Shown: piece by piece, positions 1 to 64,000 of the stretch | How positions within the stretch are numbered: position 1 is the stretch's first letter | How the letters are laid out: the number at the start of each line of letters is the position of its first letter | NCBI GenBank assembly: GCA_049997815.1 | Contig: JBEKVQ010000002.1 | Coordinates: 10,483-74,482 of the forward strand | Source: Minisyncoccia bacterium | GTDB taxonomy: Bacteria; Patescibacteriota; Minisyncoccia; UBA6257; GWB1-50-10 | Reading direction: 5' to 3' | DNA: 64,000 bases | Notes under the pieces: model-generated | Database searches by the model: none | What the model saw: the letters and a program-made list of their open reading frames with translations, nothing else | What the model was told of the DNA's origin: nothing | Position numbers and translations under genes: made by a program

Positions 1-164
1 ACTGCGAACGCAGCTGCCTGGGTAGTTTTTTGCCCACTACCGTTTGGGGCCGTTCTCATCGATGTTCTGAGAAGAACGGAATGAATATAGTATAAAATAT
101 GAAGAATGTCAAGATATGTTGTTTCTCCCTTGCCACTCCTCATCTCTTACCGGATACTTAGTTC

Positions 165-740
165 GTGGTAAGCATCTTCGGATATCTTTCGGGCGCGGCA
201 ATCCTCGCTTCATACATTCCCTATATCAGGGATATTTTTCTCAACAAAACCAAACCCGAAAGGATGTCCTGGCTCATCTGGGCCGTTCTTGGCTCAATCG
301 CCCTCTTCTCTCAACTCGCCAAGGGAGCGTCATGGTCTTTGATTTTGACCGGCGCTGAGACGGTTGGAGAATTATTTGTTTTCTTTCTCGCTATCAAATA
401 CGGCTTCGGCGGATTTCTTAAAAGAGACATTATCGCCCTTATCGGCGCCGGTCTTGGATTATTACTCTGGTACCTAACGAATGAGCCCGCGGTGGCGCTC
501 TTTATAGTTATCGCAATCGACTTGATGGGCTCGATTCTTACGGTTATGAAGTCCTATGAGAATCCCAGCACGGAAACCGCAAGCGGTTGGGCGCTCACTC
601 TTTTGGGTGGAATTTTTGGTTGTCTGGCCGTGGGGAATCTGAATTTCATCCTCCTGGCCTTCCCGCTCTATACCTGTGTTTCGAGTCTGGCGACTCTAGT
701 AGCGATGGAATTGGGAGAGCGAGCCCGCACTAATCCATAA
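165..740 (+). CDS. hypothetical polytopic membrane protein (about 6 predicted TM helices)
   Basis: ORF translation is highly hydrophobic with repeated helix-length segments. I recognise no family motif. The start may lie upstream. Confidence 0.4.
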   Translation: MVSIFGYLSGAAILASYIPYIRDIFLNKTKPERMSWLIWAVLGSIALFSQLAKGASWSLILTGAETVGELFVFFLAIKYGFGGFLKRDIIALIGAGLGLLLWYLTNEPAVALFIVIAIDLMGSILTVMKSYENPSTETASGWALTLLGGIFGCLAVGNLNFILLAFPLYTCVSSLATLVAMELGERARTNP

Positions 741-785
741 CTTTACGCGTAGGAGGGGGAGGGGTAGGATGAAAATAAGAAAACA

Positions 786-1550
786 ATGAAACAGATAGAC
801 ATTTTTAAAAAAATAAATAGGAACGCATTTAACGAAAAACTCATTCATCGTTACCTTTTCGAGCGTTATTATTTTGGTTCTTCTCAACAAAGAAAGGGTC
901 TATTACCCGATAAGTTCCATAGAAGCAAAGTAAATCTTATCGTTCCCGAGGGTTCGAAAGTAGAGGCGAAATATAGAGCTGACTTAGAAATATTTTTCAG
1001 GGGTAGAGAAAAAGGCGTGCCGGTGGAGGTGAAATGGCATCTAAATGATTTCAAAAAGGACAATCAGAAGAACTATATAAAAGAACATAACGGCTTCGTC
1101 GTTGTATTAGGCGAGACCGAAGAAAAAACACATGAAGGCATAGACGTTGTACAAATAAATCATGAAGATTTTGCTGATTGGGTTTCAGAAAATATATCTC
1201 GACTATCGCGCGAGTCGCTAATATATCAAGCAGGTAGCAGTAAATTATCTGACAGAACCCAATACTGGGTTGCGTTTCTTTTGGGTGGAAATAATGGGTC
1301 TGCTGTAAAGCATTTTAGAAAGATGCTTACCACTAGGGCAAAAAATTATCCATTCTGGGCCTTTAAGCAAGACCGTAAGGCTCTCCAACACATATTTGAC
1401 ATGCAAAGAGGTGACAAGATTTTATTTATTTTCGCAAAAGCGCCAGGTGGTAACCAAGCCCTGTCGAACGATAAGAGGAAAGAAATTCTAATCTGTAGAT
1501 ATTATTTCTGCGAGATTATTGAACCATATTATATGGCTCTCGATAGCTAG
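786..1550 (+). CDS. hypothetical protein in an AT-rich islet; possible PD-(D/E)xK nuclease-like N-terminus (ADLEI...VPVEVKW); ends at a TAG that is followed in the same frame by ORF 1575-1817
   Basis: Local GC is visibly lower than the flanks. A D-x(n)-E-V-K motif resembles the restriction-endonuclease fold. The C-terminal region looks truncated mid-domain. Confidence 0.35.
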   Translation: MKQIDIFKKINRNAFNEKLIHRYLFERYYFGSSQQRKGLLPDKFHRSKVNLIVPEGSKVEAKYRADLEIFFRGREKGVPVEVKWHLNDFKKDNQKNYIKEHNGFVVVLGETEEKTHEGIDVVQINHEDFADWVSENISRLSRESLIYQAGSSKLSDRTQYWVAFLLGGNNGSAVKHFRKMLTTRAKNYPFWAFKQDRKALQHIFDMQRGDKILFIFAKAPGGNQALSNDKRKEILICRYYFCEIIEPYYMALDS

Positions 1551-1574
1551 AGGGGTCTATTTTTCGAGAAAGAT

Positions 1575-1817
1575 ATGGCCAATAGAGATTATGTTGAGAT
1601 AGGAGATAGAAAGTGGCCGCACTTTATTGATTTCAAGATTGGTACAGGTAGAAGAAAATATGAGAAGGATTTATACCTAAATTTTGGAAAGATGGGCGTG
1701 TTTGCTGAGCCATTTTCGGGTTCTTTCAATCACGGTGGTGGGACACCATACCCCCTATCTAGGGCGCAATTTGAAGTGTTAAAAGACAGGCTCTATAAAA
1801 TTGTTGAAGGAAAATAA
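1575..1817 (+). pseudogene. co-framed continuation of 786-1550 after a single TAG; likely the downstream part of an interrupted (pseudo)gene or a readthrough candidate
   Basis: Both ORFs are in the same reading frame (786 and 1575 are both divisible by 3), separated by TAG at 1548-1550 plus 24 nt. Elsewhere in the window TAG clearly terminates ileS and argS. Confidence 0.3.
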
Positions 1818-1854
1818 CTTTATGAAGTTCTCGTTAGGGTGCTAAAATTAAGTT

Positions 1855-2175
1855 ATGGCTCTAATAAAATGTAGCGAATGTGGTAAAGATGTTTCTGACA
1901 AGGCGCATTCTTGCCCGAATTGTGGTCATCCGATAAATCCGGCCAACAACCCCCTTAAAATTGAGCCAGAACTGACGAGTAAAAGATGGAAGAGGGTGAA
2001 ATTAATTGCTTGGGGAATGATTTTGGTGGGTTTCCTTATTTTAGGGGCGAGTGGCGGTTCTTGGGGTTCAATGAATGCGGGCTTCTCGCTTGGCCTTAGT
2101 TTGGTGCTTATCGGCATCATAGTTTTAATTATTGGGAGAATAGGGGCTTGGTACGCAGATAAAAGGACAAGATAG
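1855..2175 (+). CDS. zinc-ribbon domain membrane protein
   Basis: N-terminal CSECGK...CPNCGH (two CxxC pairs) followed by two hydrophobic helices. Confidence 0.5.
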   Translation: MALIKCSECGKDVSDKAHSCPNCGHPINPANNPLKIEPELTSKRWKRVKLIAWGMILVGFLILGASGGSWGSMNAGFSLGLSLVLIGIIVLIIGRIGAWYADKRTR

Positions 2176-2178
2176 TTT

Positions 2179-2511
2179 ATGGATTTAACAGTATTCAGCG
2201 AACAAAACTTTCTTATATTTATCCTGCCTGGGTTTATTACCGTTTGGACGTTTCGGTATTTCACCAATTCTAAGAAATCCGGTGACTTAGAATTTTTAAT
2301 TCTCTCTTTCATTTGGGGTTTTCTGATTCTATTGTTTAACGAGTGGACATCAGCGAAAGTAGAACTTGATAAACTCTTACAAAATCCATATGCCGTCGCT
2401 CTTACGTTCGGGATTTTTGGTTTTGTTTTTGGATTGTTTGGAGCTCAGGTTGTTCAATGGAAATGGTTTAGAAATATGACTAATTGGTTGAAATCAAGCT
2501 GGCTTTTTTAA
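2179..2511 (+). CDS. hypothetical small membrane protein
   Basis: Hydrophobic ORF starting 4 nt after the preceding gene. Confidence 0.35.
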   Translation: MDLTVFSEQNFLIFILPGFITVWTFRYFTNSKKSGDLEFLILSFIWGFLILLFNEWTSAKVELDKLLQNPYAVALTFGIFGFVFGLFGAQVVQWKWFRNMTNWLKSSWLF

Positions 2512-2704
2512 TCCCCTTAAAATTTTTGAACCGGAGTTTTGAAAATGCAGATTTTTTGTTTTGGAGTATAATTAGAACATTATGACTATAGAAAAAAAGA
2601 CTTGCAGGCGCGGGCACGAATACAAGGCCACCCTTTCTTATTGCCCAATCTGTTGGCCGGCAAAGAAGGCGAAGAAAAAAAAGCGGAAAAAACAATAAAC
2701 AACA

Positions 2705-3147
2705 TGAAAAAACCATACATCATTGTCGCAGTCGTAATCGTCGTCATCATCGCGATTTATTTCATAGTTTCGGGCGGGAGTTCCAATCCGTCTCCGAGCG
2801 CTCCGGCAGCCGCCAATCCGGCGCCCGCCGCAACGGCCCCGTCATCGCCGATCCCCGGCAAGGTCTATCCGACCGCCAATCCGACTCTCTCCAAAGTTAC
2901 CATCAGCATAAAGAACTTCGCGTTCAACCCGTCGTCGCTGAAGATAAAACCGAAGACGGAAGTAACGTGGGTCAATAACGATACCACCACCCATACGGTT
3001 ACATACGATTCCGGCAATCTCTTCGATTCTGGGCCCATCCCTCCGGGCAAATCATTCAGTTTCACTTTCCAGGACATCGGTCTCATCAGCTACCATTGCA
3101 GTATTCACCCGTCGATGAAGGGGACCATCAACGTTTCGAACTTCTAA
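2705..3147 (+). CDS. membrane-anchored cupredoxin-like (plastocyanin/azurin family) copper protein
   Basis: Start chosen at MKKPYIIV (TM helix), then a Pro/Ala-rich linker. C-terminal HCSIHPSMKG matches the type-1 copper ligand pattern H...C..H....M. Confidence 0.6.
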
Positions 3148-3623
3148 TGATATTGAAAATAGGAGAACCTGCCCCCAGTTTCGAATTGCCGGATCAGAAC
3201 GGTCAGGTCCGCCGTTTAAAGGACTATCGTGGAAGTTGGGTGCTTTTGTACTTCTATCCGAAGGACGACACGCCGGGGTGCACGAAAGAAGCCTGTGCCA
3301 TTCGCGACAACTTCCCGGATTTTCAGGAACTGGAACTCAAGGTTCTGGGCGTAAGCATCGACTCGGTGGAGAGCCACGAGAAGTTCGCCGAAAAATACGA
3401 CCTGCCCTTCACGCTTTTATCCGACGAGAAGAAAGAAGTGGTCGGGAAGTACGGCGTTTGGGGCAAGAAGATGTTTCTGGGCCGGGAGTTCGAGGGCACG
3501 CTTCGGACCTCGTTCCTCATCGACCCGGAGGGGAAGATAGCCAAGATTTACGAGGACGTTAAGCCCGAGATTCACGCGAAAGAAGTTTTGAATTTCTTCC
3601 AACAAGGTCAAGCCGAGCGATAG
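3147..3623 (+). CDS. bcp: thiol peroxidase / peroxiredoxin (Bcp-type)
   Basis: YFYPKDDTPGCTKEA peroxidatic-Cys motif with overall Bcp-like length. ATG overlaps the TAA of the upstream gene (3145-3149). Confidence 0.8.
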   Translation: MILKIGEPAPSFELPDQNGQVRRLKDYRGSWVLLYFYPKDDTPGCTKEACAIRDNFPDFQELELKVLGVSIDSVESHEKFAEKYDLPFTLLSDEKKEVVGKYGVWGKKMFLGREFEGTLRTSFLIDPEGKIAKIYEDVKPEIHAKEVLNFFQQGQAER

Positions 3624-3629
3624 AATTCG

Positions 3630-4451
3630 TCAGTTTATACTCTCCGCGCTGTAACGGGCGATGAGACCGGTGCGGATGGCTTTTCGATAGACCAAGAGGA
3701 AAACCCCATAGGCGAGAACGATATAAACGAGAGCCAGAAGAATTCCCCAAATGAGCGTGACAGCGGAAAATCCCTGTCCGCTCACGATGCCGCGGATACC
3801 CTCGAAAACGTACGAAGACGGAAGAATTTTTCCTATGAATTGCATCCACTGGGGCAGGGTCGAGAGCGGGTAGAATACCCCCACGAAAGGAGAAAGCAGG
3901 GCGGGAATGGGCCACACGAACCATTCGGCCGGCGGTCCGAGTCGGAGCACGATACTGATACCGAAAATACCCAGAGCGATGCCGAAAAGGAAAAGGATAA
4001 CAATGAACAACGCGAGCGAGGCGCCATAGATGAAGACGGAAAGCCCGAAGGCGAGAGCCGCGAGAACGAGCATCGCGATCAAGGCAAACACGCTCCGGCC
4101 GATGCTCGTGATAACGAGGCCCGTGATATATTCGAATATTCGGAGCGGCGAGGCGAACATGTTCAGAAAGTTCCGGGACCAGACATCTTCGAAGAACGAC
4201 ATGGTAACGCCCTGCATGACCTGGCCCTGGAAGTCCCACAGGAGCACGGCGCCCAGAAAGAGCGGAATGAAGTTCAGGCCGGAGCCGGAAATTCCGTTCA
4301 GATACTTGCTGATGAATCCCCAAGTCGCGATGTCGACGGTAAGCCAGATGAATATTTGGAAGAAGCGGATCGGGCTGCCCTTAATGAGATAGATCTGGCG
4401 GAGAAAAATTGCGTAGATTCTTTTTAGGCTCATGTTTTTATACGGATTCAA
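3630..4451 (-). CDS. ABC-2 family transporter permease
   Basis: Six-TM ABC-2 type pattern. Overlaps the upstream ATPase gene by 14 nt, which suggests an operon. Confidence 0.7.
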   Translation of the reverse strand: MNPYKNMSLKRIYAIFLRQIYLIKGSPIRFFQIFIWLTVDIATWGFISKYLNGISGSGLNFIPLFLGAVLLWDFQGQVMQGVTMSFFEDVWSRNFLNMFASPLRIFEYITGLVITSIGRSVFALIAMLVLAALAFGLSVFIYGASLALFIVILFLFGIALGIFGISIVLRLGPPAEWFVWPIPALLSPFVGVFYPLSTLPQWMQFIGKILPSSYVFEGIRGIVSGQGFSAVTLIWGILLALVYIVLAYGVFLLVYRKAIRTGLIARYSAESIN

Positions 4452-5187
4452 GTATCAGCGGTTCGCGGGCGATTGCGATGAAAAGCTCTTCGAGATTCTT
4501 TTTACCGTGCTCCCGCGGGAGCGTCTTCGGGTCTCCCTCGAGAAGGATCTTGCCGTGCGAGAGGAAGAGAATTCGGTCGCAGACGTCGGACACCTCGTAC
4601 ATATTGTGGGATGTCCAAAGGATTCCTCCCGCCCCTTGAGTGGCGTAGTCCCTGATCTTTTGCCGCATGATCTGGGCCGTTGACGGATCAAGCGAGGCGG
4701 TCGGCTCATCGAGGAGGAGAAGATACGGCTTATTGAGCATCGCCTTCGCCAAACCAACCCTCGTCTGTTCGCCCGAGGAGAGCACGCCGCACCTAACATC
4801 CCTGAAATTTTCCAAGTCAAACTCCGTGATGATTTCATCTATGCGCTGGCGTAAGTTCGGCACATTATAGATCAGTCCGAATATGTAGAGATTCTGGAGT
4901 ACGGTGAGGTTACCGGGGACTTGGGTATAGACCGCCGCAAAGTTCGTTCGTGAGAGTGTCTTACTCCGATGCTTGGAAATATCGTCTCCCCCGATGCGGA
5001 TCGAACCATCCGTCGGTTTCAAAACGCTGAGAATCGTGTTGATGGTCGTCGTTTTGCCCGCCCCGTTCGGTCCCAAGAGGCCGACTATCTCATTGGGGCG
5101 CACTATAAAAGAAATCCCGTCCACCGCAACGGTTTTTCCGTAAACTTTCTTGAGATTATCCACCCTGAGAACGGGGGTCGTTTCCAT
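4438..5187 (-). CDS. ABC transporter ATP-binding protein
   Basis: Walker A GPNGAGKTTT, signature LSSGEQ, Walker B LLLLDEPT. Start taken at the internal Met (METTPVLRV); the upstream Met at 5226 is also possible. Confidence 0.8.
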   Translation of the reverse strand: METTPVLRVDNLKKVYGKTVAVDGISFIVRPNEIVGLLGPNGAGKTTTINTILSVLKPTDGSIRIGGDDISKHRSKTLSRTNFAAVYTQVPGNLTVLQNLYIFGLIYNVPNLRQRIDEIITEFDLENFRDVRCGVLSSGEQTRVGLAKAMLNKPYLLLLDEPTASLDPSTAQIMRQKIRDYATQGAGGILWTSHNMYEVSDVCDRILFLSHGKILLEGDPKTLPREHGKKNLEELFIAIAREPLILESV

Positions 5188-5237
5188 GGTTCCAGTATAC
5201 CAGTTAAGACCCGGCGTTTGCATCACGGAATGCTAGA

Positions 5238-5474
5238 ATGATAAAAACCCAAATGAGGAATTTTGGACCCGATAATCCGAATCCGCCGAAGCGGGGGGAG
5301 ATAAAGCCCGGGGACGCGGTTTGGGTCATCGAAAAGAAGAACTACGGCACCAAAAACTACACCCAGGGAATCGTGAAGGATGTTCTCTCGCCCGGGAGTT
5401 CCCATCCGCGGGGGATAAAAGTGCGCCTGACGGATGGGACTGTGGGCCGAGTCCAGTGGAAGATGTCCGACTAA
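5238..5474 (+). CDS. small conserved protein, YwbE/DUF2196-like
   Basis: About 78 aa with KPGD..V.......G.V......HP.GIKV.L.DG..GRV, a pattern I recall for the YwbE family. Confidence 0.45.
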   Translation: MIKTQMRNFGPDNPNPPKRGEIKPGDAVWVIEKKNYGTKNYTQGIVKDVLSPGSSHPRGIKVRLTDGTVGRVQWKMSD

Positions 5475-5500
5475 GCAGGTTTCCGTGTTAGAATGATTTC

Positions 5501-6334
5501 ATGAAAGCCAAGGGGAACGGCAGGGAATTCATCGGCGTCTTCGATTCCGGATTCGGCGGGATAGACGTGCTCCGGGGAATAGTAGAGGAACTGCCCGCCT
5601 ACGACTACGTATATTTGGGAGACACGGCGCGGACGCCCTACGGAACGCGCTCCAAAGAAGTGGTCTATGAATTCACAAAACAGGCCGTGGATTTTCTTTT
5701 TGAAAACAATTGCCGGCTCATCGTGTTTGCCTGCAATACCGCATCGAGCGACGCGCTTCGGAAAATTCAGAAGGAATATTTGCCGAAGCGCTATCCCGGA
5801 AAAAGAGTGCTGGGCGTTCTCATCCCCGCCGCGGAAGAGGCCGTTTCCGAGACGAAGAACAAAAAGATCGGCGTCATCGCGACCGAGGGGACCGTCGCTT
5901 CCGGCGCCTTCGTGCGTGAGCTTTTGAAGCTGGACCCGACGATAAAGATATTCCAGAACGCCTGCCCCCTTCTAGTCCCGATAGTGGAATCGGGCGAGGA
6001 GAATTCCAGGGCTGCGGAACTGATGATTGGGAATTATTTGAAGCCCCTGAAAAGGAAAGGAATAGACACGCTTATTTTGGGATGCACCCATTACGGGATT
6101 TTGGAGAAAAAGATAAGGCGCGCGGTCGGCCCGAAGATGCGGATCGTGTCGGAATCGAAAGTCGTGCCCGAGAAACTTGAGGGATATCTCACGAGGCATC
6201 CGGAGATAGAAAGGGACTTGGGAAAAAATGGAACGGTCCGCTTCTATTCCACCGACCTGACGGACAAGTTTACCCGGCTGGGAAGCCGATTCTTCGGCCG
6301 GAAGATGGAGGCGCAAAAGGTAAAACTGGGATGA
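5501..6334 (+). CDS. murI: glutamate racemase
   Basis: VFDSGFGGIDVL, IVFACNTAS and LGCTHY motifs. Confidence 0.85.
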   Translation: MKAKGNGREFIGVFDSGFGGIDVLRGIVEELPAYDYVYLGDTARTPYGTRSKEVVYEFTKQAVDFLFENNCRLIVFACNTASSDALRKIQKEYLPKRYPGKRVLGVLIPAAEEAVSETKNKKIGVIATEGTVASGAFVRELLKLDPTIKIFQNACPLLVPIVESGEENSRAAELMIGNYLKPLKRKGIDTLILGCTHYGILEKKIRRAVGPKMRIVSESKVVPEKLEGYLTRHPEIERDLGKNGTVRFYSTDLTDKFTRLGSRFFGRKMEAQKVKLG

Positions 6335-6714
6335 CTGCCGGCATGAATCAAAGGGACTTCGAAAAACTCGTGGAGGAGGGAATAGACCAGATTCCCGAAC
6401 GGTTCTTGGAAAAACTCAAGAATGTGGCAGTCATGGTAGAAGACGAGCCGTCGGATGAACAGCTTCGGGATTTGGGAATGAATAAGGAGGAAGATACGCT
6501 TCTGGGCCTATATGAGGGCGTTTCGAACCTCGAGGGCGGTCATACCCACCGCGATTTTCCGGATCGCATTACCATCTTCCGTTTGCCGATACTGGAGATT
6601 GCCGAGCGGGACGGGGATATCCCAACTATCGTTGCCGATACCGTTCGCCACGAAATCGCCCATCATTTCGGCATGGACGATTACGACATAGAACAAGCCG
6701 AAAAATCCTCATGA
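6331..6714 (+). CDS. zincin-like metallopeptidase family protein (HExxH)
   Basis: VRHEIAHHFG motif. Overlaps murI by 4 nt and murB by 4 nt. Confidence 0.5.
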   Translation: MTAGMNQRDFEKLVEEGIDQIPERFLEKLKNVAVMVEDEPSDEQLRDLGMNKEEDTLLGLYEGVSNLEGGHTHRDFPDRITIFRLPILEIAERDGDIPTIVADTVRHEIAHHFGMDDYDIEQAEKSS

Positions 6715-7637
6715 TAAAATTCCGGAAAAACGTTAAACTCGCGCCGCTTTCCACATTCGGAATAGGCGGGTGGGCCGAATATTTTTACGAGGCGGAAACG
6801 CCGGATGAACTGATCGAAACGATAACTCTCGCGAAAAAGCTCAAAATGCCGTTTCGGGTCTTTGCCGGCGGGAGTAATGTGGTTTTCCCCGACGGAAAGC
6901 TTAAAGGACTGCTCATCCGGTTTAAGGGAGGGAAAATATTAGTCAAGAAAAATACGATGATTGCGGATGCGGGCGTGGGTTTGGCGGATGTAATCAGAAT
7001 ATCAATGGGTTCGGGTCTAAGCGGATTGGAAACGCTTTCGGGAATTCCGGGAACCCTGGGCGGGGCCATTGTGGGGAATGCCGGCGCCTACGGTCACTCC
7101 ATCTCCGAGATTGTGAGACGAGTGGAAATTTGGGACCCATTCGACACGGCTCAAGGCAAGCGGCGGTGGCTCAAAAATCCGGAGTGCCGATTCGCGTACC
7201 GGGAAAGTGCGCTGAAGCACGAGCACTGGTTCGTTCTCCGCGCTGAACTAGCTTTTAAGAGGGGAAATAAAACGGAACTTAAAAAGATTTCCCGGGATAT
7301 CATCGGGGTCCGGGAGAGGAAGTATAAGCCAGGACTTAGATGTCCCGGAAGTTTTTTCAAGAATATCCTCGTAAAAGACGTTTCGAAGAGATCTCTGGGC
7401 TTGATAGACAAGGGGAAGATCGTGGAAGGGAAGATACCGGCCGGTTACGTATTGGAAGAGGTCGGCGCAAAGGGAATGCGCCTGGGCGGCATAAGAATAG
7501 CGGATTTTCACGGGAATCTGCTCATAAATACCGGAAAAGCCAAGGCGAAGGACGCGAAAAAACTGGCCAAGCTCTTGAAGGAGCGGGTGAAGCGGAAATT
7601 TGGCATAAAACTGGAGGAAGAAGTGAGATATTTCTAG
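6711..7637 (+). CDS. murB: UDP-N-acetylenolpyruvoylglucosamine reductase
   Basis: FAD-binding N-terminus (LAPLSTFGIGG...FAGGSNVVF) with MurB-like length and C-terminal domain. Confidence 0.85.
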   Translation: MIKFRKNVKLAPLSTFGIGGWAEYFYEAETPDELIETITLAKKLKMPFRVFAGGSNVVFPDGKLKGLLIRFKGGKILVKKNTMIADAGVGLADVIRISMGSGLSGLETLSGIPGTLGGAIVGNAGAYGHSISEIVRRVEIWDPFDTAQGKRRWLKNPECRFAYRESALKHEHWFVLRAELAFKRGNKTELKKISRDIIGVRERKYKPGLRCPGSFFKNILVKDVSKRSLGLIDKGKIVEGKIPAGYVLEEVGAKGMRLGGIRIADFHGNLLINTGKAKAKDAKKLAKLLKERVKRKFGIKLEEEVRYF

Positions 7638-7723
7638 ATATTGACATTTTGGCTAAAAGTGTGGTATAATTTAGCTGGATATTTGGTTAGATTCATATCG
7701 CCCACAACTTATGGAGGTTCCCA

Positions 7724-8065
7724 GTGAGAACCGCAAAACTTGTGATGAGCTTCCTTCTGGCGGTAATCATAGTGTTATTCGCCGCCAACTCGATATTTCG
7801 CGTCGTCAACATTGGCGTGAGCCCACCAAAGAGGGTGAGTCTCGGTAAGATGCTGGTCAATGGACATAACGGCACCCAGTACTGGGTTCTTTATAAAAAA
7901 CCCAATCTGGAGATAAAACTCGGGAGCGAACTCGAGGAAATTATCGGTAACAGCAGGGTTGAGGAGGTTCACTTCGTTCAGGGGCTCGGCTGGATGGGTC
8001 AGCCCATGAAGTTCGAGGCGGTTACCTGGAAGCGGGACAGTGGATTTTCCAGGGTGGGGGTTTAA
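7724..8065 (+). CDS. hypothetical membrane-anchored protein (GTG start after a GGAGG ribosome-binding site)
   Basis: Single N-terminal TM helix; no recognised motif. Confidence 0.35.
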   Translation: MRTAKLVMSFLLAVIIVLFAANSIFRVVNIGVSPPKRVSLGKMLVNGHNGTQYWVLYKKPNLEIKLGSELEEIIGNSRVEEVHFVQGLGWMGQPMKFEAVTWKRDSGFSRVGV

Positions 8066-8120
8066 GCCCCAAGCAAGATTTTGGCGCTCGTGCATTTATT
8101 TGTACGAGCGCTAGCCATTT

Positions 8121-8501
8121 TTGTTCAGCTCTCTTCCGAAATGGGCTATAATGGAACCAATGGCTTTAGCCTATTTGGTCAGGCGATTTTTCTATCGCAT
8201 CATCGATTTTTTGCGCCATTGGTACATCCGGAGCGCGAAGATGTATTCCAACTTCGTTCTGGACCGACTGGCCCGGATCGACCGGGTGCTTGCTTGGCGC
8301 GTGAACCTGAAATATCTTTTTCAGCCGCTCTATCGGGATTACTCCGTCATCGGTTACGTGATGGGTTTCCTTTTGAGGTCATTGAGATTGGCCGGAATTA
8401 GCGTTATCTACCTTTTTATCTTCGCCATAGCCATCTTTGTTTACGTGGTTTGGCTTCTGGCGCCCATTTTCATATTATCCAAGGTTCTGACTGCCAATTA
8501 A
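8121..8501 (+). CDS. hypothetical membrane protein; its stop lies 2 nt before the Clp-like ATPase start
   Basis: C-terminal TM helices; translationally coupled to 8503-11001. Confidence 0.35.
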   Translation: MFSSLPKWAIMEPMALAYLVRRFFYRIIDFLRHWYIRSAKMYSNFVLDRLARIDRVLAWRVNLKYLFQPLYRDYSVIGYVMGFLLRSLRLAGISVIYLFIFAIAIFVYVVWLLAPIFILSKVLTAN

Positions 8502-8502
8502 C

Positions 8503-11001
8503 ATGAACGATCTTTACTTCAAGGAACCGAAATTATCGCTTACCGCCGCCGGAGAATTTTTGGTGCGGCTCGTGACCTACTCCATTTATGCCCTGCTCGT
8601 CGCCTCGGTCGTCGTGCTCTTTCTTTCCGGTGCGGGCCCGCTCCAGTATCTTGCCCTTCTACTCTCGCTTTTCCTCATAGACCGGCTGCTTCACGTTAAC
8701 GATGGAGAGAGGAATCTTTCCGAGATTGGCGGCCGCAACAAAAATCTTTCCGAAGCGGTCGCGCCGGCCGCCTACCGCGCCCTAAGCCGGGCTTTTCGAA
8801 AGTCGTATATCGTCGGCCAGAATCTTCGCCTCCTCTTCTTGGTTGAATTGGCCGACAGAAAGGACGTCCGGGAGATATTGAAGCGGTTGGATGTGAAAGC
8901 GGATGAGTTTCAGAATAAGGCCCTGGAGTTTTTGGAAAGGGAGGGCAATGTTCCGAGTTCAAGCAAGACCGATAACCTGGCGGATGTCGCAAATCTGACC
9001 ATTGCGGCTTACGGAAGCGCCCTAAAGGCGAACGAGAGATTCATCGAGCCGAGAAATTTCCTTTCGGCGCTCGCCTCCACCGATGATCCGATCCTGAAAA
9101 CCTTCTTCAATCTTTTCAACCTGGAAGAAAAAGACATCCAAGCCGCGAGCGTTTTTGGCCGTTTTCGCCGTCTCTTCGGCCACCTCCGATTTTTGCCGGC
9201 GGTTCTCGGGGGGTTCGCTCAACAACCGAGATTCCTTCGGCATCGGGTGATGAACCGCGCCTGGACGGCCCGGCCAACCCCGACCTTGGACCAATTCAGC
9301 CGGGATCTCACCGATCTGGCGAGAGAAGAAAGGATAGGATTTTTGGTGGGACACGAGGATGAATTCAACGAACTGATCCAGGTTATCTCCCGTCCCGGCA
9401 AGCCCAATGTAATCCTGGTCGGCGAACCGGGAGCCGGCAAATCGTCCATCGTCGCTCATCTCGCCTTCCGAATGGTTAAAGACGAAGTCCCGCCGGTTCT
9501 TTTTGATAAGCGCTTGGTATCCCTGGAAATAAACCGGCTCGTCTCGAACGCCACGGGCGACGTTCTCTCCGGACGCCTTCAAAAAATAACCGAAGAAATT
9601 TTGAAAGCGGGGAACATCGTTCTTTTCATTCCCAATATGCACGACCTCTTCCGGACCGCCGAAGAGCAATCCTTAAATGCGATAGACATCATATTCCCCG
9701 TGGTGAAGGAAAACGCCATACCGGTCATAGGCGAAACCTATCCCAAGGAATTCAAAGAATTCATCGAACCGCGCTCGGATTTCATGGAACAGTTCGAGGT
9801 GGTGAACGTGAACGAGGTCTCGGAGGAAGATGCCGTGAAGTTTCTTACTTACGAGGGCCTGATACTGGAGCAGGAGTTCGGGGTGTTCATCACTTATCGC
9901 GCCATTCGGGAGGCGGTCGTTTTGGCTCACCGCTATCTTCGCACGAGGCCGCTGCCGGGAAGCGCCACCAATCTTTTGAAGATGGCCCTGACCGAGATGA
10001 AGGAAAACAAGGATAAGATCTTGAACGCCGATGACGTCGCCGCCGTGGCCGAGAAGCTCACTAAGATACCCATCCAAAAAGCCGGAAAACCGGAGGTCAA
10101 AAAATTACTGAATCTCGAGCAGGACATCCACGAGAAGTTCGTAGATCAAGACGTAGCGGTGCGTTCGGTTTCGCAGGCCCTTCGGGAATACCGGAGCGGA
10201 CTTACGCGGCAGGGCGGACCCATCGCCTCATTCCTCTTTGTCGGTCCCACGGGCGTCGGTAAAACGGAGTTGGCCAAAATTTTGGCCCAGATCCAGTTTG
10301 GTTCAAAGGATGCGATGGAGCGCTTCGATATGTCGGAGTACCAGGATAAGACCAGCGTCTTTCGGCTCATCGGCAATCCGGACGGTTCGAGAACCGGTTC
10401 CTTGACCGACGCGGTCATCGCGAAGCCGTTCTCTCTGGTATTGCTGGACGAGTTTGAAAAAGCCCATCCGGATATCCTGAATATCTTCCTTCAGGTTTTG
10501 GATGATGGGCGGCTTACCGACAGCCTGAATCGGACCGTGAACTTCGAGAATACCATTATTATTGCCACCTCGAACGCCCACTCCGAGTTCATAAAAGTGG
10601 AGACGGAAAAGGGACGGCCCGGCGAGGAAATAGCGGACGATCTCAAGAAGAAACTAACCGATTACTTCAAGCCGGAGCTTCTGAACCGCTTCTCGGATGT
10701 TATCGTCTTTCGGAATTTGAAGCCGGAAGAGATCGCCTCGGTGACGGTCTTTATGATGAAGGAGCTGGCGGGACTGCTCTCCGAAACCAACGGCATAGAA
10801 TTCTCCTGGGACGAGGCGGTTGTGGGCGAACTGGTCCGACTCGGCTACAGTCCGGTCTTCGGAGCGCGCCCGCTCCGGCAGACCATATCCGATGCGATTC
10901 GCAGCGTTCTTGCGGAAAAGATACTGAAGGAAGAGATAAAAAGAGGGGATAAGGTTCGCGCGGTTTTTGAAGGCGGAAAATTCGGGTTCAAGACCGGATA
11001 A
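8503..11001 (+). CDS. membrane-anchored Hsp100/Clp-family AAA+ ATPase (ClpC/ClpB-like paralogue; D1 Walker B degenerate)
   Basis: N-terminal two hydrophobic helices, then Clp_N-like repeats. D1 Walker A GEPGAGKS, but D1 Walker B reads FIPNMH instead of FIDE(L/I)H. D2 has [10 protein letters not shown] and LVLLDEFEKAH. No IGF/LGF ClpP-docking tripeptide seen. Confidence 0.75.
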   Translation: MNDLYFKEPKLSLTAAGEFLVRLVTYSIYALLVASVVVLFLSGAGPLQYLALLLSLFLIDRLLHVNDGERNLSEIGGRNKNLSEAVAPAAYRALSRAFRKSYIVGQNLRLLFLVELADRKDVREILKRLDVKADEFQNKALEFLEREGNVPSSSKTDNLADVANLTIAAYGSALKANERFIEPRNFLSALASTDDPILKTFFNLFNLEEKDIQAASVFGRFRRLFGHLRFLPAVLGGFAQQPRFLRHRVMNRAWTARPTPTLDQFSRDLTDLAREERIGFLVGHEDEFNELIQVISRPGKPNVILVGEPGAGKSSIVAHLAFRMVKDEVPPVLFDKRLVSLEINRLVSNATGDVLSGRLQKITEEILKAGNIVLFIPNMHDLFRTAEEQSLNAIDIIFPVVKENAIPVIGETYPKEFKEFIEPRSDFMEQFEVVNVNEVSEEDAVKFLTYEGLILEQEFGVFITYRAIREAVVLAHRYLRTRPLPGSATNLLKMALTEMKENKDKILNADDVAAVAEKLTKIPIQKAGKPEVKKLLNLEQDIHEKFVDQDVAVRSVSQALREYRSGLTRQGGPIASFLFVGPTGVGKTELAKILAQIQFGSKDAMERFDMSEYQDKTSVFRLIGNPDGSRTGSLTDAVIAKPFSLVLLDEFEKAHPDILNIFLQVLDDGRLTDSLNRTVNFENTIIIATSNAHSEFIKVETEKGRPGEEIADDLKKKLTDYFKPELLNRFSDVIVFRNLKPEEIASVTVFMMKELAGLLSETNGIEFSWDEAVVGELVRLGYSPVFGARPLRQTISDAIRSVLAEKILKEEIKRGDKVRAVFEGGKFGFKTG

Positions 11002-11019
11002 GAGCGCATAATTTTCAAA

Positions 11020-11691
11020 ATGAGATTCAGCGTCAATGTAAATTTTAATCTCAGGGACCTTAAGGTGAACCGGCTCATTCGGTTCTTTGTGATATCCGAC
11101 CTTTTCTTCTGGAGCGGGTGGGGACTCTTAACGCCCATCTTCGCCATCTTCATAATCGACCGCATCCCGGGGGCCTCGGTACTTACGGTCGGTATCGCCT
11201 CGGCCGTTTACTGGGTGGTCAAGGCGTTATTCCAGATGCCGGTAGCCCTCTATTTGGACAAGCATGAGGGGGAGCGGGATGATTTCCATGCGCTCGTCTC
11301 CGGCTTGATTTTGGGCGGAATAACGGCCTTCTCGTTCTTGCTTGTGGATAGCGCGGCCGGTTTGTACTTCGTCGTATTTCTCCAGGCCCTGGCTTTCGGT
11401 TTGTACACGCCGGCCTGGTCAGCGATTTTTTCCCGACATCTGGACAAGAAGAACTATGCCTTCGATTGGTCGCTCGACAACACCGTAATAGGCCTGGCCT
11501 TGGGCATAACCGCATTTCTCGGCGCCGCCCTGGCCGACGTCTTCGGCTTTGAGGCCATATTCGTCGTTACCGGAGTACTGTCCTTCATAAGCGCGCTGAT
11601 ACTCATCTTTGTTCCCGATCTGATACTGCCGGAAGTTAAGAGCGAGTCGGCGATAATCCAAGACCATAAACCGGCCAATATTGGAAAATGA
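11020..11691 (+). CDS. half-size MFS-like membrane transporter
   Basis: Six hydrophobic helices resembling a single MFS repeat; overlaps the next gene. Confidence 0.4.
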   Translation: MRFSVNVNFNLRDLKVNRLIRFFVISDLFFWSGWGLLTPIFAIFIIDRIPGASVLTVGIASAVYWVVKALFQMPVALYLDKHEGERDDFHALVSGLILGGITAFSFLLVDSAAGLYFVVFLQALAFGLYTPAWSAIFSRHLDKKNYAFDWSLDNTVIGLALGITAFLGAALADVFGFEAIFVVTGVLSFISALILIFVPDLILPEVKSESAIIQDHKPANIGK

Positions 11692-12173
11692 ATCCGTCAC
11701 CGAACAGGGAGATATCCGCGGGCGTCATAATCTACCGCCGTACGGGCGAGGGACCCAAGTTCCTGATACTTTACAACGGAGGCCCGTACTGGAACTTTCC
11801 GAAGGGAAAGCTGGCCGAAGGAGAACGGAGTTTCCGGGCGGCGCTTCGGGAGGTCTGGGAAGAGACCGGCTTGAGTTTCCGCGACCTCAAGTTTTCCGAA
11901 AGATTCAAGGTTGAAGACAACTTCGTTTATGTGAGGAACAAGCAAAAGATATACAAGACCGTCACTTACTATCTGGCCGAAACTGGGAATCCCTACGTCC
12001 GGCTGAAGATAAAGCCAGAGAGCGTTCCCGGGGAGAAGCATCAGGGCTATGGCTGGTTCCTGTACCGGGATGCCATGCGGATTTTGAAGGCCCCAAATCT
12101 GAGGAATAGTTTGAAAAAGGCCCACGACCTCGTCTCCAACAGGAAAAGTTTCCCGCCTAGCCAGAAAAAATAA
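11688..12173 (+). CDS. NUDIX hydrolase
   Basis: Nudix box GKLAEGERSFRAALREVWEETGL. Confidence 0.75.
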   Translation: MNPSPNREISAGVIIYRRTGEGPKFLILYNGGPYWNFPKGKLAEGERSFRAALREVWEETGLSFRDLKFSERFKVEDNFVYVRNKQKIYKTVTYYLAETGNPYVRLKIKPESVPGEKHQGYGWFLYRDAMRILKAPNLRNSLKKAHDLVSNRKSFPPSQKK

Positions 12174-12204
12174 AACCCCAAATCCTTGTTACTTGGATTT
12201 GGGG
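12160..12204 (-). terminator. rho-independent terminator (10-bp stem CCCCAAATCC/GGATTTGGGG followed by a U-run on the minus strand)
   Basis: Perfect inverted repeat 12176-12204. The minus-strand downstream sequence is UUUUAUUUUUUCUGG. Confidence 0.5.
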
Positions 12205-12373
12205 CACGGGACCACATCGGGATTCTCTTCGTCTCGCAAGTCGGCTGATCAGAAGACGAAACCTCCGATAATGGTTAATGATTGTTTCATGGTATACACT
12301 CCTTTCGAGCGAGTTTCCCCATGAAAGCGCGTGGTCATCGACTGACGGCCACATGAAGATCTTAGCAAACCCG

Positions 12374-12404
12374 GGTAAAGAAACAACCCCACGGAAAGGG
12401 GTTG
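12374..12404 (-). terminator. hairpin immediately 3' of rplT (9-bp stem AACAACCCC/GGGGTTGTT); weak or bidirectional terminator
   Basis: Inverted repeat directly after the rplT stop; followed by UUUCUUUACC on the minus strand and UUUUCAUUUC on the plus strand. Confidence 0.45.
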
Positions 12405-12408
12405 TTTT

Positions 12409-12753
12409 TCATTTCACGAAGTCAACGATTTTCTTAAAAATTTTCGGTTCGTTCTGGGCTAGGTCGGCGAGAATTTTTCTGTCCAACCCGACGTTCTTTT
12501 TCTTCAGGGCATTTATGAACTGGTTATAGTTCATTCCCTCTTGCCTGACGGCCGCATTTATCTGGACTTGCCAGAGCCGGCGGTAGTCGCGTTTCTTTTC
12601 TTTTCTTCCCTTGAACATGCGCGAGAGGCCGTGAAGCAACGCTTCCGAAGCCGCTCGTTCTTTGGATTTGCGGTCCCAGCGGTAGCCCTTCGTGAGCTTC
12701 AGTAATCTCTCTCTTTTTTTGTGGGAAGAAACTCCCCGTTTTACTCTCGGCAT
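12409..12753 (-). CDS. rplT: 50S ribosomal protein L20
   Basis: MPRVKRGVSSHKKRERLLKLTKGY... is a very characteristic L20 sequence. Confidence 0.95.
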   Translation of the reverse strand: MPRVKRGVSSHKKRERLLKLTKGYRWDRKSKERAASEALLHGLSRMFKGRKEKKRDYRRLWQVQINAAVRQEGMNYNQFINALKKKNVGLDRKILADLAQNEPKIFKKIVDFVK

Positions 12754-12759
12754 TCGTGT

Positions 12760-12930
12760 TTAAAAATAGGTTTTTACTTTTTTGACATGGATGTCCAAAT
12801 CGCGCTGAATCTTCTTGCGCTGCATCTGGATGGAATTCTTGTTGGCGCGGGAGTGGCCTAGGGTCGTGGCCCGATGCAGGATTTTTCCCGATTTCTTCAC
12901 TTTTATTCTCTTTGAGACGCTCTTGTGCAT
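12760..12930 (-). CDS. rpmI: 50S ribosomal protein L35
   Basis: Not in the ORF track (56 aa). Hand translation of the minus strand gives MHKSVSKRIKVKKSGKILHRATTLGHSRANKNSIQMQRKKIQRDLDIHVKKVKTYF. It lies between infC and rplT as in the canonical operon. Confidence 0.75.
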   Translation of the reverse strand: MHKSVSKRIKVKKSGKILHRATTLGHSRANKNSIQMQRKKIQRDLDIHVKKVKTYF

Positions 12931-12932
12931 TT

Positions 12933-13433
12933 TTATTTCTTCACTATCTGGGCCAGAAATCCCCGGCCGCCCTGTTTCGGTTCCATCGTTATCTCGTGCG
13001 AAACGGTAATCATATTAATGAACTCCCTCATTTTTTTCAAGGCCCACTCCTTGTTCGCCTTCTCGCGTCCCCGCAGGAACAAGCTGATGGTCACCTTATG
13101 CCCGTCGTTAAGGAAGTCCTCGGCCTTCCTGGCCTTTATCTGAAGGTCGTTCAGGGCCGAGCGGGGAGTTATCTGGACCTGCTTCAACTCCTTCTGTTTC
13201 TGGGCATTCCGCTGTTTTCTTTCCTCCTTTCCCTGCTGGTAGCGGAACTTGTCGAAACTCATTATTCGCGCGACCGGCGGCTGGGCCATGGGCGCGATTT
13301 CGATAAGGTCTAAGGACTTTTCTTTGGCTAAAGCCAAGGCATCTTCCCTTTTCATTACCCCCAGGTTATCTCCCGTTTCGCCGATAACCCTGAGCTCCTT
13401 GGCGATTATTTGATTGTTGATTCGGTTTTGTAT
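12933..13433 (-). CDS. infC: translation initiation factor IF-3 (probable non-AUG start, ATA/ATC as in many infC genes)
   Basis: NRINNQIIAKELRVIGETGDNLGV...DLIEIAPMAQPPVARIMSFDKFRYQ closely matches the IF-3 N-domain. Residues upstream of NRIN in the ORF track are unlikely to be real, and no in-frame ATG is appropriately placed. Confidence 0.85.
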   Translation of the reverse strand: MQNRINNQIIAKELRVIGETGDNLGVMKREDALALAKEKSLDLIEIAPMAQPPVARIMSFDKFRYQQGKEERKQRNAQKQKELKQVQITPRSALNDLQIKARKAEDFLNDGHKVTISLFLRGREKANKEWALKKMREFINMITVSHEITMEPKQGGRGFLAQIVKK

Positions 13434-13475
13434 GAAAAAATGATAACAGGTATGGTCCGGGAATTCAAACGCAAC

Positions 13476-13509
13476 AAAAAAGACCTCTTGTGCAAAGCAA
13501 CAAGAGGTC
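13476..13509 (-). promoter_or_regulatory. intrinsic-terminator-like hairpin in the infC 5' leader (candidate L20-responsive attenuator)
   Basis: On the minus strand: GACCUCUUG-UUGCUUUGCA-CAAGAGGUC followed by UUUUUU, 40-75 nt upstream of the infC start. Confidence 0.45.
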
Positions 13510-13716
13510 GATGTAAATAAACTTTCGATTGGCACTACCAATTTTATGCGAGACCTTTTTGGGGGTCAGGTTTACTCTGTATTTGCAGTGCCAAGGAGCT
13601 TACTTTAAGTATAGCACTCCTCCTAGGAATACAAGTGCCCGACTGTGGATAACTGAAATCCAGGCCAATAATCGCGGAAACAAGCGGGTAAAACAGCTAT
13701 TTGTTATATTTATATT

Positions 13717-14184
13717 ATGAGATGGAAACTGCCGCCGAAGATAAAAATATACGAAGCGCTGGGAACGCTCGGGGATGGGCGGCTCGAAATTTCCGGAAAT
13801 TCTGCGAAAGTTCGTTCATCGAGCGGAAATAAATTCTATTCGGTCGCCTACGACCCGAAGGCGAATGCCATCACTTCGAACGATAACAGCTCATACTGGG
13901 TTGGCTACTTGGGCTATCCGGCCATAGCATTCCTCTTATCTAAAGGGGTTATTGATTATAAACCAAAATTTGCCGAAGCACTCGGGGGAATTCCGTGGAA
14001 GGAAGTGAACACTAAATTCAAGAACGATTTTGAAAAGACGGAGGGGTACATTAAAGATGTTTTGAAGAAGAAAGACATAGATGTGGGAAGATTTTCCGAA
14101 GAGATAGAAAAGATTTATGGTGAAATTAAAAAGCTTAAGCTGAATAAACTAGGAATAACCCCAAAACCTCCGGCGGGATACTAA
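13717..14184 (+). CDS. hypothetical protein
   Basis: ORF with reasonable length and a Lys-rich C-terminus; no recognised motif. Confidence 0.35.
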   Translation: MRWKLPPKIKIYEALGTLGDGRLEISGNSAKVRSSSGNKFYSVAYDPKANAITSNDNSSYWVGYLGYPAIAFLLSKGVIDYKPKFAEALGGIPWKEVNTKFKNDFEKTEGYIKDVLKKKDIDVGRFSEEIEKIYGEIKKLKLNKLGITPKPPAGY

Positions 14185-14214
14185 AAACCTCGGCCATGAC
14201 CGTGTTTTTGGTTC

Positions 14215-14616
14215 CTATTCACTCGTTTTCCCGTTGAAATGGTCTCTATTTTCGTCCGCTTCCGCCTGGGCCTTAGTGATGTGAATGACGCCGTCTATGT
14301 GGTTCGGCGGGGAGTAGACCGTGTAGAGCTTCATTTTTCTGTCGGCCGAAGTGTTTATGACGTTATGCAGCGTGCCGGCCGGCACTACGATGGCCGAACC
14401 GTCCTCGATCACGTGTTCCACGCCATCCAGAACCGCCTTGCCCGTTCCCTCCTCGATTCTCAAAAATTGGTCTAGGCCATGCACCTCCGCGCCGATCTCC
14501 TCGCCGGGCTGAAGGGCCATCAGAACCAGCTGGCTGTAGCGGGCGGTGTAAATGACCTTTCTGAAATTTTCATTCTCCTTCGCCAGTTTCTCAATATTTT
14601 CTACGTATCCTTTCAT
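14215..14616 (-). CDS. cupin-domain protein
   Basis: G.E...H.H...E....EG motif pair (EIGAEVHGLDQFLRIEEGTG ... AIVVPAGTLHNV) typical of cupin_2 barrels. Confidence 0.65.
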   Translation of the reverse strand: MKGYVENIEKLAKENENFRKVIYTARYSQLVLMALQPGEEIGAEVHGLDQFLRIEEGTGKAVLDGVEHVIEDGSAIVVPAGTLHNVINTSADRKMKLYTVYSPPNHIDGVIHITKAQAEADENRDHFNGKTSE

Positions 14617-14846
14617 ATTTTTGCTTTGTTATCGGCCTTTAAAACATTATAGCCCAAAACATATTTAAACTCGATTCGTCGGCGACAAAACCGCCGATTA
14701 GGCGGCATTTTATTTTGTGGAAATGAGTACCTAAAAATGGAACTAGGGGAATATCTAATGAAACTGCCAAAATTAATCAATAAAGAATCTCTCTGGGTAA
14801 TAAAATAGCCAAGAACCTCACGGTCCCTGGCTAGTACTTGAAATCG

Positions 14847-16010
14847 CTAATATGTCCGGCTGAAAGCTCTTTTCTGTTTGCCGGACTTATGGGTATACCC
14901 GATTACGGTGAAGCGCTTCTTTGAAAATGGCGACCTCTTGATCTTGTACCCGAAAATATCGGAATTTTCGCAATGTACTAGGCCGATTACGCTGTCGTCG
15001 ACCGCCACTCCCTGTCTCGACTCGAAGTATCTTCTGTCCTGACCTTCCGGCGGAAGAATAATCTCTGCTGCTACGCGGCCATCTGGTAGGAACTTAACAT
15101 GTGTGACGGTATCGAACCTGTTTTCCCATAGCTTACCATCAACTGCGACGGTTTCAGTTCTAGAACCAAGTTTCTCGACAGAAACGGGGATTGCGACCCT
15201 GCCATTCTCATCAAACGCCATCCAGAATCCATCGACGGTAACGAAATCCGTTCCCCATGCCTTGCCATCAACAGCGATCGTCCATCGCGGCTTCAATCCT
15301 CGCTGCTGGATACTCAGACTTGTCGTGAGCGGAACCACGCATTTGCCGTTCGGGGTAAAATGCGGCTGGAATATTTGCTGATTGTTTATGTATGCGTGAT
15401 TAGCACACAGCATAAATGAGTCTGACGCACTGTCGCCGCTATAACGTTCCGGCACCAGGCAAGCCAATGAATCCCATGGTTTATCATCAGCGACAACCAC
15501 CACTTTTCTGTCTCGGATCACGGTGACTGCCAGTCTTCGGCTGTCTGGACTGAATTTGGGAGTTCTCCAATAAAACTCCTCATCGAATGAGGTTCCCCAC
15601 AATTCGTCGTTGACGGCGATCCTAAACTTGCCATTCTCCTTGACAACAGCAGCTAAGCGATTGCCATCGGGGCTTAGTGTAAGAATGTACACCTTGTCGA
15701 ACCAATGGCTCCATGGTCGGGCACCCTCCATAACAATCGTTTCTTTAATCATTCCATCGTTCTCGATCGCTCCATCATGCTCATCAAACTTCGCCTTAAT
15801 GACAGCGACCAATCTTCTTGTCAGTTGATTTGGACATATGCCGTAGTATTGTGCGTCTACCATTTGATATCTTACTCCCTCAAAAAGGTGGCCGCTGCAC
15901 ATATCCTCAAGACAAATTCCTCCTATGGCGATCGATCGATGCAATACCACCTCGGGATTAGATTTCCGGTAAAGATGGTAATCAACCGTATCCTGCCGTT
16001 TCGATTTCAC
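14847..16010 (-). CDS. WG-repeat-containing protein (in an AT-rich islet)
   Basis: Repeated AVDGKAWGT / AVNDELWGT / AVDGKLWEN units spaced about 40-60 aa apart. The gene and both flanks are visibly AT-rich. Confidence 0.55.
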   Translation of the reverse strand: MKSKRQDTVDYHLYRKSNPEVVLHRSIAIGGICLEDMCSGHLFEGVRYQMVDAQYYGICPNQLTRRLVAVIKAKFDEHDGAIENDGMIKETIVMEGARPWSHWFDKVYILTLSPDGNRLAAVVKENGKFRIAVNDELWGTSFDEEFYWRTPKFSPDSRRLAVTVIRDRKVVVVADDKPWDSLACLVPERYSGDSASDSFMLCANHAYINNQQIFQPHFTPNGKCVVPLTTSLSIQQRGLKPRWTIAVDGKAWGTDFVTVDGFWMAFDENGRVAIPVSVEKLGSRTETVAVDGKLWENRFDTVTHVKFLPDGRVAAEIILPPEGQDRRYFESRQGVAVDDSVIGLVHCENSDIFGYKIKRSPFSKKRFTVIGYTHKSGKQKRAFSRTY

Positions 16011-16198
16011 CTCAGCCTCCTATTGGTTTGTTAAACTAAGTGATTTATAAAATTCTTTTGGAATCAAAAATCACGGTTCCATTCTGTCTGCATTATACAA
16101 CTAAATATGTAAGATGTCAAATCATGTTCAACCCCCATTAATCAAGAAACTAACGCAAAACAACCCTTATTTATCAGGGTCAGACGCAGTTTTTAACC

Positions 16199-16327
16199 GT
16201 GGAGATGGCGAGAATTGGCCTCGCCTCTCGCTCTGCTCGGGCTGGCCACCGCCTCGCGTGCCTTCGGCACATGCTCCGGCGTTCAATTCCGCCCGCAAGA
16301 CAAGCAGTTGTCTTGCTCATCTCCCCA
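16199..16327 (-). repeat. ssrA-derived mini element: 19-bp direct copy of the tmRNA 3' end plus inverted/5'-like copy, bracketing about 95 bp with a perfect 9-bp hairpin
   Basis: gtggagatggcgagaattg occurs at 16199-16217 and again at the ssrA 3' end (16372-16390). catctcccca at 16318-16327 matches the reverse complement of the same acceptor strand (tmRNA 5'-end-like GGGGAGAUG on the minus strand). Internal hairpin GCAAGACAA-CUGC-UUGUCUUGC. Confidence 0.5.
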
Positions 16328-16372
16328 TGAAACCAAAATATCCATAGGCAAGCTATGGACATTTTGATTTGT

Positions 16373-16683
16373 GGAGATGGCGAGAATTGAACTCGCGTAC
16401 GGAACGATTCGGCAAACGTTTCTACAAGTTTATTCCCTCGGTTGCCCTTGGGACGGTTTTGCTTTCCTGTTTTAGCGAAGGATACGGAAAGCGGATCTCC
16501 TCCGCGAACTCACGATATGACACCGGTTGATCCCTAGTGAGTATCAGGGCCGATGCGGCATTACGCGAAGGCGAATGCCGGAGCTACCGTTTTGTTGGCA
16601 GTTATCTTAGAGGCCGTTTTAGTGAGCGGCCGCCTCAGCTTGCTGCGCCTGCGTCGTCTATCCCGTCGAAGCCGATCATCCCC
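16373..16683 (-). ncRNA. ssrA: tmRNA (ssrA), one-piece, about 311 nt, CCA not encoded
   Basis: Minus-strand 5' end GGGGAUGAUCGGCUUCGACGGGAUAGACG closely matches the tmRNA consensus (GGGGCUGAUUCUGGAUUCGACGGGAU in E. coli). 3' end GCGAG-UUCAAUU-CUCGC-CAUCUCC-A has a T-arm and an acceptor strand pairing with G3.U70. Internal reading frame GCC AAC AAA ACG GUA GCU CCG GCA UUC GCC UUC GCG UAA gives tag (A)NKTVAPAFAFA. Lies immediately downstream of smpB. Confidence 0.85.
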
Positions 16684-16699
16684 ATATTTTGTTTTTAAC

Positions 16700-17143
16700 T
16701 TACTCTCGGAGGGCGCGTTCGATCTCCTTCTTGGTCTCTCTCTTCCTGATGATTTCACGCTTATCCGATTTCTTGAGGGGTTTGCCCAATCCTAGTTTGA
16801 TTTTGATAAGGCCGCGCTTAGTGTAGACCTCGAGCGGCAGGAGCGTCAAACCCTTCTCATGAAGCTTGCCCGAAAGGTAGCTCGTCTCTTTTTTGGTGAG
16901 CAAAAGCCGCCGGGAGCGCGCCGGGTCATATTCTTTTGGGGTGTTCTTGGGTTGATAGGGCGGGATGTGGGAATTCAAAAGCCACACCTCGTTATGGCGG
17001 ATGACCGCGTAGCTGCCCGCTATCTGCATGTGGCCGTTTTTGACGGCTTTTACCTCGTAGCCCTTCAGTTCTATGCCCGCCTCGAACTTCTCCTCTATCT
17101 CGTAATCGAAGTTCGCGCGCTTGTTGAATGCCAAAGACGACAT
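16700..17143 (-). CDS. smpB: SsrA-binding protein
   Basis: FNKRANFDYEIEEKFEAGIELKGYEVK...IAGSYAVI...LLLTKKE is a characteristic SmpB sequence. Confidence 0.9.
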   Translation of the reverse strand: MSSLAFNKRANFDYEIEEKFEAGIELKGYEVKAVKNGHMQIAGSYAVIRHNEVWLLNSHIPPYQPKNTPKEYDPARSRRLLLTKKETSYLSGKLHEKGLTLLPLEVYTKRGLIKIKLGLGKPLKKSDKREIIRKRETKKEIERALRE

Positions 17144-17188
17144 GTTTATATTCTAGCGATTTTTTATACAAAAAGGTAAATTTACACT

Positions 17189-18229
17189 ATGAGCATAGAA
17201 GGGAAAACGCATTTTGAGCGGGTCATTGGTGGAACTCAGGAAGATAGGGATAAAGCGTTGCAAGAGCTTCAGGAAATGTTTGAGAACAAGTCCGAGGTAT
17301 TGATGAAACACGAACTTGAGAAGACCGAGGAAGATATAGATATAATCAATAGGACCGCTTCGATTGTGGATGAAATCGTGTCCGAATACGGCGGGGAACC
17401 TAAAGCCATACCCATCGACAAGATCCACATTCTGAAACCGAACAGCGTTTATGAAATGACTGGTGGGAAACTTGCCTCTGGTATCCATAAGGCCCTTAGT
17501 CAGAATATCGGGGTTGAAAAAAGAGAATCTAACCTCCTGTTTTCCGGTTCTATCGCCCACGAACTTTTTCACTCAAAATCCTACAAATCCGCCAGAATCG
17601 ATAACCCAAGCGAGGGCGCACGGCTGTATCGTTTTGGCATTTCCATGACGGGTAAGAGGAATGCAGATACGGAAGCCGAAGAAGAAAGGTGGTATTTCAG
17701 CGTACTAGAAGAAGCAATCGTTTCGGAGTGTACGAATAAGTTTTTTGATCGGGTAAGGCCCGATTCGTTGTTTGCCGACGAAATAAAAGCATCCGACATG
17801 ATACGGGCATGGATCACGGATTTTTATCGCAAATCCGGGATGCCGGAAGAAAGGATAAAGTTAATCAGCGACGAATTAAAAAGTGTGCCGGGCGCTCAAG
17901 AGATCGTAGAGCGGACCCTGTCTTATTCTGAAAGAGAGGAACAAAGATCTGCTTTTGCCGCCGGGATAATAGGTCGGCTGGTTGAAGATAAAAAAATTGA
18001 GGGATTGGGTAGATATGAAGAAAGGACAAAATTATACAAGTTGCTTGATGAGATCATAGAGAAGTCGGGTGGGGAGTTTAAGGAAAGAGAGGAAATTTTC
18101 GCCGAGTTCGCAAAAGCAAATTTCAGCGGCAAATACTTTAAAATAGCTCGCATTATCGAGGGAGTGTTGGGAGAGGGCTCATTCAGGCGCCTAGCGGAAG
18201 AGTTTTCTACTAAACCCAAGAGGGTTTAA
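17189..18229 (+). CDS. hypothetical protein with an HExxH motif (IAHELFH)
   Basis: Possible metalloprotease-like motif; the rest is Glu/Lys-rich helical sequence. No family recognised. Confidence 0.35.
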   Translation: MSIEGKTHFERVIGGTQEDRDKALQELQEMFENKSEVLMKHELEKTEEDIDIINRTASIVDEIVSEYGGEPKAIPIDKIHILKPNSVYEMTGGKLASGIHKALSQNIGVEKRESNLLFSGSIAHELFHSKSYKSARIDNPSEGARLYRFGISMTGKRNADTEAEEERWYFSVLEEAIVSECTNKFFDRVRPDSLFADEIKASDMIRAWITDFYRKSGMPEERIKLISDELKSVPGAQEIVERTLSYSEREEQRSAFAAGIIGRLVEDKKIEGLGRYEERTKLYKLLDEIIEKSGGEFKEREEIFAEFAKANFSGKYFKIARIIEGVLGEGSFRRLAEEFSTKPKRV

Positions 18230-18320
18230 GTCTGTTTTTATGCATTCTGGATTTATTCGCCTTTCTGGGGTTAGAATCTAAATAGGTCATCACAATCCAC
18301 CGGAAAGGAGAAAACGGGTT

Positions 18321-18494
18321 ATGAGACCGCAAAAATCCTTACCCACACAACGGCTGGCATCAGATCCGGGCACCGTTAAAAAGCTGAATGCGATAATCAG
18401 CAGAACCGATCGAATGCTCACGTCGAAAAAATTCCGCAAGTCCAAGAGGGCGACGGAAGGAATATGTGTGGATCTCAGAACAGAAAGGAGGTAG
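18321..18494 (+). CDS. small basic ORF (57 aa), below the ORF-track cutoff, with a strong ribosome-binding site
   Basis: GGAAAGGAGAAAA lies 7 nt upstream of the ATG. Translation MRPQKSLPTQRLASDPGTVKKLNAIISRTDRMLTSKKFRKSKRATEGICVDLRTERR is Lys/Arg-rich. Uncertain whether it is real. Confidence 0.25.
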   Translation: MRPQKSLPTQRLASDPGTVKKLNAIISRTDRMLTSKKFRKSKRATEGICVDLRTERR

Positions 18495-18597
18495 CGATGT
18501 CTCAGCGTTATCCCACCATATAGGAACCGCACGTTCTATGAATGTATGCGGTTTTCTGTTTCTGGCGATTTTTTTCATAAAGGATTAAATTTAAATC

Positions 18598-20190
18598 ATG
18601 AGCGTTCGCGATGCCATCGCTTCCCATCTCGTTAAAGTCGTACCGAAAGGAACGGTGATAGACCTGCGCGTGCCGGACGAAAACCAAACGGCGCACTATG
18701 CGACCAGCGTTGCTTTCAAGCTCGCGAAGGGAGAAGGAAAGAATCCCCGCGAGGTCGGGGAGAAAATAGTACTCGCCCTTTTGGAATCGGCCCCGGCGGA
18801 ATTCTTCGACCGGGTGGAGGTGACCGGCCCCGGTTTCATCAACTTCTGGCTCAGCCAAGAAACGTTGAATGCGGAGCTAGAGAAGATAATCAAGGAAGGT
18901 AAAAAGTACGGCACGAGCAGAATTCTTAAGGATAAAATTCAGCTGGAATTCATCTCGGCCAATCCCACGGGGCCGCTTACGCTCGCGAACGGCCGGGGAG
19001 GGTTTTTGGGCGACGTGCTGGGAAACGTTTTGAAGGCCGCGGGCGCGGATGTGGAAAAGGAGTACTACGTAAACGATACCGGCAATCAGGTTTTAACATT
19101 CGGCAAATCAATCCTCGCTGCGCGGGGAATCATCAAAGACGAGCAAGATTTTTACAAAGGTGGCTATGTTAACGACTGGGCGAAGAAGAATTCCAAAATC
19201 GTCGCCAAGCTGAAAGACAAACCCCTGGAATTAGGCGAGCGGGCGGCCAAGGACATTTTGAAGAAGATAAAGACCGACATTGAGAAAAAAGCGAAGATAA
19301 AATTCGACCGCTATACGTCCGAAAAGAAAATCCATCAATTGAAATTGCCGGGCAAGATTCTCCAAATCTTCGAAAAAGGTGGGTGGGCGTATGAACAAGA
19401 TGGCGCCGTATGGCTCAAGACGACAGCGTTCGGGGACGATAAGGATAGGGTTCTAATAACAAGCAAGGATAAGTTCCCCACTTATCTTCTGGCCGATGCC
19501 GGCCACTATCTGGAGACCAAGAAGCGCGGCTTCGATACGAAGATAAACATCTTGGGGCCGGATCACTATGGCTATGTGAAAAGAATTCAGGCCGTGGCCC
19601 GAATTCTGAAGTTCAAGAAATCCGAAGTACTTATCACACAGGCCATTCGCCTGATGCGCGACGGGCAGGAATTCAAGATGTCCAAACGGAAAGGAGAGTT
19701 CGTCACATTTGAGGACCTGGTTAGCGAGGTCGGAATGGATTCGGCGCGCTTCTTTTTCCTGATGATTGCGCCCGAGACGCATATGGATTTCGATATGAAT
19801 CTGGCGAAGGAGCGCTCTAACAAAAATCCCGTTTTCTATTTGCAGTACGCCTATGTGCGGGCGAATAACATTTTGAAGAAAGCCAAAGCGCTGGCGGCCC
19901 AAAAGGCCGACCTGAAATTGTTGAATACCGAAGCCGACGTGAAGCTCATCCGGACGCTCGCTCAACTGCCAGAAGTTATCGCGGATACGGCTAATGATTA
20001 TCAGGTTCACCGGCTTACCCGCTATGCACTTGGATTGGCCGGAGATTTCCATAATTTTTATGAGAAGGAAAGGGTGCTCGACGAACCGAAAGACATCGCC
20101 GCCGCGCGCTACAAACTGGTGAAAGCGACGGCGATCATTCTTGAAGATCTTTTCGGCATTTTAGGCATCACGAAATTGAAGAAGATGTAG
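18598..20190 (+). CDS. argS: arginyl-tRNA synthetase
   Basis: SANPTGPL..., the MSKRKG (KMSKS-like) motif of ArgRS, and a DALR anticodon-binding C-terminus. The HIGH motif is degenerate (LTLANGRGG). Confidence 0.9.
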   Translation: MSVRDAIASHLVKVVPKGTVIDLRVPDENQTAHYATSVAFKLAKGEGKNPREVGEKIVLALLESAPAEFFDRVEVTGPGFINFWLSQETLNAELEKIIKEGKKYGTSRILKDKIQLEFISANPTGPLTLANGRGGFLGDVLGNVLKAAGADVEKEYYVNDTGNQVLTFGKSILAARGIIKDEQDFYKGGYVNDWAKKNSKIVAKLKDKPLELGERAAKDILKKIKTDIEKKAKIKFDRYTSEKKIHQLKLPGKILQIFEKGGWAYEQDGAVWLKTTAFGDDKDRVLITSKDKFPTYLLADAGHYLETKKRGFDTKINILGPDHYGYVKRIQAVARILKFKKSEVLITQAIRLMRDGQEFKMSKRKGEFVTFEDLVSEVGMDSARFFFLMIAPETHMDFDMNLAKERSNKNPVFYLQYAYVRANNILKKAKALAAQKADLKLLNTEADVKLIRTLAQLPEVIADTANDYQVHRLTRYALGLAGDFHNFYEKERVLDEPKDIAAARYKLVKATAIILEDLFGILGITKLKKM

Positions 20191-20275
20191 TCATTGACTT
20201 CTTTTCGGAATTAGTCCATACTATTTGCAAGTTCGCTCGTTCACATTTTTCATACACCAACTTAGGGGAGGTCCA

Positions 20276-20614
20276 ATGCACGACACTGGAAACGAAGAAT
20301 ACACATCCATAATGTTCTCGCCTATAGGTGGGGAATTTGGGAAAAACGCATGCAAAACCTGTTTTCGCTCTCTAGATGATGTTCTAGAGGGTGGGATGAG
20401 AGCAGGAATGGCTGGCGGAAGGGAAGACAAACAAGAGCTTCTGATTTCGCTGATGAGCGTGGATGGTCCGGATGAGGAATCGAAAAAGAAACAGAAGTTG
20501 TCGCTGCTGCTTTCCTGGTTAAATAAAGGCAAGAAGCACGATGAAATCGTGAGATGCCCGGAGTGTCACGGAATCCTCCAACTTGACGAAGAGGTCGGAG
20601 AACCAGAAGAGTGA
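20276..20614 (+). CDS. hypothetical protein with a C-terminal zinc-ribbon (CKTC ... CPECHG)
   Basis: Start moved to the ATG 12 nt after AGGGGAGG. Two CxxC pairs. Confidence 0.4.
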   Translation: MHDTGNEEYTSIMFSPIGGEFGKNACKTCFRSLDDVLEGGMRAGMAGGREDKQELLISLMSVDGPDEESKKKQKLSLLLSWLNKGKKHDEIVRCPECHGILQLDEEVGEPEE

Positions 20615-20636
20615 CCGTGCGCGTCGAATTTTAAAG

Positions 20637-20671
20637 GCCGTTCCCGTTTGGTTGGGAACGGCTGGTTTTTT
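20637..20671 (+). terminator. rho-independent terminator (GCCGTTCCC-guuugguu-GGGAACGGC followed by UGGUUUUUU)
   Basis: Perfect 9-bp stem followed by a U-run, between the 20276-20614 ORF and ileS. Confidence 0.6.
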
Positions 20672-20712
20672 GCCAATAACCCGCATTTTTAATAGAATAA
20701 CCATATCCTCAG

Positions 20713-23700
20713 ATGTTAAAGAAACTGGATAAATTTTCCCTTCCGGAGATAGAGGAAAAAGTTCTGGAATTTTGGAAAACCGACAAAATCTTCGAAAAAT
20801 CTTTGACCAAGCGGGCCAAGGGCAAGAAATTCGTCTTCTACGAGGGCCCGCCGTCGGCGAATGCCCGGCCGGGCTTTCATCATATTCTCGCCCGTGTTTT
20901 CAAGGACGCCATTCCGCGCTTCAAGACAATGCGGGGTTTCTACGTGGCGCGGAGGGCCGGGTGGGATACCCATGGGCTTCCGATCGAGGTGCAGACGGAG
21001 AAAACGCTTGGTTTTAAGAACAAGCAGGACATCGAGCATTACGGAATAGCCAAGTTTAACCAGAAGTGCCGGGAGCTCGTCTGGCTCTACAAGGACGAAT
21101 GGGAAAAATTGACCGAGCGGATGGGCTTTTGGATAGACCTCAAAAGTCCCTATATTACCTACGAAAATTCTTACATCGAATCCGTCTGGAACATCCTAAA
21201 ACACGTCTGGGACAAGAAACTTTTGTATGAGGGCCACAAGGTGGTGCCGTGGTGTCCGCGGTGCGGAACGGGGCTTTCTTCGCATGAGTTGGCGCTGGGA
21301 TATAAGGAGGTCACGGATACATCCGTTTACATAAAATTCAAACTGAAACCGGGACAGAAATTCGGCAAATACACGGCGAAGGACTCGGCTTACATTCTGT
21401 CTTGGACGACAACCCCGTGGACCCTGCCGGGGAATATCGCGCTCGCAGTGGGAGAAAAAATCCCCTACACCGCGCTTCGCGTGAGGGGGACGAAAGAGCT
21501 CTATATTCTTGCGAGTGAGCTTATAAAAACCGTTTTTAAAGACCAAGAAATTGAGATCGTGCATGAAGACATAAAAGGCAAGGATCTGATCGATCTTGAA
21601 TACGAACCGCTTTTCGACATTCCGGCGCTGAGATCAAAAACATCGTACAGGATTTATAATGCGAAGTTCGTGACGACGACTGATGGCACGGGCGTGGTGC
21701 ACACGGCCGTGATGTACGGCGAGGACGACTACAATCTCGGAAAGGAAGTCGGCTTGCCGCAAGTCCACACGGTGGATGAGCAGGGAAGGTTCACGAAAGA
21801 CGTGAAGGGATTTGCCGGAATGTTCGTGAAGGCGAAAGAGACGGAGGATAAGGTAATTGAATATTTGAAATCCAGAAATCTTCTCTTGAGAACCGAGCCC
21901 TATAAGCATGAGTATCCCTTTTGCTGGCGTTGCGGTACCCCGCTTTTGTACTATGCCCGCGATTCATGGTTCATTTCGATGTCGAAGCTCCGCGCGCAGC
22001 TTCTCGCGGCGAACAATAAGGTCAACTGGATACCGGAAAATATCAAGGACGGTCGCTTCGGCGAATGGCTGAAAGACGTGAAAGATTGGGCCATCTCCCG
22101 AGAGCGCTACTGGGGTACGCCGTTGCCCATCTGGGTCTGCGAAAAGTGCGGGCACAAGAAATGCATCGGAAGCATTGCGGAATTGGAGGAAGGCCGGAAG
22201 AAGAGCTCGAACCGCTATATATTAGTGCGTCACGGTGAAGCGGAGAACAACCTGGAAAATATCATTGACCACGTCTTCGAGAAATCCCGCTCCAATCTCA
22301 CGCTTAAGGGACATACCCAGATTGATAGGCTGGGCAAGAAGTTTTCAAAAGAGAAGATAGACGCTATTTTTGCCTCGGATTTTCCGCGCACTAAGCAGAC
22401 GGCCGACATTTTGGCCTCGGCCTTGGGGGTAAAAAAAGTAAATCTCGACAAGCGATTAAGAGAAGCCGATCTGGGAATTTTGGAAGGTCACCAGGCATAC
22501 GAATATCACAAGTTTTATCCGGACGACATGGAAAAATTTGCGAACCCGCCGGAGGGTGGAGAGAGCCTGAATCAATTGAGAGGACGCCTTAATGATTTTA
22601 TAGAAGAAAGAGAAAAAGAGTTTTCCGGAAAGACCATCTTAGTCGTGAGCCATGAATACCCAATTTGGATGTTTGCGAGCATTCTCGAGGGTTGGGGCAA
22701 CCGCGAGGCGGTCGAGGAAAAACATCGGCGCGGAGAGGATTTTATAGACAGAGGCGAGGCGCAGGAATACCGCTTTCATAATTTGCCGAGAAATGACAAC
22801 GGTGAGATGGATATTCACCGCCCCTATTTGGATGATATAAAATTCGTCTGTGGAAAGTGCGGCGGAAAGATGGAACGCGTGAAAGAGGTGATTGATGTAT
22901 GGTTCGACTCCGGCGCGATGCCGTTCGCGCAGGACCACTGGCCGTTCTCCAAAGACCGAAAGCTGGATTATCCGGCGGACTTTATCTCCGAGGCGATGGA
23001 CCAGACCCGCGGCTGGTTCTACACTCTCCTCGCCATAGGCGTTCTAATGGGTAAAAACAGCCCCTACAGGAACGTTATCTGCCTGGGACTCATATTGGAT
23101 AAGAACGGCCAAAAGATGTCCAAATCCAAGGGAAACGTCGTGGACCCGTGGGAGATGATGAAGAAGCATGGCGTAGACGCCATCCGCTGGTACTTTTATA
23201 CCGTTAATCCGCCGGGCGAACCGAAGAAGTTCGACGAACTCGAACTTACAAAAACCTCCCGTCAGCTCTTCTCTTTGCTTTATAACTCGTTCGTATTTTT
23301 CGAAACATACAAAAGTAAGAATTCAAAATTCAAAATTCAAAATTTGAAATTCACGAACGTGCTGGATAAATGGATTTTGAGTCGCCTGAACGAAACGATT
23401 GATGTAGCCACTAAGAGATTGAATGAATATGCAATCGGAGATGCGGGGCGGGTGATGGAGAATTTCATCGGCGACCTTTCACGGTGGTATATCCGCCGTT
23501 CCCGGAGGCGTTTTCAGAAGCCGGATGATGGGAAGGATTACGCGGCGGCCTCAAGCGTGCTGGGCTATGTGCTTTTGGAAACGAGCAAGCTCATGGCGCC
23601 TCTTGCCCCGTTCTTTGCCGAAGCGCTCTATAAGTCGCTCTCAGATGACGAGTCCGTCCATCTGGCCGATTGGCCGAAGGTGGATAAGAAACTCGTGGAG

Positions 23701-24207
23701 AGAAAGCTCTCCGCAGCGATGGAAGAAGTGAGGGGTATCGCAAGCGCGGTTCTCTCGAAGCGGGCCGAGGTTGGGATTAAGGTTCGCCAGCCGCTTCAGA
23801 CGCTAAAAATCAAGGATATTAAATTAAAAATACAGAAAGAATTGCTAGGTATCCTAAAGGACGAGGTAAACGTGAAAGATGTGAAGTTCGATGCCAAGCT
23901 AAAGACCGACTTCGAGCTGGATACCCGGATAACCCACGAACTCAAAGAGGAGGGAATTCTGCGGGAGCTTATCCGCACCATTCAAGACCTACGCCAGGAT
24001 GCGAAGATGAAACCGCAGGACATCGTTCTACTTTTTCTTGACGGTCCCGATGAATTGAAAATGATTGTCTCAAAGTTCGGCGAGCTCTTAAAGAAAGAGG
24101 TGAAAGCGAAGAGAATCGAATTAGGAAAGCCGCCCAGATTTGATGCGGAGATTGAAACTAGGATAGAAGAAATGCCGGTTTGGGTGGGGATTAAAAAGGC
24201 GAACTAG
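20713..24207 (+). CDS. ileS: isoleucyl-tRNA synthetase carrying an inserted histidine-phosphatase (PGAM-like) domain of about 205 aa
   Basis: WTTTPWTLPGN, KMSKSKGN and the zinc knuckles CEKCGH / CGKCGG are all present. Between them (aa 495-700 or so; nt 22195-22809) sits RYILVRHGEAENN...LKGHTQIDRLG...SDFPRTKQTA...ILVVSHEYPIWM, which looks like a complete RHG/His phosphatase fold. Total 1164 aa. Confidence 0.9.
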   Translation: MLKKLDKFSLPEIEEKVLEFWKTDKIFEKSLTKRAKGKKFVFYEGPPSANARPGFHHILARVFKDAIPRFKTMRGFYVARRAGWDTHGLPIEVQTEKTLGFKNKQDIEHYGIAKFNQKCRELVWLYKDEWEKLTERMGFWIDLKSPYITYENSYIESVWNILKHVWDKKLLYEGHKVVPWCPRCGTGLSSHELALGYKEVTDTSVYIKFKLKPGQKFGKYTAKDSAYILSWTTTPWTLPGNIALAVGEKIPYTALRVRGTKELYILASELIKTVFKDQEIEIVHEDIKGKDLIDLEYEPLFDIPALRSKTSYRIYNAKFVTTTDGTGVVHTAVMYGEDDYNLGKEVGLPQVHTVDEQGRFTKDVKGFAGMFVKAKETEDKVIEYLKSRNLLLRTEPYKHEYPFCWRCGTPLLYYARDSWFISMSKLRAQLLAANNKVNWIPENIKDGRFGEWLKDVKDWAISRERYWGTPLPIWVCEKCGHKKCIGSIAELEEGRKKSSNRYILVRHGEAENNLENIIDHVFEKSRSNLTLKGHTQIDRLGKKFSKEKIDAIFASDFPRTKQTADILASALGVKKVNLDKRLREADLGILEGHQAYEYHKFYPDDMEKFANPPEGGESLNQLRGRLNDFIEEREKEFSGKTILVVSHEYPIWMFASILEGWGNREAVEEKHRRGEDFIDRGEAQEYRFHNLPRNDNGEMDIHRPYLDDIKFVCGKCGGKMERVKEVIDVWFDSGAMPFAQDHWPFSKDRKLDYPADFISEAMDQTRGWFYTLLAIGVLMGKNSPYRNVICLGLILDKNGQKMSKSKGNVVDPWEMMKKHGVDAIRWYFYTVNPPGEPKKFDELELTKTSRQLFSLLYNSFVFFETYKSKNSKFKIQNLKFTNVLDKWILSRLNETIDVATKRLNEYAIGDAGRVMENFIGDLSRWYIRRSRRRFQKPDDGKDYAAASSVLGYVLLETSKLMAPLAPFFAEALYKSLSDDESVHLADWPKVDKKLVERKLSAAMEEVRGIASAVLSKRAEVGIKVRQPLQTLKIKDIKLKIQKELLGILKDEVNVKDVKFDAKLKTDFELDTRITHELKEEGILRELIRTIQDLRQDAKMKPQDIVLLFLDGPDELKMIVSKFGELLKKEVKAKRIELGKPPRFDAEIETRIEEMPVWVGIKKAN

Positions 24208-25061
24208 AACCTTCTCAATTGCGAGGCGATTCCGTAAAATACATTATCGCGCTCGTCCTTGTCTTCTCTGGTTAGGCCCCTTTCCTGCCTCTCTTTTAAT
24301 TTTTGTCCGTAGATTTTTTCTAGGATCCCGATATCGCGGTCGTATATCTCAACAATTTCTTTCTTACCGAGGTTTTCAGCGTGCCTTCTGAAGGTTTTTA
24401 GTTCGATCACCGCCTCCTCAAGGATTTGGAGTTGTATCCAGTGGTTGCCGAGAGCTTTTTTGTCTCCTGCCAGCCATAATTCGCCCAGCTCTCTTATGGT
24501 CTTTGCCTCAGCCCCGATTATGACTCGGGGGATGTGAGGAAGTTTCTGTGGTGGAGTATTTTTGGACACGAAGTACTTAACCTGGGTCAATTGGCCGCTT
24601 TCGATTTCTTGTTTTACCCTATTGAATTGCTGTTCCACTGTGTCGGTGCTAAGAGTCACGTCAATACCCAACGCTAGATAAGATGGGACTGTTTGGGGTT
24701 CTTTCTCAAATTCGACCACCGTATCAACGCCATTCTTGATTTTATCGAAGCGCGACGCATTAACGGCGGAAGCATCCCCGCCGAACAAGTTGCCCGCTTC
24801 ACTTTGTTGATTCACGATGACCTTAAAGAGCGTATTTAATCTATTCCCAACCGTCCCCTCCGCCCCGTTCCTCTCAGCGAACTCCTTTTCCTTTCTAACG
24901 ACGAAATCTTTATCGTTGGCAATCTCCTCCGTTGTGTAGTCCGGACTGCCGATAAATTCGTCGAGTTTGATCTCCTTCTCCTTCGATTTTAACTCAGCTC
25001 TATCGAGGGCTTTGTTCAGGTCGATTTCCTCGAGATTTCGTGCCTCGTAGTTTAATGTCAT
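24204..25061 (-). CDS. hypothetical protein
   Basis: 285-aa ORF convergent with ileS and overlapping it by 4 nt. No motif recognised. Confidence 0.4.
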   Translation of the reverse strand: MTLNYEARNLEEIDLNKALDRAELKSKEKEIKLDEFIGSPDYTTEEIANDKDFVVRKEKEFAERNGAEGTVGNRLNTLFKVIVNQQSEAGNLFGGDASAVNASRFDKIKNGVDTVVEFEKEPQTVPSYLALGIDVTLSTDTVEQQFNRVKQEIESGQLTQVKYFVSKNTPPQKLPHIPRVIIGAEAKTIRELGELWLAGDKKALGNHWIQLQILEEAVIELKTFRRHAENLGKKEIVEIYDRDIGILEKIYGQKLKERQERGLTREDKDERDNVFYGIASQLRRF

Positions 25062-25085
25062 ATTTTCGTGATACCACCAAATGAG

Positions 25086-26072
25086 TTATTTGTAAAGCCC
25101 AATCTTCTTTTTCACTTCCAAAAGCTTTTTTGAAGCCACGGTGTTGGCCTCTTTGTTTCCGGCCGCGACACTCTTATTTATAAGAGTGGTGTTTTTTGAG
25201 AGTTCCTCCTTTTTCTTTTGGAACGGCGTAAGGGTTTTTACTGCGACCTCCGCCAAGTCGCGTTTGAATTGGCCATAGCCCTTGCCGGCGTACTTCTTTT
25301 CGATTTTTGCGCTGGTCTCTCCCGATAGGGCGGAGTAGAGGAGAATCAAATTACCGATCCCTTCCTTACCCTCAATGTCGGCTTTTACCTCACTTCTGGA
25401 GTCCGTGACCGCGCTCATTATTTTTTTGCGGATTGTGTCCGGAGAATCGTCAATGAAAAGGCAGCCAGCCGGGCGGGATTTGGACATTTTCTTTTTTGGC
25501 TCATCCAAACTCATTATCCTTGAGGCCCTGGTCAGAATCGGCTGGGGTTCAATGAACGTTTCTCCGTACTTGTTGTTGAACTTTCTGGCGATGGTTCGGG
25601 TGAACTCCAGGTGCTGGAGCTGGTCGTCACCCACCGGTACGAATTTGGCGTCGTAGAGAATGATATCGGCGGCCATAAGGACGGGGTAGTCAAAAAGCCC
25701 CAGGTTTATGTTTTCCGAGGCGTGTTCGGATTTATCCTTGAATTGCGTCATCCGGCTAAGTTCTCCGAACGGCGTAATGGTATTCAGAATCCAAGCGAGT
25801 TCCGAGTGGGCCGGCACGGCGGATTGGATGAAGATAATAGATTTCTTTGGGTCAATGCCGGCAGCAAGCATATCCAAGACCACATTTTTAATCTGTGCCG
25901 GTTTGTCTTTGGGATTGAAATCCTCCGTGAGCGAATGTAAGTCCGCCACGAAAAAGTAGCACTGGTACTTGCCGGAGTTTTGGAGGTGAACGGCGTTCTT
26001 GAGCATCCCCAAGTAATTGCCGATATGAAGTTTTCCTGTCGGCTGAATGCCGGATACCAAGATTGGTTTCAT
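25086..26072 (-). CDS. trpS: tryptophanyl-tRNA synthetase
   Basis: GIQPTGKLHIGNYLG (HIGH region) and KMSKS. Confidence 0.85.
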   Translation of the reverse strand: MKPILVSGIQPTGKLHIGNYLGMLKNAVHLQNSGKYQCYFFVADLHSLTEDFNPKDKPAQIKNVVLDMLAAGIDPKKSIIFIQSAVPAHSELAWILNTITPFGELSRMTQFKDKSEHASENINLGLFDYPVLMAADIILYDAKFVPVGDDQLQHLEFTRTIARKFNNKYGETFIEPQPILTRASRIMSLDEPKKKMSKSRPAGCLFIDDSPDTIRKKIMSAVTDSRSEVKADIEGKEGIGNLILLYSALSGETSAKIEKKYAGKGYGQFKRDLAEVAVKTLTPFQKKKEELSKNTTLINKSVAAGNKEANTVASKKLLEVKKKIGLYK

Positions 26073-26090
26073 ATGGATTTAGTATAAATG

Positions 26091-26115
26091 AAAAAGCCGC
26101 CTTTTAGAAAGGCGG
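26091..26115 (-). terminator. rho-independent terminator after rnj (stem CCGCCUUU/AAAGGCGG followed by a U-run on the minus strand)
   Basis: Inverted repeat at 26097-26115; the A-run on the plus strand (26091-26095) gives a minus-strand U-tract. Confidence 0.5.
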
Positions 26116-26121
26116 ATTTCT

Positions 26122-27855
26122 TTAGACCTCGATTATAACCGGTAGTATCATCGGCCTCCGTTTCGTCTTCGTAAAGAGATACTGGCCGATTTGGTCGCGG
26201 ATGAGGGCCTTCAGATAGTCCGCGTCAACCTCCTGCCCGTGAGGTAATCGGCCGACGATACCGCGCACCTTGCGCCGAATCTCGTCCAACATGGTCTGGT
26301 TTTCCTTCAGGTATATGAAGCCGCGGGAAATGATGTCGGGATTTTTCAAGACCCGGCCGGTCTTCCGTTCCAGTGTCGTGATGATGACGAACATTCCTTC
26401 CTCGGCGAGCATCAGCCGGTCGCGGAGAACCACTTCGCCCACGTCGCCTACACCTAAGCCATCCACCATGACGTAGTTGGCCGGCACTTCCTCATTCGTG
26501 ACTCTAACGGAATCCTTGGCGATCTCGACAACTTGGCCGTTGTCCACCATTACCGTTTCCTCCGGTTTCAGCCCCAGCACCTCCTGGGCATGCTTGGCAT
26601 TCCTCATTCTCATGAAGTAGTAGCCGTGAATAGGCAGGAAGAATCTAGGATGAACCAGCTTCATTACGGCTTTCAGTTCTTCCATCGGCGCGTGGCCGGA
26701 GGAATGGATGTCGAGCATGGTGAAGTGGTAGATGGTCGGTCCCTGACGCGCCAGATTATCCTTCAAAACTTGAACGCTGTGTTCGTTCCCGGGGACTATC
26801 GAGGAAGAAAGAATGAGCGTATCCGAGGGTTTCAATCTGATGTAGCGGTGTTCCTTGTTCGCAATGCGCATCATGGTCGCGTTGGATTCTCCCTGGGCGC
26901 CGGTGCAGATCAGGAGCAATTTCTCGTCCCGATGTTTATTGATTTCCTCGAGCGGGATAATCGTTCCTTTCTGTATCTTCATATAGCCGAGATTCTGGGC
27001 GATTTGGATGTTACTCTTCATGGAGTAGCCGCTTAAGGCCACCTTCCGGCCCAGTTTCTCGGCGATCTTTATTATCTCGGCCAGCCGGTCGAGAAGTGAA
27101 GCGAACGTCGCTATCAAAATCCTTCCCTGCGCTGCCTTAAAGAGTTTTTCCAGCTCCCTTTCGACGACCCTCTCGGAGAGGGACCAGCCGGGTTTTTCGG
27201 CTCCGGTAGAGTCAAGCATCAGGGTGTGAATACCCTGATCGCCGACCCACTTCCATTGGTCCAGGCCGCGCGGCTTACCCTCATTGTCGTAGTCGAATTT
27301 GAACTCGCCGGGGTGAACAATCTTCCCAATCGGCGTGTGGAGAATTATTCCGACACCTTCGGGGATGTTGTGAACGACGTCAAAGAATTCGGCTTTGAAA
27401 TACTGGCCGAACGGATGGGTCTCCCCGCCTTTGACTATCACGAAGTTCGGTTTGGGCGAATTCGGAAAATCGTCCTGGCGCTTCATGATAATTTCTTTCG
27501 ATATCTCGGTCGTGTAGATGACCGGGTTGCCAAGTTTGTCCAAAATGTATGGTATGGCACCGATGTGGTCGTAGTGGCCGTGGGTGACAATGAGGCCCTT
27601 AATATTTTTCCTTCTTTCCTCAAGATAGGTGACGTTCGGGATGATGTAATCTATGCCCGGCGTCGCCGCTTCGGGGAATTGAAGGCCGGCATCGATGATG
27701 AGGATTTCGTCTTTGTACTCGAAGAACATCATGTTGCGGCCGATTTCCTCGAGACCTCCGAGTGCAGCAAAGCGGACGGAATCCGCCTTTGGACCCCTTT
27801 CTTTTTCTTCGGGCTTTCTGTAAGCCCTGACTTTTGTTGTTGGTTTTTGAACCAT
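26122..27855 (-). CDS. rnj: ribonuclease J (metallo-beta-lactamase / beta-CASP)
   Basis: HGHYDHIGA motif with beta-CASP region; typical RNase J length and N-terminus. Confidence 0.85.
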   Translation of the reverse strand: MVQKPTTKVRAYRKPEEKERGPKADSVRFAALGGLEEIGRNMMFFEYKDEILIIDAGLQFPEAATPGIDYIIPNVTYLEERRKNIKGLIVTHGHYDHIGAIPYILDKLGNPVIYTTEISKEIIMKRQDDFPNSPKPNFVIVKGGETHPFGQYFKAEFFDVVHNIPEGVGIILHTPIGKIVHPGEFKFDYDNEGKPRGLDQWKWVGDQGIHTLMLDSTGAEKPGWSLSERVVERELEKLFKAAQGRILIATFASLLDRLAEIIKIAEKLGRKVALSGYSMKSNIQIAQNLGYMKIQKGTIIPLEEINKHRDEKLLLICTGAQGESNATMMRIANKEHRYIRLKPSDTLILSSSIVPGNEHSVQVLKDNLARQGPTIYHFTMLDIHSSGHAPMEELKAVMKLVHPRFFLPIHGYYFMRMRNAKHAQEVLGLKPEETVMVDNGQVVEIAKDSVRVTNEEVPANYVMVDGLGVGDVGEVVLRDRLMLAEEGMFVIITTLERKTGRVLKNPDIISRGFIYLKENQTMLDEIRRKVRGIVGRLPHGQEVDADYLKALIRDQIGQYLFTKTKRRPMILPVIIEV

Positions 27856-27944
27856 TTGTTATTTAATTTTCTTATTATTTATTTTTCGACTTTACTAACC
27901 AAACCATGGGAGATTTCTCTCCATTTTTATTAATTTATTCCCTG

Positions 27945-28028
27945 TGGGCAGGGGGGGACTTGAACCCCCATAGGATTGCTCCCGCAGGCTCCTGAAGCCT
28001 GTGCGTCTGCCAATTTCGCCACCTGCCC
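27945..28028 (-). tRNA. tRNA-Leu (anticodon CAG), long variable arm, CCA not encoded
   Basis: Hand fold of 84 nt: acceptor GGGCAGG/CCUGCCC; D-arm UGGCGAAAUUGGCAGACGC; anticodon stem CAGGC/GCCUG with loop UUCAGGA; 15-nt variable arm; T-arm GGGGG-UUCAAGU-CCCCC. Confidence 0.8.
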
Positions 28029-28117
28029 CCACACCAATCGACGATCAGATCCGTCTGTAAAAATATTCAATCTTTTCGGAGACTTATAATCTTCAATTGG
28101 TGCGGAGGCCCGTCCGG

Positions 28118-29086
28118 CTAAACGGATCGATTTTTTAATTCATCGATGATGCGGGTTTCTCTGGGGTCAACTTTGTTTATCTTTGCGAGACTAAGGGCTA
28201 CCCAGTGCGAAAGAGCGACGCTGTTCCAGGTCTTTTCCGATTCTCTCTTCCCGGCCAGCAGGACATCAACGCTTTTTATATTCCTCCTTGAGAGAATATT
28301 TTCCAAAAGCATCATTCTTCGGTCCTTAACAAGCCGTTTATCCATGAGCCAGAAGATTATCCAGCGACCATTCGCTTTCTCAAAGCCGGCGATTTCGTTG
28401 TGGTTCAGTTCCGGGAAAATGCTTGAAAAAGCGGGAACCTTCGCCGTTTCGTTGAAATTGGTTTTCCAAATGTAGCCCAAATGGGAGAATCGGGAATCGG
28501 TATAAACCAAAATATTCCGGTTCTTCGCCGCTTCGGCCAGTTTTTTGCCAAGACCCTTCATTCGGTTCGGCTCGATTAATTTCTTGGAGGAGGGAATTTG
28601 AAGGGGGAAAACCAGCTTGAGAATCTTGAGAAGTCCGTAGACCATTGTACCCGAGTACTCCCTCGGTGTCAAGTCCTGATGGTCGAAGGTGACCATGGGT
28701 AGGCGTTTTTTCCGCGCCAGAGCCAAGAGTTTTCCGCCGGACGTTACGACTGCGATGCCCACCCGGTTCTTTCTTTTCAGGACCGACTTCAAAATTGCGA
28801 TGGTTTCCTCAGTGTTACCGGAGAAGGAGACGGCGATGAAGAAAGGTTTCTTGAAATAGAGGGGCGGTAACGTCCCATCCCTTACGGCAACGACTGGTAC
28901 CGGGAGCCCGATTTCAACCTCGAGTTTTTTGAGGATGATACCGGGGACGCCCGAGCCGCCCATGCCGAAAACGACTATGCCGTCTGGCTTGATACCGGCC
29001 AATTTTTCCAGGTTTTCGGACGAGAGAAGGCCGTTAAGCGAGAGCTGTCGCCCGAATTCCGATAGGTTTTTTTCGTATGAGATCAT
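28118..29086 (-). CDS. bifunctional phosphoglucose/phosphomannose isomerase (SIS domain)
   Basis: SIS-type VVFGMGGSGV motif; length and C-terminal region consistent with the archaeal-type PGI/PMI. Confidence 0.65.
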   Translation of the reverse strand: MISYEKNLSEFGRQLSLNGLLSSENLEKLAGIKPDGIVVFGMGGSGVPGIILKKLEVEIGLPVPVVAVRDGTLPPLYFKKPFFIAVSFSGNTEETIAILKSVLKRKNRVGIAVVTSGGKLLALARKKRLPMVTFDHQDLTPREYSGTMVYGLLKILKLVFPLQIPSSKKLIEPNRMKGLGKKLAEAAKNRNILVYTDSRFSHLGYIWKTNFNETAKVPAFSSIFPELNHNEIAGFEKANGRWIIFWLMDKRLVKDRRMMLLENILSRRNIKSVDVLLAGKRESEKTWNSVALSHWVALSLAKINKVDPRETRIIDELKNRSV

Positions 29087-29089
29087 GCG

Positions 29090-30703
29090 TTATTTAACGA
29101 CCAATACCTGGGCCACGTACCAACTGCTTACATTCTCGAATCTTTCGGCCGGGCTGGTCAGGAAGTTCTCGTTAAACCCCCCCAGGTCTTTCGTGTGAAT
29201 GTAGGTATAGGGCAGGGAAAAGAGAAAGACGGCTGGCTGATCGTTCAATATCATTGATTGAGCTTGCGTAAGGAGGTTGCTTTGCTTTGAGGAATCGCTG
29301 GTTTGCCGGACGGTTTCGATGAGATTGTCCACCTTCAGGTTTTGGTATAGGGCCAAATTGGAACCCGGATAGAGTTTTTGGGACGAGTGCCAGAATGGAA
29401 AGATGTCCACTGGATTTTCCAGAATGTTCCCGAAAAGTAGCATCTCGTAGTTCCGGGACTTTATCGTCGCATCCGTCGGGTCGCTCGGGTTGAAGGTTAC
29501 GATGTTCACCTGGTCCACGCCGACGTTCTGCCAACTGTCTTTGAGGATCCCGGCGATGTTCTTCAGGAAATCCACATCCGGAACGGAAAGTGAGATGATT
29601 ATCTGCTCGTTCTTGTTCTTGGTCTTGAATGTGTTTATGGATTGTTTGGCGGATTCCTGGTCGAAGCTGGAGTTGTCTCCGGCGATGGAACTGGTTGACG
29701 TAAGTCCGGGAGCGTTAATTTCCATTCCGTTCCCCCCAAGAACCTCTTTAATGAGCTGGTCCTTGTCCACGGCGGAAATCAGGGCATTCCGGACATTCTG
29801 GTCCTTAAGGAGAGGATTGCTGTTTTGGTTGAAAAAGACGGCGTAGTAGTCCGAAAGCGGGATTTTCTGAGCGGCCAGTCCCTTGAACTGGGTGGAGTCG
29901 AAATCAATCGGCGTTGCGCTCCCGAATCCGTTTATCTCGTGAAGTTTCAGTGCCTGGTAGACGTCATCGAGATTTTGAAAGAAGTTGAAGTAGAAGTCCT
30001 TTATGTAGGGTTTCTCGCCCACGTAATTTTCGTTGGGGACGAAGTGATACTGGGAGATAAAACCGTCCTTGCGTTTCGTGAAATCCTTGAATTTGTAGGG
30101 TCCGCTTCCGACCGGTTCCAAGTTGTAATCGGAGAGCCGGAAGTTCTCGGTCGGAATGTTCCCAAAAATGTGCTTGGGGATTATCGGAAGGCGCTCGACA
30201 TTATTTATGAAGAAGACGTAGGACAGGGGAAGGGTAAGTTTTATCTGCAATTCGCTCCCTCTTTCCGCCGCTACACCCTGCCAGCTCTTCAGGAGTGGAG
30301 AGCGGACATCCGGATTTTGGATGGTCTTTATGGTGAAGATAACGTCGTCCGACGTGAGCGGTTGGCCATCGTCCCATTTGAGATTCTCCTTGAGTTTCAG
30401 GCTGTAAGAACGGCCGTCGGGGCTCACTTCGTAGGCCGCAAGGAGATCAGAGAGCCGGCCGAAAACCATCTCGGATATCTCCTGGTCCACCGAGTTGCCG
30501 GACGTGACCGGATTTATCGCGATTGGCTGGCCGAGAAATCCTTCGCGGAACGAACCGCCCGTAATCGGCACGAAGACGCCGTCCTCCTCTATGGCGAATG
30601 CGGCGCTCGACGTAGCTGAGAGTATCAAAATCGCCAGGGCAGCGAAGAACCACTTTCTTTCGCTCGGAGAAAAGACAGAGAATATTTTTTTAAGCAGGTT
30701 CAT
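29090..30703 (-). CDS. ABC transporter substrate-binding protein, family 5 (peptide/nickel type)
   Basis: Signal peptide followed by an SBP_bac_5-like N-terminal region (AINPVTSGNSVDQEISEMVFGRL...). Confidence 0.7.
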   Translation of the reverse strand: MNLLKKIFSVFSPSERKWFFAALAILILSATSSAAFAIEEDGVFVPITGGSFREGFLGQPIAINPVTSGNSVDQEISEMVFGRLSDLLAAYEVSPDGRSYSLKLKENLKWDDGQPLTSDDVIFTIKTIQNPDVRSPLLKSWQGVAAERGSELQIKLTLPLSYVFFINNVERLPIIPKHIFGNIPTENFRLSDYNLEPVGSGPYKFKDFTKRKDGFISQYHFVPNENYVGEKPYIKDFYFNFFQNLDDVYQALKLHEINGFGSATPIDFDSTQFKGLAAQKIPLSDYYAVFFNQNSNPLLKDQNVRNALISAVDKDQLIKEVLGGNGMEINAPGLTSTSSIAGDNSSFDQESAKQSINTFKTKNKNEQIIISLSVPDVDFLKNIAGILKDSWQNVGVDQVNIVTFNPSDPTDATIKSRNYEMLLFGNILENPVDIFPFWHSSQKLYPGSNLALYQNLKVDNLIETVRQTSDSSKQSNLLTQAQSMILNDQPAVFLFSLPYTYIHTKDLGGFNENFLTSPAERFENVSSWYVAQVLVVK

Positions 30704-30759
30704 AAACGGTTCGAGGATCCGCCCATTGGAACGAACGAGATTGCGTTTGCGGCCGGTGC

Positions 30760-30969
30760 CTACTGGATGAGGTTCAGTATCGCGAGGACCACAAAGATAA
30801 TTGCGGCTCCGATGGTTCCCCAGTAAACGAATTTCTCAATTCCCCTTCTGGTCTGATAAGGTGTCGCCCCCTGGCCGCCAAAAACCCCCGAAAGACCGCT
30901 CGAACGTTCCTGAATAAGAATAAGGCCGATCAAAATCATTGATATTACTATTTGTCCCCAGATCAACAT
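30760..30969 (-). CDS. secG: preprotein translocase subunit SecG
   Basis: 69 aa with two TM helices and a central LIQERSSGLSGVFGG loop typical of SecG. Confidence 0.7.
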   Translation of the reverse strand: MLIWGQIVISMILIGLILIQERSSGLSGVFGGQGATPYQTRRGIEKFVYWGTIGAAIIFVVLAILNLIQ

Positions 30970-30981
30970 TGTTCTTATTTC

Positions 30982-31362
30982 TTACTTATATCCCATTTTC
31001 GCCGAGAGGCCGAAAACCAGATTCACGGCACTGATTATAATGGTAGCCAGAAGCAAAGGCAAATATCCCGCTATCGTTATCGGTGAACCCGTTCCGAAGA
31101 AAGCCAGAAGATAGGGGACGAGGAAGAGGCAGACGGCGTTTATGAGGATGGTGATCAGGCCGAAGGTCAGGACTAGAAGCGGCCCCAGGAGCAGTTTTAC
31201 GACCGGCCTGATGAACGTGTTGATGATGGTGAGCGCCAAGGCGGCGATGGCGAGCGCCAGGATGTCGCCGCTGAACGAAAAGCCCGCCACCAAATTGGCC
31301 GCTATGACTATGGCGACGGCGTTAGAAAATACATGGAAGATGAAGCGCCCGATGAACTTCAT
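30982..31362 (-). CDS. 4-TM membrane protein of the holin-superfamily-IV / YvlD-like family
   Basis: 126 aa with four hydrophobic helices. N-terminal F..HV.SNA..I..A pattern resembles DUF360/Phage_holin_4_2. Confidence 0.45.
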   Translation of the reverse strand: MKFIGRFIFHVFSNAVAIVIAANLVAGFSFSGDILALAIAALALTIINTFIRPVVKLLLGPLLVLTFGLITILINAVCLFLVPYLLAFFGTGSPITIAGYLPLLLATIIISAVNLVFGLSAKMGYK

Positions 31363-31377
31363 GTTCTTAATTATAGT

Positions 31378-31971
31378 TTATTTCGCCTGGTCGAAGGCCG
31401 TCATCTTGTCCTGAAAATTCTTGTTGAGGGTATTTATAAAGTCGGCCTTCTGATTCACGCTCTTTAAGGAATCCTCGGCCATTTTCCGGCTCACCGGGTT
31501 CTGGTCTATAACGGCGTTCGAGAGATTATTGAGGAAATCGTTCAGGGTGCCGGTGTAGGAGATGAACTCGCTTACGAGAGAAAGCTCCAATGCCACGGCT
31601 TCGTAGCCGAGTTGTTGGCGAGGCTGTTGAACGGTGTTCAGCGACTCGGCCATTTGCTGAAGCGTATGGGAAAGATCGAAGGCCTTCTGGTATGCGGTCG
31701 CGTTCGTGGCCTTGGCCCCGTTGATAAGGTTCAGAAGTTCGTTCACGTTGCCGCCATTTTGTATCAGGTTGGCTTGGGAAATTTTTTGGCCCGTCTCGCC
31801 TGTTAGTGTAACAATATCCTCACTCACCGCGGCGGCTTTCTGCCGGGCGGCCGTGAAATCGGCCGGAACCGCATTGGTCTGCATCGAACTGAAGAAATAA
31901 ATAAAGAGGCCGATGATTACCAAGAGCGGTACCAGTATCAAGGCCAGTCTTTCCAGTGTTGTTTTATCCAT
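31378..31971 (-). CDS. hypothetical membrane-anchored protein
   Basis: N-terminal TM helix followed by a Gln/Asn-rich helical domain. Confidence 0.4.
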   Translation of the reverse strand: MDKTTLERLALILVPLLVIIGLFIYFFSSMQTNAVPADFTAARQKAAAVSEDIVTLTGETGQKISQANLIQNGGNVNELLNLINGAKATNATAYQKAFDLSHTLQQMAESLNTVQQPRQQLGYEAVALELSLVSEFISYTGTLNDFLNNLSNAVIDQNPVSRKMAEDSLKSVNQKADFINTLNKNFQDKMTAFDQAK

Positions 31972-32090
31972 ATATGCTTATCGTAGAATAATAACATACG
32001 GTTTTGTTCTTATCCAAATGCGCACTTGGAACATCGCTTTTTTTGTGTAATTATATTCTGGTAGAAACAGGGAGGTTCACAAGGTAATCT

Positions 32091-32161
32091 GCGGGATTAG
32101 TTTAATGGTAGAACGTCAGTTTTCCAAACTGAGAGCAGGAGTTCGATTCTCCTATCCCGCA
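32091..32161 (+). tRNA. tRNA-Gly (anticodon UCC)
   Basis: Acceptor GCGGGAU/AUCCCGC; D-arm GUUU-AAUGGUA-GAAC; anticodon stem UCAGU/ACUGA with loop UUUCCAA; T-arm AGGAG-UUCGAUU-CUCCU; discriminator A. Confidence 0.85.
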
Positions 32162-32168
32162 CAATGAT

Positions 32169-32729
32169 ATGGTAACTAATGACTTCGAAAGGAAAATCAT
32201 AGAAGTTGCGAAGCCGTATTTTGAATTTTGTCGCAGTGGAGACTGGAAGCATGCGGAAAGAGTAGTGAACTGGGTTAAGGAGTTAGGAGAAGGCAGGAAA
32301 GATTTGGATGTTATTATAACTGCCGCTTATCTGCACGATGTCGGTTGGTATAAGGTTTTACCGAAAGGGAAAATAGATCTGGATGAAATGCTGAGGCACG
32401 AAATCGAGGCCAATCGAAATTCTTCCAGATATGTGCAGGAGGTGCTGGACAGGCTTGATTATTCCGAATCCGACGTTAAGAAGGTTCTGCGTTTAGTGGG
32501 AGCTGCCGATGATCACGAAGCCAGTCTCGAAGACGAAGAAATAATTGTTGATGCCGACAATTTAAGCAAGTTGTGTGTTGAGCATCTTCGGGAGAAGTAT
32601 CAGAAAGAAAGTTACAAAAAACTGATAAAACTCTGGGAAGATGAATTAGCCGATCAGATTAGGACGCCAAGAGGAAGGGCAATCTATCCCGGATTATTGG
32701 CAGATCTCAAGAGAACTGTCCTGGGGTGA
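32169..32729 (+). CDS. HD-domain phosphohydrolase
   Basis: H...HD motif (HAERVVNW...YLHDVGW). Confidence 0.65.
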   Translation: MVTNDFERKIIEVAKPYFEFCRSGDWKHAERVVNWVKELGEGRKDLDVIITAAYLHDVGWYKVLPKGKIDLDEMLRHEIEANRNSSRYVQEVLDRLDYSESDVKKVLRLVGAADDHEASLEDEEIIVDADNLSKLCVEHLREKYQKESYKKLIKLWEDELADQIRTPRGRAIYPGLLADLKRTVLG

Positions 32730-32879
32730 TTTTTATCAAGAATTATTGGCCCATCCTTGAAAAGGGCGGTTTTTCTGCTATCATAGCGTTTACGGAGGGC
32801 ATTCTCATGTAACGTTACACCCCGTTACACTTGGTCAAAAAAAACATAGAAACAAATCACTAAAACCATCGTTCTACAT

Positions 32880-33452
32880 ATGGAAGACGAAAGGAAGCTC
32901 ATTTCTAAGGCAAGAGAAGGCGAGGAAGAAGCCTTTGGCCAGCTTTACGACAAGTATATGCCGGCCATTTACCGTTTCGTCTTTTTGAAGGTGGGTGGGC
33001 ATAAGGCCCAAGCCGAAGATATCTGCCATGAGGTTTTCCTCTCCGCTTGGCAGAATGTCGGAAATTTCAAATTTCAGGGACATCCCTTTTCGAGCTGGCT
33101 TTACCGGATAGCGGGAAACGCGGTCATCGATTACTACCGCACCCGGAAGGTGAACGTGGACATCGAAAATATTCCCGAGGAGCCGGTGGTCGAAACGACG
33201 TCGCTTGCCGAACGGATGGACGACCGGCTGGATTTGGAAAATATTCACGAGTGCCTGAAGAGGCTTGAACCGAACTATCAGGACGTTCTGATAATGAAGT
33301 TCGTGGAAGAGCTTTCGAACAAAGAGATCGCGGTGGCGCTCCAAAAAAGCGAGGGTGCCGTGAGAGTCATCCAGCACCGGGCGATAAAACAGTTAAAGAA
33401 ATACGTAGAAGAAAATGGAAGACCGGATAATCACACAATTAAAGAAGCTTAG
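32880..33452 (+). CDS. RNA polymerase ECF-type sigma factor
   Basis: Region 2 (FGQLYDKYMPAIYRFV...DICHEVFLSAW) and region 4 HTH (LSNKEIAVALQKSEGAVRVIQHRAIKQLK). Confidence 0.85.
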   Translation: MEDERKLISKAREGEEEAFGQLYDKYMPAIYRFVFLKVGGHKAQAEDICHEVFLSAWQNVGNFKFQGHPFSSWLYRIAGNAVIDYYRTRKVNVDIENIPEEPVVETTSLAERMDDRLDLENIHECLKRLEPNYQDVLIMKFVEELSNKEIAVALQKSEGAVRVIQHRAIKQLKKYVEENGRPDNHTIKEA

Positions 33453-33870
33453 AACGATCGAGCCGAGCCCGAATTTTGCGGCCTCGAGTCGGCGGACCAT
33501 TTTAGCCCTAAAGAAGGAGCCGGCTTTCGCTTGGTATCGTCTAAGATTAGCCGGAGTAATGGCGGGTCTCTTGGCGATTGTTGCCGCTGGAACGTTCCTG
33601 TTTTCGGGCAATAATGCTCCTACGGCATTCGCCAGTCCGGAGGTTTTGAACCAAGAGTTCGCCAATATGAAAATCAACATAGAACTCAACGATATAGACT
33701 ACAGTCAGAACGTGAGTCAAACCATTACCTCGGCGATTTCGGAAATTTCCAATAACAAAGGCAATCATTTGAACCAGGGCATTTTGCAGTCCGAGAACAA
33801 TGATATGAGCTTGGACGTAACGAACAGCAGTTCGGAGATTGACCAGCTTTTGGATAAAGTCATTCAGTAA
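33415..33870 (+). CDS. putative anti-sigma factor (single-pass membrane protein)
   Basis: Overlaps the 3' end of the sigma factor gene by 38 nt. Has a central TM helix. Functional pairing is inferred from gene context only. Confidence 0.45.
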   Translation: MEDRIITQLKKLRTIEPSPNFAASSRRTILALKKEPAFAWYRLRLAGVMAGLLAIVAAGTFLFSGNNAPTAFASPEVLNQEFANMKINIELNDIDYSQNVSQTITSAISEISNNKGNHLNQGILQSENNDMSLDVTNSSSEIDQLLDKVIQ

Positions 33871-33873
33871 AAA

Positions 33874-34782
33874 ATGAAGAAATTTTTAATCTCGTCGTTC
33901 ACAGTCTTTTTCGGCCTCTCGCTTTTTTTTGCGAGGCCGGTTTTCGCCGATAACGGTACCTCAACGGTTCAGAAGGCGCTTCAAAACGCTAAACAGTTTT
34001 TGGATGATCTGGTTACGGCCAAGGATGAAAATTCCGGAGATGATGTCGGGCTAAGGATCCAAACCTTCAGCCAGGTACTGAATCTTTCGGAGGCCGAAGC
34101 CAAAGATTTCGAGTTTAAACTTTTGGCGGCGGATAAGGACGCGAAACTGGATGCCTGGAAGAAATTGACCCTCAATGAATTTGACGGAGCGATAACCTTC
34201 TTCGATTCGCAAAAGGATTTGGTTAGCAACGCCAAGACCATTAATCTGGCTAAGATAAAGCAAGTCGCCCAAGATTTTAAATCGTGGCGCGCCGCGAATT
34301 ATCTGCCACTCGTAAGCCAGGCCCAGAGCTTCCTCCTCATAAAACAAGAAGCCAAGGCGATAGAGACCGCCCAAACAAGGCTTGAAAAGATAACGGGAGA
34401 TTTGGAGAATCTGAACCAGACCAGAATCAGTGGATCCGGCGATATAAACAATTCATTGATGAGATCCCGGCAAAACATTTCGGATGCAGTCGATTTGAAT
34501 AATCAGGCCTACGATCTTTTCAGCCAAAATTATGGCGTGGAGAATGCGCCCATGGTCTCCTCAACCGATCTCGTCGCTACGTCCTCCGATTCGACCGATG
34601 CAACAAGCACTGACGGTGCGGCATATTCAACTTTCACCGCATCTTCTTCCTTGACGGCTGATGCCGTTCCCAATCCCATCGTATCAATTAAGGATTTGGT
34701 AGGATCCTCCTTAAGTAAAATTAAGGACGCCTATCAAAACTTTATTGATATAAGCAACTTAGTGAGGAAGTTGCTTGGTTGA
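33874..34782 (+). CDS. secreted hypothetical protein (signal peptide; helical; Ser/Thr-rich tail)
   Basis: MKKFLISSFTVFFGLSLFFARPVFA signal peptide. Follows the sigma/anti-sigma pair. Confidence 0.4.
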   Translation: MKKFLISSFTVFFGLSLFFARPVFADNGTSTVQKALQNAKQFLDDLVTAKDENSGDDVGLRIQTFSQVLNLSEAEAKDFEFKLLAADKDAKLDAWKKLTLNEFDGAITFFDSQKDLVSNAKTINLAKIKQVAQDFKSWRAANYLPLVSQAQSFLLIKQEAKAIETAQTRLEKITGDLENLNQTRISGSGDINNSLMRSRQNISDAVDLNNQAYDLFSQNYGVENAPMVSSTDLVATSSDSTDATSTDGAAYSTFTASSSLTADAVPNPIVSIKDLVGSSLSKIKDAYQNFIDISNLVRKLLG

Positions 34783-34803
34783 TTCCGCCTAACGGCGGGA
34801 ATC

Positions 34804-34832
34804 AAAAAACTCCCCGAGAAGGGGAGTTTTTT
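34804..34832. terminator. bidirectional rho-independent terminator (AAAAAA-CUCCCC-gagaa-GGGGAG-UUUUUU)
   Basis: Perfect 6-bp GC stem flanked by an A-run and a U-run, between convergent genes 33874-34782 (+) and hup (-). Confidence 0.65.
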
Positions 34833-34844
34833 GCTGTTACGAAG

Positions 34845-35120
34845 TTATTTTACCGCTTCTTTCAAGAGCTTGCCGGCGCGGAATTTCGGTTTGGTTGCAG
34901 CTGCGATTTGGATCTTTTCGCCGGTCTTCGGGTTCACGCCCATTCGGGCTGCCCGCTTTGCCACCCGGAAGGTGCCGAAACCGGTAATGGCGACTTCTTC
35001 GCCGTGGGATAACGTCTTCACGATCGTATCGAAGAGCGCATCAACCGCCTGCTCAGACTGCTTTTTGGTGTCGATTCCCGCTGATTTCATTACCGCCTCT
35101 ACGAGGTCTGATTTCTTCAT
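34845..35120 (-). CDS. hup: DNA-binding protein HU
   Basis: MKKSDLVEAV...GFGTFRV..R.AR.GVNPKTGEKI.I.A...P.F..GK is a canonical HU/IHF fold sequence. Confidence 0.9.
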   Translation of the reverse strand: MKKSDLVEAVMKSAGIDTKKQSEQAVDALFDTIVKTLSHGEEVAITGFGTFRVAKRAARMGVNPKTGEKIQIAAATKPKFRAGKLLKEAVK

Positions 35121-35247
35121 TGTTATTTTAGGACATCCTAATTTCTCCGACCTTTTTTGATTGGCTTTATTATAGCAGATTTAATGTGATTTTAAGAGGG
35201 TTTTCCGCATTTCCCGCCTGCCTGTTAGTAGACAGGGTAGCCGGAGA

Positions 35248-36771
35248 TTATCTCGCGTACTCTACCGCCTTGACCTCGCGGATGACCGTAACTTTTATCT
35301 CACCGGGATATTTAACGTCTGACTGTATCTTATTCGCTATCTTTTTGGCCAGCTCCAGGGCACCGAAGTCATCTATCTTTTCGGGAACAACGAAGACCCT
35401 GACCTCCCGGCCGGCCGAGACCGCGTAGGATTGCTTTACTCCGTCAAAAGCGTTCACCACCTTCTCGATCTCTTCCAAGCGTTTCACGTATTTCTCGAGC
35501 GTGTCCCTTCTCGCACCGGGTCTTGCTGCCGATATCGCGTCCGCGGCGCCCACAATGTACGATTCCGGAGTTGCGTAGGGGTATTCATCATGGTGGGATT
35601 CCATCGCGTGGATGACCGCCTCGGAAATGTTGTATTTCTTAAGGAGCTTGCGGCCGATCTCTACGTGCGTTCCTTCCACCTCGTGATCTATCGCCTTACC
35701 GATATCGTGAAGCAGCGCGCCTTTTTTGGTGACCTCCACGTTCAGATGCAGTTCACTGGCTATCATTCCGGCAATGTGTGTCATCTCGATGGAGTGCAAG
35801 AGGACATTCTGGCCATAGCTGGTGCGGAAGTTCAACCGTCCCAGAAGATAAATGATTTCTTTTGGCAGGTCCAGGATGCCTACCTCGTAAGCCGCCTCTT
35901 CGCCGATCTTATGGATTCTGTCTTCCAGTTCCTGGCGGGCTTCTTCCACCTTTTCTTCTATTTTTGCCGGCTGGATGCGCCCATCCTTCAGAAGCTTTTC
36001 GAGCGAGATTTTCGCGAGTTCGCGGCGCATCGGGTCGAATGAGGAGAGGATGACGCTTTCGGGTGTTTCGTCCACGATAAGCTCAACGCCCGTGAGCCGT
36101 TCGAACGTGCGGATATTGCGGCCCTCGCGGCCGATTATCTTCGCCTTAAGCTCCTCGTTGGGCAGGGTCACCACGCTCGTCGTCACGTCCGCAATGGAAT
36201 TTCGGGCATAGCGCTGGATGGCGCCCGTGATTATTTCCATTCCCTTCTTTTCTATTTCATCGCGGCGTTCCCGTTCCAGTTTTGAAATCGCATCGGCAAT
36301 CTCTTGCCGGTGGCCCGTTTCGAACTCGCTGAAGATGGCTTTTTTCGCCTCTTCGCGCGAGAGCCCGGCTACGCGCTCTATTTCAAGAACCGCTTTTTCG
36401 TGGAGTCCCCTTACCTCCTCGTCTTTTTTCTTGAGCTCAATTTCTTTCTCGGCAATGCGGCGGTTTTGGCTCTCCAGTTCTTTGACGGTTCCTTCGAGCG
36501 AATCCTCTTTCTTTATCAGCCGTTCTTCAAGCCGGCGCAACTCCTGTTTGCGCTCTTTCTCTTCCTTTTGCCCCTCGGCTAAAAGGGAAGCCGCCTTGGT
36601 TTGGGCCTCAAGAACTATTTCCTTCGACTGCGTTCTGGCTGTTTCAAACTCTTTCTCCGCCTTCTGCTCCAGCGATGAATGAAGACGCTTGGCCACTCCC
36701 AAACGGATGAAGTAGCCGATTACGATGCCTAAAACCGCCAAACCGCCCGCTAACAGGGGGTCTTGAATCAT
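35248..36771 (-). CDS. rny: ribonuclease Y
   Basis: N-terminal TM helix, long coiled-coil, KH domain, then an HD domain (LLHDIGKA). Confidence 0.85.
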   Translation of the reverse strand: MIQDPLLAGGLAVLGIVIGYFIRLGVAKRLHSSLEQKAEKEFETARTQSKEIVLEAQTKAASLLAEGQKEEKERKQELRRLEERLIKKEDSLEGTVKELESQNRRIAEKEIELKKKDEEVRGLHEKAVLEIERVAGLSREEAKKAIFSEFETGHRQEIADAISKLERERRDEIEKKGMEIITGAIQRYARNSIADVTTSVVTLPNEELKAKIIGREGRNIRTFERLTGVELIVDETPESVILSSFDPMRRELAKISLEKLLKDGRIQPAKIEEKVEEARQELEDRIHKIGEEAAYEVGILDLPKEIIYLLGRLNFRTSYGQNVLLHSIEMTHIAGMIASELHLNVEVTKKGALLHDIGKAIDHEVEGTHVEIGRKLLKKYNISEAVIHAMESHHDEYPYATPESYIVGAADAISAARPGARRDTLEKYVKRLEEIEKVVNAFDGVKQSYAVSAGREVRVFVVPEKIDDFGALELAKKIANKIQSDVKYPGEIKVTVIREVKAVEYAR

Positions 36772-36847
36772 GATTGAAAATATTGGTTAAATTGGTTTTC
36801 ATCGACTTTTACCGGTTTAATTATATCGCTTACAATAAAGACAATCA

Positions 36848-38395
36848 ATGAGAAAGACGGTAATTTTGGCGATTCTGGACGGCTGGGGAATCGGGGCCTT
36901 GGACGAAAGCAATCCGATCTATCGGGCGGAACCGGCAACGATGAATTTCATCCGGAGCAATTTTCCGGCCGGAGCGCTTCAGGCATCGGGCATCGCCGTC
37001 GGGCTGCCGTGGGATGAAGAGGGGAACAGCGAAGTCGGGCACCTCACAATCGGCGCGGGTAAGGTCTTGTACCAGCACTTTCCGAGGATCTCGCTCTCGA
37101 TTAAGGACGGAAGTTTCTTCAAGAATGAAGTTTTGGTTGCGGCAATCGAGCACGCCAAGAAAAATAATTCCGCCGTTCACCTGCTTGGACTTCTCACGGA
37201 AGCGAACATTCATGCTTCGCTTGAACACCTTGAAGCACTCATAAAGATGATGCGGGACAACGGCGTGAAATTTTATCTACATGCTTTTGCGGACGGGCGG
37301 GACAGCGAACCGCACTCGATTCTCAAGATCCTAAAACGGCTCTCGGATGATTTGGGATTCGACATCCGTTCCGTACTCGTAAGCGTGAGCGGCCGTTATT
37401 ATGCCATGGACCGGGACAAGCATTGGGACAGGACCGAAAGGACATACGGCGTTTTGACGGGAATGAGTCCGAACCCAGTTCACTTGGAAGACGCGGTCAA
37501 GAAAACATACGACCGTAGTTTGGACGACGAATATATAGAACCCTCGACCGTAGGCGAACCGCATTTCATAAGCGAGAACGATGCGGTGGTTTGTTTTAAC
37601 TTCCGGGAGGACCGGATGCGTCAGCTTACGGCCTCATTCATTGACCCGGGATTCAAAGAGTTCCCGGTCAAAAATTTCAAGAATTTGTACTTTGCGACTT
37701 TCACGAGCTACGACCCGAAATTCAAGGCGCCCGTCGCCTTTCCCGAGGAGGTGGTGGAAAATCCCCTGGGGAAAATTCTGTCGGACCATGGTTTGCGCCA
37801 ACTGCGCATTGCCGAAACGGAAAAATACGCCCATGTCACTTATTTCTTCAATGGCCTTAAGGAACAGCCGTTCCCGAACGAGTTTCGGGTTCTCGTGCCA
37901 TCCGAGAATGCCGTCCGGTATAACAGTTATCCGGAGATGAAGGCCGTGCCCATAACCGACCGGGTGCTCGCGGCGCTTTCCGAAGGGACGTTCGATTTTA
38001 TTCTAGTGAATTACGCCAATCCCGACATGGTAGCTCACACGGGAGATTACGAAGCCACCCTGAAAGCGGTGAAGATTGTAGATAGGGAGGTGAGTCGGCT
38101 TATGGAGAGCGTTCTCGGCGGGGACCATATTCTCATGATCACGTCTGACCACGGGAATGCCGAATCGCTTTTGGATTTGAAGACCGGCGAACCGGAGACG
38201 AAGCATGACCCAAACCCTGTACCGTTCTATCTGGTGGGAAAGAAATATCGCCGAAGTTCTTCCGAAAATCCGCTTACGGCGCTTCCGGTGATGGGCATCC
38301 TTTCGGATATCGCGCCGACCGTTTTGGAATTGATGAATATACCGAAGCCACCCGAAATGACCGGCCAGAGTTTGTTGCCGCAGCTTTTGATCTAG
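36848..38395 (+). CDS. gpmI: 2,3-bisphosphoglycerate-independent phosphoglycerate mutase
   Basis: ILDGWGIG N-terminus and the metal-binding SDHGN / TSDHGNAE motifs. Confidence 0.9.
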   Translation: MRKTVILAILDGWGIGALDESNPIYRAEPATMNFIRSNFPAGALQASGIAVGLPWDEEGNSEVGHLTIGAGKVLYQHFPRISLSIKDGSFFKNEVLVAAIEHAKKNNSAVHLLGLLTEANIHASLEHLEALIKMMRDNGVKFYLHAFADGRDSEPHSILKILKRLSDDLGFDIRSVLVSVSGRYYAMDRDKHWDRTERTYGVLTGMSPNPVHLEDAVKKTYDRSLDDEYIEPSTVGEPHFISENDAVVCFNFREDRMRQLTASFIDPGFKEFPVKNFKNLYFATFTSYDPKFKAPVAFPEEVVENPLGKILSDHGLRQLRIAETEKYAHVTYFFNGLKEQPFPNEFRVLVPSENAVRYNSYPEMKAVPITDRVLAALSEGTFDFILVNYANPDMVAHTGDYEATLKAVKIVDREVSRLMESVLGGDHILMITSDHGNAESLLDLKTGEPETKHDPNPVPFYLVGKKYRRSSSENPLTALPVMGILSDIAPTVLELMNIPKPPEMTGQSLLPQLLI

Positions 38396-38403
38396 ATCTA
38401 ATT

Positions 38404-38520
38404 TGTCGGGCCGCCGGGAATTGAACGTCGCTTCGCTCCCTAACACCCAGCGGTTTTAGTATTTCCGCCACGGGGAAACTTCCGTTTCCCCGACCCCTTT
38501 CCCGTTCAAATCCCGGCCCG
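38404..38520 (-). repeat. tRNA-Pro-derived element: a direct copy (16/16 + 6/7) and an inverted copy (17 nt) of the tRNA-Pro 3' end bracketing about 75 bp with a perfect 8-bp hairpin
   Basis: tgtcgggccgccggga at 38404-38419 repeats the 3' end of tRNA-Pro at 38546-38561. cccgttcaaatcccggcccg at 38501-38520 is its near-reverse complement. Internal hairpin CGGGGAAAC-uucc-GUUUCCCCG. Confidence 0.5.
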
Positions 38521-38545
38521 AAAAACGATTCTCGATTTTATGTTG

Positions 38546-38616
38546 TCGGGCCGCCGGGATTTGAACCCGAACTAAATCCTCCCAAAGGACTCGTGCTACC
38601 GTTACACTACGGCCCG
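38546..38616 (-). tRNA. tRNA-Pro (anticodon UGG)
   Basis: Acceptor CGGGCCG/CGGCCCG; D-arm GUGU-AACGGUA-GCAC; anticodon stem AGUCC/GGAUU with loop UUUGGGA (G37); T-arm UCGGG-UUCAAAU-CCCGG; discriminator A. Confidence 0.85.
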
Positions 38617-38654
38617 CCTCTCCCTTTAAACTATCCGATTTTTACTATAGAATC

Positions 38655-38726
38655 AACGAAATCGCCCCTTGTAGCTCAATGGATAGAGCAGCGCTCTTCT
38701 AAGGCGTTGATGCGGGTTCGATTCCT
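38655..38726 (+). tRNA. tRNA-Arg (anticodon UCU)
   Basis: Acceptor CCCCUUG/CGAGGGG (one U.G pair); U8; D-arm GCUC-AAUGGAUA-GAGC; anticodon stem GCGCU/GGCGU with loop CUUCUAA; T-arm GCGGG-UUCGAUU-CCUGC. Confidence 0.75.
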
Positions 38727-38743
38727 GCCGAGGGGGCTTTTTA

Positions 38744-39832
38744 ATGAAGAAATCCACCATAGTTTTCGTAATAATATTGGCCGTTCTGGCCGGAATCGCG
38801 ATCCGGGGTTTTGAGAACGGATCTCGTTTGATCTCCGAGGCGGATAACGCCGGAGAGAAAAAAGCGGAAGTGTCCGCCGATTTTCCGCCGGTTTCGGTTT
38901 CTCCAGAGAATGTGAGGGCGGTTTATCTCACGGCCGCGGCCGCTTCCGTTCCGTCGTGGGTGGAGAGGACGATAAAACTCATTAAATCCACGCGCCTGAA
39001 CGCGGTCGTCATAAACGTGAAGGATAGCGACGGAACGTATCTCGGGGAGGGAATGAAAAACACCGTGAAGAAATTCAGAGAGCAGGGAATCTACCCCATC
39101 GCTCGGGTTGTGGTTTTCCAGGACAATAAGCTGGCTGAATCGGAGCCGGCACTCGCTCTTCACGATTCCGCAGGCAATTTGTGGTCCGGAAACGGGGGCT
39201 ATCTTTGGGTGGACCCAGCAAGCAAGGAAGTTTGGGATAAAACTGTTGCGGTTTCCGAACGGGCGCTCGATGTCGGATTCATGGAAGTTAACTTCGATTA
39301 CATCCGTTTCCCGGATGGGGATGTGGACTCGATCACTTTTCCGGCCTATGACAACGTGACGCCGGCGGTGGAAGTTCTAAAGAATTTTTTCAAATATCTA
39401 ACCGGTAAGGTCCGCGAGGCACGGCCAAAAGCGGTTCTCTCGGCGGACCTGTTTGCCTACACACTTTTGAGAGATAATGGCCTGGGGGTCGGCCAGCGGG
39501 CCGGAGATGCCGGACAGTTTTTTGACGTGATATCCCCGATGATATATCCATCCCACTATGCGGCGGGAAATTTCAATTTCCCCAATCCGGCAACGGAGCC
39601 GTATCAGGTGGTGTTTCGAACGCTCGAAAGCGGGAAACCCATTTTGGCCAGAGCGAGTTCGACCGCCATCATCCGCCCGTGGATACAGGATTTCGACATG
39701 GGGGCGGTTTACGACAAGCAGATGGTGGGGGAAGAAATGCGGGCAATCAAGGATGCCGGCTACGGCGACACGTGGATGGCGTGGAATCCGACAAATATTT
39801 ACGAAGCGGACAAATTCTCTTCGGGGAATTAA
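38744..39832 (+). CDS. secreted putative glycoside-hydrolase-like TIM-barrel protein (DUF4015/GHL-type)
   Basis: N-terminal signal/anchor. The NFDYIRFP motif and overall pattern resemble uncharacterised GH-like families. Family assignment is from memory and uncertain. Confidence 0.4.
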   Translation: MKKSTIVFVIILAVLAGIAIRGFENGSRLISEADNAGEKKAEVSADFPPVSVSPENVRAVYLTAAAASVPSWVERTIKLIKSTRLNAVVINVKDSDGTYLGEGMKNTVKKFREQGIYPIARVVVFQDNKLAESEPALALHDSAGNLWSGNGGYLWVDPASKEVWDKTVAVSERALDVGFMEVNFDYIRFPDGDVDSITFPAYDNVTPAVEVLKNFFKYLTGKVREARPKAVLSADLFAYTLLRDNGLGVGQRAGDAGQFFDVISPMIYPSHYAAGNFNFPNPATEPYQVVFRTLESGKPILARASSTAIIRPWIQDFDMGAVYDKQMVGEEMRAIKDAGYGDTWMAWNPTNIYEADKFSSGN

Positions 39833-39833
39833 C

Positions 39834-40655
39834 CTATCCTTTTTTGAATAGGCTCAATCCGAATAAAACGGCGCTCAAAAGAACCGTTGCGATGCCGGGA
39901 TTCATTCCGTAAAATCGCCCCACAAGAAGGCCGCCCGACAGGGAAATCACGGAGAGGACGATGGATGTCAAGATGAAAGAATTAAAACCTTTCGCGAGAT
40001 TTCGGGCGGTGGCGGCCGGAATAATGGAAAGGGCGCTGATTAAAAGTACGCCCACGAAACTAATGCCGATGGAAATCGTGAGCGCTATAAGCACCAGTAT
40101 TAAAAGTTGCATCGCGAGCGGAGATATCTTCACGGAAGTGCCCAATTCCGGAGCGATCGAGAAAAGCGTGAGCGGTTTCAAATACTTCATTATCAAGCCG
40201 ATTATCGCTATGGCGACCACGGTCTGAAATACTATCTGATTGAATGTTATTTTTTCTACGCTGCCGAAGAATGCCTCGAGAAGGTCCTGTTCCGGAATAA
40301 TGAGCGCGCCTATCGCGAGTGCGGTCACGAACATAACGCCCGTCACGGATTCGGTGGCCAGTTTGGTCTTGTTCTCAATAAGCCAGATAAGTAAGATGCC
40401 GGCGAAGAGTGCTGCGAGACCGCCCCAAATGGGAGCGAATTTGAAGATTATGCCTAAAGCGATGCCGGGAAGCGCCACATGGGAAAGCGCATCCGACATA
40501 AGTGACATCTTCCGGACGATGAGGAATGACCCCACAATGCCGCTCGCCGCTGCGACGAAGATGCCGGAAACCAACGTGTAGAAGAATAGGTCACTCATGG
40601 TGGTGGTCGTGGCGTTCGTCGAAGTGATGATGATGGAAAAAAGCGTGGTCGCCAT
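39834..40655 (-). CDS. metal (Zn/Mn-type, ABC-3 family) ABC transporter permease
   Basis: Eight to nine TM helices with the ABC-3 (ZnuB/MntB-like) pattern. Overlaps the ATPase gene. Confidence 0.7.
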   Translation of the reverse strand: MATTLFSIIITSTNATTTTMSDLFFYTLVSGIFVAAASGIVGSFLIVRKMSLMSDALSHVALPGIALGIIFKFAPIWGGLAALFAGILLIWLIENKTKLATESVTGVMFVTALAIGALIIPEQDLLEAFFGSVEKITFNQIVFQTVVAIAIIGLIMKYLKPLTLFSIAPELGTSVKISPLAMQLLILVLIALTISIGISFVGVLLISALSIIPAATARNLAKGFNSFILTSIVLSVISLSGGLLVGRFYGMNPGIATVLLSAVLFGLSLFKKG

Positions 40656-41310
40656 AGAGCTCCGAAAGCGTAGCCGTCGTGAGCACTTCTTGCGGTTCGC
40701 CGTAACAGACCATCGCGTGGTTCAGACAAAGTACTTGATTAGCGTAGTGATAGACGATGCTTAAGTCGTGCGATATCAGAACTATGGCGATGCCCAATGT
40801 ATCCTGAAGATGGTGAAGCAGGTCGTAAATGGATTCCTGGGCAACTACATCCACGTTCTCGGTTGGTTCGTCGAACAGGAGCACCTGCGGCTGGTCAATA
40901 ATGGCCCAGGCCAGGAGGATTTTCTGGAGTTGGCCGCTCGAAAAGGTCGCGAGATTCTTATTGAGCCAGTGCCCGTTTATTTCTACGAGCTCCAAGACCC
41001 TCTCCAAGGCGTATTTCGGATTCGGTTTCAATTTGAGGAATTCTTTGACGGTCATCGGCAGATAATGGTCGATGTGGAAGCGCTGGGGAAGATATCCGCA
41101 GGTAACATCCTTACCCCATTCTATTTTTCCGCCTGCGGTCGGAAAAAGGCCAAGCAGGGTTTTGAGGAGCACCGATTTTCCGGCACCGTTGGGGCCCACG
41201 ATGGCCAGTACCTCCTCTTTTTTTAATTCAAAGGAAACATCCTTGATGATTCTCTGGCCATCAAGGATAACGGAGAGGTTTTCTACTTTAAGCAAAGTTT
41301 TTTCCGGCAT
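40591..41310 (-). CDS. metal ABC transporter ATP-binding protein (ZnuC-like) with a His-rich C-terminal tail
   Basis: Walker A GPNGAGKS, LSSGQLQ signature, LLLFDEPT Walker B. The tail HAFFHHHHFDERHDHHHE suggests metal sensing. Confidence 0.8.
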   Translation of the reverse strand: MPEKTLLKVENLSVILDGQRIIKDVSFELKKEEVLAIVGPNGAGKSVLLKTLLGLFPTAGGKIEWGKDVTCGYLPQRFHIDHYLPMTVKEFLKLKPNPKYALERVLELVEINGHWLNKNLATFSSGQLQKILLAWAIIDQPQVLLFDEPTENVDVVAQESIYDLLHHLQDTLGIAIVLISHDLSIVYHYANQVLCLNHAMVCYGEPQEVLTTATLSELYGDHAFFHHHHFDERHDHHHE

Positions 41311-41355
41311 TTTTAATATTTAAATATAGTAATTCATTTCCTTTTGTTGTGGTAG

Positions 41356-41730
41356 TTATAATTCAAATTTTCTTCCCTGATAATTCATCGCTTCTTGAAC
41401 AAGTAGTGCATCGTTTTTTGTGCTGTGCTTTATGGTGTGGCAGTTGGCACAGAGGAGCTCGCATTTTTTCAGTTCACTTTTTATCACTTCCCATTTTTTA
41501 TTCGCAACATTTCCTATTATAAAATCTTTCTTTTTAGGATTCGTATGGTGGAATTGAAGTGCAGCTTGATTACCGCGCCAACCACAATTCACACATTTCC
41601 CTCCAAGGTACTTTATGGCTGCCGCTTTGGTCCGAAATCTCCTTACCTTCGTGTTGCAAGAGCCGCATCTAGCCCTGCATCTGCTTTGGTAGTCTTTAAA
41701 CGCGTTGCCACACAATTTACATATCCTCAT
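41356..41730 (-). CDS. free-standing HNH endonuclease (Cys-rich, zinc-finger flanked)
   Basis: Multiple CxxC pairs and a C-terminal LLCANCHTIKH HNH core. AT-rich gene lying 90 bp from the intron-containing tRNA. Confidence 0.65.
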   Translation of the reverse strand: MRICKLCGNAFKDYQSRCRARCGSCNTKVRRFRTKAAAIKYLGGKCVNCGWRGNQAALQFHHTNPKKKDFIIGNVANKKWEVIKSELKKCELLCANCHTIKHSTKNDALLVQEAMNYQGRKFEL

Positions 41731-41818
41731 TGAATATAATTATAGCATTGCTCGCTCTACCGGGGAAGCGATTGAAAAATAAGGTCTTCCTTGATATATT
41801 TTGAGTACAACTTAATAA

Positions 41819-42112
41819 GCCGCGGTAGCTCAGTGGTAGAGCGCTACCCTAAACTCTTTGGGGCCTTCCGCAGTAATGTGGATTGAATAATTGGGTGAAT
41901 TCGGGGGAAACTTCTTAAAAGAAATAATCCCGAGCCAAGCTCTGATGGGATCCGTCAGTTGGCGGAGGTATCGGAGAAGGTGTAGAGACTAGTAGGTGAG
42001 TCCCAACGATAATCCTACGCAAGCGCCCAACTTCCTTTTAGAAGGAAGATGATATAGTCCAAGCAAACCTTGGAAGAGGTAGGCGTCGGGTGTTCGATTC
42101 ACCCCCGCGGCA
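41819..42112 (+). tRNA. tRNA-Phe (anticodon GAA) interrupted by a 222-nt group I intron in the anticodon loop
   Basis: 5' exon GCCGCGGUAGCUCAGUGGUAGAGCGCUACCCU (41819-41850). 3' exon GAAGAGGUAGGCGUCGGGUGUUCGAUUCACCCCCGCGGCA (42073-42112). The joined exons fold as a canonical tRNA that is very similar to E. coli tRNA-Phe. Confidence 0.75.
41851..42072 (+). ncRNA. group I (IC3-like) self-splicing intron
   Basis: Exon U33 precedes the 5' splice site, which can pair CCCU.GGGG with intron nt 10-13 (P1). The intron ends in G. Contains GAGCCAAGCU and AAGGUGUAGAGACUAGUAGG segments that closely match the P7/P3 cores of bacterial tRNA introns (for example Azoarcus/Anabaena). Confidence 0.7.
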
Positions 42113-42116
42113 CAAA

Positions 42117-42587
42117 ATGATAAAGATAAAGTCGTTCCGTCAAACGCGGGGTTATTGCGGTCCCGCATCGCTCAAGATGGTGTTGGGATATTACGGCGCG
42201 AATAAAAGCGAGGCCGCTTTGGCAAAGCTATCTGGCGCCACGCGCTCTCGCGGCATAGACGCTAAGGGCATGCTCCGCGCCGCCGGAAAACTTGGTTTTG
42301 AGGGATTGATAAAAGATTATGCGAGCATCAGCGATATCAAGCGATACATTAAGCAAAACATTCCGGTGATAGTGGACTGGTTCTCGCAGGATGATGGCCA
42401 TTACTCGGTCGCAGTTGGTTTGGATGAACGATTCATTTATCTTCAGGACCCGGAGATCGGAAAAGTCCGCAAGTTGGGCTTGGAAACCTTCAGGCGTGTC
42501 TGGTTCGACTTTCCGGGGTTGTCTCCGTATCCTCGAAAAAATCCGATTATTCGAAGGATTATCGTAATAAAGAAAAGGGGTAGATAA
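42117..42587 (+). CDS. C39-like (papain-fold) cysteine peptidase domain protein
   Basis: GYCGPASLKMVLGYYG catalytic-Cys region typical of the peptidase_C39-like family. The ATG lies 4 nt after the tRNA-Phe 3' end. Confidence 0.5.
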   Translation: MIKIKSFRQTRGYCGPASLKMVLGYYGANKSEAALAKLSGATRSRGIDAKGMLRAAGKLGFEGLIKDYASISDIKRYIKQNIPVIVDWFSQDDGHYSVAVGLDERFIYLQDPEIGKVRKLGLETFRRVWFDFPGLSPYPRKNPIIRRIIVIKKRGR

Positions 42588-42594
42588 TTAACTT

Positions 42595-42924
42595 ATGGAC
42601 CTAAAAACAAAAAAATGCGTGGCCTGTGAAGGAGCTGAAACCCCGCTCACAAGACCGGAAGCGGAAATTTTATTGAAGCAGACGCCGGGCTGGGCTATTT
42701 CAGAGGACGGCAAGAAAATAAGCCGCGATTTCGAGTTCAAAGATTTTAAGGAATCGATGGCGTTCATAAACAAGGTGGCCGCCATCGCCGAAAGCGAGGG
42801 CCATCATCCGGATATACACGTTTTCTACAGTAAAGTGAGATTGGAACTCTGGACACACGCGATAAACGGACTCTTCGAGAACGACTTCATAGTGGCGGCC
42901 AAAGTCAACGAGTTACTGAGATAG
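42595..42924 (+). CDS. pterin-4a-carbinolamine dehydratase (PCD/DCoH)
   Basis: EGHHPD...W.THA...L..D motif set; about 109 aa. Confidence 0.8.
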   Translation: MDLKTKKCVACEGAETPLTRPEAEILLKQTPGWAISEDGKKISRDFEFKDFKESMAFINKVAAIAESEGHHPDIHVFYSKVRLELWTHAINGLFENDFIVAAKVNELLR

Positions 42925-43593
42925 TTTTTCCTTTTCTTCCTCTTCGAAGCTTTCATCGAGGGCGTTCCCGATACCCCTGGCTCTGCCTTCGACGGAGAAT
43001 CTCTTGCTTAAAATTTTCCGCAAGAAGTGTTCGCCCACGAACATTAGGACCATCACGACGGCCAGGCCTATTTCTATCTGTTTGAAAACCTTTTCGGATT
43101 TCAGGTAGGTAAAGCCGGAGGCGAAAAAGTAGGCGACGGCGGTGGCCGAGAAGAACCAAAGCAAGACGCTCGTAAGCTGGGATTTCATGAACCTGGCGAA
43201 TGAGACCTTCGACCAGCTCACGGCGAAGACCGCGAAGATGTTCGCGGCCACCAGGAATTTGGAGATTATCATCAATTTATTGATATTTTCCCGCACGTAG
43301 AAAAGATAAAATTGGGTGCGTTTGGAGTGTTTTATCTTCCGGTATAGCTTCCAGCCAAAGCGGGTATTCCGCATGGCCCGCCCCAAAAAGAAGAGAAACA
43401 TGTCACCTACTATGAGGGACGAAATAGCTGGGATGATGAAACCGCCCCAGGTCAAGTTTCCGGCCGCTATCAAAAATACCGAGACCAGAACAACCACCTC
43501 GCCTTGGATAAGGATGGCGACGGCGATTATCCAATGGCTCCAGTCTGGATAATGGACTACGAGAGCGCCCAAACTGTCTAAAAGACTTCCCAT
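42913..43593 (-). CDS. DedA/VTT-family membrane protein
   Basis: Polytopic membrane protein with a Gly-rich re-entrant-like G.F....G motif region. The family call is tentative. Confidence 0.5.
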   Translation of the reverse strand: MGSLLDSLGALVVHYPDWSHWIIAVAILIQGEVVVLVSVFLIAAGNLTWGGFIIPAISSLIVGDMFLFFLGRAMRNTRFGWKLYRKIKHSKRTQFYLFYVRENINKLMIISKFLVAANIFAVFAVSWSKVSFARFMKSQLTSVLLWFFSATAVAYFFASGFTYLKSEKVFKQIEIGLAVVMVLMFVGEHFLRKILSKRFSVEGRARGIGNALDESFEEEEKEKLSQ

Positions 43594-43683
43594 AAGGGGT
43601 TACTCTTAGATATTAGCATACATTCCGGCCGGACTTTCAAATTAGCGGCGGCGGGTATAGAATTTCCTTAGGTTTTTACCTAT

Positions 43684-43758
43684 GGTGCCTATGGTGTAAC
43701 GGTTAACACAGAAGTTTGTGGAACTTCTGATACGGGTTCGATTCCCGTTAGGCACCCA
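43684..43758 (+). tRNA. tRNA-His (anticodon GUG) with encoded G-1
   Basis: G-1 pairs with C73. Acceptor GUGCCUA/UAGGCAC; D-arm GUGU-AACGGUUA-ACAC; anticodon stem GAAGU/ACUUC with loop UUGUGGA; T-arm ACGGG-UUCGAUU-CCCGU. Confidence 0.85.
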
Positions 43759-43760
43759 GA

Positions 43761-43800
43761 TTGACAAATAGCACGAGGTGTGCTATTTTGTTTTCAGACA
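43761..43800 (+). promoter_or_regulatory. sigma-70-like promoter (TTGACA-17 nt-TATTTT) overlapped by a perfect 10-bp palindrome (CAAATAGCAC...GTGCTATTTG); candidate operator
   Basis: A near-identical 40-bp element recurs at 50250-50287 upstream of a second gene. Lies about 100 bp upstream of the REC-domain gene. Confidence 0.45.
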
Positions 43801-43897
43801 GGAACATTGTGTTTCCCTATGACAATTTTATAAGTACAAGTTAAACGAAAATTCTGATAGTCGAGAATAACCCTATAAACCAAAATGGAGGTTTTGT

Positions 43898-44674
43898 ATG
43901 CGTATTCTGATTGTTGATGATAGTGCTCTATGGATCAAGCATGGTAAGACCCTTCTCGAGCAAGCTGGCTATGAGGTGACGGGGTTGGTTGTCTCTGATC
44001 CCAAGCAGTTCACTTCGAAATCTCTGTCCGAGTCGGTGGCCGACGCGATCAAGGGGGTCGATGTGCTGATGATCGACAAGGATTTTGGTGAGGCCGTTAC
44101 CTCAACCCGTCTAATCTGTGTCGTTCGGCACAACTTCCCGAAACTTCCGATCGTCCGCTGGACCGGTGGGTACGATGACAAGCCGTACATGAATTATCTC
44201 GGTGTTACAAATATCGAGAAGCCCACCAAAAAGGATGAGGCCAAGTTCGTCGAGATCTTCAACGAGGCACTCGATAAGCAGAAGCTCATTCTCTCCGGCG
44301 CGATGGGGATATTCGCAGTGCTCGACGAGACGGTAGAACCCGACAAGTACGCGGCCGAAAACAAGGCAAGGCAGCTTAAGCAGATTGCCCAAATCGCCCA
44401 GTTGGCCAACAAAGATACCGTGGATTCGGACGATTGGAGGTATCCGTGGACGATCACTGGGGAACGCGCCGATATGACCAAGCACGAGTTTGGTCACTGT
44501 ATCTGCGACGGTATTCTCACAGCCGAAGATATTCGCCCCCATCTCTCTGCCTTGCAGAAGGTAATCGGAAAGTTTGAAGGCGCGGGTAAGATTGACGAGC
44601 GCTTCAAGATTTGTGCTGAGTTCATTAAGACTGGAAATCTGGACGAGCTCGAGCTAGTCCGGCGCTGTTACTGA
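43898..44674 (+). CDS. response-regulator receiver (REC) domain protein with an uncharacterised C-terminal domain
   Basis: MRILIVDDS...D.L..D phospho-acceptor pattern at the N-terminus. The C-terminal 130 aa have no recognisable HTH. No adjacent histidine kinase. Confidence 0.55.
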   Translation: MRILIVDDSALWIKHGKTLLEQAGYEVTGLVVSDPKQFTSKSLSESVADAIKGVDVLMIDKDFGEAVTSTRLICVVRHNFPKLPIVRWTGGYDDKPYMNYLGVTNIEKPTKKDEAKFVEIFNEALDKQKLILSGAMGIFAVLDETVEPDKYAAENKARQLKQIAQIAQLANKDTVDSDDWRYPWTITGERADMTKHEFGHCICDGILTAEDIRPHLSALQKVIGKFEGAGKIDERFKICAEFIKTGNLDELELVRRCY

Positions 44675-44885
44675 GATCGTTTTTAACGATGCAATAATCC
44701 TACCAGAGGGGAAAAATGAAACTCGATTACGGTTGAATACCTAACCGAACACTACGTGGAGCCCACTGCGTAGAAAGCAAAGACGAAAGTCATGAGCAAA
44801 AAGCCCGACAACAATGTTGGGCTTTGCTATTTCTGGTTATAACCAGATGAGATTTAACCTAGGTCCGGCGCACAGACCCGCTCTT

Positions 44886-44926
44886 TCTGCTGTATAATGG
44901 TTCTAACGTCCTCTACTACGCGACCC
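44886..44926 (+). repeat. array repeat copy R1 (TGTATAAT extended -10-like + core GGTTCTAACGTCCTCTACTACGCGACCC)
   Basis: One of 7 same-strand copies of the core found by eye (see findings). Confidence 0.6.
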
Positions 44927-44976
44927 AGCGATAAATCCAAGTATCTTTCAGGCATGGTCTGGTGTACCTTTAACGT

Positions 44977-45471
44977 ATGGGTGCAGATAAAAAAATTTTT
45001 CCAAACGTATGGTATGCCTCTGAGAAAAAGGTAAAAAGTGCCTCCAAATTTCTTGTCTTTAACGACAAGGGTTCGTTGGATTTCTCCGGAGAAAATATCC
45101 TATTTACAGGCAAGAAGAATACGATTCAAATCGGTAAATCAACCGTTAGGGGTATTTCCATGGTAAGCCAAGACATCAATTGGGTAACCTATATTATGAC
45201 GAACATTTTAGCCATAGCCGTATATTATTTTGTATTTACCTCCATATCTCATTTTGTATTCACTGGGGAAGACGTTGTCCTTTTAATTGTTTATTTTCTA
45301 ATCGCCAATGGATTTGGTTTATTGGTCGGTAAAAGCACTAAATGGATACTTGTCGAATATCTTGATAAGAACGGGAATCCGGGAAAGGCTTATTTTGCGG
45401 ATGGCTCAATGCGGGGATGGTCGGGTATATTCGGGGGGACGCGAAAAATCTACGATCTTATTAGGTCTTAA
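44977..45471 (+). CDS. hypothetical membrane protein
   Basis: Two central TM helices; no motif. Confidence 0.35.
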   Translation: MGADKKIFPNVWYASEKKVKSASKFLVFNDKGSLDFSGENILFTGKKNTIQIGKSTVRGISMVSQDINWVTYIMTNILAIAVYYFVFTSISHFVFTGEDVVLLIVYFLIANGFGLLVGKSTKWILVEYLDKNGNPGKAYFADGSMRGWSGIFGGTRKIYDLIRS

Positions 45472-45482
45472 AATACACCTTC

Positions 45483-45520
45483 GCTGTATAACAGTTCTAA
45501 CGTCCCCCACTACGCGACCC
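45483..45520 (+). repeat. array repeat copy R2 (GCTGTATAAC + core)
   Basis: Core GTTCTAACGTCCCCCACTACGCGACCC, located between convergent gene ends. Confidence 0.6.
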
Positions 45521-45562
45521 GGACAAAAAAACAATTTTCAATCAGCCAAAGAAACCTCTTCT

Positions 45563-46759
45563 CTACTTAGTGGTGTTATAGATGGCTTGGATCTCGGCGG
45601 CGGAGAGAGCGCGGTTGTAGATGCGGACGTCGTCGATAACTCCACTACCAAAGTCATCCCCTTTCCCAAAAAGAAGAGAACTTGTACTTGTATCAGTGAC
45701 ATATACCTGGGTACCGCTCGCTTTGAGCATTCCATTTAAATACCACGACCATATTGATCCTGAATAAGTAATGGTAAGAAAATTCCAAGATGTGGTGACT
45801 AAATTTGCCGCAGATGGACTAATATTATCTCTTTTATAGAGTATAGTACCGTTACTTATATAAAAAATTAAATATCCTTGCCCAGCAACACCCGAGTTCC
45901 CTTTGACAAGAATACCTGGATAACTGCCGATCAGTGTTATTTCCTTATACCAAAGCGAGATTGTAAAATCGGAATTTAATCGAAGGGTCAAGTTATCGGG
46001 AACGGACACATAATCATCCGTCCCATCGAAATTCCCCGCCTGTCCAATCTTGCCTCCCGTATAGTAGGAACCGTTGGTCAGAGAGCCATACCACGTCCCA
46101 TTGTTTCCGTTCCCAGATGAGTCATTGGGAGAGCCATCCAAAGGCCAGTAACCCACAAGTCCAGAGGTATTGAATAATGGTGATAAGGAAAGATTAGAAC
46201 CATAGGCTATGACTCCAGGCATATTCTGTATGGGAGGGTTGATCTGGAGGGCGGCCCGCTGTTTCTGTGATTCAGGAATAGCCGTCAGTTCCCAAGAGCC
46301 TCCTGATGTGTAGGTGTAGTACTGTCCGCTTGAGGTGGTATTTATGGGATCAATGGGAAGCCTGGAGAGAGGACTTCCGGATGAGATGAGGGTGAAGTTC
46401 ACAGGGATCCATCCTGTGCCGTCGACTCTCGAGGAGGAGGCGGTGGAAACGCAGGCGTATGCCCAGCCTGAAGGCAATGCGGGAAGGCCTAAGTTCGCAC
46501 AGGTAGGTGACGTGTCCGGAACTGACACATAGGTCGTTGAGGCGGTTCCGAGGGATTGGTTGTACTGGTCGACCTGGAAGAGATTGAGGGCACTGTTCAA
46601 GGACGCCAGATCGGAGAGACGAGTGGAGTCTCTAGCTTCTTTGAGGAGCTCAGCAGGATTGATGACGAGGATGACGGCGGTAGCCAAGACTCCGAGGATG
46701 GCTATCACTACCAGGAGCTCTATGAGGGTGAAGGAGGACTCGTTACGCCAGCTTGTCAT
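45563..46759 (-). CDS. type IV pilin-like protein with a C-terminal LamG/concanavalin-like domain
   Basis: N-terminal prepilin motif FTLIELLVVIAILGVLA. The C-terminal about 200 aa have a LamG-like pattern (...WYLNGML...DDVRIYNRALSAAEI). Confidence 0.7.
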   Translation of the reverse strand: MTSWRNESSFTLIELLVVIAILGVLATAVILVINPAELLKEARDSTRLSDLASLNSALNLFQVDQYNQSLGTASTTYVSVPDTSPTCANLGLPALPSGWAYACVSTASSSRVDGTGWIPVNFTLISSGSPLSRLPIDPINTTSSGQYYTYTSGGSWELTAIPESQKQRAALQINPPIQNMPGVIAYGSNLSLSPLFNTSGLVGYWPLDGSPNDSSGNGNNGTWYGSLTNGSYYTGGKIGQAGNFDGTDDYVSVPDNLTLRLNSDFTISLWYKEITLIGSYPGILVKGNSGVAGQGYLIFYISNGTILYKRDNISPSAANLVTTSWNFLTITYSGSIWSWYLNGMLKASGTQVYVTDTSTSSLLFGKGDDFGSGVIDDVRIYNRALSAAEIQAIYNTTK

Positions 46760-46819
46760 ATCTTGTTATTCTACATTGTCCTGATTCTGAACGTATACGC
46801 TCACGTTCGGTACGCAAAT

Positions 46820-46909
46820 CCTTCCCTCCAACCTTCTAACCACAGTTCTAACGTCCTCTACTACGCGACCTACCCAAAATTATCCCGATAGAATTAGGAC
46901 GGTTTTTTG
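46820..46909 (+). repeat. array repeat copy R3 (long form: CTCCCTCCAACC box + core + CCAAAATTATCC + degraded hairpin + T-run)
   Basis: Shares about 110 bp of collinear similarity with R4. Confidence 0.6.
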
Positions 46910-47008
46910 TCTCCGAGTGGGACGATGCCGGAACGAAAATTGAGGTGGGGAAATAAAAAACCGCCCTGCGATTTCGTAGGGCGATTCTGGTTAATTGATA
47001 AAGATAAA

Positions 47009-47470
47009 TCAATGACGGAATGAATTGAATTCGGCAACATGTTTAATGTATGCATCCCTGTCAAAAAACTTTACAATCGCATCGCGAAGTTTTTGAGAGG
47101 TCATACCGAATTGCTTCAACGTTTCAGGTGAAGATGTAATCTCCTTACTCTTCCCTTCATAATCATTGAAGTCATACACATATAATCCTTGAGGTCCAAC
47201 GCAGAGATTCGTCCCAAAACCTCCAAATGGGGTTTTTTCGCCTTCCCTAAGTGTAGCAATCGCCCCACCATTTGAAAGCTGTGCAAACTCTTGAATTTCG
47301 CGATCAGTATTAACCGACCGAAGAAATTCTTGAAACGATTCGTCATCTTTTGCGTCAAACCGTACTGCAGAATATCGCGTCTTTATAGCGTCAATGAGCT
47401 CATAAATCCTCATGGGTATTCTCCGTGCCGCGCTCCTCAATTCAAAACGATGTTTCAATTTGCTAATCAT
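47009..47470 (-). CDS. hypothetical protein
   Basis: Start taken at the internal Met (MISKLKHRF). No motif. Confidence 0.35.
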   Translation of the reverse strand: MISKLKHRFELRSAARRIPMRIYELIDAIKTRYSAVRFDAKDDESFQEFLRSVNTDREIQEFAQLSNGGAIATLREGEKTPFGGFGTNLCVGPQGLYVYDFNDYEGKSKEITSSPETLKQFGMTSQKLRDAIVKFFDRDAYIKHVAEFNSFRH

Positions 47471-47632
47471 ATGTGTCTCCTTCCCTTTTAGTTTGAAATG
47501 TACAGCTATTCTCAGTTTTCTAAATGTCAAAACTATAGCATGTGATTAGGCCAATGTCAAGGAACTATTTTCTGAGAGTTCACCTGAGATAGTTCTTTAT
47601 CTCGCCAAATATGGCACGCAAATCCTTCTAAA

Positions 47633-47992
47633 TCAAAATCCACCTAAGCCACCCAGATCGCTGCTTGTTGCCTGCTGGACCGCATTACTCAGCCATCGTT
47701 CCAAAATCACGAAACCTACCACTAGTGAGACTGCGGTGAGAACAATAATGATAATGCCGACTCGCCGTGCAGGCGGATATGAGCTGCGGACATACTTCAT
47801 GCCAGGCCAGAGACCAAGTGGTGGGAGGAAAATACTTAATAGATAAAGGCTGGTTTGCGCGAGCCAAGTCGTCGAGGGTGGTTTCTCTTTAAGATTCTTT
47901 CCGCAATTCGCACAGAAATACCATTCAGGAGAAATAGTTTGATGACACTGCGGGCAGAGAGATTGCATTTGCGGGAGATCCATAGAATCCAT
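47633..47992 (-). CDS. zinc-ribbon membrane protein
   Basis: CPQCHQ...CANCGK followed by two TM helices. Confidence 0.4.
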   Translation of the reverse strand: MDSMDLPQMQSLCPQCHQTISPEWYFCANCGKNLKEKPPSTTWLAQTSLYLLSIFLPPLGLWPGMKYVRSSYPPARRVGIIIIVLTAVSLVVGFVILERWLSNAVQQATSSDLGGLGGF

Positions 47993-48117
47993 TTTAACAT
48001 CAAGAGAGAGTCGAAAACAGTCTTATAGAGTGAAGTTGACTTCACTAGAAACCTCGGATATCGGGTGGTATATTGGCGTCAGTAAATCCACAATTTCACC
48101 AGAAAGGAGAATAGGGT

Positions 48118-48321
48118 ATGGCACAAAGGATAAGGAACACCGAAGAAAAGAAGAATGCAGAAATCATCAGAGCCGCGAATAAGGCGAGAAAGTCCTTTTT
48201 TGCCAATCAGGAGAAGACCGTTATAACCAAACTCAAAAAGGATGGTGCTTCCGAAGAAGTGATTCAAAAAATGAAAATCTTCATCGCACAGGGAATGACA
48301 ATCACCGGTGACGGCTGGTGA
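48118..48321 (+). CDS. small hypothetical protein (67 aa)
   Basis: AGGAGAAUAGGG ribosome-binding site 6 nt upstream; Lys-rich. Confidence 0.3.
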   Translation: MAQRIRNTEEKKNAEIIRAANKARKSFFANQEKTVITKLKKDGASEEVIQKMKIFIAQGMTITGDGW

Positions 48322-48357
48322 ACAATCCCTTTCCTAAGAAAAGCGAGAGGGAGCAAG

Positions 48358-48393
48358 AGCGGCCACGCGAGCAATCGGCGTGGCTCTTTATTT
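48358..48393 (+). terminator. terminator-like hairpin (GCCACGC-gagcaaucg-GCGUGGC followed by UCUUUAUUU)
   Basis: Inverted repeat after the small ORF. Confidence 0.4.
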
Positions 48394-48400
48394 CCCCAAA

Positions 48401-48490
48401 CCCCTCCCTCCAACCTCCCAATCTCAGTTCTAACGTCTTCCACTACGCGACCCATCCAAAATTATCCTGATAAAATCAGGATAATTTTTG
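48401..48490 (+). repeat. array repeat copy R4 (long form with perfect 10-bp hairpin AUUAUCCUGA-uaaaa-UCAGGAUAAU followed by UUUU)
   Basis: Core GTTCTAACGTCTTCCACTACGCGACCC. Confidence 0.6.
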
Positions 48491-48527
48491 TACTCCAGAT
48501 GGGGACATTTTGTTATACAATGAGTCC

Positions 48528-49154
48528 ATGAACCAAAAAGGATTCGCGCCAATTGTCGTCTTTCTCATCCTCTTGGGAATTCTCGTGGTTGGCGGGGGAG
48601 CGTGGTATTTATCCTCGAAAAACGTTCCGCCGCAGTCGGCTACTTCGGGACCTCAAACAGCAACCACTGCCAGCTCACAACCTCAGGACGCAACAGCTAA
48701 TTGGCCAGTACATACTGATGCAGCAAATGGATTTGAAATAAAATACCCAGCTGATTTTCCTGTCGAAGTGCTTGAAAGTAAGGATTTATCAGTCGATTTA
48801 CCCGGAACTTTTGGTGGTCGCTTCACTTATCAAGAGAACGCCCCCATCTCTTCGTCAACAACCGGAAGGGTCGCTTCCGAGACCGTGGGGGACTTCACAA
48901 TTGATTACTGGGCTCAATATGGAGGAATGGGATCCTGGGACACTGTAATTAACGCCTGGACAAAGCGGAATGGAAACTACTATATTATTTCTCTCAACCA
49001 CGAGTTTATATCCGGGGCCCCAGGTTTTACTCCCGACGTAACGGAAACTACATTGATTAGTAAGGCACTGAGTAATATGCATGACGGCACTAACACGTAT
49101 GTGAATATATTCCATCAAATCCTTTATACTTTCAGATTTGTTAATCCAAGCTAG
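48528..49154 (+). CDS. secreted/anchored hypothetical protein
   Basis: Start at MNQKGFAPIVVF (signal anchor), then a Ser/Thr/Gln-rich linker. Confidence 0.4.
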   Translation: MNQKGFAPIVVFLILLGILVVGGGAWYLSSKNVPPQSATSGPQTATTASSQPQDATANWPVHTDAANGFEIKYPADFPVEVLESKDLSVDLPGTFGGRFTYQENAPISSSTTGRVASETVGDFTIDYWAQYGGMGSWDTVINAWTKRNGNYYIISLNHEFISGAPGFTPDVTETTLISKALSNMHDGTNTYVNIFHQILYTFRFVNPS

Positions 49155-49162
49155 GCACACAA

Positions 49163-49267
49163 ACCTCCCCCCCCCGTATCACAGTTCTAACGTCCCTGCC
49201 TGCCGGCAGGCAGGCTTCACTACGCGACCCAAAGAAGATAACCCTGATTTATCAGGGTTGTTTTTAT
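49163..49267 (+). repeat. array repeat copy R5 (core split by a 20-bp perfect palindrome TGCCTGCCGGCAGGCAGGC; followed by hairpin AACCCUGA-uuua-UCAGGGUU and UUUUU)
   Basis: Core halves GTTCTAACGTCCC ... TCACTACGCGACCC. Confidence 0.6.
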
Positions 49268-49301
49268 ATCCTAAACGGAGTTCGATGTGCCTAACCTTGG
49301 G

Positions 49302-50066
49302 TTACCTGCTCTTCTTGTCTTCTTGAAGCATCTCAAGAGCCTCTTTTACGGTCGTCATAAACTGGGCGGGGAAAATGATCGTAGAATTCTTTTCCGTGGC
49401 AATTTCCGCCATTGTTTGGAGTGTACGAAGCTGGAGCGCGACTGGATGACTGGCAATGATATCAGCTGCTTGCCCTAATTTTTCAGCCGCCTGAAATTCA
49501 CCCTGCGCGGCAACGATCTTTGCCCGACGCTCACGTTCAGCTTCAGCCTCCTTTGCCATAGCGCGCTGCATGTTTTCCGGGAGCGTGACATCCTTAATCT
49601 CAACGGCGGTCACCTGAATGCCCCACGGCTCCGTGTGAACGTCGATCACGTTCTTTATTTTTTCGTTGATATCGATTGTCTGCGACAAGAATTGGTCGAG
49701 CATGAATTGACCCACGACGTTCCTGACCGTCGTTTGGCTAATCTGATTCACGGCATCGTGGACATTCTCAATCGCCACCACGGATTTCTGAGAGTCTACG
49801 ACGTGGTAGTAGGCGACTGCCGCTATATCTATCGAAACGTTGTCTTTCGTGATGATTTTCTGCGAAGGGATGTTCATGGTAACAGTCCGAAGTCCAACCC
49901 TTACCATTCTTTCAAAAATCGGGACGACGAAGATAAGTCCTGGACCACGTGTACCAACGAGACGGCCCAATCGGAAGATGACCCCGCGCTGATACTCTGT
50001 TATCACCTTTATTCCCAAAATCAGAAGGACGACGATGATGAGCACGATATACGTTAGGATATCCAT
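49302..50066 (-). CDS. SPFH/band-7 (stomatin/prohibitin-like) membrane protein
   Basis: N-terminal TM helix followed by an SPFH domain (...[24 protein letters not shown]...); C-terminal coiled coil [14 protein letters not shown]. Confidence 0.8.
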
Positions 50067-50195
50067 ACGTTCATAATATGCTACTAACGAATTTTAACAA
50101 TAGGGAAATCATTGACGCCTACTCCTTCTCTAAGATAGATCCCAACTTCGTCCCACTCGCAGAGGTGGTTTAGTCCATTCCAGGAACACAAACCA

Positions 50196-50243
50196 TTCTC
50201 TCCAACCCCCCAATCACATTTCTAACATCCCCCACTACGCGAC
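50196..50243 (+). repeat. array repeat copy R6 (CTCCAACCCCCCAATCACA + core variant TTTCTAACATCCCCCACTACGCGACCC)
   Basis: Followed immediately by the palindromic promoter element. Confidence 0.55.
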
Positions 50244-50249
50244 CCAATG

Positions 50250-50287
50250 TATTGACAAATAGTACAGAAATGTGCTATTCTGTTTTC
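50250..50287 (+). promoter_or_regulatory. second copy of the TTGACA-18 nt-TATTCT promoter with the CAAATAG...CTATTCTG palindrome
   Basis: Matches 43761-43800 over about 38 of 40 positions. Lies 45-80 bp upstream of gene 50331. Confidence 0.45.
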
Positions 50288-50330
50288 AGCTAATCAACCG
50301 GATTTTGACAACTAACGAGCGGAGGCAAAT

Positions 50331-51125
50331 ATGTTCCGACAATACAGAAAATGGTTGGTTGTTATTCTGGCAGTCACGCTGGGTGTATTACTTACCATTC
50401 ACCACAACAAGATTCTCGAAGAAAAGAGTTTGGTGAAGATGGCGGCTCTGTCGATCCCATCCAATGTAATCCTCGTTGAGACGGAGAACTTCATCCAACC
50501 GTTTCTAGGAAAGACCCTCATCGAGGTTCCTGTGAGCGAAGAATTCCTGCGGAATGCAAACGGTACGGTGTACTACAAGGTGTATACCCGTCAACCTGCG
50601 TTCAATGGTATTCATGATTGGATTCGCCTGTTCAGTATTCAGGGCGACGAGGTCACTTACAGCGACTGGGACAGCAGGGATGAAATTGTGGCGGTTATCC
50701 CGAATACGGCGGGTCTGCAGATCTACCGATACGAATTCCGTTACGAAAAGTATCTGTTTTGGTCCTGGCTGGCACCTATTCTTTGTTTCGGATTTGCTTG
50801 TGTCGCTCTATATTATTGCGTTCGCATAAGCAATCGGACGTCGAAAGGAAAGTCATTGCCATGCCCGACCCCAGGTTGTGGGGGTACGGCTTTTGATACC
50901 GGCAGAATCTATGACGAATCAATATTCTCGTTGGGTTTACCGATCTATCGGTGTCCAAAATGCCTTGGGAGAGGATTACTGCTCCACGATGGAGAAATAG
51001 ACAGATTCCTCTACGAATCGGGGGGTATCTACTTTTTCAACTTCCTTACGAGGATTTGGAGAAGATTCGTGAGGGCATGTTCTTTCGTTCTCAGATTTCC
51101 TTCTTTATCTAAATCAGGAACGTAG
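50331..51125 (+). CDS. hypothetical membrane protein with a C-terminal zinc-ribbon (CPTPGCGG ... CPKC)
   Basis: N-terminal TM helix, central TM helix, and a Cys cluster. Confidence 0.35.
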   Translation: MFRQYRKWLVVILAVTLGVLLTIHHNKILEEKSLVKMAALSIPSNVILVETENFIQPFLGKTLIEVPVSEEFLRNANGTVYYKVYTRQPAFNGIHDWIRLFSIQGDEVTYSDWDSRDEIVAVIPNTAGLQIYRYEFRYEKYLFWSWLAPILCFGFACVALYYCVRISNRTSKGKSLPCPTPGCGGTAFDTGRIYDESIFSLGLPIYRCPKCLGRGLLLHDGEIDRFLYESGGIYFFNFLTRIWRRFVRACSFVLRFPSLSKSGT

Positions 51126-51216
51126 TCAGGTGTCTACAAACATCAGGACCGAGCAGACCAACTGCTCCCGCATCGCCACCTCGGTATGGTGGCATTTTTA
51201 TTTCCCCAGATCCGGC

Positions 51217-51310
51217 ACACAACCCCCCCTTCAAATCCAGTATCATGGTTCTAACGCCTGCCTGCGCCATGCCTGCGTATGCAGGAGACAGGTCCTCTAC
51301 TACGCGACCC
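51217..51310 (+). repeat. array repeat copy R7 (core split by a 37-bp insertion containing the palindrome CCTGCGTATGCAGG)
   Basis: GGTTCTAACGCC ... TCTACTACGCGACCC. Confidence 0.55.
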
Positions 51311-51360
51311 AATTTATACAATACCCCCGCTAGCTGTGAGTTTTTTATTTTGTCGATGAT

Positions 51361-52104
51361 GTGGGGTTGTATTATGATGTTACTGGTAATTCAATTGAAT
51401 ACTGCCGTTTCATGCCAAATACAATCGATAAAATCTCCGTAGTAATCCCGGTTTTTAATGAAGCCGATACAATAGATGTTTTGCTTCGCAGGGTGAAAAA
51501 CGTTCCGGTTGTGGAAGAAATAATCGTCGTTGACGACTGTTCAACCGACGGGACGAGGGAGATCCTCGCGGAGCTCAAAGAGAAAATCGGTTTTAAACTT
51601 GCGTTTCACGATAAGAATCGGGGGAAGGGAGCATCAATAAGAACCGGTCTAAATCACGTTATGGGTGATTATGTCGTTATTCAGGATGCGGATTTTGAAT
51701 ATAATCCCGAAGAATATCGCATTTTGATCGATTCCATTGGGAAAAATGGAGCAGATATCGTGTTCGGTTCGCGGTTTCTCGGCCAAGCAATCAAGATACC
51801 GTTTTTATATAATGCAGGGAACAGATTCTTAACATCCATCACGAACTTATTTTTTGGTTCGGAGCTGACCGACATGGAGACGTGCTACAAGCTTCTGCCC
51901 GTTAGTTTTCTTAAAACAATCGAACTCGAATCCGACCGTTTTGATTTTGAACCGGAAATCACGGCCAAAATACTGAAATCCGGCCTCAAAATCAAGGAAG
52001 TCCCCATAAGTTATTCAAGCAGAAGCAAGAAGGAAGGTAAAAAACTGACCTGGAAAGACGGCCTTTCGGCGGTTAGAACTCTGTTTAAATGTCGATTTAA
52101 TTAA
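51361..52104 (+). CDS. family-2 glycosyltransferase (dolichyl/polyprenyl-phosphate sugar synthase-like)
   Basis: SVVIPVFNE...VVDDCSTDGT...DAD GT-A motifs; about 247 aa. Confidence 0.8.
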   Translation: MGLYYDVTGNSIEYCRFMPNTIDKISVVIPVFNEADTIDVLLRRVKNVPVVEEIIVVDDCSTDGTREILAELKEKIGFKLAFHDKNRGKGASIRTGLNHVMGDYVVIQDADFEYNPEEYRILIDSIGKNGADIVFGSRFLGQAIKIPFLYNAGNRFLTSITNLFFGSELTDMETCYKLLPVSFLKTIELESDRFDFEPEITAKILKSGLKIKEVPISYSSRSKKEGKKLTWKDGLSAVRTLFKCRFN

Positions 52105-52117
52105 TATCTAGCATCGC

Positions 52118-53794
52118 GTGGATAATAAGAAAATAAAAAGAAACTTATTACGCACTCTATTCATTGTCGGTCTATTGGCAATCGGCATTTTCATTTTCTT
52201 TCGGCCGATGATTTTGTCCGGCTTCCGATATTCCCAGCAGGATACCGGCGACTCCGTATTTAACAATCTCCTTCTCGAGCATTCTTTTCAGGTCGTTTTC
52301 AATCACTCGTATCTTGGTACCGCATGGTCCCCGATATTTTACTATCCCCAGGGAAATGTTTTGGCGTACTCCGATAATTTGTGGGGCAGTGCGCCGATTT
52401 ATTGGCTCGCCAGGGCTTTTTTCACTCCTGAGACGGCATTTCAAATCTGGATGATTGTTGTTGCCATCTTAAATTTTTTCGCCTTTTATCTTTTGGCACG
52501 GAGCTTGAAAATGAATACTTGGTTTTCCGGTTTTGGTTCGTTTCTTTTCGCTTTTTGCCTGCCCCGTTTGGGGCAAATAGGACATCAGCAGCTTTTGCCC
52601 CAATTCTATTCGGCACTCGCCCTGTTCTTTCTGTTCAAGTTCATTCAGGAGAAAAAGTTCAAACACTTTTTGTTTTTTGAGATCTGTGTTTATCTTCAGG
52701 TCCTGGCTGGTATATATTTGGGCTGGTTTCTCCTACTCTCCTTGCCCGTTTTAATTCTCGTCGGCAAACTTTTCTACAAAGATAAGTTCTCCCTTAGACC
52801 GTTTTTGGATTACAGAATATTGATATCGGTTCTAGTATTTTTTGCCGTTTTGGCGGTTACCCTTTCCCCTTATTATTCCGCGCAAAAAGAAATCGGCCCA
52901 CGTTCCTATAGCGAGGTGGAGACACTGATTCCCGGCGTTCGCTCTTACGTGAATATCGCTTCAACCAGCATTTTGTACAATCTCTATCCGCCACAATTGG
53001 AAACTGCGACACAGAACATTCCGGTGAGATACGAGAATTATTTATTTTTGGGATTCTTCGTTTACTTTTTACTTTTGGTCTCCATTGTCGGGTTCGTTCT
53101 TATCCGTAGAAAATATCCGGATAAAACTTTCTGGCCGCCATCTTTCGTCGTCGGCTTCACACTCTTCGCCATCATTACGCTCATATCCCTGCGAATACCT
53201 TTCACCGATTACAGCTTTTGGGTGAACGTTTATAAATTCGTTCCCGGCGCCGGAGCCATCCGCGCGGTGATTAGGGCTTGGACCATCTCTTATCTGTTTC
53301 TATTTCTGGCAATCATGGGTTTGGCTTCCTTGGTTTATTCGAGATCCTCATCAAGGATTTTCAAGGTGCTTCTGGTGGCAATCGGATTGATTGCCTGTCT
53401 TGAACAAATAGATATCAACCCCCGTTATTTTGATCTGGCTAAAGAGCGGGTAATCCAGACCCAGATAGAACAGGCGGTCTCCGCGGCGGTGCGGGAAAAC
53501 AAGATAGATGCCTTTTATCTGCGGTGGGGCGAGAATCAATGGTTCTTTGACTACGAATTGAAAGCGATGTGGGCTAGTATGGATCTGAACGTTCCCACCA
53601 TTGACGGTTATACCGGAAATCTTCCCATGGGATATAAGAGCCTGGTTGATACACTTAGCGACCGCGACATCAGCGACTGGCTGAGGTTTAAAGGTGTGAC
53701 CCCGCTGTCCCGGAAAATACTAATCCTTGATTCCTCGGTTAACGGAGAGGAATTTACGATAGATAAAGCAGAGATTTTGTCTCTGCCCTTTTAG
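52118..53794 (+). CDS. large polytopic membrane protein, possibly a GT-C-type glycosyltransferase partner of the preceding GT2
   Basis: More than 10 TM helices in the N-terminal 400 aa and a soluble C-terminal domain. The functional call is from gene context only. Confidence 0.35.
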   Translation: MDNKKIKRNLLRTLFIVGLLAIGIFIFFRPMILSGFRYSQQDTGDSVFNNLLLEHSFQVVFNHSYLGTAWSPIFYYPQGNVLAYSDNLWGSAPIYWLARAFFTPETAFQIWMIVVAILNFFAFYLLARSLKMNTWFSGFGSFLFAFCLPRLGQIGHQQLLPQFYSALALFFLFKFIQEKKFKHFLFFEICVYLQVLAGIYLGWFLLLSLPVLILVGKLFYKDKFSLRPFLDYRILISVLVFFAVLAVTLSPYYSAQKEIGPRSYSEVETLIPGVRSYVNIASTSILYNLYPPQLETATQNIPVRYENYLFLGFFVYFLLLVSIVGFVLIRRKYPDKTFWPPSFVVGFTLFAIITLISLRIPFTDYSFWVNVYKFVPGAGAIRAVIRAWTISYLFLFLAIMGLASLVYSRSSSRIFKVLLVAIGLIACLEQIDINPRYFDLAKERVIQTQIEQAVSAAVRENKIDAFYLRWGENQWFFDYELKAMWASMDLNVPTIDGYTGNLPMGYKSLVDTLSDRDISDWLRFKGVTPLSRKILILDSSVNGEEFTIDKAEILSLPF

Positions 53795-53819
53795 CGCGGG
53801 CGCTTTTGTTGGATAATAT

Positions 53820-54533
53820 TTGAATATGGCACTTTCGGATAAACAAATTTTGGAGGAGATGAAAGGGGGTGATATTTCCATTCACCCCTTCAACCGAGCC
53901 AATCTCAGTACTTCGAGTTACGATGTGACACTAGGTAAATACTACTTCCGGGAAAGAGGCTCGAAGTATCACATGCCTATCTACAACATTTGGAGCAAGG
54001 CCCACACGGACCATGTCTGGGGCACCAAGCCGTTCGTTGCGGAATCGGCGGAGAAAGTTTTCAAGAAACTTAATTTCTCATGGACGGGTCTTTCGCCGGA
54101 GGACAAGATAATTCTCCTCGATCCGGGAGAGACGATTCTCGCCCACACCAACGAATTCATCGGCGGCAGGAATCACGTTACCACTATGATGAAGGCGCGT
54201 TCCTCGATGGGAAGGAACTTCATCGAGGTGTGCAAATGCGCCGGCTGGGGAGACGTGGGGTACGTGAATCGCTGGACGATGGAGATAACGAACAATTCTT
54301 CGCACTATGCGATACCGCTCGTGGTGGGCAGGCGCATTGCGCAGATAATATTCTTCGAAACCGGGCCGATCTTGGGCAGCGATTACACGAAGAGCGGCAA
54401 GTACGGCAAGAGTGCCGATTTGAAAGAAACGATAAGGAATTGGAAGCCGAAGATGATGCTTCCGAAGTTGTATGAGGATAGAGACATAAAAACCGGGAAG
54501 GTTTCCGAGAAAAGAAATTCGCGGAGGGTATGA
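53820..54533 (+). CDS. dCTP deaminase / dUTPase-family protein
   Basis: NLSTSSYDVTLG and GYVNRWTMEITN motifs typical of the dCTP deaminase fold. Longer than usual at 237 aa. Confidence 0.65.
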   Translation: MNMALSDKQILEEMKGGDISIHPFNRANLSTSSYDVTLGKYYFRERGSKYHMPIYNIWSKAHTDHVWGTKPFVAESAEKVFKKLNFSWTGLSPEDKIILLDPGETILAHTNEFIGGRNHVTTMMKARSSMGRNFIEVCKCAGWGDVGYVNRWTMEITNNSSHYAIPLVVGRRIAQIIFFETGPILGSDYTKSGKYGKSADLKETIRNWKPKMMLPKLYEDRDIKTGKVSEKRNSRRV

Positions 54534-55078
54534 TGAAAACCAAGTTTTTCACCGGCCAGGGCGACAAGGGTCAAAGCGCATTCGGGAAGAAAAAGCTTCC
54601 TAAGGATAACGCGCTTTTCGATTTGCTCGGAGATTTGGATGAGTTGAACTCATGGATTGGATTTGCGCGCGTCGAGGCAAAGAAAGATATGGGTGAAATC
54701 TTGAAAATGGTTCAGCAGGACCTTTTCGTCATTCAAGCCGAGGCGGCGGTTACCGGATTCGGTTACGAGGCCAGGGGTTTCAGCAAGATCGATGCCGGAA
54801 GAACGAGAAACATCGAAAGAATAATTGAAGCGCTCGACAAAAAACTCCCGCCAATCCGCAAATTCATCCTGCCGGGTGGAAGTGAACTCTCGGCGCGTCT
54901 GGATATTGCGCGGGTGATCGCTCGGCGGGCGGAGAGAGCGGCGGTAAGGTTCAACCGAACCAAAAAACTTTCACCAGAATTGCTTCAATTCCTGAACCGG
55001 CTCTCCAGCCTGTTCTTCGCGCTCGCCCGGTACGCCAATCGCAAGAAGGGCGTAAAGGAGGAGAATCCGAAGTACTAA
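54530..55078 (+). CDS. PduO-type ATP:cob(I)alamin adenosyltransferase
   Basis: N-terminal TGQGDKGQS (TRTGD-G-T-like) motif and the PduO-type helical-bundle pattern. Confidence 0.7.
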   Translation: MMKTKFFTGQGDKGQSAFGKKKLPKDNALFDLLGDLDELNSWIGFARVEAKKDMGEILKMVQQDLFVIQAEAAVTGFGYEARGFSKIDAGRTRNIERIIEALDKKLPPIRKFILPGGSELSARLDIARVIARRAERAAVRFNRTKKLSPELLQFLNRLSSLFFALARYANRKKGVKEENPKY

Positions 55079-55095
55079 TGGTGTAAAATAATAAT

Positions 55096-55581
55096 ATGCT
55101 TACCTTAGAAGAAATGTTGTTGCGTTTGGGGCTCGCAATCCTCTTGGGTCTCATTGTGGGACTGGAGCGAGAGATTGCCGGAAAGGAGGCGGGCCTCCGG
55201 ACCGACATGATGGTTGCGGCCGGCTCGGCGATATTCGCTATCGTCGGCGTCACACTGCCGTACCTCGTGGCCGTATCACCCGAGAACCTGCCCGATGTCA
55301 TCGCCCGGAATAGCGGGTTCCTGACTGTGATAGCGAACGTGGTTGTAGGCGTGGGTTTTTTGGGAGCGGGAATCATCGTGAAACACGGCGTCCATGTGCG
55401 CGGGCTTACCACGGCGGCCACAATTTGGTTCGTATCCGCCATCGGAATTTTGTGCGGTATCGGCCTTACCAATTTTGCCATTATCTCGGCTATAGGTATC
55501 ACAGTCATTCTGGAGCTCCTGCGCCGGAGCAATCTTCATGGATTTTCCGGTAAAGGAGGGGAGAGTGACCCCGAAAGATAG
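55096..55581 (+). CDS. MgtC/SapB-family membrane protein
   Basis: LGLIVGLEREIAGKEAGLRTDMMVAAGSAIF is a very typical MgtC N-terminus. Confidence 0.75.
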   Translation: MLTLEEMLLRLGLAILLGLIVGLEREIAGKEAGLRTDMMVAAGSAIFAIVGVTLPYLVAVSPENLPDVIARNSGFLTVIANVVVGVGFLGAGIIVKHGVHVRGLTTAATIWFVSAIGILCGIGLTNFAIISAIGITVILELLRRSNLHGFSGKGGESDPER

Positions 55582-55587
55582 CGGAGC

Positions 55588-56175
55588 ATGAGTGGAGAGA
55601 AATTTATTCCGGAAGAGGGCGTCAGCTACTCGGCGGGCACGGCCTACATTTGGTTCAGGGACAAAGAGCCGCAGTTGCTTTTGGTTTTGCAGAAAGCCGG
55701 AGAGAAGAATACCCAGAAAACCGGAGAGGTTTTTATAGAGGAAAAAGTTTGGAAGATGCCGATGGGCCACTTTGACCCGCAAAAGGACGAGGACCTTGTC
55801 GCGACGGCGCTTCGGGAATTCGGAGAAGAATCCGGCCTGACTTTCGATAAAAAGCTCATTGACCCGGCGCTCTCGGTCGCGTTGCGCATTCCATCGGAGC
55901 GGCCTGGCGCCCAATTCCATGAGGACAGGTTTTTTCTCATCGTAACGGAAGAAGAATTGAAACCGGCCGACGGTACGGTTAGGGATGAAGCGATAGAAAG
56001 AGCGAAGTTCTTTTCTTTGAAGAAATTGCCGGACGGGAAAACGGAAGAATCCGAGGGCGCGATGCTTTCTTGGGGCCACCGGAAAAAGCTGATGAAATTG
56101 CTCGTGGCCTGCGAAGAAAATCCGAAAGGCAAAGAGATAGTGGAAAATTTATTGAAAAGCCTTTCGGAGAAATAA
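55588..56175 (+). CDS. NUDIX hydrolase
   Basis: GHFDPQKDEDLVATALREFGEESGL Nudix box. Confidence 0.7.
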   Translation: MSGEKFIPEEGVSYSAGTAYIWFRDKEPQLLLVLQKAGEKNTQKTGEVFIEEKVWKMPMGHFDPQKDEDLVATALREFGEESGLTFDKKLIDPALSVALRIPSERPGAQFHEDRFFLIVTEEELKPADGTVRDEAIERAKFFSLKKLPDGKTEESEGAMLSWGHRKKLMKLLVACEENPKGKEIVENLLKSLSEK

Positions 56176-56460
56176 AAAGCCCCCCGAGTGGTTATTCGGA
56201 GGGTTGGATCTTGGTTTTGTTTCTGCAATAGCAGAAACACTTGAGAGAACGGAATTCCCATTGATCTGTGGACCAGGTTGAAATGGTTTTGGGACCGTAT
56301 GCGCTGCAGCACATAAGTCGCCGAAACAGAACCCTAATTATATGGAATTAGTCCGGTGTCTCTCACCACTAGTTTTATTAATTCACTAATGTCATGTTAG
56401 CATTTAATTTAAATAAAGTCAATATCCAAAAACGCAGATAAAACCTATATAATTCAAGCT

Positions 56461-57618
56461 ATGAAGCCGAAAAGGATATATCTGGATTTTGCCGCTTCAA
56501 CACCAACGGACCCGGCGGTAGTGAAGGCGATGATGCCCTATTTTACGGAAGAGTTTGGAAACCCCGGTTCGTTGCATTCTTTCGGACAGGAAGCGCAGGG
56601 TGCGGTGGACAAAGCCCGCGAGTCGGTTGCGAAGGCGATTGGCGCAGATTTCCGGGAAGTGATTTTTACGGGGTCGGCGACGGAAGCAAACAACCTCGTT
56701 TTACGCGGGGTGACCGGGGCGGCACGACCCATCAGGCCAAAAATCATTATTAGTAGCATTGAACACGAATCGATTCTAGATACCGCGAGAGATTTGGAGA
56801 AAGACGCCTGCCTGCGCAGGCAGGGTGTGGAGATGGTTTATATCCCGGTGGACAAAAAGGGCATTGTCGACATTGAGAAAATAAAAGACGCATTGGACGG
56901 ACGAACCACTCTCGTTTCTGTAATGTACGTGAATAACGAGATCGGAAGCATCCAGCCCATTCAGGAAATTTCCAGACTAATCAAGAATTCCGGCGGGCAC
57001 GCGCTCCTACATACGGACGCCGCTCAGGCATTTAACTATTTTGATTGTAATGTTAAAAAACTCGGCGTGGATTTAATGACGCTTTCCGGGCAGAAAATTT
57101 ACGGTCCCAAGGGAATCGGGGCTCTGTATGTCGGTAAATCCGCGCAGGAAAAATTAAAACCCATCGTCACCGGGGGCGGACAGGAGTTCGGATTGCGTTC
57201 CGGCACCGAAAACGTTGCGGCTATCGTCGGTTTCGGGAAGGCAGTTGAACTGGCGGAAAAAAGCAGGAGTAAGAATACGAAAGAGGTCAAAGCACTCAAG
57301 GATTATTTCTGGCGCGGGCTCAAGAAATTCTATCCGCAGGCCGAGATGAATGGCGATTCAAAAGCACCCCATATCCTGAACGTTTATTTTCCCACGGAGT
57401 ATGCTGGCGACCTGCTCGTAAAGCTCGATATTGCCGGCGTGGCCGCTTCCGCCGGTTCGGCCTGCTCGGCCCGGTCTTATGCTCCGTCCCCGGTCCTCCA
57501 GGCACTCGGGCTTTCGCAAGAACGGGTGCGGGGAAGCTTGCGGTTCAGTTTCGGAAAAACCCTGAAAACTGAGGATATGAAAAGGGCGTTGAAACAAATT
57601 GAGGGAGTTATTCGTTAA
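56461..57618 (+). CDS. cysteine desulfurase (class V aminotransferase, IscS/NifS-like)
   Basis: YLDFAASTP N-terminus, PLP-lysine region SGQKIYGPKGIGALYV and the C-terminal SAGSACS active-site Cys loop. Confidence 0.85.
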   Translation: MKPKRIYLDFAASTPTDPAVVKAMMPYFTEEFGNPGSLHSFGQEAQGAVDKARESVAKAIGADFREVIFTGSATEANNLVLRGVTGAARPIRPKIIISSIEHESILDTARDLEKDACLRRQGVEMVYIPVDKKGIVDIEKIKDALDGRTTLVSVMYVNNEIGSIQPIQEISRLIKNSGGHALLHTDAAQAFNYFDCNVKKLGVDLMTLSGQKIYGPKGIGALYVGKSAQEKLKPIVTGGGQEFGLRSGTENVAAIVGFGKAVELAEKSRSKNTKEVKALKDYFWRGLKKFYPQAEMNGDSKAPHILNVYFPTEYAGDLLVKLDIAGVAASAGSACSARSYAPSPVLQALGLSQERVRGSLRFSFGKTLKTEDMKRALKQIEGVIR

Positions 57619-57708
57619 TATAATTACGGAATAGGTTGACCCAAATCCGGAATCTCCTAGAATTATTAAATAAGAACCCTTTTGTCCAAGGGGCAGTAAG
57701 TAAAAAAT

Positions 57709-58494
57709 ATGGAAAAAACAAAACAGTATTTAAATATCGCGATAATAATAGCGCTTTTGGTCGGAGCATATTCGGTGTGGTCCTACGCCTCAAGTTACGG
57801 GGAATCGATTCAGCCGTCGTCCTTCCGGAGTTTTTCGGTTTCGGGCGAAGGAAAAATTGTGGCGGTGCCGGACGTGGCCCAGTTTGATTTCAGTGTCGTT
57901 ACCGAGGGCGGTAAAGATCTCGGTTCTCTCCAGGCGGATAATACGAAGAAGGTGAACTCCGCGATAGATTTCGTGAAGACGAATGGCGTCGACAGTAAGG
58001 ATATCCAGACGCAGAACTACAGCATTTCTCCCCGCTATCAAACGTACAATTGTTATCGTCCCCTCGATTCTGTGAACGTCCAGCCGTGTCCGCCCGCCGA
58101 GATAGTGGGCTATTCAGTGAGCCAGGACGTGCAAGTGAAGATCCGCGACTTCTCGAAAATCGGCGATATATTGGGCGGTGTGGTGAAAGCCGGCGCGAAC
58201 ACTGTCTCCCAACTTCAGTTCACTATCGATGACCCCGATTCCGTAAAATCTCAAGCACGCGCCGAGGCGATAACGAAAGCCAGAGCAAAGGCGAAAGAAG
58301 TGGCGAAGGCCGGCGGTTTCAGCGTGGGGCGGTTGTTGGGTATAGACGAATCCGGTCCCTCGCCAATCTACTATAGTTACGATACGGGTGGCGCGGCCAT
58401 GGAAAAAAGCGTGGCGGCGGTTCCGGCCCCCTCGATCGAGCCCGGTTCCCAGGATGTGACGGTGGATGTAACGTTGCGCTACGAAATTCGTTAA
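57709..58494 (+). CDS. SIMPL/DUF541-domain periplasmic protein
   Basis: N-terminal anchor, then the SIMPL-like pattern (...VSGEGKIVAVPDVAQFDFSV...). Confidence 0.65.
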   Translation: MEKTKQYLNIAIIIALLVGAYSVWSYASSYGESIQPSSFRSFSVSGEGKIVAVPDVAQFDFSVVTEGGKDLGSLQADNTKKVNSAIDFVKTNGVDSKDIQTQNYSISPRYQTYNCYRPLDSVNVQPCPPAEIVGYSVSQDVQVKIRDFSKIGDILGGVVKAGANTVSQLQFTIDDPDSVKSQARAEAITKARAKAKEVAKAGGFSVGRLLGIDESGPSPIYYSYDTGGAAMEKSVAAVPAPSIEPGSQDVTVDVTLRYEIR

Positions 58495-58514
58495 TAAAAA
58501 TTAGGTAGGACAAC

Positions 58515-59738
58515 ATGAACAAGAAAATTATAGCCATAATCATCACGGCTGGGCTTATCGGCGGTTTTTTCGGCTCGCTTGCGGCCTCCGATCTAGCGAG
58601 AGCGAGCGTTTTGGATAATATTTGGAATTTCATCACCGGTTCGAACGCGACGTCGACCCCTTTAACTGCGCCGGCGAAGGCCGTAACGCCGTACGCGCCG
58701 ACCATCGATTACGAGCAGGCGATAATAAGCGCAGTAGAAAAGGCCTCGCCCTCGGTGGTTTCGGTCGTCATCTCAAAAGATCTTCCGGTTATAGAGCAGT
58801 GTCCTTACAGCCCCTGGAGCAATTTGCCTCCGGAGTTCCAGCAATTTTTCGGCGGCGATAATCCGCAATTCACCCAACCATGCGATACCGGGAAGACCCA
58901 GAGGCAGGAAGTAGGCGGCGGTAGCGGATTCATCATTTCTTCGGATGGAATGATTTTGACGAACAAGCACGTGGTCTCGGACACGAGCGCCGATTACACC
59001 GTGCTCACTAACGACGGCAAAAAGTACGATGCGAAAGTTCTGGCGCGCGACCCGGCCCAGGATCTGGCGGTCTTGAAGATAGATGCGAACGATTTGCCGG
59101 TCGTGTCCCTTGGTGATTCGGACTCGATAAAACTCGGCCAGACAGCAATTGCGATCGGGAATGCCTTAGGCGAGTTCCGGAACACGGTCTCGGTAGGCGC
59201 CATTTCCGGCCTATACCGCTCCATTACTGCTTCCGGCGGCTCATTCGGTTCAGAGTCGCTTCAGAACTTGATCCAGACGGATGCATTGAACCTTAAAGGT
59301 GAGGTTGTCGGCATCGATACGGCTGTTGCCTCGGACGCCCAGAACATCGGTTTTGCCATTCCCATCAATCAGGCCAAGCGGGATATTCAATCGGTGAAGG
59401 CGACCGGAAGCATAAAGATACCGTATCTGGGCGTGCGTTATATCGCGGTCACGTCCGATGTCGTGAAGAGCCAGAAGCTTTCGGTTGATCACGGCGCGCT
59501 CGTGCGCGGAAGTCAGGACGGTCCGGCGGTGATAAAGGGCTCTCCGGCCGATAAGGCGGGAGTTCAGGCGGAGGATATAATTTTGGAAGTGAACGGCGTG
59601 AAGGTGGATGAAAATAATGCTCTCACAAATCTGGTTCAGCGCTACAATATTGGCGACACCATCACCCTTAAAATCCAGAGGGGGGATAAAACGCTCGATA
59701 TTCCGGTGACTTTAACTGAACGGCCCGCGAATCAGTAG
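58515..59738 (+). CDS. htrA: HtrA/DegP-family serine protease with a PDZ domain
   Basis: Catalytic triad regions HVV, D and GGGSGFII (GNSGG-type), plus C-terminal PDZ. Confidence 0.85.
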   Translation: MNKKIIAIIITAGLIGGFFGSLAASDLARASVLDNIWNFITGSNATSTPLTAPAKAVTPYAPTIDYEQAIISAVEKASPSVVSVVISKDLPVIEQCPYSPWSNLPPEFQQFFGGDNPQFTQPCDTGKTQRQEVGGGSGFIISSDGMILTNKHVVSDTSADYTVLTNDGKKYDAKVLARDPAQDLAVLKIDANDLPVVSLGDSDSIKLGQTAIAIGNALGEFRNTVSVGAISGLYRSITASGGSFGSESLQNLIQTDALNLKGEVVGIDTAVASDAQNIGFAIPINQAKRDIQSVKATGSIKIPYLGVRYIAVTSDVVKSQKLSVDHGALVRGSQDGPAVIKGSPADKAGVQAEDIILEVNGVKVDENNALTNLVQRYNIGDTITLKIQRGDKTLDIPVTLTERPANQ

Positions 59739-59852
59739 GAAAAACACTCCCGCAAGGGAGTGTTTTTAATTGGTGGGATTTCGCTATAATTAAGGGAAGT
59801 TCAATAGTTCTTTTTTAGAACTCCAAAGGTCGAGAAAAATAACATTAAAAAT

Positions 59853-60485
59853 ATGAAGAAATTTATTATTGTTGCTTCTCTCACCGTTCTCGCTATACCG
59901 GTTCTTTCTTTCGCCCAAAGCAGCTCGTCTTGTGGGATGCCGGTTAATCCGGCAACCGCGGCTGATTGGATAAACACAATCTCTTGCTTACAAAGCCGTA
60001 TCAGTAATCTTGAAAGCCGCATAAGCGCTCTGGAGTCGCGGGGTATAAGTTATCCGACAACTCCGGGCGGACAGACCGTGCCGATACCAAGCTATCCAAC
60101 CACTCCGACAACTCCAATCGGTGTTCCCGCCACCCCAGTTATCCCTTCAAATGGTGGAGCCACCATTCCTGGCGGTCCTATCGGCACGCCAGCCACGCCG
60201 ATTTATGGCGGCGCGACAAGTGTCGGCACCGTTCAACAGGGTGTCACGAGCGATGCAGTGAAAGCGGTTCAGACCTTCCTCCGGTCAGCCGGAACGTTTA
60301 ATACGGCTCCAACCGGATATTTCGGAACGGTCACGAAGAGCGCGGTTCAGCAATTCCAGGCCGCTCAGGGACTGACCCAGACCGGCACGGTTGACCAGGC
60401 GACACTGAATAAGATTCAGACGTTAGCGCCTCAAGTTGCGCCGAGCACAGCGGCGACATTACAGCAGGTAAAAGTATCGCAGTAG
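59853..60485 (+). CDS. secreted protein with a Pro/Thr-rich linker and a C-terminal peptidoglycan-binding-like domain
   Basis: Signal peptide, a short coiled coil (LESRISALESRG), a PT-rich spacer, and an AVKAVQTFL...GYFG..T..AV..FQ..QGL pattern typical of PG_binding_1. Confidence 0.5.
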   Translation: MKKFIIVASLTVLAIPVLSFAQSSSSCGMPVNPATAADWINTISCLQSRISNLESRISALESRGISYPTTPGGQTVPIPSYPTTPTTPIGVPATPVIPSNGGATIPGGPIGTPATPIYGGATSVGTVQQGVTSDAVKAVQTFLRSAGTFNTAPTGYFGTVTKSAVQQFQAAQGLTQTGTVDQATLNKIQTLAPQVAPSTAATLQQVKVSQ

Positions 60486-60611
60486 AAGATATCCACGGTC
60501 TTCTTTAGTGGTTCGAAAGAGGGGAATATTCACCCCTCTTTTGAATTAGCACTCAATATTGACTCTTGCTAATCTTATAAAAATCGCCTATCATCGGGTA
60601 TAATAAAACAA

Positions 60612-63278
60612 ATGCCGAATTTCCAACGTTTCACCATTAAGGCCCAGGAGGCGCTCCAGAACGCCCAAGAGTCGGTGGCCCGGTACAATCACGGGGAATT
60701 GAAAGCCCTCCATCTTTTGTCCGCGCTTTTAAGCGACGAGCAGACGCTCGTGCGGCCCCTTCTCGTGCGCTCGAACGTTAACGTCTCCGAGTTGGAACGT
60801 GCGACATCGGAAGCGCTCCAGAATTTTCCCAAGATATTCGCGGCTGGCGGCGTCGGCCAACTTTATCTTTCCCAGGAACTGATGAAGATTTTGGATAAGG
60901 CAGGCGAGATAGCGCTCAAATTCAAAGATGAATTCATCTCATGCGAACATTTACTCATGGCGCTTCTGGATGTCCCATCGTCGGCTCAGGAGCTTTTGAA
61001 CCGCTTCGGAGCGCGGAGGGAGGTTTTGGGACGAACGCTTGCTCAGCTTCGCGGTTCGGTCCGGGTTACGGACGAGACTCCGGAGAGCAAGTTCCAAGTT
61101 CTTGAGAAGTATGCGGTGAATCTCACCCAAAAAGCGCGGGATGGGAAACTGGACCCGGTCATCGGCCGCGAGGATGAACTCCGGCGCCTGATGCAGATAC
61201 TCTCCAGGCGGACGAAAAATAATCCAGTTCTCATTGGTGAACCGGGCGTGGGAAAGACCGCTATTGTGGAGGGCCTAGCCCAGAAGATAATTGCGGGCGA
61301 TATTCCCGAAACGCTCAAGAACAAGGAGGTTGTAATGCTCGACATTGGCTCTCTCGTCGCCGGCACCAAGTTCCGCGGAGAGTTTGAGGACCGCTTCAAG
61401 GCGTTTCTGAAAGAAGTTCAAAATTCGGAGGGGAAGATAATCCTTTTCATTGACGAAATTCATATGATAGTCGGAGCGGGCCAAGCCGAGGGCGCAATTG
61501 ATGCGGCAAACATGCTGAAGCCGGCCCTGGCGCGCGGCGAGCTTCATGCGATTGGCGCAACCACGCTCAAGGAATATCAAAAATACATCGAGAAGGATGC
61601 GGCCTTGGAGCGCCGTTTCCAACCGATCTTGGTTGAAGAGCCGACGGTGGAGGACTCCATCTCCATTCTCCGCGGGCTCAAGGAAAAATACGAAATGCAT
61701 CACGGTTTGAAGATTACGGATAACGCGATAATCGCAGCCGTGAATTTGGGCGCGCGCTATATTACGGATAGATTCTTGCCGGACAAGGCCGTGGACCTGA
61801 TAGACGAGGCGGCCGCGGCGAGGCGATTGGAATCGGATAGCTTGCCGCGCGAGATAGAGAAGGTTAGGAAGGAAATTACCCAGCTTGAGGTGGAAAAATC
61901 CGCCCTGATGAAGGAATCAAAAGGACAGCCCGGTAAGAAGAGCGTGAAAAAATCTCCGCGACTCAAGGAGGTGGAAAAAGAATTGAAGGGTTTGAAAGAA
62001 AGGAATGATGAACTCTCCGCCCAGTGGCAGGGAGAAAAAATCGGAGTGGAGAATCTCCATGACCTGCGGCGGGAGATAGAGGACTTGAAGCGAGCGGCCG
62101 AAGTGGCCGAGCGAGAGGGGAACTTCGACCGCGTGGCACAGATCCGCTACGGCGAGCTTCCCAAATCCGAAAAACGTTATTCTGATCTGGAGAAGAAGTA
62201 CGAAAACAAAACGAAGGCCAAGAAAAGCGCCGGCGGACATTTCATAAAAGAAACGGTGGATGAGGAAGACATTGCGGCCGTAGTTTCCCGGTGGACCGGG
62301 ATTCCGATGTCGCGGATGCTTGAATCCGAAATGAATAAATTATCCCGCATTGAAGAGGCCCTGGAGGAGCGAGTGGTCGGCCAAAAAGAAGCGATTGAGG
62401 CAGTTGCCAGAGCTCTTAGGCGCTCGCGCGCTGGCCTGGCTGACGAAGACCGCCCATCGGGCTCGTTCATGTTCCTGGGTCCCACGGGCGTAGGCAAGAC
62501 CGAGCTCGCCAGGGCTTTGGCCGAGTTCATGTTCAACGACGAAAAAGCGCTCGTGCGGATAGACATGTCCGAATACATGGAACGGCATGCGGTTTCGCGC
62601 CTAATAGGGTCCCCGCCCGGCTACGTCGGCCACGAAGAAGGCGGCCAGCTCACCGAGATAATCCGCCACCGGCCTTACAGCCTGATACTTTTTGATGAAA
62701 TTGAAAAAGCCCACCCCGAAGTGTTCAATATCCTTCTTCAGATGCTCGACAACGGTCGGCTCACCGATTCCAAGGGCAAGGTGGTGAATTTCAAGAATGC
62801 GGTCATCATTCTCACGTCGAATGTCGGAAGTGATTACTTCCGCGAGATGTCCGGTTTGGGTTTCAATTCCGGAAAGAGTGAGGAAGAATTTCAGAATAAG
62901 GAGGAAAAGTTCCGCGACCAGGTGATGGGAGCACTCCGCGATACCTTCCGTCCGGAATTTTTGAACCGCTTGGACGAAACGATCATATTCAACTCGCTCA
63001 CTCCGGCGGTGGTGGAAAAGATAGTGGATATCCAGCTCGAGGAGGTGAAAAAACGTCTGGCCGAGAAGGGGATGACCCTGAATATCCGGGCTGAGGTCAA
63101 GAAGTATCTGGTTCAAAACGGCTTTGATCCGGATTTCGGCGCCCGACCGGTAAAACGCCTCATCCAAAAAGTGATTGTGGACGCTCTGGCCGATAAAATA
63201 GTCCGGGGTTCGCTCAAAGATGGTCAAAAAATTAACGTCGTTCTTACGAAAGACAACCGGGTGGAAATTGCCCGCTAA
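60612..63278 (+). CDS. clpB: chaperone ClpB (Hsp100 disaggregase)
   Basis: Clp_N repeats; D1 has [15 protein letters not shown] and FIDEIH; a long coiled-coil M-domain; D2 has [11 protein letters not shown] and LFDEIEKAH. No ClpP-docking loop. Confidence 0.9.
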
Positions 63279-63294
63279 GGCGGGAGCGGTCTCC

Positions 63295-64000
63295 TTGGCG
63301 TTCGGTCTCCTCGCCTGGACCGGTTTCTCTTTCTGGCCGGTGCTGATATTTATTGTGGCGACTTCGGCTGTCTACTTTTCGGAGTCGCCGGAGAGAAAAG
63401 CTCTGCGTTCCTCCTTTTGGCTTCTCGCTGTTTTCGGATTATTGGGAGCGGCCATCCCGCTCGGTTTTTCCGGTGCGCCGTTTCATGGATTGATATCGGT
63501 TTTTATGATGGTCGTCTTCGGCATTCTCGCCTTCGGATGGCTTGGCTTGGTGAGCTCGTCATTCAACGACCGGCTTCTGGTCCACAACCTCCTGAACGCG
63601 GCCCTGGCGGCATTCTTCTTCGTCTTGGCGTTCTATCTCACGCCGAGCCTTGAAAGTGAGAGTGCCTTCGCCCTTATCGCATGGTTTTTGGCCGTTTTCC
63701 TGGGCACGCTTCTTCTTCTCACCGAGTCGCTGTCCTTTGAAGTTTCTCTTCGGGGTCGGGGGTTAAAACTGACCACTTGGTCCTTTGCCCTGATATTGGC
63801 GGAGGTATCGGTTTTAGCCTCCTTTTTACCCGCCGGTTTCCTTGATGCCGCCGCCTTTCTTACCCTCTTCTACATACTCGGTCGGGATGCGATTTTGAGC
63901 CATTTTAGGGGTTTTTTGAGCTTCTCCCTGATCTTCACCGAGCTCACCATCTTTGCCGTGGTTTTGGGTCTGATATTCGCCACCGTAACCTGGGTGTTGC
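63295..64000 (+). CDS. polytopic membrane protein, 3'-truncated by the window end
   Basis: Hand translation of frame +1 from about 63295 is open to the window end and strongly hydrophobic. The start codon was not resolved (TTG/GTG candidates). Confidence 0.3.
   Translation, partial: MAFGLLAWTGFSFWPVLIFIVATSAVYFSESPERKALRSSFWLLAVFGLLGAAIPLGFSGAPFHGLISVFMMVVFGILAFGWLGLVSSSFNDRLLVHNLLNAALAAFFFVLAFYLTPSLESESAFALIAWFLAVFLGTLLLLTESLSFEVSLRGRGLKLTTWSFALILAEVSVLASFLPAGFLDAAAFLTLFYILGRDAILSHFRGFLSFSLIFTELTIFAVVLGLIFATVTWVL

Follow-up and report, generated by a model that had tools for sequence, protein, structure and literature searches.

A probable family of small non-coding insertion elements with a conserved core and target-derived arms at the ends of conserved genes in Patescibacteria

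Integration into tRNA and tmRNA genes classically takes place at their 3′ ends, and insertions at these sites leave direct repeats of the gene 3′ end. In the integrative elements that use them, insertion occurs in the part of the gene from the T-loop to the 3′ end, a copy carried by the element restores the gene, the second copy is left as a direct repeat, and elements can accumulate in tandem arrays. A second group of systems with a similar outcome are the free-standing homing-endonuclease genes (e.g. T4 seg/mob, and the GIY-YIG and LAGLIDADG ORFs of fungal mitochondria), which occupy conserved motifs near the end of a gene and bring with them a second copy of that end, with mostly synonymous differences between the copies.

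Here we analyze a duplicated tRNA-Pro 3′ end in a Minisyncoccia bacterium (contig JBEKVQ010000002.1, assembly GCA_049997815.1). The stretch of DNA analyzed, 64,000 nucleotides in length, is referred to as the window. The original prediction, made from the letters of the window, described a direct and an inverted copy of the tRNA 3′ end enclosing unique sequence, and proposed that the resulting element mimics the tRNA acceptor/T-arm minihelix. We conclude that the element is a non-autonomous, horizontally moving insertion element, and not a tRNA minihelix mimic. We consider it fairly probable that positions 38403-38542 represent a ~140-bp non-coding insertion in or at the T-loop of tRNA-Pro, belonging to a family in Patescibacteria whose members move horizontally through the action of an enzyme supplied in trans. 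Comparison of sequences from many loci shows a large family with a constrained core, target-derived arms, duplication of the gene end and transfer between lineages.

Table 1. Positions of the two elements in the window, their parts and the adjoining genes (DR, direct repeat; IR, inverted repeat)
Feature	Position	Strand	Basis or extent
tRNA-Pro(UGG) gene, intact	38545-38616	minus	ARAGORN; Rfam RF00005, 60.7 bits
DR1, GTTCAAATCCCGGCGGCCCGACAA	38543-38566	minus	from tRNA G53 to 3 nt beyond the discriminator base
Spacer, CATAAAATCGAGAATCGTTTTT, weak hairpin and T5 run	38521-38542	minus	sequence; comparison with other loci
IR, intact tRNA-Pro site inverted (T-arm to acceptor 3′ strand), 3 nt missing	38499-38520	minus	repeat search
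Family 1 core, 68 nt, conserved	38436-38503	minus	covariance model R1, 93.9 bits, E = 2e-23
Third hairpin, minimal form GCGAAGC	38430-38436	minus	tail alignment
Conserved junction motif CGACG	38426-38430	minus	tail alignment
DR2, GTTCAATTCCCGGCGGCCCGACAA, second copy of the tRNA-Pro 3′ end	38403-38426	minus	repeat search, shuffles
Family 2 element, 3′ of the tmRNA gene and its terminator hairpin (~16335-16370)	16199-16330	minus	sequence, folds
tmRNA gene	16371-16683	minus	

The repeat architecture of the original prediction is real, and all the features that it described were recovered with some corrections (Table 1). Read in the orientation of the tRNA, the element lies 3′ of tRNA-Pro, and DR2 is separated by 10 nt from the stop codon of gpmI. 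The direct repeat, one copy of which is the 3′ part of tRNA-Pro itself from the T-loop onward (DR1), is somewhat longer than proposed (24 nt, of which 23 are identical), and the tRNA gene is on the minus strand; the pattern GTTCAANTCCCGGCGGCCCGACAA has two matches in the window and none in 100 shuffles, with up to 3 mismatches. The inverted copy is also present, although its bounds differ from those proposed and it lacks 3 nt relative to the tRNA. Inverted arms were detected at 38499-38517 and 38553-38571 (19 nt, 89% complementary), at 38413-38427 and 38503-38517 (15 nt, 93% complementary), and at 38402-38413 and 38514-38525 (12 nt, 92% complementary). The IR of the window is able to pair with either copy of the direct repeat, with predicted duplex energies of -32.1 kcal/mol at the DR1 site and -31.3 kcal/mol at the DR2 site. 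The perfect hairpin noticed earlier in the interior was found (9 bp, 38471-38492), and the tRNA-Pro segment folds better than its shuffles on both strands (z = -3.1 for the minus strand and -4.7 for the plus strand). The predicted architecture has a four-way junction whose joining strands are conserved, with an abrupt boundary at CGACG|target, and in the predicted fold of a co-transcript the tRNA 5′ strand is joined to DR2.

Neither ARAGORN nor Rfam detects a cloverleaf or tRNA at 38403-38520, even at E values up to 10, and the true tRNA-Pro alone is found. No comparable duplication accompanies the four remaining tRNA genes of the window. Searches of the neighboring ORFs against Pfam and PHROGs revealed no integrase adjoining either of the two elements in the window, and a 387-aa ORF (14847-16010) has no match in Pfam or PHROG.

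The ~75 bp between the repeats had been regarded as unique sequence, but it contains a core conserved at many loci, in about 90 metagenome contigs and three Patescibacteria genomes. A search pattern built from three homologs at the equivalent tRNA-Pro site (L005, L007 and L008) matched 92 metagenome stretches, about three of them by chance. In the metagenome loci the covariance model R1 identifies 95 copies, some of them divergent second copies, with scores mostly of 63-97 bits and five weaker, divergent ones of 33-63 bits. Among 80 gpmI loci, clear matches to R1 are found solely at L005, L007 and L008 (83-90 bits); a weak match at L070 (21 bits) is probably due to chance. A single copy is present in the window, which is a point against a mobile element. 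A lack of further examples and of conservation in relatives would have refuted the proposal of a mobile element, but homologs are present at the same site in L005, L007 and L008, and ~90 copies exist elsewhere. Contigs L001 and L182 end within elements, and such repeats appear to break assemblies.

The 68 distinct cores align readily. In the window the core consists of hairpin 1 (38471-38492, with a GGAA loop), hairpin 2 (38440-38459) and a long-range pair (38467:38448). These two hairpins and the long-range pair covary across the 68 cores, with 97.8% of cells paired; double-change cells number 152, compared with 56 in shuffled alignments, and none of 500 shuffles reaches 152. The pairing signal collapses in slid-register controls. 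At the lone pair (37:56), 47 sequences have C-G and 19 have U-A. The invariance of four blocks of the core is due solely to the search pattern, which demanded them. Within the aligned sequences, the core is thus shown to be under selection for base pairing. The loop of hairpin 1 conforms to GNRA in 59 of the 68 cores when read on the tRNA-sense strand, on which G.U pairs also exceed A.C pairs (13 vs 7); the GNRA loops and the G.U excess favor the tRNA-sense strand as the folded form. The third hairpin varies in length among loci, and the CGACG motif that follows it is nearly invariant.

No match over the core was found in Rfam 15 at the gathering threshold, and chance-level matches alone appeared at E values up to 10. 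A literature search that included the core sequence itself as a query found no description of the element, and the family is, as far as we could find, undescribed in the literature. Derivation from a group I or group II intron was considered and rejected (no intron model matches over the core, the 5′ exon ends in a letter other than U, and the size of the core is insufficient). The core patterns gave chance matches or nothing in viral contigs, and a viral origin was rejected.

Across loci the general layout is a gene end (DR1), a spacer of 0-150 nt that often contains a terminator hairpin, the IR, the core, the variable third hairpin, CGACG and DR2. The weak hairpin in the spacer of the window occupies the position in which a terminator-like hairpin is usually found at other loci. 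Element size is uniformly 120-250 bp, and none of the 95 copies contains an ORF, nor was one found between the repeats at any of the ~83 loci. The flanks are different at every locus, each copy being located just outside the end of a conserved gene. Of 83 distinct loci, 48 come after a tRNA gene, invariably one on the same strand, with 28 anticodon types represented, and other targets include the 3′ ends of rpsI and ftsZ and, on the opposite strand, the 5′ ends of genes for EF-G, LepA, BipA, MetRS, TrxB and RNase HI, where insertion is inside conserved motifs (AH(I/V)D(H/A)GK in the case of EF-G, LepA and BipA). Nearly all loci have direct repeats of 17-83 nt, which start at the insertion point and reach the gene terminus or go slightly past it.

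The IR spans the insertion point, and its sequence follows the target. Pairing of the IR is stronger with its own flanks than with those of other loci (median -21.3 vs -14.5 kcal/mol downstream, and -26.7 vs -17.1 kcal/mol upstream), and in 47 of 55 loci its fit to the intact upstream site exceeds that to the DR2 junction. Arms at tRNA targets start with GTTC, only because of the T-loop, and those at other targets start with GTCTAT, GCATAA, CAGGG, CATTCAC, etc. The combination of target-matched arms with one core suggests recognition by base pairing rather than by protein. Tandem or nested arrays occur at L108, L088 and L166. At L112 and L137 the IR and the downstream repeat match one another and not the neighboring gene, and the unit consisting of IR, core and repeat is therefore displaceable as a whole. 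At L116 the third hairpin is followed by a T-run, resembling the terminator of an sRNA. The two possible delimitations of the element, [repeat, spacer, IR, core] and [IR, core, repeat, terminator], are circular permutations of one another.

These target-derived arms bear directly on the proposal that the element retains the minihelix recognized by RNase P, CCA-adding enzyme and EF-Tu. The same core bears arms taken from the ends of protein genes, and the resemblance to tRNA is therefore incidental to the target; the idea fails because this likeness stems from the target and not from the element. In addition, the helix that should be closed by a T-loop has no such closure and opens instead into a multi-hairpin junction, and L005 and L007 have no acceptor-like closure. 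The arm taken to be the tRNA 5′ acceptor strand is rather an inverted copy of the 3′ end, as is evident from the tmRNA locus described below. The more general idea in the original prediction, a mobile or templated element by which tRNA 3′ ends are copied, is upheld.

The gene upstream of the element is gpmI, and the closest relatives in this respect are Patescibacteria MAGs (75% identity). The gene order gpmI, tRNA-Pro (minus), tRNA-Arg (plus) is kept in L003-L009, and a homologous element is present at the same tRNA-Pro site in L005, L007 and L008. In the window, L005 and L007 the arms match the tRNA-Pro of the respective lineage, with lineage-specific letters in the 3′ strand of the T-stem (CCCGG, CTCG or CTGGG) and in the acceptor stem (GGGCCG or GGGGCG). 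L004 represents an empty site that lacks the element, with 17 nt from gpmI to the tRNA and ~14 nt between the stop codon of gpmI and the 3′ end of the tRNA itself. L006 and L009 contain other insertions that split an old tRNA-Pro gene. A comparison of trailers with the empty site in L004, as a means of telling the native copy of the repeat from the imported one, did not decide the matter.

Five contigs of the species, with identical GpmI proteins, all contain the element, which is thus fixed among them; no presence/absence polymorphism was seen within a species, a point against mobility. Two differences within the species are located in the paired regions. In L178, a G-C pair of hairpin 1 (38475/38488) is replaced by A-U in a compensatory manner, together with a loop change that preserves GNRA, and in L180 an A.G mismatch of hairpin 2 is replaced by C-G (at 38455). 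The structure of the element is under purifying selection within the species.

Evidence for movement between lineages is provided by the protein-gene targets, for which the changes that separate DR1 from DR2 number 16 at the first, 3 at the second and 74 at the third codon position (129 codons). The differences are mainly at third positions, and therefore both copies evolved as coding sequence, one of them in another lineage. Perfect repeats that reach past the gene end are present in L090 (83 nt), L125 (66 nt) and L101, which points to recent in-situ duplication or gene conversion at these loci rather than to an imported gene end.

Possible helpers were sought among the neighboring genes. Small GIY-YIG genes (~90 aa) are common in these contigs, one subfamily having at least 249 homologs, and the elements of this subfamily have conserved terminal inverted repeats (CTTCGGCAAGCTCAG... 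and ...CTGAGTTTACCGAAGG). In L122, L192, L196 and L201, a GIY-YIG minigene directly follows the 3′ end of a tRNA gene and lies between two copies of an 18-20-nt segment that reaches from the T-loop to that end, an insertion geometry identical to that of the R1 elements at tRNA T-loops. The GIY-YIG end motif CCTGAG(C/T)TT(G/A)(C/T)CGAAGG is also the third hairpin in the R1 copies L123 and L157. No enrichment of GIY-YIG genes was seen around R1 copies (7 per 590 kb vs 2 per 340 kb), no such gene is present in the window, and no R1 core was found beside 22 further loci with GIY-YIG genes. A role for GIY-YIG proteins as physically linked helpers was rejected on the basis of this lack of enrichment and of their absence from the interior of any R1 element, and the geometry and end motif were kept as a lead. 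The HNH gene in the window (41356-41730) goes with a tRNA bearing a group I intron; this endonuclease was rejected as a helper, since it belongs to the intron context and is absent from the other loci. Apart from this gene, a Pfam search in which 38 of the 70 ORFs were covered revealed nothing relevant in the window as a cognate protein of a guide element.

The second locus that had been proposed to share the design of the first is also real, but the two elements have no core in common. The element at the tmRNA gene consists, in order, of the acceptor-complement GGAGATG, a hairpin, an inverted copy of the T-arm, GCCGGAGC, a hairpin, GCGAGGCGGTGGCCAG, GAGCGAG and a 17-nt direct repeat, and the last 17 nt of tmRNA are repeated exactly at 16199-16215. 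Its 5′ arm (GGAGAUG in RNA letters) is the perfect reverse complement of the tmRNA 3′ end and differs from the tmRNA 5′ end, which reads GGGGAUG. The arm thus represents the 3′ end duplicated in inverted orientation. With R1 the element scores 11.5 bits (E = 0.32), and the notion of one shared core for both window elements was abandoned in favor of a second family, to which an element at tRNA-Ala in L150 was also reassigned. The two have in common the blocks GCCGGAGC, a hairpin, GCGAGGCGGTG(C/G)CCAG and GAGCGA, and L150 also has a family 1 copy at a neighboring tRNA. Since the tmRNA element is not matched by R1 and shares these blocks with L150, there are at least two related families, and the tmRNA element belongs to the second. 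In other strains of the species, a large-serine-recombinase island abuts the tmRNA 3′ end.

In tRNA orientation the order of parts is DR1, which in the proposed reading now completes the functional gene, followed by the spacer, IR, core, mini-hairpin with CGACG, and DR2 outside the gene. In the proposed mechanism, the unit comprising gene-end copy, spacer, IR, core and hairpin would move in one piece and enter other genomes at the same conserved site, and the gene-end copy would preserve the host gene. The most likely routes would be break-induced copying (homing, or gene conversion between conserved stretches) or the Campbell-type insertion of a small single-stranded circle in folded form. 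In either case a nuclease or recombinase acting in trans would be required, because the element encodes no protein, and the GIY-YIG minigene elements would be the best candidates for autonomous relatives or helpers. The IR together with the target copy may form a duplex mimic of the target site, or may act as a guide to the target, while the core may recruit the enzyme. Plain homing leaves the need for an inverted target copy unexplained. The circular permutation of the two delimitations is as Campbell-type insertion of a small circle would give, and the junction of the free circle would run from the start of the repeat on the CGACG side into the spacer (...GCGACGTTCAA(T/A)TCCCGGCGGCCCGACAACATAAAATCG). 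A terminator is usually present between the host gene and the IR, so expression of the core is uncertain.

A more far-reaching version, which we regard as conceivable but rather unlikely, is that the core and the target-complementary arm constitute a programmable recognition module. In this case the folded RNA or single-stranded DNA would pair with the conserved target and either catalyze cleavage or ligation at CGACG|target by itself, or direct a structure-specific nuclease that lacks a DNA-binding domain of its own (e.g. a ~90-aa GIY-YIG protein).

The nature of the folded strand separates two other explanations, both of which we consider improbable, and to about the same degree. In one, the element spreads through an RNA intermediate, the transcribed unit comprising IR, core, hairpin, gene-end copy and terminator, with the IR pairing to the target and target-primed copying giving duplications of variable length. 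The GNRA loops and G.U excess on the tRNA-sense strand, the constant co-orientation with tRNA genes, the range of duplication lengths, the sRNA-like terminator in L116 and the occurrence of IR-core-repeat units away from the cognate gene in L112 and L137 are all consistent with it. However, no reverse transcriptase is present in the vicinity of any copy, group II introns went undetected in the genomes of Patescibacteria (PMC13011429), terminators usually precede the IR with no evident promoter, and third-codon-position divergence between repeats is unlike a fresh target duplication. In the other, the element acts as folded single-stranded DNA, in which the IR and gene-end copy mimic the target site and a recombinase of the host or a helper exchanges strands with the chromosomal site, so that a circle of 140-250 nt is inserted in the Campbell manner. 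The third hairpin in its minimal form, GCGAAGC, is a well-known DNA mini-hairpin of exceptional stability, and this hairpin and the terminators ahead of the IR, which speak against a need for transcription, favor DNA as the folded form. The imperfect stems, with bulges and mismatches around a structured center, are also as expected, and a circular unit would resolve the ambiguity between the two delimitations. Against it, XerCD and IntI use fixed sequences, while here at least 15 unrelated targets are associated with one core; no recombinase was found nearby; and the strand preference of the GNRA loops equally fits RNA.

Two further explanations were considered. That the element is a module serving the host, either as a minihelix mimic or in processing, termination or insulation of the adjacent gene, is in our view very unlikely. 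Its fixation in the species with a structure under purifying selection, its conservation at the same site in three lineages, and the predicted co-transcript fold linking the tRNA 5′ strand with DR2 would accord with such a role, but this is difficult to reconcile with the use of the same core with arms taken from the ends of protein genes, among them 5′ ends located on the other strand, with the missing acceptor-like closure in L005 and L007, with the empty site in L004, or with tandem arrays and the signature of horizontal transfer in the repeats; nor does any Rfam family match. A decayed attL/attR remnant, left by an island or prophage that an integrase had inserted at tRNA-Pro, is scarcely credible. 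The status of tRNA and tmRNA 3′ ends as integration sites that acquire direct repeats, and the large-serine-recombinase island at the tmRNA gene in other strains, would suggest it. The data on the family already contradict it: far from being decayed, the interior has a conserved, covarying 68-nt core at ~90 loci, the size is uniform (120-250 bp), protein-gene ends are targeted too, no integrase is found beside either window element, and scans of viral contigs were empty.

If the description as an insertion element holds, the genomes of Patescibacteria contain an unannotated layer of tiny structured insertion elements. Their targets are among the most conserved sequences of the cell (tRNA T-loops, the P-loop of GTPases and the HIGH motif of an aminoacyl-tRNA synthetase), and the targeted genes would stay in working order. 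The family would also account for the repeated occurrence of duplicated tRNA 3′ ends, which might be taken for pseudogenes or island scars if the family were not recognized. Recognition by base pairing, if it occurs, would be of mechanistic and possibly biotechnological interest, and the programmable module, if true, would represent a new class of nucleic-acid-guided insertion element in ultra-small bacteria.

Compared with the integrative elements of tRNA and tmRNA genes, which likewise leave a direct repeat of the tRNA 3′ end flanking the insert (here 24 nt, 23/24 identical), the present elements are only 120-250 bp in length, lack an integrase or any ORF, and have a folded core and an inverted target copy; moreover, one core is associated with many unrelated targets, including protein-gene ends. 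The insertion at a conserved motif near a gene end, the restoration of that end by a second copy and the transfer between lineages are all features of homing, and the GIY-YIG minigenes in L122, L192, L196 and L201 have the same T-loop geometry and an end motif in common with some R1 third hairpins. The present elements differ from homing-endonuclease genes in that no ORF is present, the core taking the place of the gene, the arms are copied from the target and are not fixed terminal repeats, and no linkage to GIY-YIG genes was found.

Other known systems share individual parts of the design. Like MITEs, REPINs and palindromes derived from IS200/IS605, the elements are small, non-coding, rich in hairpins, multi-copy and presumably mobilized in trans; unlike them, they have neither conserved terminal inverted repeats nor a short duplication of fixed length (arms differ per locus, and duplications range from 17 to 83 nt), their arms are locus-specific copies of the target, and they occur exclusively at the ends of conserved genes. 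The attP(+) site of phage CTX and the attC site of integrons similarly contain two inverted target-like sequences 60-100 nt apart, which form an imperfect, bulged stem resembling the double-stranded target. In the present elements, however, the arms have no consensus (neither GTTRRRY/RYYYAAC nor dif-like arms) and vary with the target, and it is the central region that is conserved instead of variable. The presence of a 10-25-nt complement of the insertion site, which extends across the insertion point, directly beside a conserved structured scaffold is reminiscent of the EBS of group II introns, the bridge RNA of IS110 and the omega RNAs of IS200/605. Compared with these, the present elements have no protein gene, their scaffold is unrelated and without a match in Rfam, they carry a sense copy of the target as well, and the role of the complement as a guide is putative.

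Relatives have a hot spot at the tRNA-Pro locus (L006, L009 and L001). In two of these (L006:4740-4960 and L009:4620-5010), an old tRNA-Pro gene is interrupted by an insert bearing a complete new tRNA-Pro. In the third, the tRNA-Arg/tRNA-Pro pair is in inverted orientation relative to gpmI (L001:4558-4787), and tRNA-Pro is directly followed by an inverted copy of the T-loop, where the contig ends. In the predicted fold of a co-transcript of tRNA-Pro and the element (window 38398-38620, minus strand), the direct copy DR2 pairs with the tRNA-Pro 5' acceptor strand, while the inverted copy IR pairs with the T-arm and 3' end of the tRNA itself. The modeled structure looks like a tRNA with a 140-nt insert in its T-loop, and these pairings suggest that co-transcription could compete with correct tRNA folding.

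GIY-YIG minigenes (∼95 aa) build elements bounded by conserved terminal inverted repeats CTTCGGCAAGCTCAG / CTGAGTTTACCGAAG. In four comparison contigs (L122, L192, L196 and L201), these elements are inserted directly behind tRNA-Ser or tRNA-Gln genes and are flanked by an 18-20-nt duplication of the tRNA segment that reaches from T-loop to 3' end. Their 17-nt end motif is also found alone, in tandem arrays (L020), and is present in terminator loops (L010, L091). Other GIY-YIG genes lie within a tRNA anticodon region, with a 51-nt double-hairpin repeat on the flanks (L175), at a tRNA-Arg 5' end, with a 13-nt repeat (L168), and between the arms of a 15-nt inverted repeat (L124), where the insertion site looks like the 5' end of an RNase P RNA gene.

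The tmRNA 3' end differs between strains. Contigs L184/L190 and L186 encode the same SmpB protein as the window (16700-17143) and are identical to its sequence as far as ...CGCCATCTCCAC. Beyond this point they contain an island that encodes a large serine recombinase (518 aa) and a resolvase (148 aa), at the position occupied in the window by a terminator and the family-2 element. Searches of Pfam and PHROG with the 387-aa ORF that neighbors the window's tmRNA element gave no matches; its sequence looks repeat-rich and is possibly a beta-propeller. Elsewhere in the window, the catalytic domain of an IleRS-like synthetase is interrupted by a histidine-phosphatase domain (His_Phos_1, residues 503-665).

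Locations of features in the window and of GIY-YIG insertions in comparison contigs
Feature	Location	Strand	Remarks
ORF, 387 aa	14847-16010	-	downstream of tmRNA element
IleRS-like class I aminoacyl-tRNA synthetase, 1164 aa	20713-24207	+	
HNH endonuclease ORF, 124 aa	41356-41730	-	free-standing; just upstream of intron-split tRNA gene
Intron-split tRNA gene	41823-42115	+	missed by ARAGORN
Group I intron	41841-42082		within tRNA gene; Rfam RF00028, 69.4 bits
GIY-YIG minigene elements	L122:5000-5450; L192; L196; L201 (GIY-YIG gene 1201-1490)		
Other GIY-YIG insertions	L175:2890-3320; L168:1400-1800; L124:380-720		

A further tRNA gene in the window has its anticodon loop interrupted by a group I intron. 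The nearby HNH endonuclease shares 42% identity with the HNH ORF of L088/L097, which is associated with a group I intron within a tRNA gene. Introns in tRNA genes were recently reported in Patescibacteria (PMC13011429), and the intron-split tRNA and HNH gene of the window fit this report.

Follow-up and report, generated by a model that had tools for sequence, protein, structure and literature searches.

The IC3 introns of Azoarcus tRNA-Ile and cyanobacterial tRNA-Leu(UAA) are small, ORF-less, self-splicing elements of the anticodon loop, and we know of no endonuclease gene associated with either. The tRNA-Phe intron described here, which lies in a 64-kb stretch of DNA analysed as a whole (the window), is likewise small, ORF-less, located in the anticodon loop and predicted to self-splice, and the sequence of its P3–P8 core is almost identical to those of Aol6.Ile2.5Ug and Leu.3Ug. 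It differs from the Azoarcus and tRNA-Leu introns in its host, in its insertion point (33/34 as against 36/37 and 34/35) and in carrying a hairpin between P7 and P3', which those introns lack. A closer relative is found in the Phe.2Ug class, which figures in the seed alignment given by Williams 2020 (bioRxiv 10.1101/2020.01.27.920355). Its seed sequence Mba55.Phe.2Ug shares with the window intron the host tRNA, the 33/34 site (anticodon-loop position 2), the U at exon position −1 (U-1), the omega-G, the core segments AAUUCGGGG, AAUCCCGAGCC, AAGGUGUAGAGACUA and GAUAUAGUCC, and the extra P7–P3' hairpin with the loop UGAGUCCCAAC(R)AUAAU, the differences being confined to the peripheral helices P2, P5, P6a, P8 and P9; the preprint makes no mention of a linked HNH gene. 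The earlier note on this DNA had regarded an insertion at 33/34 of a tRNA-Phe host as unusual, a view that had to be dropped since the arrangement is already catalogued as Phe.2Ug and is common in the ultra-small Patescibacteria (CPR). With its tRNA-Phe host, 33/34 insertion, U-1 and omega-G, the window intron is, by itself, a further member of this known class and adds little. Among 119 species genomes matching one intron motif, ∼93 carried a tRNA-Phe intron at the same site, nearly all of them Patescibacteria, and inheritance of the Phe.2Ug-type intron looks mainly vertical.

The HNH enzymes F-TflI, F-TflII and F-TflIV of phage T5 are free-standing homing endonucleases of the phage tRNA region. 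Similarly, the free-standing nuclease SegB of T4, the gene of which lies amid tRNA genes, favours the inheritance of the adjoining tRNA region (PMC2330249). The enzyme encoded in the window is of the HNH type, whereas SegB is GIY-YIG, and it is chromosomal in Patescibacteria and associated with one tRNA species, whereas the SegB and T5 systems work between co-infecting phages; like these enzymes, however, phage homologues of the window protein occupy tRNA arrays. I-Ssp6803I of the Synechocystis tRNA-fMet intron is an intron-encoded PD-(D/E)XK enzyme (Bonocora and Shub 2001, cited in PMC3984707), unlike the free-standing HNH enzyme of the window. Homing in trans has been described for F-CphI of cyanophage S-PM2 with the psbA intron and for T4 MobE with the I-TevIII intron; both endonucleases have their target in the intronless form of the gene, close to the insertion site or at it, so that the intron provides immunity and is open to co-conversion (PMC3984707; PMC6083498; PMC2790892). 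As in these two cases, where the intron is ORF-less or ORF-defective, an ORF-less intron lies beside a free-standing endonuclease gene in the window. F-CphI and MobE, however, act on phage protein genes and have been studied by cleavage assays, whereas here a cellular tRNA gene serves as host and the target is a predicted one; moreover, the window intron is one of at least three apparent immunity routes, and introns of its type mostly occur without a nuclease.

The split tRNA-Phe gene and its group I intron

The window contains a single tRNA-Phe gene, split by a group I intron (Table 1). As claimed in the earlier note, the two exons joined into a canonical 72-nt tRNA-Phe(GAA), recognised by ARAGORN after in silico splicing as well as in intron mode, the latter placing an intron of 222 nt at the U33/G34 junction. 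The CCA end is not encoded, and a C39 peptidase ORF starts 4 nt past the tRNA, as had been read, with its ATG at 42117. Re-examination bore out all the statements that the note had made about the sequence.

Table 1. Positions of the features identified at the tRNA-Phe locus, counted from the first letter of the window
Feature	Position	Strand	Remarks
Free-standing HNH endonuclease gene	41356–41730	−	124 aa; Pfam HNH, PHROG HNH, AF2 model
Extended −10 of HNH gene, TGCTATAAT	41739–41747	−	8 nt before ATG
Conserved box, GGTAGAGC	41754–41761	−	6 nt upstream of HNH extended −10
tRNA-Phe promoter (candidate)	41772–41800	+	TTGAAA, 17 nt, TATATT with TG before; consensus scan
tRNA-Phe(GAA) 5' exon	41819–41850	+	nt 1–33, 32 nt, last base U33; ARAGORN spliced and unspliced, sequence read
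D-arm GGTAGAGC of tRNA-Phe	41835–41842	+	in 5' exon
P1	41847–41853 / 41857–41863	+	exon CCCU and intron AAA with intron nt 7–13 UUUGGGG
Group I intron	41851–42072	+	222 nt, without ORF; Rfam RF00028; helices by homology to Mba55.Phe.2Ug
P10	41854–41859 / 42073–42078	+	CUCUUU with GAAGAG, 6/6 pairs; checked per sequence
P2	41867–41872 / 41877–41882	+	
P3	41891–41897 / 42024–42030	+	
P4	41901–41906 / 41928–41933	+	
P5	41912–41915 / 41920–41923	+	
P6	41934–41936 / 41979–41981	+	
P6a	41940–41946 / 41970–41976	+	
P7	41985 and 41987–41991 / 42055–42060	+	
Extra hairpin, P7 to P3'	41992–41996 / 42014–42018	+	5 bp, 17-nt loop
P8	42031–42037 / 42042–42048	+	
P9	42061–42063 / 42069–42071	+	
Omega-G	42072	+	last intron base
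tRNA-Phe 3' exon	42073–42112	+	G34 to A73, 40 nt; ARAGORN

The covariance search with Rfam Intron_gpI that had been proposed as a check matched 41841–42082 (+) with 69.4 bits (E = 1.5e-15; gathering score, 50) and spanned model positions 1–253 of 253. The P1 pairing CCCU/GGGG read earlier at the 5' splice site was recovered, with the exon U-1 (U33, 41850) paired to G10 of the intron (41860). The intron ends in the expected G, the omega-G (G42072), and its 222 nt hold no ORF, in agreement with the earlier remark that it is too small to encode a homing enzyme. The likeness to small bacterial IC3 introns pointed out earlier held for the core, the sequence of which matches IC3 tRNA introns, but the intron is probably not plain IC3: that subgroup has no helix between P7 and P3', whereas a conserved and covarying hairpin is present there (41992–42018). 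This position is the typical place of the P7.1/P7.2 helices in subgroup IA.

All 133 recovered tRNA-Phe introns lie at CU|...G|GAA and have U-1 and the omega-G. Among 123 distinct homologous introns, compensatory changes were found in P1, P2, P3, P4, P6, P6a, the extra hairpin and P8, with at least two compensatory pair types each in P3, P4, P6, P6a and P8; the MAFFT alignment behind these counts was not fitted to structure, so that those for P5, P6b, outer P8 and P9 are blurred by misalignment. P7 with its bulged A was invariant (123/123). P10 had at least five of six pairs in 114 of the 123 introns, and the guide sequence changes along with the 3' exon (GAAGAG vs GAAAAU). The interruption of tRNA-Phe is hence a genuine group I intron, predicted from its sequence to be self-splicing. 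The guide 5'-CUCUUU|GGGG-3' would pair with the exon end CCCU to form P1, with a U·G pair at the splice site, and with GAAGAG, where the 3' exon begins, to form P10, and the two helices together would align the exons for both transesterifications. A dead tRNA-Phe gene with a decayed, non-splicing remnant of an intron could be imagined, as 64 kb of the genome were seen and there is room for a second tRNA-Phe elsewhere. This is most improbable in view of the intact core helices, U-1·G pair, omega-G and P10, the perfect tRNA formed by the exons, and the compensatory changes among the 123 homologues, which indicate selection on the fold.

An HNH endonuclease gene linked to tRNA-Phe

The main value of the locus lies in the neighbour of the intron, a member of a small, highly conserved HNH family tied to one tRNA gene in many genomes and some phages. 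The window protein matched Pfam HNH PF01844 (26.4 bits; cut-off, 21.4) as well as HNH families of PHROG (best E = 3e-26), and an AF2 model was obtained with a pLDDT of 84. An N-terminal CxxC...CxxC zinc ribbon is followed by the HNH (beta-beta-alpha-metal) domain. Altogether, 331 homologues were found; those among the matches listed showed 68–99% identity (68–77% save for one near-duplicate at 99%), and nearly all were 124 aa long. The family alignment contains 46 invariant residues, including C46, C49, H61, H62, N74, N77, C94, C97 and H98. Homologous intact ORFs occur inside tRNA-Thr(UGU) and tRNA-Asn(GUU) introns of the same intron family. In the comparison with intron-associated homing enzymes suggested in the earlier note, no significant fold or PDB match linked the protein to a characterised homing enzyme: Foldseek against PDB returned HNH nucleases only, none of them significant (best E = 0.25), a PDB sequence search gave weak zinc-ribbon matches only, and a search of NCBIfam gave no match. 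Phage homologues abut tRNA-Phe directly in tRNA arrays, and that of phage CR3 lies within such an array. The gene is AT-rich, as had been observed, with 40.8% G+C (GC3 41.6%) as compared to 49–50% (GC3 57–61%) for its neighbours.

The distance of about 90 bp given earlier between the HNH gene and the tRNA-Phe gene on the opposite strand was measured as 88 bp. Among the 78 loci with enough sequence upstream of the HNH gene to be informative, tRNA-Phe was located 75–152 nt from it, in divergent orientation and with the HNH gene upstream, in all 78, while the other flank of the HNH gene varies between loci. The adjacency pointed out in the earlier note is thus no matter of chance as regards the tRNA-Phe gene, but it does not extend to the intron as such. 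An intron interrupts about half of the tRNA-Phe genes beside HNH family members (78 loci), so that the intronless alleles sought among relatives make up the other half. Simple collaborative homing, with the HNH gene tied to the intron, was rejected on this ground. Conversely, the HNH gene was found in only 4 of the ∼93 intron-bearing species genomes. An ORF-less intron and a free-standing HNH gene stand side by side in the window and, in all, in 28 distinct intron-bearing alleles. A literature search of limited reach, which is no proof of novelty, turned up no account of tRNA-Phe-linked HNH genes from these bacteria.

The HNH gene behaves as an AT-rich indel amid conserved neighbours. The window, L002 and L120 have it in the gap between an ABC transporter gene and tRNA-Phe, whereas the same gap in L046 and L053 lacks it; in the HSP20 synteny group, L124 and L126 carry it and L214–L220 do not. 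The exact insertion borders could not be placed by aligning L124 with L217, the flanks being too diverged past the tRNA genes. The intron phylogeny gave no indication of co-transfer with the HNH gene: the closest relatives of the window intron (L035 and L046, 81–82% identity) both lack it, and nothing hence suggests that the intron moves together with the nuclease or depends on it.

The HNH protein could instead be a domesticated host factor, either a regulator of the divergent promoters or a tRNA-Phe-related nuclease, kept together with the tRNA gene through shared regulation. The very high conservation of the protein, with its fixed length of 124 aa, agrees with such a role, as do the conserved layout of the spacer, with a promoter for each gene and a box that repeats the D-arm sequence exactly, and the failure of tblastn to detect degenerate HNH copies. 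The patchy occurrence of the family, its presence or absence between syntenic relatives, its foreign base composition, the homologues in introns and phage tRNA arrays and the invariance of the catalytic HNH residues, however, make domestication improbable. From these comparisons, we infer that the window gene encodes a homing endonuclease of the free-standing kind, directed against the tRNA-Phe gene.

A different possibility is that the intron is real and the HNH gene unrelated to it, the latter encoding a free-standing homing or selfish nuclease whose target lies in the intergenic DNA ahead of the tRNA-Phe gene or elsewhere; differences in the D-arm and anticodon stem among the tRNA genes would then reflect lineage history, or hitch-hiking of the tRNA allele that happened to be linked to the HNH gene. 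The intronless half of the HNH loci, the predominance of introns without an HNH gene and the nearest intron relatives are all in keeping with this. Moreover, HNH similarity follows intron status, an intron being present at most of the best-matching loci and lacking at most of the weaker ones, which fits shared ancestry, and T4 SegB offers a precedent for a free-standing enzyme acting in tRNA regions without an intron (PMC2330249). We consider this explanation unlikely, though clearly less so than domestication, on account of the tRNA-Phe alleles.

tRNA-Phe alleles beside the HNH gene and a candidate homing mechanism

None of the 56 distinct HNH-linked alleles was both canonical and intronless. 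Each had an intron, a changed D-arm motif (GTAGAGC) or a changed 31:39 pair. In the set of 55 alleles first compared, the 28 with an intron all keep the canonical D-arm as well as C31:G39; the D-arm of another 23 is altered, in more than 10 different ways, and the remainder have a changed 31:39 pair. An HNH+ locus added to the set, L221, carries a T20C change. Among HNH-less loci of the same synteny, five of six were canonical when the 8-mer was counted (Fisher p = 1e-6) and seven of seven when the GTAGAGC 7-mer was counted; these controls are seven intronless loci from one synteny group, and their kinship means that the Fisher tests overstate independence. In each of seven matched pairs, the nearest HNH+ relative differed from the control in the D motif; between L217 and L124, six differences fall within the D and anticodon arms and none at the 39 positions elsewhere. 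An HNH gene unrelated to the intron is at odds with this 0/56 against 7/7 distribution, with more than 10 independent types of change on the same 7–8 nt, with the D-motif difference in every matched pair and with the retention of the canonical D-arm in all intron-bearing HNH-linked alleles.

Immunity by D-arm change alone was considered and rejected, as four intronless HNH-linked loci (L162, L167, L184 and L210) keep GGTAGAGC. All four have a 31:39 pair other than C:G, and the predicted site was therefore widened; the allele pattern places it at nt 18–33, ending at the intron insertion point. Since intron alleles yield a canonical mature tRNA, the constraint would lie on the DNA and not on the tRNA.

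With a probability of roughly 0.6, the locus is best read as a joint arrangement in which a Phe.2Ug self-splicing intron accompanies a free-standing HNH enzyme homing on tRNA-Phe, the intron being one route to immunity. The HNH protein would recognise uninterrupted canonical tRNA-Phe DNA, over a stretch that reaches from GTAGAGC in the D-arm as far as the anticodon loop, and would cut or nick it, and the HNH gene would be copied beside the repaired tRNA-Phe gene together with a resistant allele. The tRNA-Phe gene of the window would escape because the intron splits the site, and those elsewhere through D-arm or 31:39 substitutions. The comparative signature points to a target for the HNH enzyme and to three routes of escape. 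If true, the joint arrangement would suggest why streamlined genomes retain ORF-less tRNA introns and would bring cellular tRNA genes, besides phage protein genes, within the scope of collaborative homing. It would also offer a compact 124-aa sequence-specific nuclease with a recognition motif that can be guessed beforehand.

The spacer between the two genes may bear on the control of the HNH gene. An extended −10 of the form TGnTAnAnT was present in 68 of 71 distinct HNH loci, and in 61 the start codon follows at 6–8 nt; on reading the sequence of the window locus, no Shine-Dalgarno motif was seen before the HNH gene. As the extended −10 is only 8 nt from the ATG, the gene would probably be transcribed as a leaderless mRNA. 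The box GGTAGAGC upstream of it is identical to nt 18–25 of the tRNA-Phe D-arm and inverted relative to it, and in 64 of the 71 distinct loci GGTAGA(G/A)C stands at a constant 6 nt from TGnTATACT. The box could be a simple promoter element; a role as the −35 element was rejected, the spacing to the −10 being just 11 nt. Alternatively, it is a putative operator, and this copy of the target motif in the promoter may allow the HNH protein to repress its own gene. Extended tentatively to Patescibacteria at large, a chromosomal HNH gene may home on tRNA-Phe, with the intron, or else D-arm or 31:39 changes, kept because they make the gene uncuttable and with self-repression through the target-motif copy. 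This would be collaborative homing in a cellular tRNA gene and a self-splicing intron maintained as a defence against a selfish nuclease, a generalisation in which we have less confidence than in the reading of the locus itself.

The candidate promoter at the other side of the spacer is probably that of tRNA-Phe. It ends 18 nt before the 5' end of the tRNA, and a similar TTGCAA/TTGAAA...TATTAT layout was also observed in the spacers of other loci.

Organization of the split tRNA-Phe gene and structure of its intron

The region had been described in an earlier note as a tRNA-Phe(GAA) gene split by a group I intron and flanked by genes for an HNH endonuclease and a C39-like peptidase, and re-reading of the window sequence bore out this description. 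The split gene was missed by ARAGORN without intron search; its two exons, when joined, were recognized as a canonical tRNA-Phe(GAA), and the intron mode also called this gene, with the 222-nt intron placed behind nt 33. The Rfam model Intron_gpI matched positions 41841–42082 end to end (69.4 bits vs. a gathering score of 50, E = 1.5e-15); after "AGACUA", one insertion of 30 nt departs from the consensus. The adjacent 124-aa ORF scored above the Pfam HNH threshold, and the peptidase ORF starts 4 nt past the tRNA-Phe discriminator base. The CCA end of the tRNA is not encoded (GCGGCA followed by CAAA). As no promoter- or terminator-like sites were predicted between the tRNA-Phe end and the peptidase ATG, the C39 peptidase message and the intron-bearing pre-tRNA probably share one transcript. 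The order HNH, ABC ATPase, ABC-3 permease, tRNA-Arg, and tRNA-Pro was seen again in the comparison loci L120–L123, and tRNA-Arg(UCU) immediately follows the HNH gene in other loci. The window also carries a standard one-piece tmRNA (tag peptide ANKTVAPAFAFA), which has no relation to the tRNA-Phe locus.

Coordinates of features in the window and in comparison loci (L numbers; other genomes, metagenomes, and phage contigs)
Feature	Location	Strand	Remark
tmRNA	16369-16683	-	one-piece
tRNA-Pro(UGG)/tRNA-Arg(UCU) pair	38545-38737		divergent; past the ABC transporter
Zn/Mn-type ABC transporter			upstream of the tRNA-Phe/HNH region
HNH ORF	41356-41730	-	124 aa
Extended -10 of HNH gene, TGnTATACT type	41739-41747	-
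GGTAGA(G/A)C box	41754-41761	-	identical to tRNA-Phe nt 18-25
Probable tRNA-Phe promoter TTGAAA-17-TATATT	41772-41800	opposite to HNH gene
tRNA-Phe exons	41819-41850 and 42073-42112	+
Intron guide	41854-41863	+	5'-CUCUUU followed by GGGG
GGGAU of P6a internal loop	41947-41951	+
Extra hairpin of intron	41992-42018	+	between P7 and P3'
Omega-G	42072	+	last nt of intron
C39 peptidase ORF region	42113-42587		ATG at 42117
HNH-encoding introns (tRNA-Thr/tRNA-Asn)	L106, L028, L052, L109, L038, L084, L021, L043, L089, L094, L026
Phage HNH homologues (IMG/VR contigs)	L222, 2421-2836; L223, 2501-2905

The helices of the intron were assigned by comparison with the homologous Phe.2Ug seed (Williams 2020). 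The GGGG part of the guide pairs with exon CCCU in a P1 of 7 bp, lengthened by AAA/UUU and with a U33·G pair at the splice site; in P10, CUCUUU is matched to GAAGAG, the opening six nucleotides of the 3' exon. The P2 loop is GUAA, and P3–P9 follow in the usual order, with a short P5, a bulged A in P7, and a minimal P9 preceding the omega-G. The extra hairpin consists of 5 bp and a 17-nt loop. Subgroup IA introns place P7.1/P7.2 at this position, and the core strings are shared with small tRNA introns of subgroup IC3, such as the Azoarcus and cyanobacterial ones; hence, "IC3-like with an added hairpin" is the safest label. The 17-nt loop, UGAGUCCCAACGAUAAU, is highly conserved, and base pairing of its GUCCC to the P6a internal-loop GGGAU (GGGGU in the Mba55 seed) would be a possible tertiary contact.

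Distribution of the intron class and selection on the ribozyme

The work of Williams (bioRxiv 10.1101/2020.01.27.920355) brought the bacterial tRNA settings with introns from 4 to 21. The class of the window intron is already known, and the intron is an ordinary, well-supported member of it: the host, insertion site, and extra hairpin of Mba55.Phe.2Ug in the Williams seed alignment are all as in the window. A scan of one genome per species for the motif GTAGAGACTA-N3-9-TGAGTCCCAAC matched at least 119 species genomes, nearly all labelled Patescibacteria; the exceptions among the matches listed were a few MAGs labelled Bdellovibrionales or Gammaproteobacteria and one cyanobacterium. The host was tRNA-Phe in 86 of the 119 listed matches by ARAGORN and in ∼93 once the splice sites were re-derived, the others being tRNA-Thr(UGU), tRNA-Asn(GUU), and a few further tRNAs. 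The scan undercounts the class, as the exact motif was lacking from all but 9 of the 31 introns obtained by an independent route, the HNH gene. All 133 tRNA-Phe introns in hand occupy the site CU/...G/GAA. Two exon types, each with a matching guide, were found among the tRNA-Phe introns of L001–L119, C31:G39 with GAAGAG and A31:U39 with GAAAAU; all the HNH-linked intron-bearing alleles were of the former type.

Covariation was evaluated in 123 distinct introns using a MAFFT alignment not fitted to structure. P1, P2, P3, P4, P6, P6a, the extra hairpin, and inner P8 were paired in 90–100% of the introns, with several compensatory pair types (at P1 position -3, C:G in 62 and G:C in 60), and P7 was invariant. 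At least five of the six P10 pairs were present in 114 of 123 introns, and the guide changed from (A/C/U)UCUU(U/C) to (A/G)UUUUC with the exon change from GAAGAG to GAAAAU. These patterns are evidence of selection on the intron ribozyme.

The HNH family and its linkage to tRNA-Phe

Homology searches detected 331 homologues of the HNH protein; the best 120 shared 68–99% identity, were almost all 124 aa long, and, where the organism was named, came from Patescibacteria. The family has 46 invariant residues, including two N-terminal CxxC pairs and the HNH residues. Distant homologues (36–49% identity over the core) were found as intact ORFs of 103–147 aa, beginning ∼35–45 nt into long introns (537–613 nt) of the same family as the window intron, inserted at 33/34 in tRNA-Thr(UGU) and 35/36 in tRNA-Asn(GUU); the N-terminal zinc ribbon of the window protein is also present in those from tRNA-Thr. 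The products of these ORFs would be homing enzymes of the HNH type with genes inside bacterial tRNA introns. Homologues with 52–57% identity directly abut tRNA-Phe in the tRNA arrays of two large IMG/VR phage contigs, and another lies inside a tRNA array in Cronobacter phage CR3; a Klebsiella phage homologue, on examination of its context, was not inside a tRNA array. Read with genetic code 11, the ORF in phage contig L223 is interrupted by an in-frame stop, which would make it a pseudogene unless the phage has recoded that stop codon.

Gene context was examined for three homologues and 80 metagenome loci. An opposite-strand tRNA-Phe lay upstream of the HNH gene in all 78 loci whose upstream sequence reached 400 nt or more, at a distance of 75–152 nt (mostly 83–98 nt). 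It carried the intron in 39 and was intronless in 39, with four ARAGORN miscalls corrected. The far flank is variable, with an ABC ATPase, tRNA-Arg(UCU), tRNA-Val, or a hypothetical protein followed by tRNA-Arg(CCU). The gene has a G+C content of 41% vs. ∼50% for its neighbours. L046 and L053 have the ABC-transporter/tRNA-Phe(intron) neighbourhood of the window and lack the HNH gene, the gap between transporter and tRNA-Phe being 55 nt in L046 vs. 508 nt in the window. In this respect the HNH gene has the character of an optional insertion. Among the matches listed, only 4 of ∼93 intron-bearing species genomes contained the HNH gene, and in each of the four it occupied this position. Several observations speak against a tight intron–nuclease partnership: the nuclease has a much narrower distribution than the intron, it is missing from the closest relatives of the window intron, and tRNA-Phe is intronless at half of the nuclease loci. 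The most plausible reading of the HNH gene is a free-standing homing endonuclease that would target tRNA-Phe, with the intron as one among various means by which the resident copy would gain resistance. The same logic is seen in collaborative or trans homing (PMC3984707, PMC6083498, PMC2790892) and in T4 SegB, a free-standing enzyme in a phage tRNA region (PMC2330249). Neither the strict HNH–tRNA-Phe linkage nor the escape pattern turned up in the literature that was searched.

tRNA-Phe alleles and the putative target

Distinct mature tRNA-Phe sequences were sorted by the presence of the HNH gene and of the intron. All 28 HNH-linked intron-bearing alleles had the canonical D-arm GGTAGAGC with C31:G39. 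The D-arm was changed in 23 of the 27 HNH-linked intronless alleles, in more than 10 different ways (including T20C, a one-base insertion giving GGTAGTAGC, GGAA, AGCA, and GAGT), and the remaining four had T:A or A:T at 31:39. Hence, none of the 55 HNH-linked alleles was both canonical and intronless (0/56 including L221). Relatives fetched via their HSP20 neighbour served as a small control set: GTAGAGC and C31:G39 were kept in all seven HNH-less, intronless loci with this synteny, five of which had the full 8-mer, and the eighth locus, L221, had the HNH gene and the T20C change. Fisher's test, with relatedness ignored, gave p = 1e-6 for all alleles and 2.5e-5 for intronless alleles only. The nearest HNH-linked relative differed within the D motif in seven of seven matched pairs. 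For example, L217 (without HNH) and L124 (with HNH) matched at 39 of 39 positions compared beyond the D and anticodon arms; their differences comprised one position of the D motif and five that fall in nt 26 and the anticodon stem. As intron-bearing alleles give a canonical mature tRNA, the constraint is not on the tRNA molecule; it fits a DNA site extending from the D-arm to the anticodon loop, which the intron would interrupt. Cleavage, target, and immunity are inferred here from such allele comparisons.

Upstream of the HNH gene, the order GGTAGA(G/A)C, 6 nt, TGnTATACT, 6–8 nt, and ATG was found in 64–68 of 71 distinct loci. TGnTATACT would serve as an extended -10 promoter, and its closeness to the ATG means that the HNH mRNA should be leaderless. 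The tRNA-Phe-like box suggests that the HNH protein also binds its own promoter; I-TevI autorepression is reportedly a precedent for a homing enzyme acting in this way. Partial copies of the tRNA 5' end lie just upstream of tRNA-Phe in the HNH-less loci L217 (∼3096–3160; GCCGAGATAGCTC...GGTAGAG with a 17-nt insert) and L053 (∼815–850; a GCCGCGGTA-like fragment), and may be scars of past recombination at the site.

Follow-up and report, generated by a model that had tools for sequence, protein, structure and literature searches.

A promoter-hairpin element of about 40 bp, found predominantly in Patescibacteria, is probably a self-contained module reused before variable genes

Two copies of an element of about 40 bp lie in the 64-kb stretch of DNA analysed here (the window), and their comparison with loci from other genomes suggests that the element is probably a self-contained sigma-70 promoter-hairpin, acting as a stop-and-restart module that is reused before variable genes and often placed at tRNA ends. 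To our knowledge almost nothing is known of the transcription signals or the genome plasticity of the Patescibacteria (CPR), most of which are uncultured, and our literature search found no specific description of Patescibacteria promoters or tRNA islands. The window belongs to a metagenomic contig of 395,735 bp from peat (Ga0427939_0000020, JGI 3300038425), and eight other assemblies contain sequence 99.9-100% identical to it. The organism is listed at NCBI as 'Minisyncoccia bacterium', which belongs to the Patescibacteria/CPR.

Results

Two related elements in the window

The pattern ATTGACAAATAG(C/T)AC-n5/6-GTGCTATT(T/C)TGTTTTCAG occurs exactly twice in the window (copies E1 and E2, Table 1). 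Pattern searches of both strands, shuffled sequences and a profile HMM built only from other genomes confirmed the two look-alike copies that an earlier, sequence-only reading of this DNA had reported; the coordinates given there were 1-2 nt off, the true starts being 43760 and 50251 rather than 43761 and 50250. When both strands were searched with 2-3 mismatches allowed, each half of the element had two matches only in the window: the left half, TTGACAAATAG(C/T)AC, at 43761-43774 and 50252-50265, and the right half, GTGCTATT(T/C)TGTTTTCAG, at 43780-43797 and 50272-50289. Shuffled sequence gave a mean of 0.49 matches to the left half, with two or more in 5 of 100 shuffles, and a mean of 0.11 matches to the right half, two being reached in none of 100. 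The HMM matched both window copies and no third.

Table 1. Coordinates of the element copies, the repeats and the neighbouring features in the window.
Feature	Position	Strand	Description
tRNA-His (GTG)	43685..43757	+	ARAGORN; Rfam tRNA, 66 bits
E1 (element copy 1)	43760..43798	+	Pattern, promoter scoring, RNA fold, family HMM (E=3.3e-11)
E1 -35	43761-43766	+	TTGACA
E1 left arm	43766-43774	+	AAATAGCAC
E1 loop	43775-43779	+	GAGGT
E1 right arm	43780-43788	+	GTGCTATTT; holds the extended -10 TG and the start of the -10
E1 extended -10	43781-43782	+	TG
E1 -10	43784-43789	+	TATTTT, then a T-rich tract
E1 predicted start	43796	+	A
REC gene	43898..44674	+	258 aa; weak N-terminal receiver domain, uncharacterised C-terminal half; predicted to be driven by E1
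GC-rich hairpin	44800..44825	+	Intrinsic-terminator-like; ends the REC unit, just before R1
R1	44889..44927	+	Core GGTTCTAACGTCCTCTACTACGCGACCCA
R2	45483..45521	+	
R3	46809..46872	+	C-rich 5' part
R4	48391..48454	+	Followed by hairpin AAAATTATCCTGAT-aaa-ATCAGGATAATTTT
R5	49164..49231	+	GC-rich palindromic insert at 49191-49216
R6	50183..50246	+	
E2 (element copy 2)	50251..50290	+	Pattern, promoter scoring, RNA fold, family HMM (E=1.9e-9)
E2 -35	50252-50257	+	TTGACA
E2 left arm	50257-50265	+	AAATAGTAC
E2 loop	50266-50271	+	AGAAAT
E2 right arm	50272-50280	+	GTGCTATTC
E2 extended -10	50273-50274	+	TG
E2 -10	50276-50281	+	TATTCT
E2 predicted start	50288	+	A
orf264	50331..51125	+	264-aa membrane protein with two CxxC pairs; predicted to be driven by E2
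R7	51197..51311	+	Hairpin insert; last repeat before conserved genes (glycosyltransferase and others)
CIRCE-like site	60546-60572		Upstream of clpB; canonical n9 spacing

Both copies scored as sigma-70-like, with 10 of 12 hexamer positions matched, spacers of 17 and 18 nt and a TG ahead of the -10, so that the consensus TTGACA, the 17-18 nt spacer and the TATTTT or TATTCT previously read in them were borne out. E1 reads TGTGC-TATTTT and E2 TGTGC-TATTCT, each having a TG-preceded -10 with A2 and T6, and a gene starts on the same strand 110 nt after copy 1 and 51 nt after copy 2. The 10-bp perfect inverted repeat that had been claimed for both copies holds in part: in copy 1 the repeat is perfect, over 9 bp, and extends to 10-12 pairs only with a one-base bulge, whereas that of copy 2 is imperfect, with one T.G pair and one mismatch. 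As to their surroundings, which the earlier reading did not mention, E1 starts 3 nt after the tRNA-His gene and E2 starts 4 nt after R6, one of a series of repeats described below. A similar A-tract/hairpin/T-tract stands behind the tmRNA gene of the window.

The element belongs to a family found predominantly in Patescibacteria

A search of metagenomes for TTGACAAATAGNAC-n3-8-GTNCTATT returned at least 118 loci of the same layout, to be set against a chance expectation of about ten, which is a rough estimate made with the collection size not given. Among the matches listed, the loci sort into classes according to a variable pair of motifs, namely GAAC/GTTC with n4 (which we take to resemble LexA/Cheo-type boxes), GTACC/GGTAC, GGAC/GTCC and GCAC/GTGC. 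The class of the window, GCAC-n4-6-GTGC, forms a coherent group in which TTTGTTTT(C/T)AG follows. Genomes were then scanned with AAATAGCAC-n3-8-GTGCTATTT, a pattern in which the -35 was not forced. The matches outside Patescibacteria, drawn from many phyla, were plain A-tract/hairpin/T-tract sites, the generic ones having no -35, and those from Patescibacteria (Saccharibacteria, Falkowbacteria, Peribacteria and 'Patescibacteria group') mostly carried TTGACA or a one-base variant of it ahead of the palindrome. The additional copies present in the fetched loci also have a -35, although the pattern did not force it. A few matches with a -35-like hexamer came from MAGs labelled Gammaproteobacteria, Bdellovibrionales, Clostridia or Gilliamella, and among the viral contigs searched the element was seen in one phage only.

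Similarity between a window copy and the other genomes is limited to the 28-43 nt of the element, with a single exception of 60 nt (locus L110). Within it the stem TAGCAC/GTGCTA is nearly invariant across distant lineages, most stem positions having been fixed in the searches. These comparisons indicate that the GCAC-n4-6-GTGC class is a family found predominantly in Patescibacteria, and the two window copies are most likely alike through membership in one widely reused module family.

Spacing, extended -10 and orientation point to a promoter

Across 62 non-redundant family elements the -35/-10 spacer is 17 nt long in 29 and 18 nt long in 28 (57/62), and the length of the A-run that follows TTGAC and the length of the loop offset each other. 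The last base of the loop, directly before GTGC, is T in 34/59 elements (58%), which produces TGTG, the TRTG '-16' motif; at the mirror position, the first base of the loop, A is found in only 18/59 (31%). The consensus after GTGCTATT is tT.ttttt followed by A, this A standing at position 9, the place expected for a +1, in 34 of the 59. The elements are also strongly oriented relative to genes. In 35 of 53 (66%), a frame of at least 60 aa preceded by a ribosome site opens on the same strand no more than 100 nt away, compared with 3 of 51 (6%) in the reverse orientation and 144 of 1180 random positions (12%). With the limit extended to 300 nt a gene start was found for 46 of 57 elements, mostly at a distance of 20-76 nt.

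A promoter at both window copies, as the sequence-only reading had claimed, is thus well supported at the sequence and comparative level by the spacing, the extended -10, the A at the expected start and the polarity towards the downstream gene, and transcription would be predicted to start at the two A residues given in Table 1. It is to be noted that the promoters found upstream of orthologues of the REC gene (see below) read TTGACA-n14-TGCTATA(c/a)T and have no left arm. Because these promoters share TTGACA-n14-TGCTATA without the left arm, the right arm of the palindrome appears to be just the usual extended -10/-10 of the clade, and on this comparison the special part is the left arm, its complement.

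An operator over the promoter is disfavoured

The sequence-only reading had taken the palindrome for a repressor operator. In its widest form, this explanation holds that a dimeric repressor binds over the promoter and that the REC gene, the ORFan orf264 and other genes are co-regulated, possibly as part of a regulon of variable surface or accessory genes that extends across the Patescibacteria. The inverted repeat does lie between -35 and -10, the classic place for an operator; two other classes returned by the metagenome search, GAAC-n4-GTTC and GTACC...GGTAC, have the appearance of true operator-promoter pairs from other phyla; and the near-invariance of the stem across distant lineages would suit a bound protein. 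The distance between the half-sites, however, is not that of a fixed dimer geometry: the loop is 4 nt long in 5, 5 nt in 33 and 6 nt in 19 of 59 elements, and it follows the promoter spacer. As discussed above, the right arm coincides with the ordinary extended -10/-10 of the clade, the symmetry is broken in the way a promoter predicts, by the unequal T and A frequencies at the two ends of the loop, and no regulator gene was found associated with the element.

On the side of an operator, the half-site is also identical to that of CIRCE, the operator of HrcA, which is TTAGCACTC-n9-GAGTGCTAA; both share TAGCAC/GTGCTA. In the element, however, TAGCAC and GTGCTA stand 4-6 nt apart instead of 13 and no chaperone genes lie downstream, and we rejected an identity with CIRCE on these two grounds. 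The window itself contains a CIRCE-like site of canonical spacing before clpB, and HrcA is therefore not the binder of the palindrome. We consider the operator unproven and disfavoured on the sequence evidence, and the co-regulation explanation as a whole unlikely.

Nor do the downstream genes suggest a regulon linking the REC gene to the repeat array, as had been proposed. The N-terminus of the REC protein is a weak receiver (Pfam E=0.005, below the cutoff; PDB profile E=0.008), and its C-terminal half has no match in Pfam, NCBIfam, PADLOC or PDB sequences; the check advised earlier, whether this half could bind DNA, detected no DNA-binding domain in the Pfam, NCBIfam or PDB sequence searches. 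Its conserved residues, an HExxH-like H196-E-x-x-H200 together with Cys and Asp, are more suggestive of a metal site than of a DNA-binding fold. The 47 homologues of the protein are full length and 46-83% identical, the closest coming from Taylor-, Komeili- and Portnoybacteria. Upstream of the orthologues on six other contigs (five different homologues) the palindrome is absent and ordinary promoters are present. These contigs share no synteny, the genes lying 100-300 nt past different tRNAs (Ala, Met, Arg) or beside an IS66 transposase, and no tRNA-end repeats were found around them; comparison by way of the REC gene and of the SPFH gene of the array likewise showed no synteny and no E or R at those loci. 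On the side of the second copy, orf264 is an ORFan, with only identical copies among 5.8 billion proteins. More generally, the genes that follow family members encode 50 proteins, nearly all of them singletons in an all-against-all BLAST and many of them small membrane proteins. We conclude that the regulon is not supported, and for the window itself the practical outcome is negative: there is no evidence of a REC-controlled regulon.

A hairpin that may stop upstream transcription

As RNA of the + strand, copy 1 folds at -12.5 kcal/mol (z -3.4) and copy 2 at -11.7 kcal/mol (z -2.8). Where copy 2 has T in place of C, pairing is preserved, as G.U, on the + strand alone, and the minus-strand fold of this copy is weak; the G of the extended -10 would account equally well for this asymmetry between T.G and C.A. 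The stem, 9-12 bp in length, has just 3 G-C pairs, making it a weak one for a terminator, and the tail after the hairpin is TTTTGTTTTC. Copy 1 was also listed by the terminator scan and is the only hairpin/T-run, that is, the only terminator-like structure, behind tRNA-His. In the family the loop varies in sequence as well as in length, and the lengths of the left A-run and the right T-run are weakly correlated (rho 0.38, p 0.002). Upstream of copy 1 there is a co-oriented transcription unit, the tRNA-His gene, and upstream of copy 2 none, the SPFH gene being divergent; termination at copy 2 would be idle unless R6 is transcribed. A same-strand frame ends just upstream of 38 of 49 family elements, a proportion that does not clearly exceed what the overall co-orientation of genes would give.

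Could the element be the intrinsic terminator of tRNA-His and nothing else, duplicated into the array, its promoter-like hexamers a by-product of A/T-rich flanks? Its hairpin and T-run do lie directly behind that gene, as a similar structure lies behind the tmRNA gene, and the generic matches to the palindrome outside Patescibacteria are terminators. Yet the Patescibacteria copies keep a perfect TTGACA at 17-18 nt from TATTTT, which the generic terminators lack, the same-strand tie to gene starts 20-76 nt downstream is strong, and copy 2 has nothing to terminate, all of which makes this explanation very improbable.

Termination combined with a promoter fares better. Because the left arm complements the -10 region and the half-site spacing varies over 4-6 nt, we favour a hairpin and T-run that would stop upstream transcription over a repressor site. 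Recognition by a protein, or common descent, would nevertheless explain the strong conservation of the stem across distant Patescibacteria classes more readily than pairing alone. According to the promoter-hairpin model that we prefer, RNA polymerase would begin at the A about 7 nt past the -10 and transcribe the gene 40-110 nt downstream, the REC gene or the ORFan membrane protein. The spacer, which carries the -10 region of the same promoter in reverse complement, would provide a hairpin of 9-12 bp with a T-rich run behind it, and transcripts arriving from upstream (from tRNA-His in the case of copy 1) would form this hairpin and a U-tract and end there. The T-rich -10 and discriminator would thus serve also as the U-tract, with the left arm present to pair with them, and the whole unit would act as a compact 'stop-and-restart' insulator.

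The element is associated with tRNA ends and tRNA-like remnants

Of 59 elements, 17 have a T-loop-like motif 8-48 nt ahead of them, compared with 2.9% of random windows, and in different genomes tRNA-Asn, His, Gln, Glu or Met genes stand immediately before the element. Three loci (L079, L103 and L217) contain arrays in which a tRNA-like remnant and the element are repeated together, further copies being found 2-3 kb beyond the tRNA. This remnant is made up of a T-loop-like TTCNAAC, 5 nt, 5 extra nt and a 7-nt acceptor-like end that matches the local tRNA, and has 8-16 nt in common with the end of that tRNA. This is also the arrangement of R6 and E2 in the window.

The order in the window is tRNA-His, E1, the REC gene, R1 through to R6, E2, orf264, R7 and conserved genes. 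R1-R7 are seven co-oriented repeats that form a 6.4-kb array (44889-51311) and share the core GGTTCTAACGTCC(T/C)C(T/C)ACTACGCGACCCA; R3-R7 have the C-rich 5' part and R5 and R7 contain hairpin inserts. They separate mostly single-gene units of 0.6-1.6 kb with genes on either strand (orf164, LamG-pilin, orf173, orf119, orf67, orf214, the SPFH protein and orf264), of which only the pilin and the SPFH protein were recognised in defence-system and NCBIfam scans. R was found neither in the rest of the window nor in the next 9 kb. The element adjoins, before or after, only two of the seven repeats, and the family HMM detected no degenerate copies of it after R1, R2 or R7. No known RNA was found at R by Rfam searches of 43.6-51.45 kb, at gathering thresholds and at E<=1, which returned only the tRNA and sub-threshold overlaps. 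R was rejected as a significant copy of the 3' half of tRNA-His, the similarity giving p values of 0.04-0.9. An integron attC array was rejected as well: R has no RYYYAAC ... GTTRRRY inverted cores, its genes are found on both strands, and no intI was detected.

Insertion behind a tRNA can be seen elsewhere in the same DNA. In a near-identical strain (L001), a 2.3-kb insert (HTH_3, HNH_5, orf225) lies precisely at the 3' end of a different tRNA of the window, an intron-containing one at about 41819-42113. The insert starts with a hairpin and a T-run and ends in CTTGGTTCCAACTGTTTCCTATGAGGGGCACA, an R-like T-loop/acceptor-like remnant, and constitutes direct evidence of tRNA-end insertion in this species. 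The R array itself looks like a series of insertions stacked beside tRNA-His. Its one observed variant is the loss of 44732-47537 in two independent assemblies, the ends of which are not at R repeats. No integrase or recombinase was detected by context look-ups that covered about 75 kb, there was no Pfam match of this kind in the window from about 8 kb on or in the 9 kb that follow it, and a Pfam scan of 74 proteins neighbouring the family loci revealed no recurrent integrase.

These observations raise the possibility that the element belongs to a site of site-specific recombination, as an arm beside a core formed by the tRNA 3' end, on integrase-less cassettes stacked behind tRNAs; the copies would then be junction scars and their promoter-likeness secondary. 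Such a site would fit the association with tRNA 3' ends and remnants, which is far above background, the repetition of the remnant and element (with or without a leader) as a unit in the three arrays, the confinement of the seven R repeats to the vicinity of tRNA-His, where they divide mostly single-gene units, and the strain-specific insert with a remnant at its far end. Prochlorococcus tRNA islands, in which partial tRNAs are left by successive integrations (bioRxiv 10.1101/2020.12.28.424599), provide an analogue. The constraints on spacing, TG and +1 and the strict polarity to gene starts are, however, properties of a promoter. Many members have no tRNA-like upstream sequence, examples being L170, L183, L190 and L052/L065, in the last of which the element comes immediately after the stop codon of a coding sequence that we take to be rplU-like. 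The lack of an integrase nearby, the non-significant similarity of R to tRNA-His, the few repeats that the element adjoins and the array variant that does not end at R also speak against recombination, as does the rarity of the element in viral contigs, from which the R pattern is absent altogether. We regard this explanation as quite improbable.

Discussion

If the promoter-hairpin reading is correct, the 40-bp unit is a candidate portable strong promoter for the emerging genetics of Patescibacteria. The element may equally be of use as a marker of variable gene slots, probably concerned with host interaction, and as a handle on the expression of new genes after their insertion beside tRNA genes. 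A further step, which we put forward only as a doubtful extension, would be that Patescibacteria possess an integrase-less or trans-mobilised cassette system in which single-gene units insert behind tRNAs by means of a tRNA-3'-end mimic, with the 40-bp terminator-promoter module as their head. Were this true, tiny genomes would have an integron-like shuffling and expression of ORFan surface or accessory genes, and the tRNA-His array, with seven remnants and two intact heads, would be one such site.

Several known systems resemble parts of this picture. Operator-in-spacer promoters (LexA/Cheo-box GAAC-n4-GTTC, TetR-type) likewise have a palindrome between -35 and -10; the element differs from them in its variable half-site spacing, in having no regulator and in the downstream genes, which are not orthologous. 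With integron cassette arrays (attC), the R array shares co-oriented repeats that separate mostly single ORFan genes, but it has no R''/R' inverted core sites, no attC-type hairpin, genes on both strands and no intI. The tycheposon islands of Prochlorococcus, and accretion arrays, are alike in having a tRNA at one end, short direct T-loop/acceptor-like repeats and small variable cargo units, and the strain-specific insertion at the 3' end of another tRNA in the species of the window adds to the likeness. In contrast to these islands, no integrase or mobility gene is present in or near the array, its repeats are not significantly tRNA-His-like, its units are of a single gene and 0.6-1.6 kb, and no excision variants at repeat boundaries were seen.

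'Mobile' promoters are highly similar promoters ahead of non-homologous genes (PMC3575422), and the element too stands ahead of unrelated genes, both within one genome and across genomes. It differs in its size of about 40 bp, its internal hairpin, its presence in much of one phylum and its tie to tRNA 3' ends or remnants; no transposon that would carry it was seen. There is a likeness in anatomy to the sigma-70 extended -10 or '-16 region' promoters (TRTGnTATAAT) of Gram-positive bacteria, with which the element shares TTGACA, the 17-18 nt spacer, TGTG-C, a -10 with A2 and T6 and a purine start about 7 nt downstream. It departs from them in its T-rich -10 (TATTTT/TATTCT), in a spacer that holds the complement of the -10 region and in being a 40-bp unit conserved near base for base across distant lineages before unrelated genes. 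The extended -10 promoter, the reused promoter and the tRNA-anchored island are thus kinds already known, and the element is a variant on these.

A repeat array beside tRNA-His and its variation between strains

The R repeats, a set of co-oriented direct repeats, are restricted to the 6.4 kb adjoining tRNA-His and are separated by units of 0.6-1.6 kb consisting mostly of ORFan genes on either strand. Each of them has either a strong terminator before it or a hairpin and T-run after it, and a C-rich 5' part is present in R3-R7. Related palindromic inserts lie inside R5 and R7; that of R5 is GC-rich and shares 96% identity with positions 1052-1077 of an unrelated metagenomic contig (L080), and may be a small mobile hairpin.

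Window positions 44732-47537 (2.8 kb), comprising the terminator of the receiver-domain (REC) gene, R1, orf164, R2, a pilin gene, R3 and orf173, are missing from two independent assemblies, L005 (JGI) and L008 (Logan), with an identical junction in both. The end points of this deletion do not fall at R repeats and no obvious repeat was seen there.

A second strain difference is located at a tRNA gene that was missed by ARAGORN and whose anticodon loop is split by a group I intron. In a near-identical strain, a 2.3-kb insertion (L001:5894-8212) occupies the exact 3' end of this gene, at window position ~42110, and carries genes for an Xre-type HTH protein, an HNH_5 protein and an unknown 225-aa protein. 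The distal boundary of the insertion is formed by a remnant (...GGTTCCAAC...GAGGGGCACA) that is T-loop/acceptor-like.

Coordinates of the features, in the window unless a contig is named
Feature	Position	Strand	Remarks
R array	44889-51311		seven direct repeats, all co-oriented; core GGTTCTAACGTCC.C.ACTACGCGACCCA
GC-rich palindromic insert	49191-49216		CCTGCCTGCCGGCAGGCAGG; inside R5
Related palindromic insert	51257-51292		inside R7
tRNA gene with group I intron	41819-42113		intron 41841-42082 (Rfam 69 bits)
HNH-like ORF	41356-41730	minus	immediately upstream of this tRNA
REC-orthologue 5' leader	L250:7840-8000; L251:7850-8000; L254:1975-2130
CIRCE-like inverted repeat	60546-60572		TTAGCACTC-n9-TCTTGCTAA; 3 mismatches
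A-tract/17-bp hairpin/T-tract (long)	16290-16370	minus	downstream of tmRNA, 16371-16683

The REC protein family and candidate regulatory sites

Proteins of the REC family (window gene 43898-44674) share, within the unannotated C-terminal half, an invariant, HExxH-like HE(F/L)GHC(I)CD motif as well as conserved cysteines (residues ~194-204, 239, 257). Together these residues suggest that this half is a metal-dependent output domain. REC orthologues in other Parcubacteria have in common a long 5' leader (~190 nt; ...GATAAGACGGGAGAAAAAAGCGG...GTGAGTAGCGC...GCGCTACTCA...), which could be a structured regulatory leader and is absent from the REC gene of the window.

The CIRCE-like repeat is positioned 40 nt upstream of a clpB-like gene (60612-63278). 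A separate promoter class, TTGACAAATAGTACTAATAGTGCTATT, was found in four contigs (L039, L081, L111 and L120), where it is always followed by a conserved 154-aa protein (MNPIK.YQIEVDEEVY...) and more TAGTACTA boxes are found downstream. This class, which differs from that of the ~40-bp promoter-hairpin element of the window, has the look of a true operator system under autoregulation. The hairpin at the tmRNA 3' flank (-21.8 kcal/mol when the 60-nt flank is folded) resembles that of the window element, sharing the same "bidirectional terminator" style.
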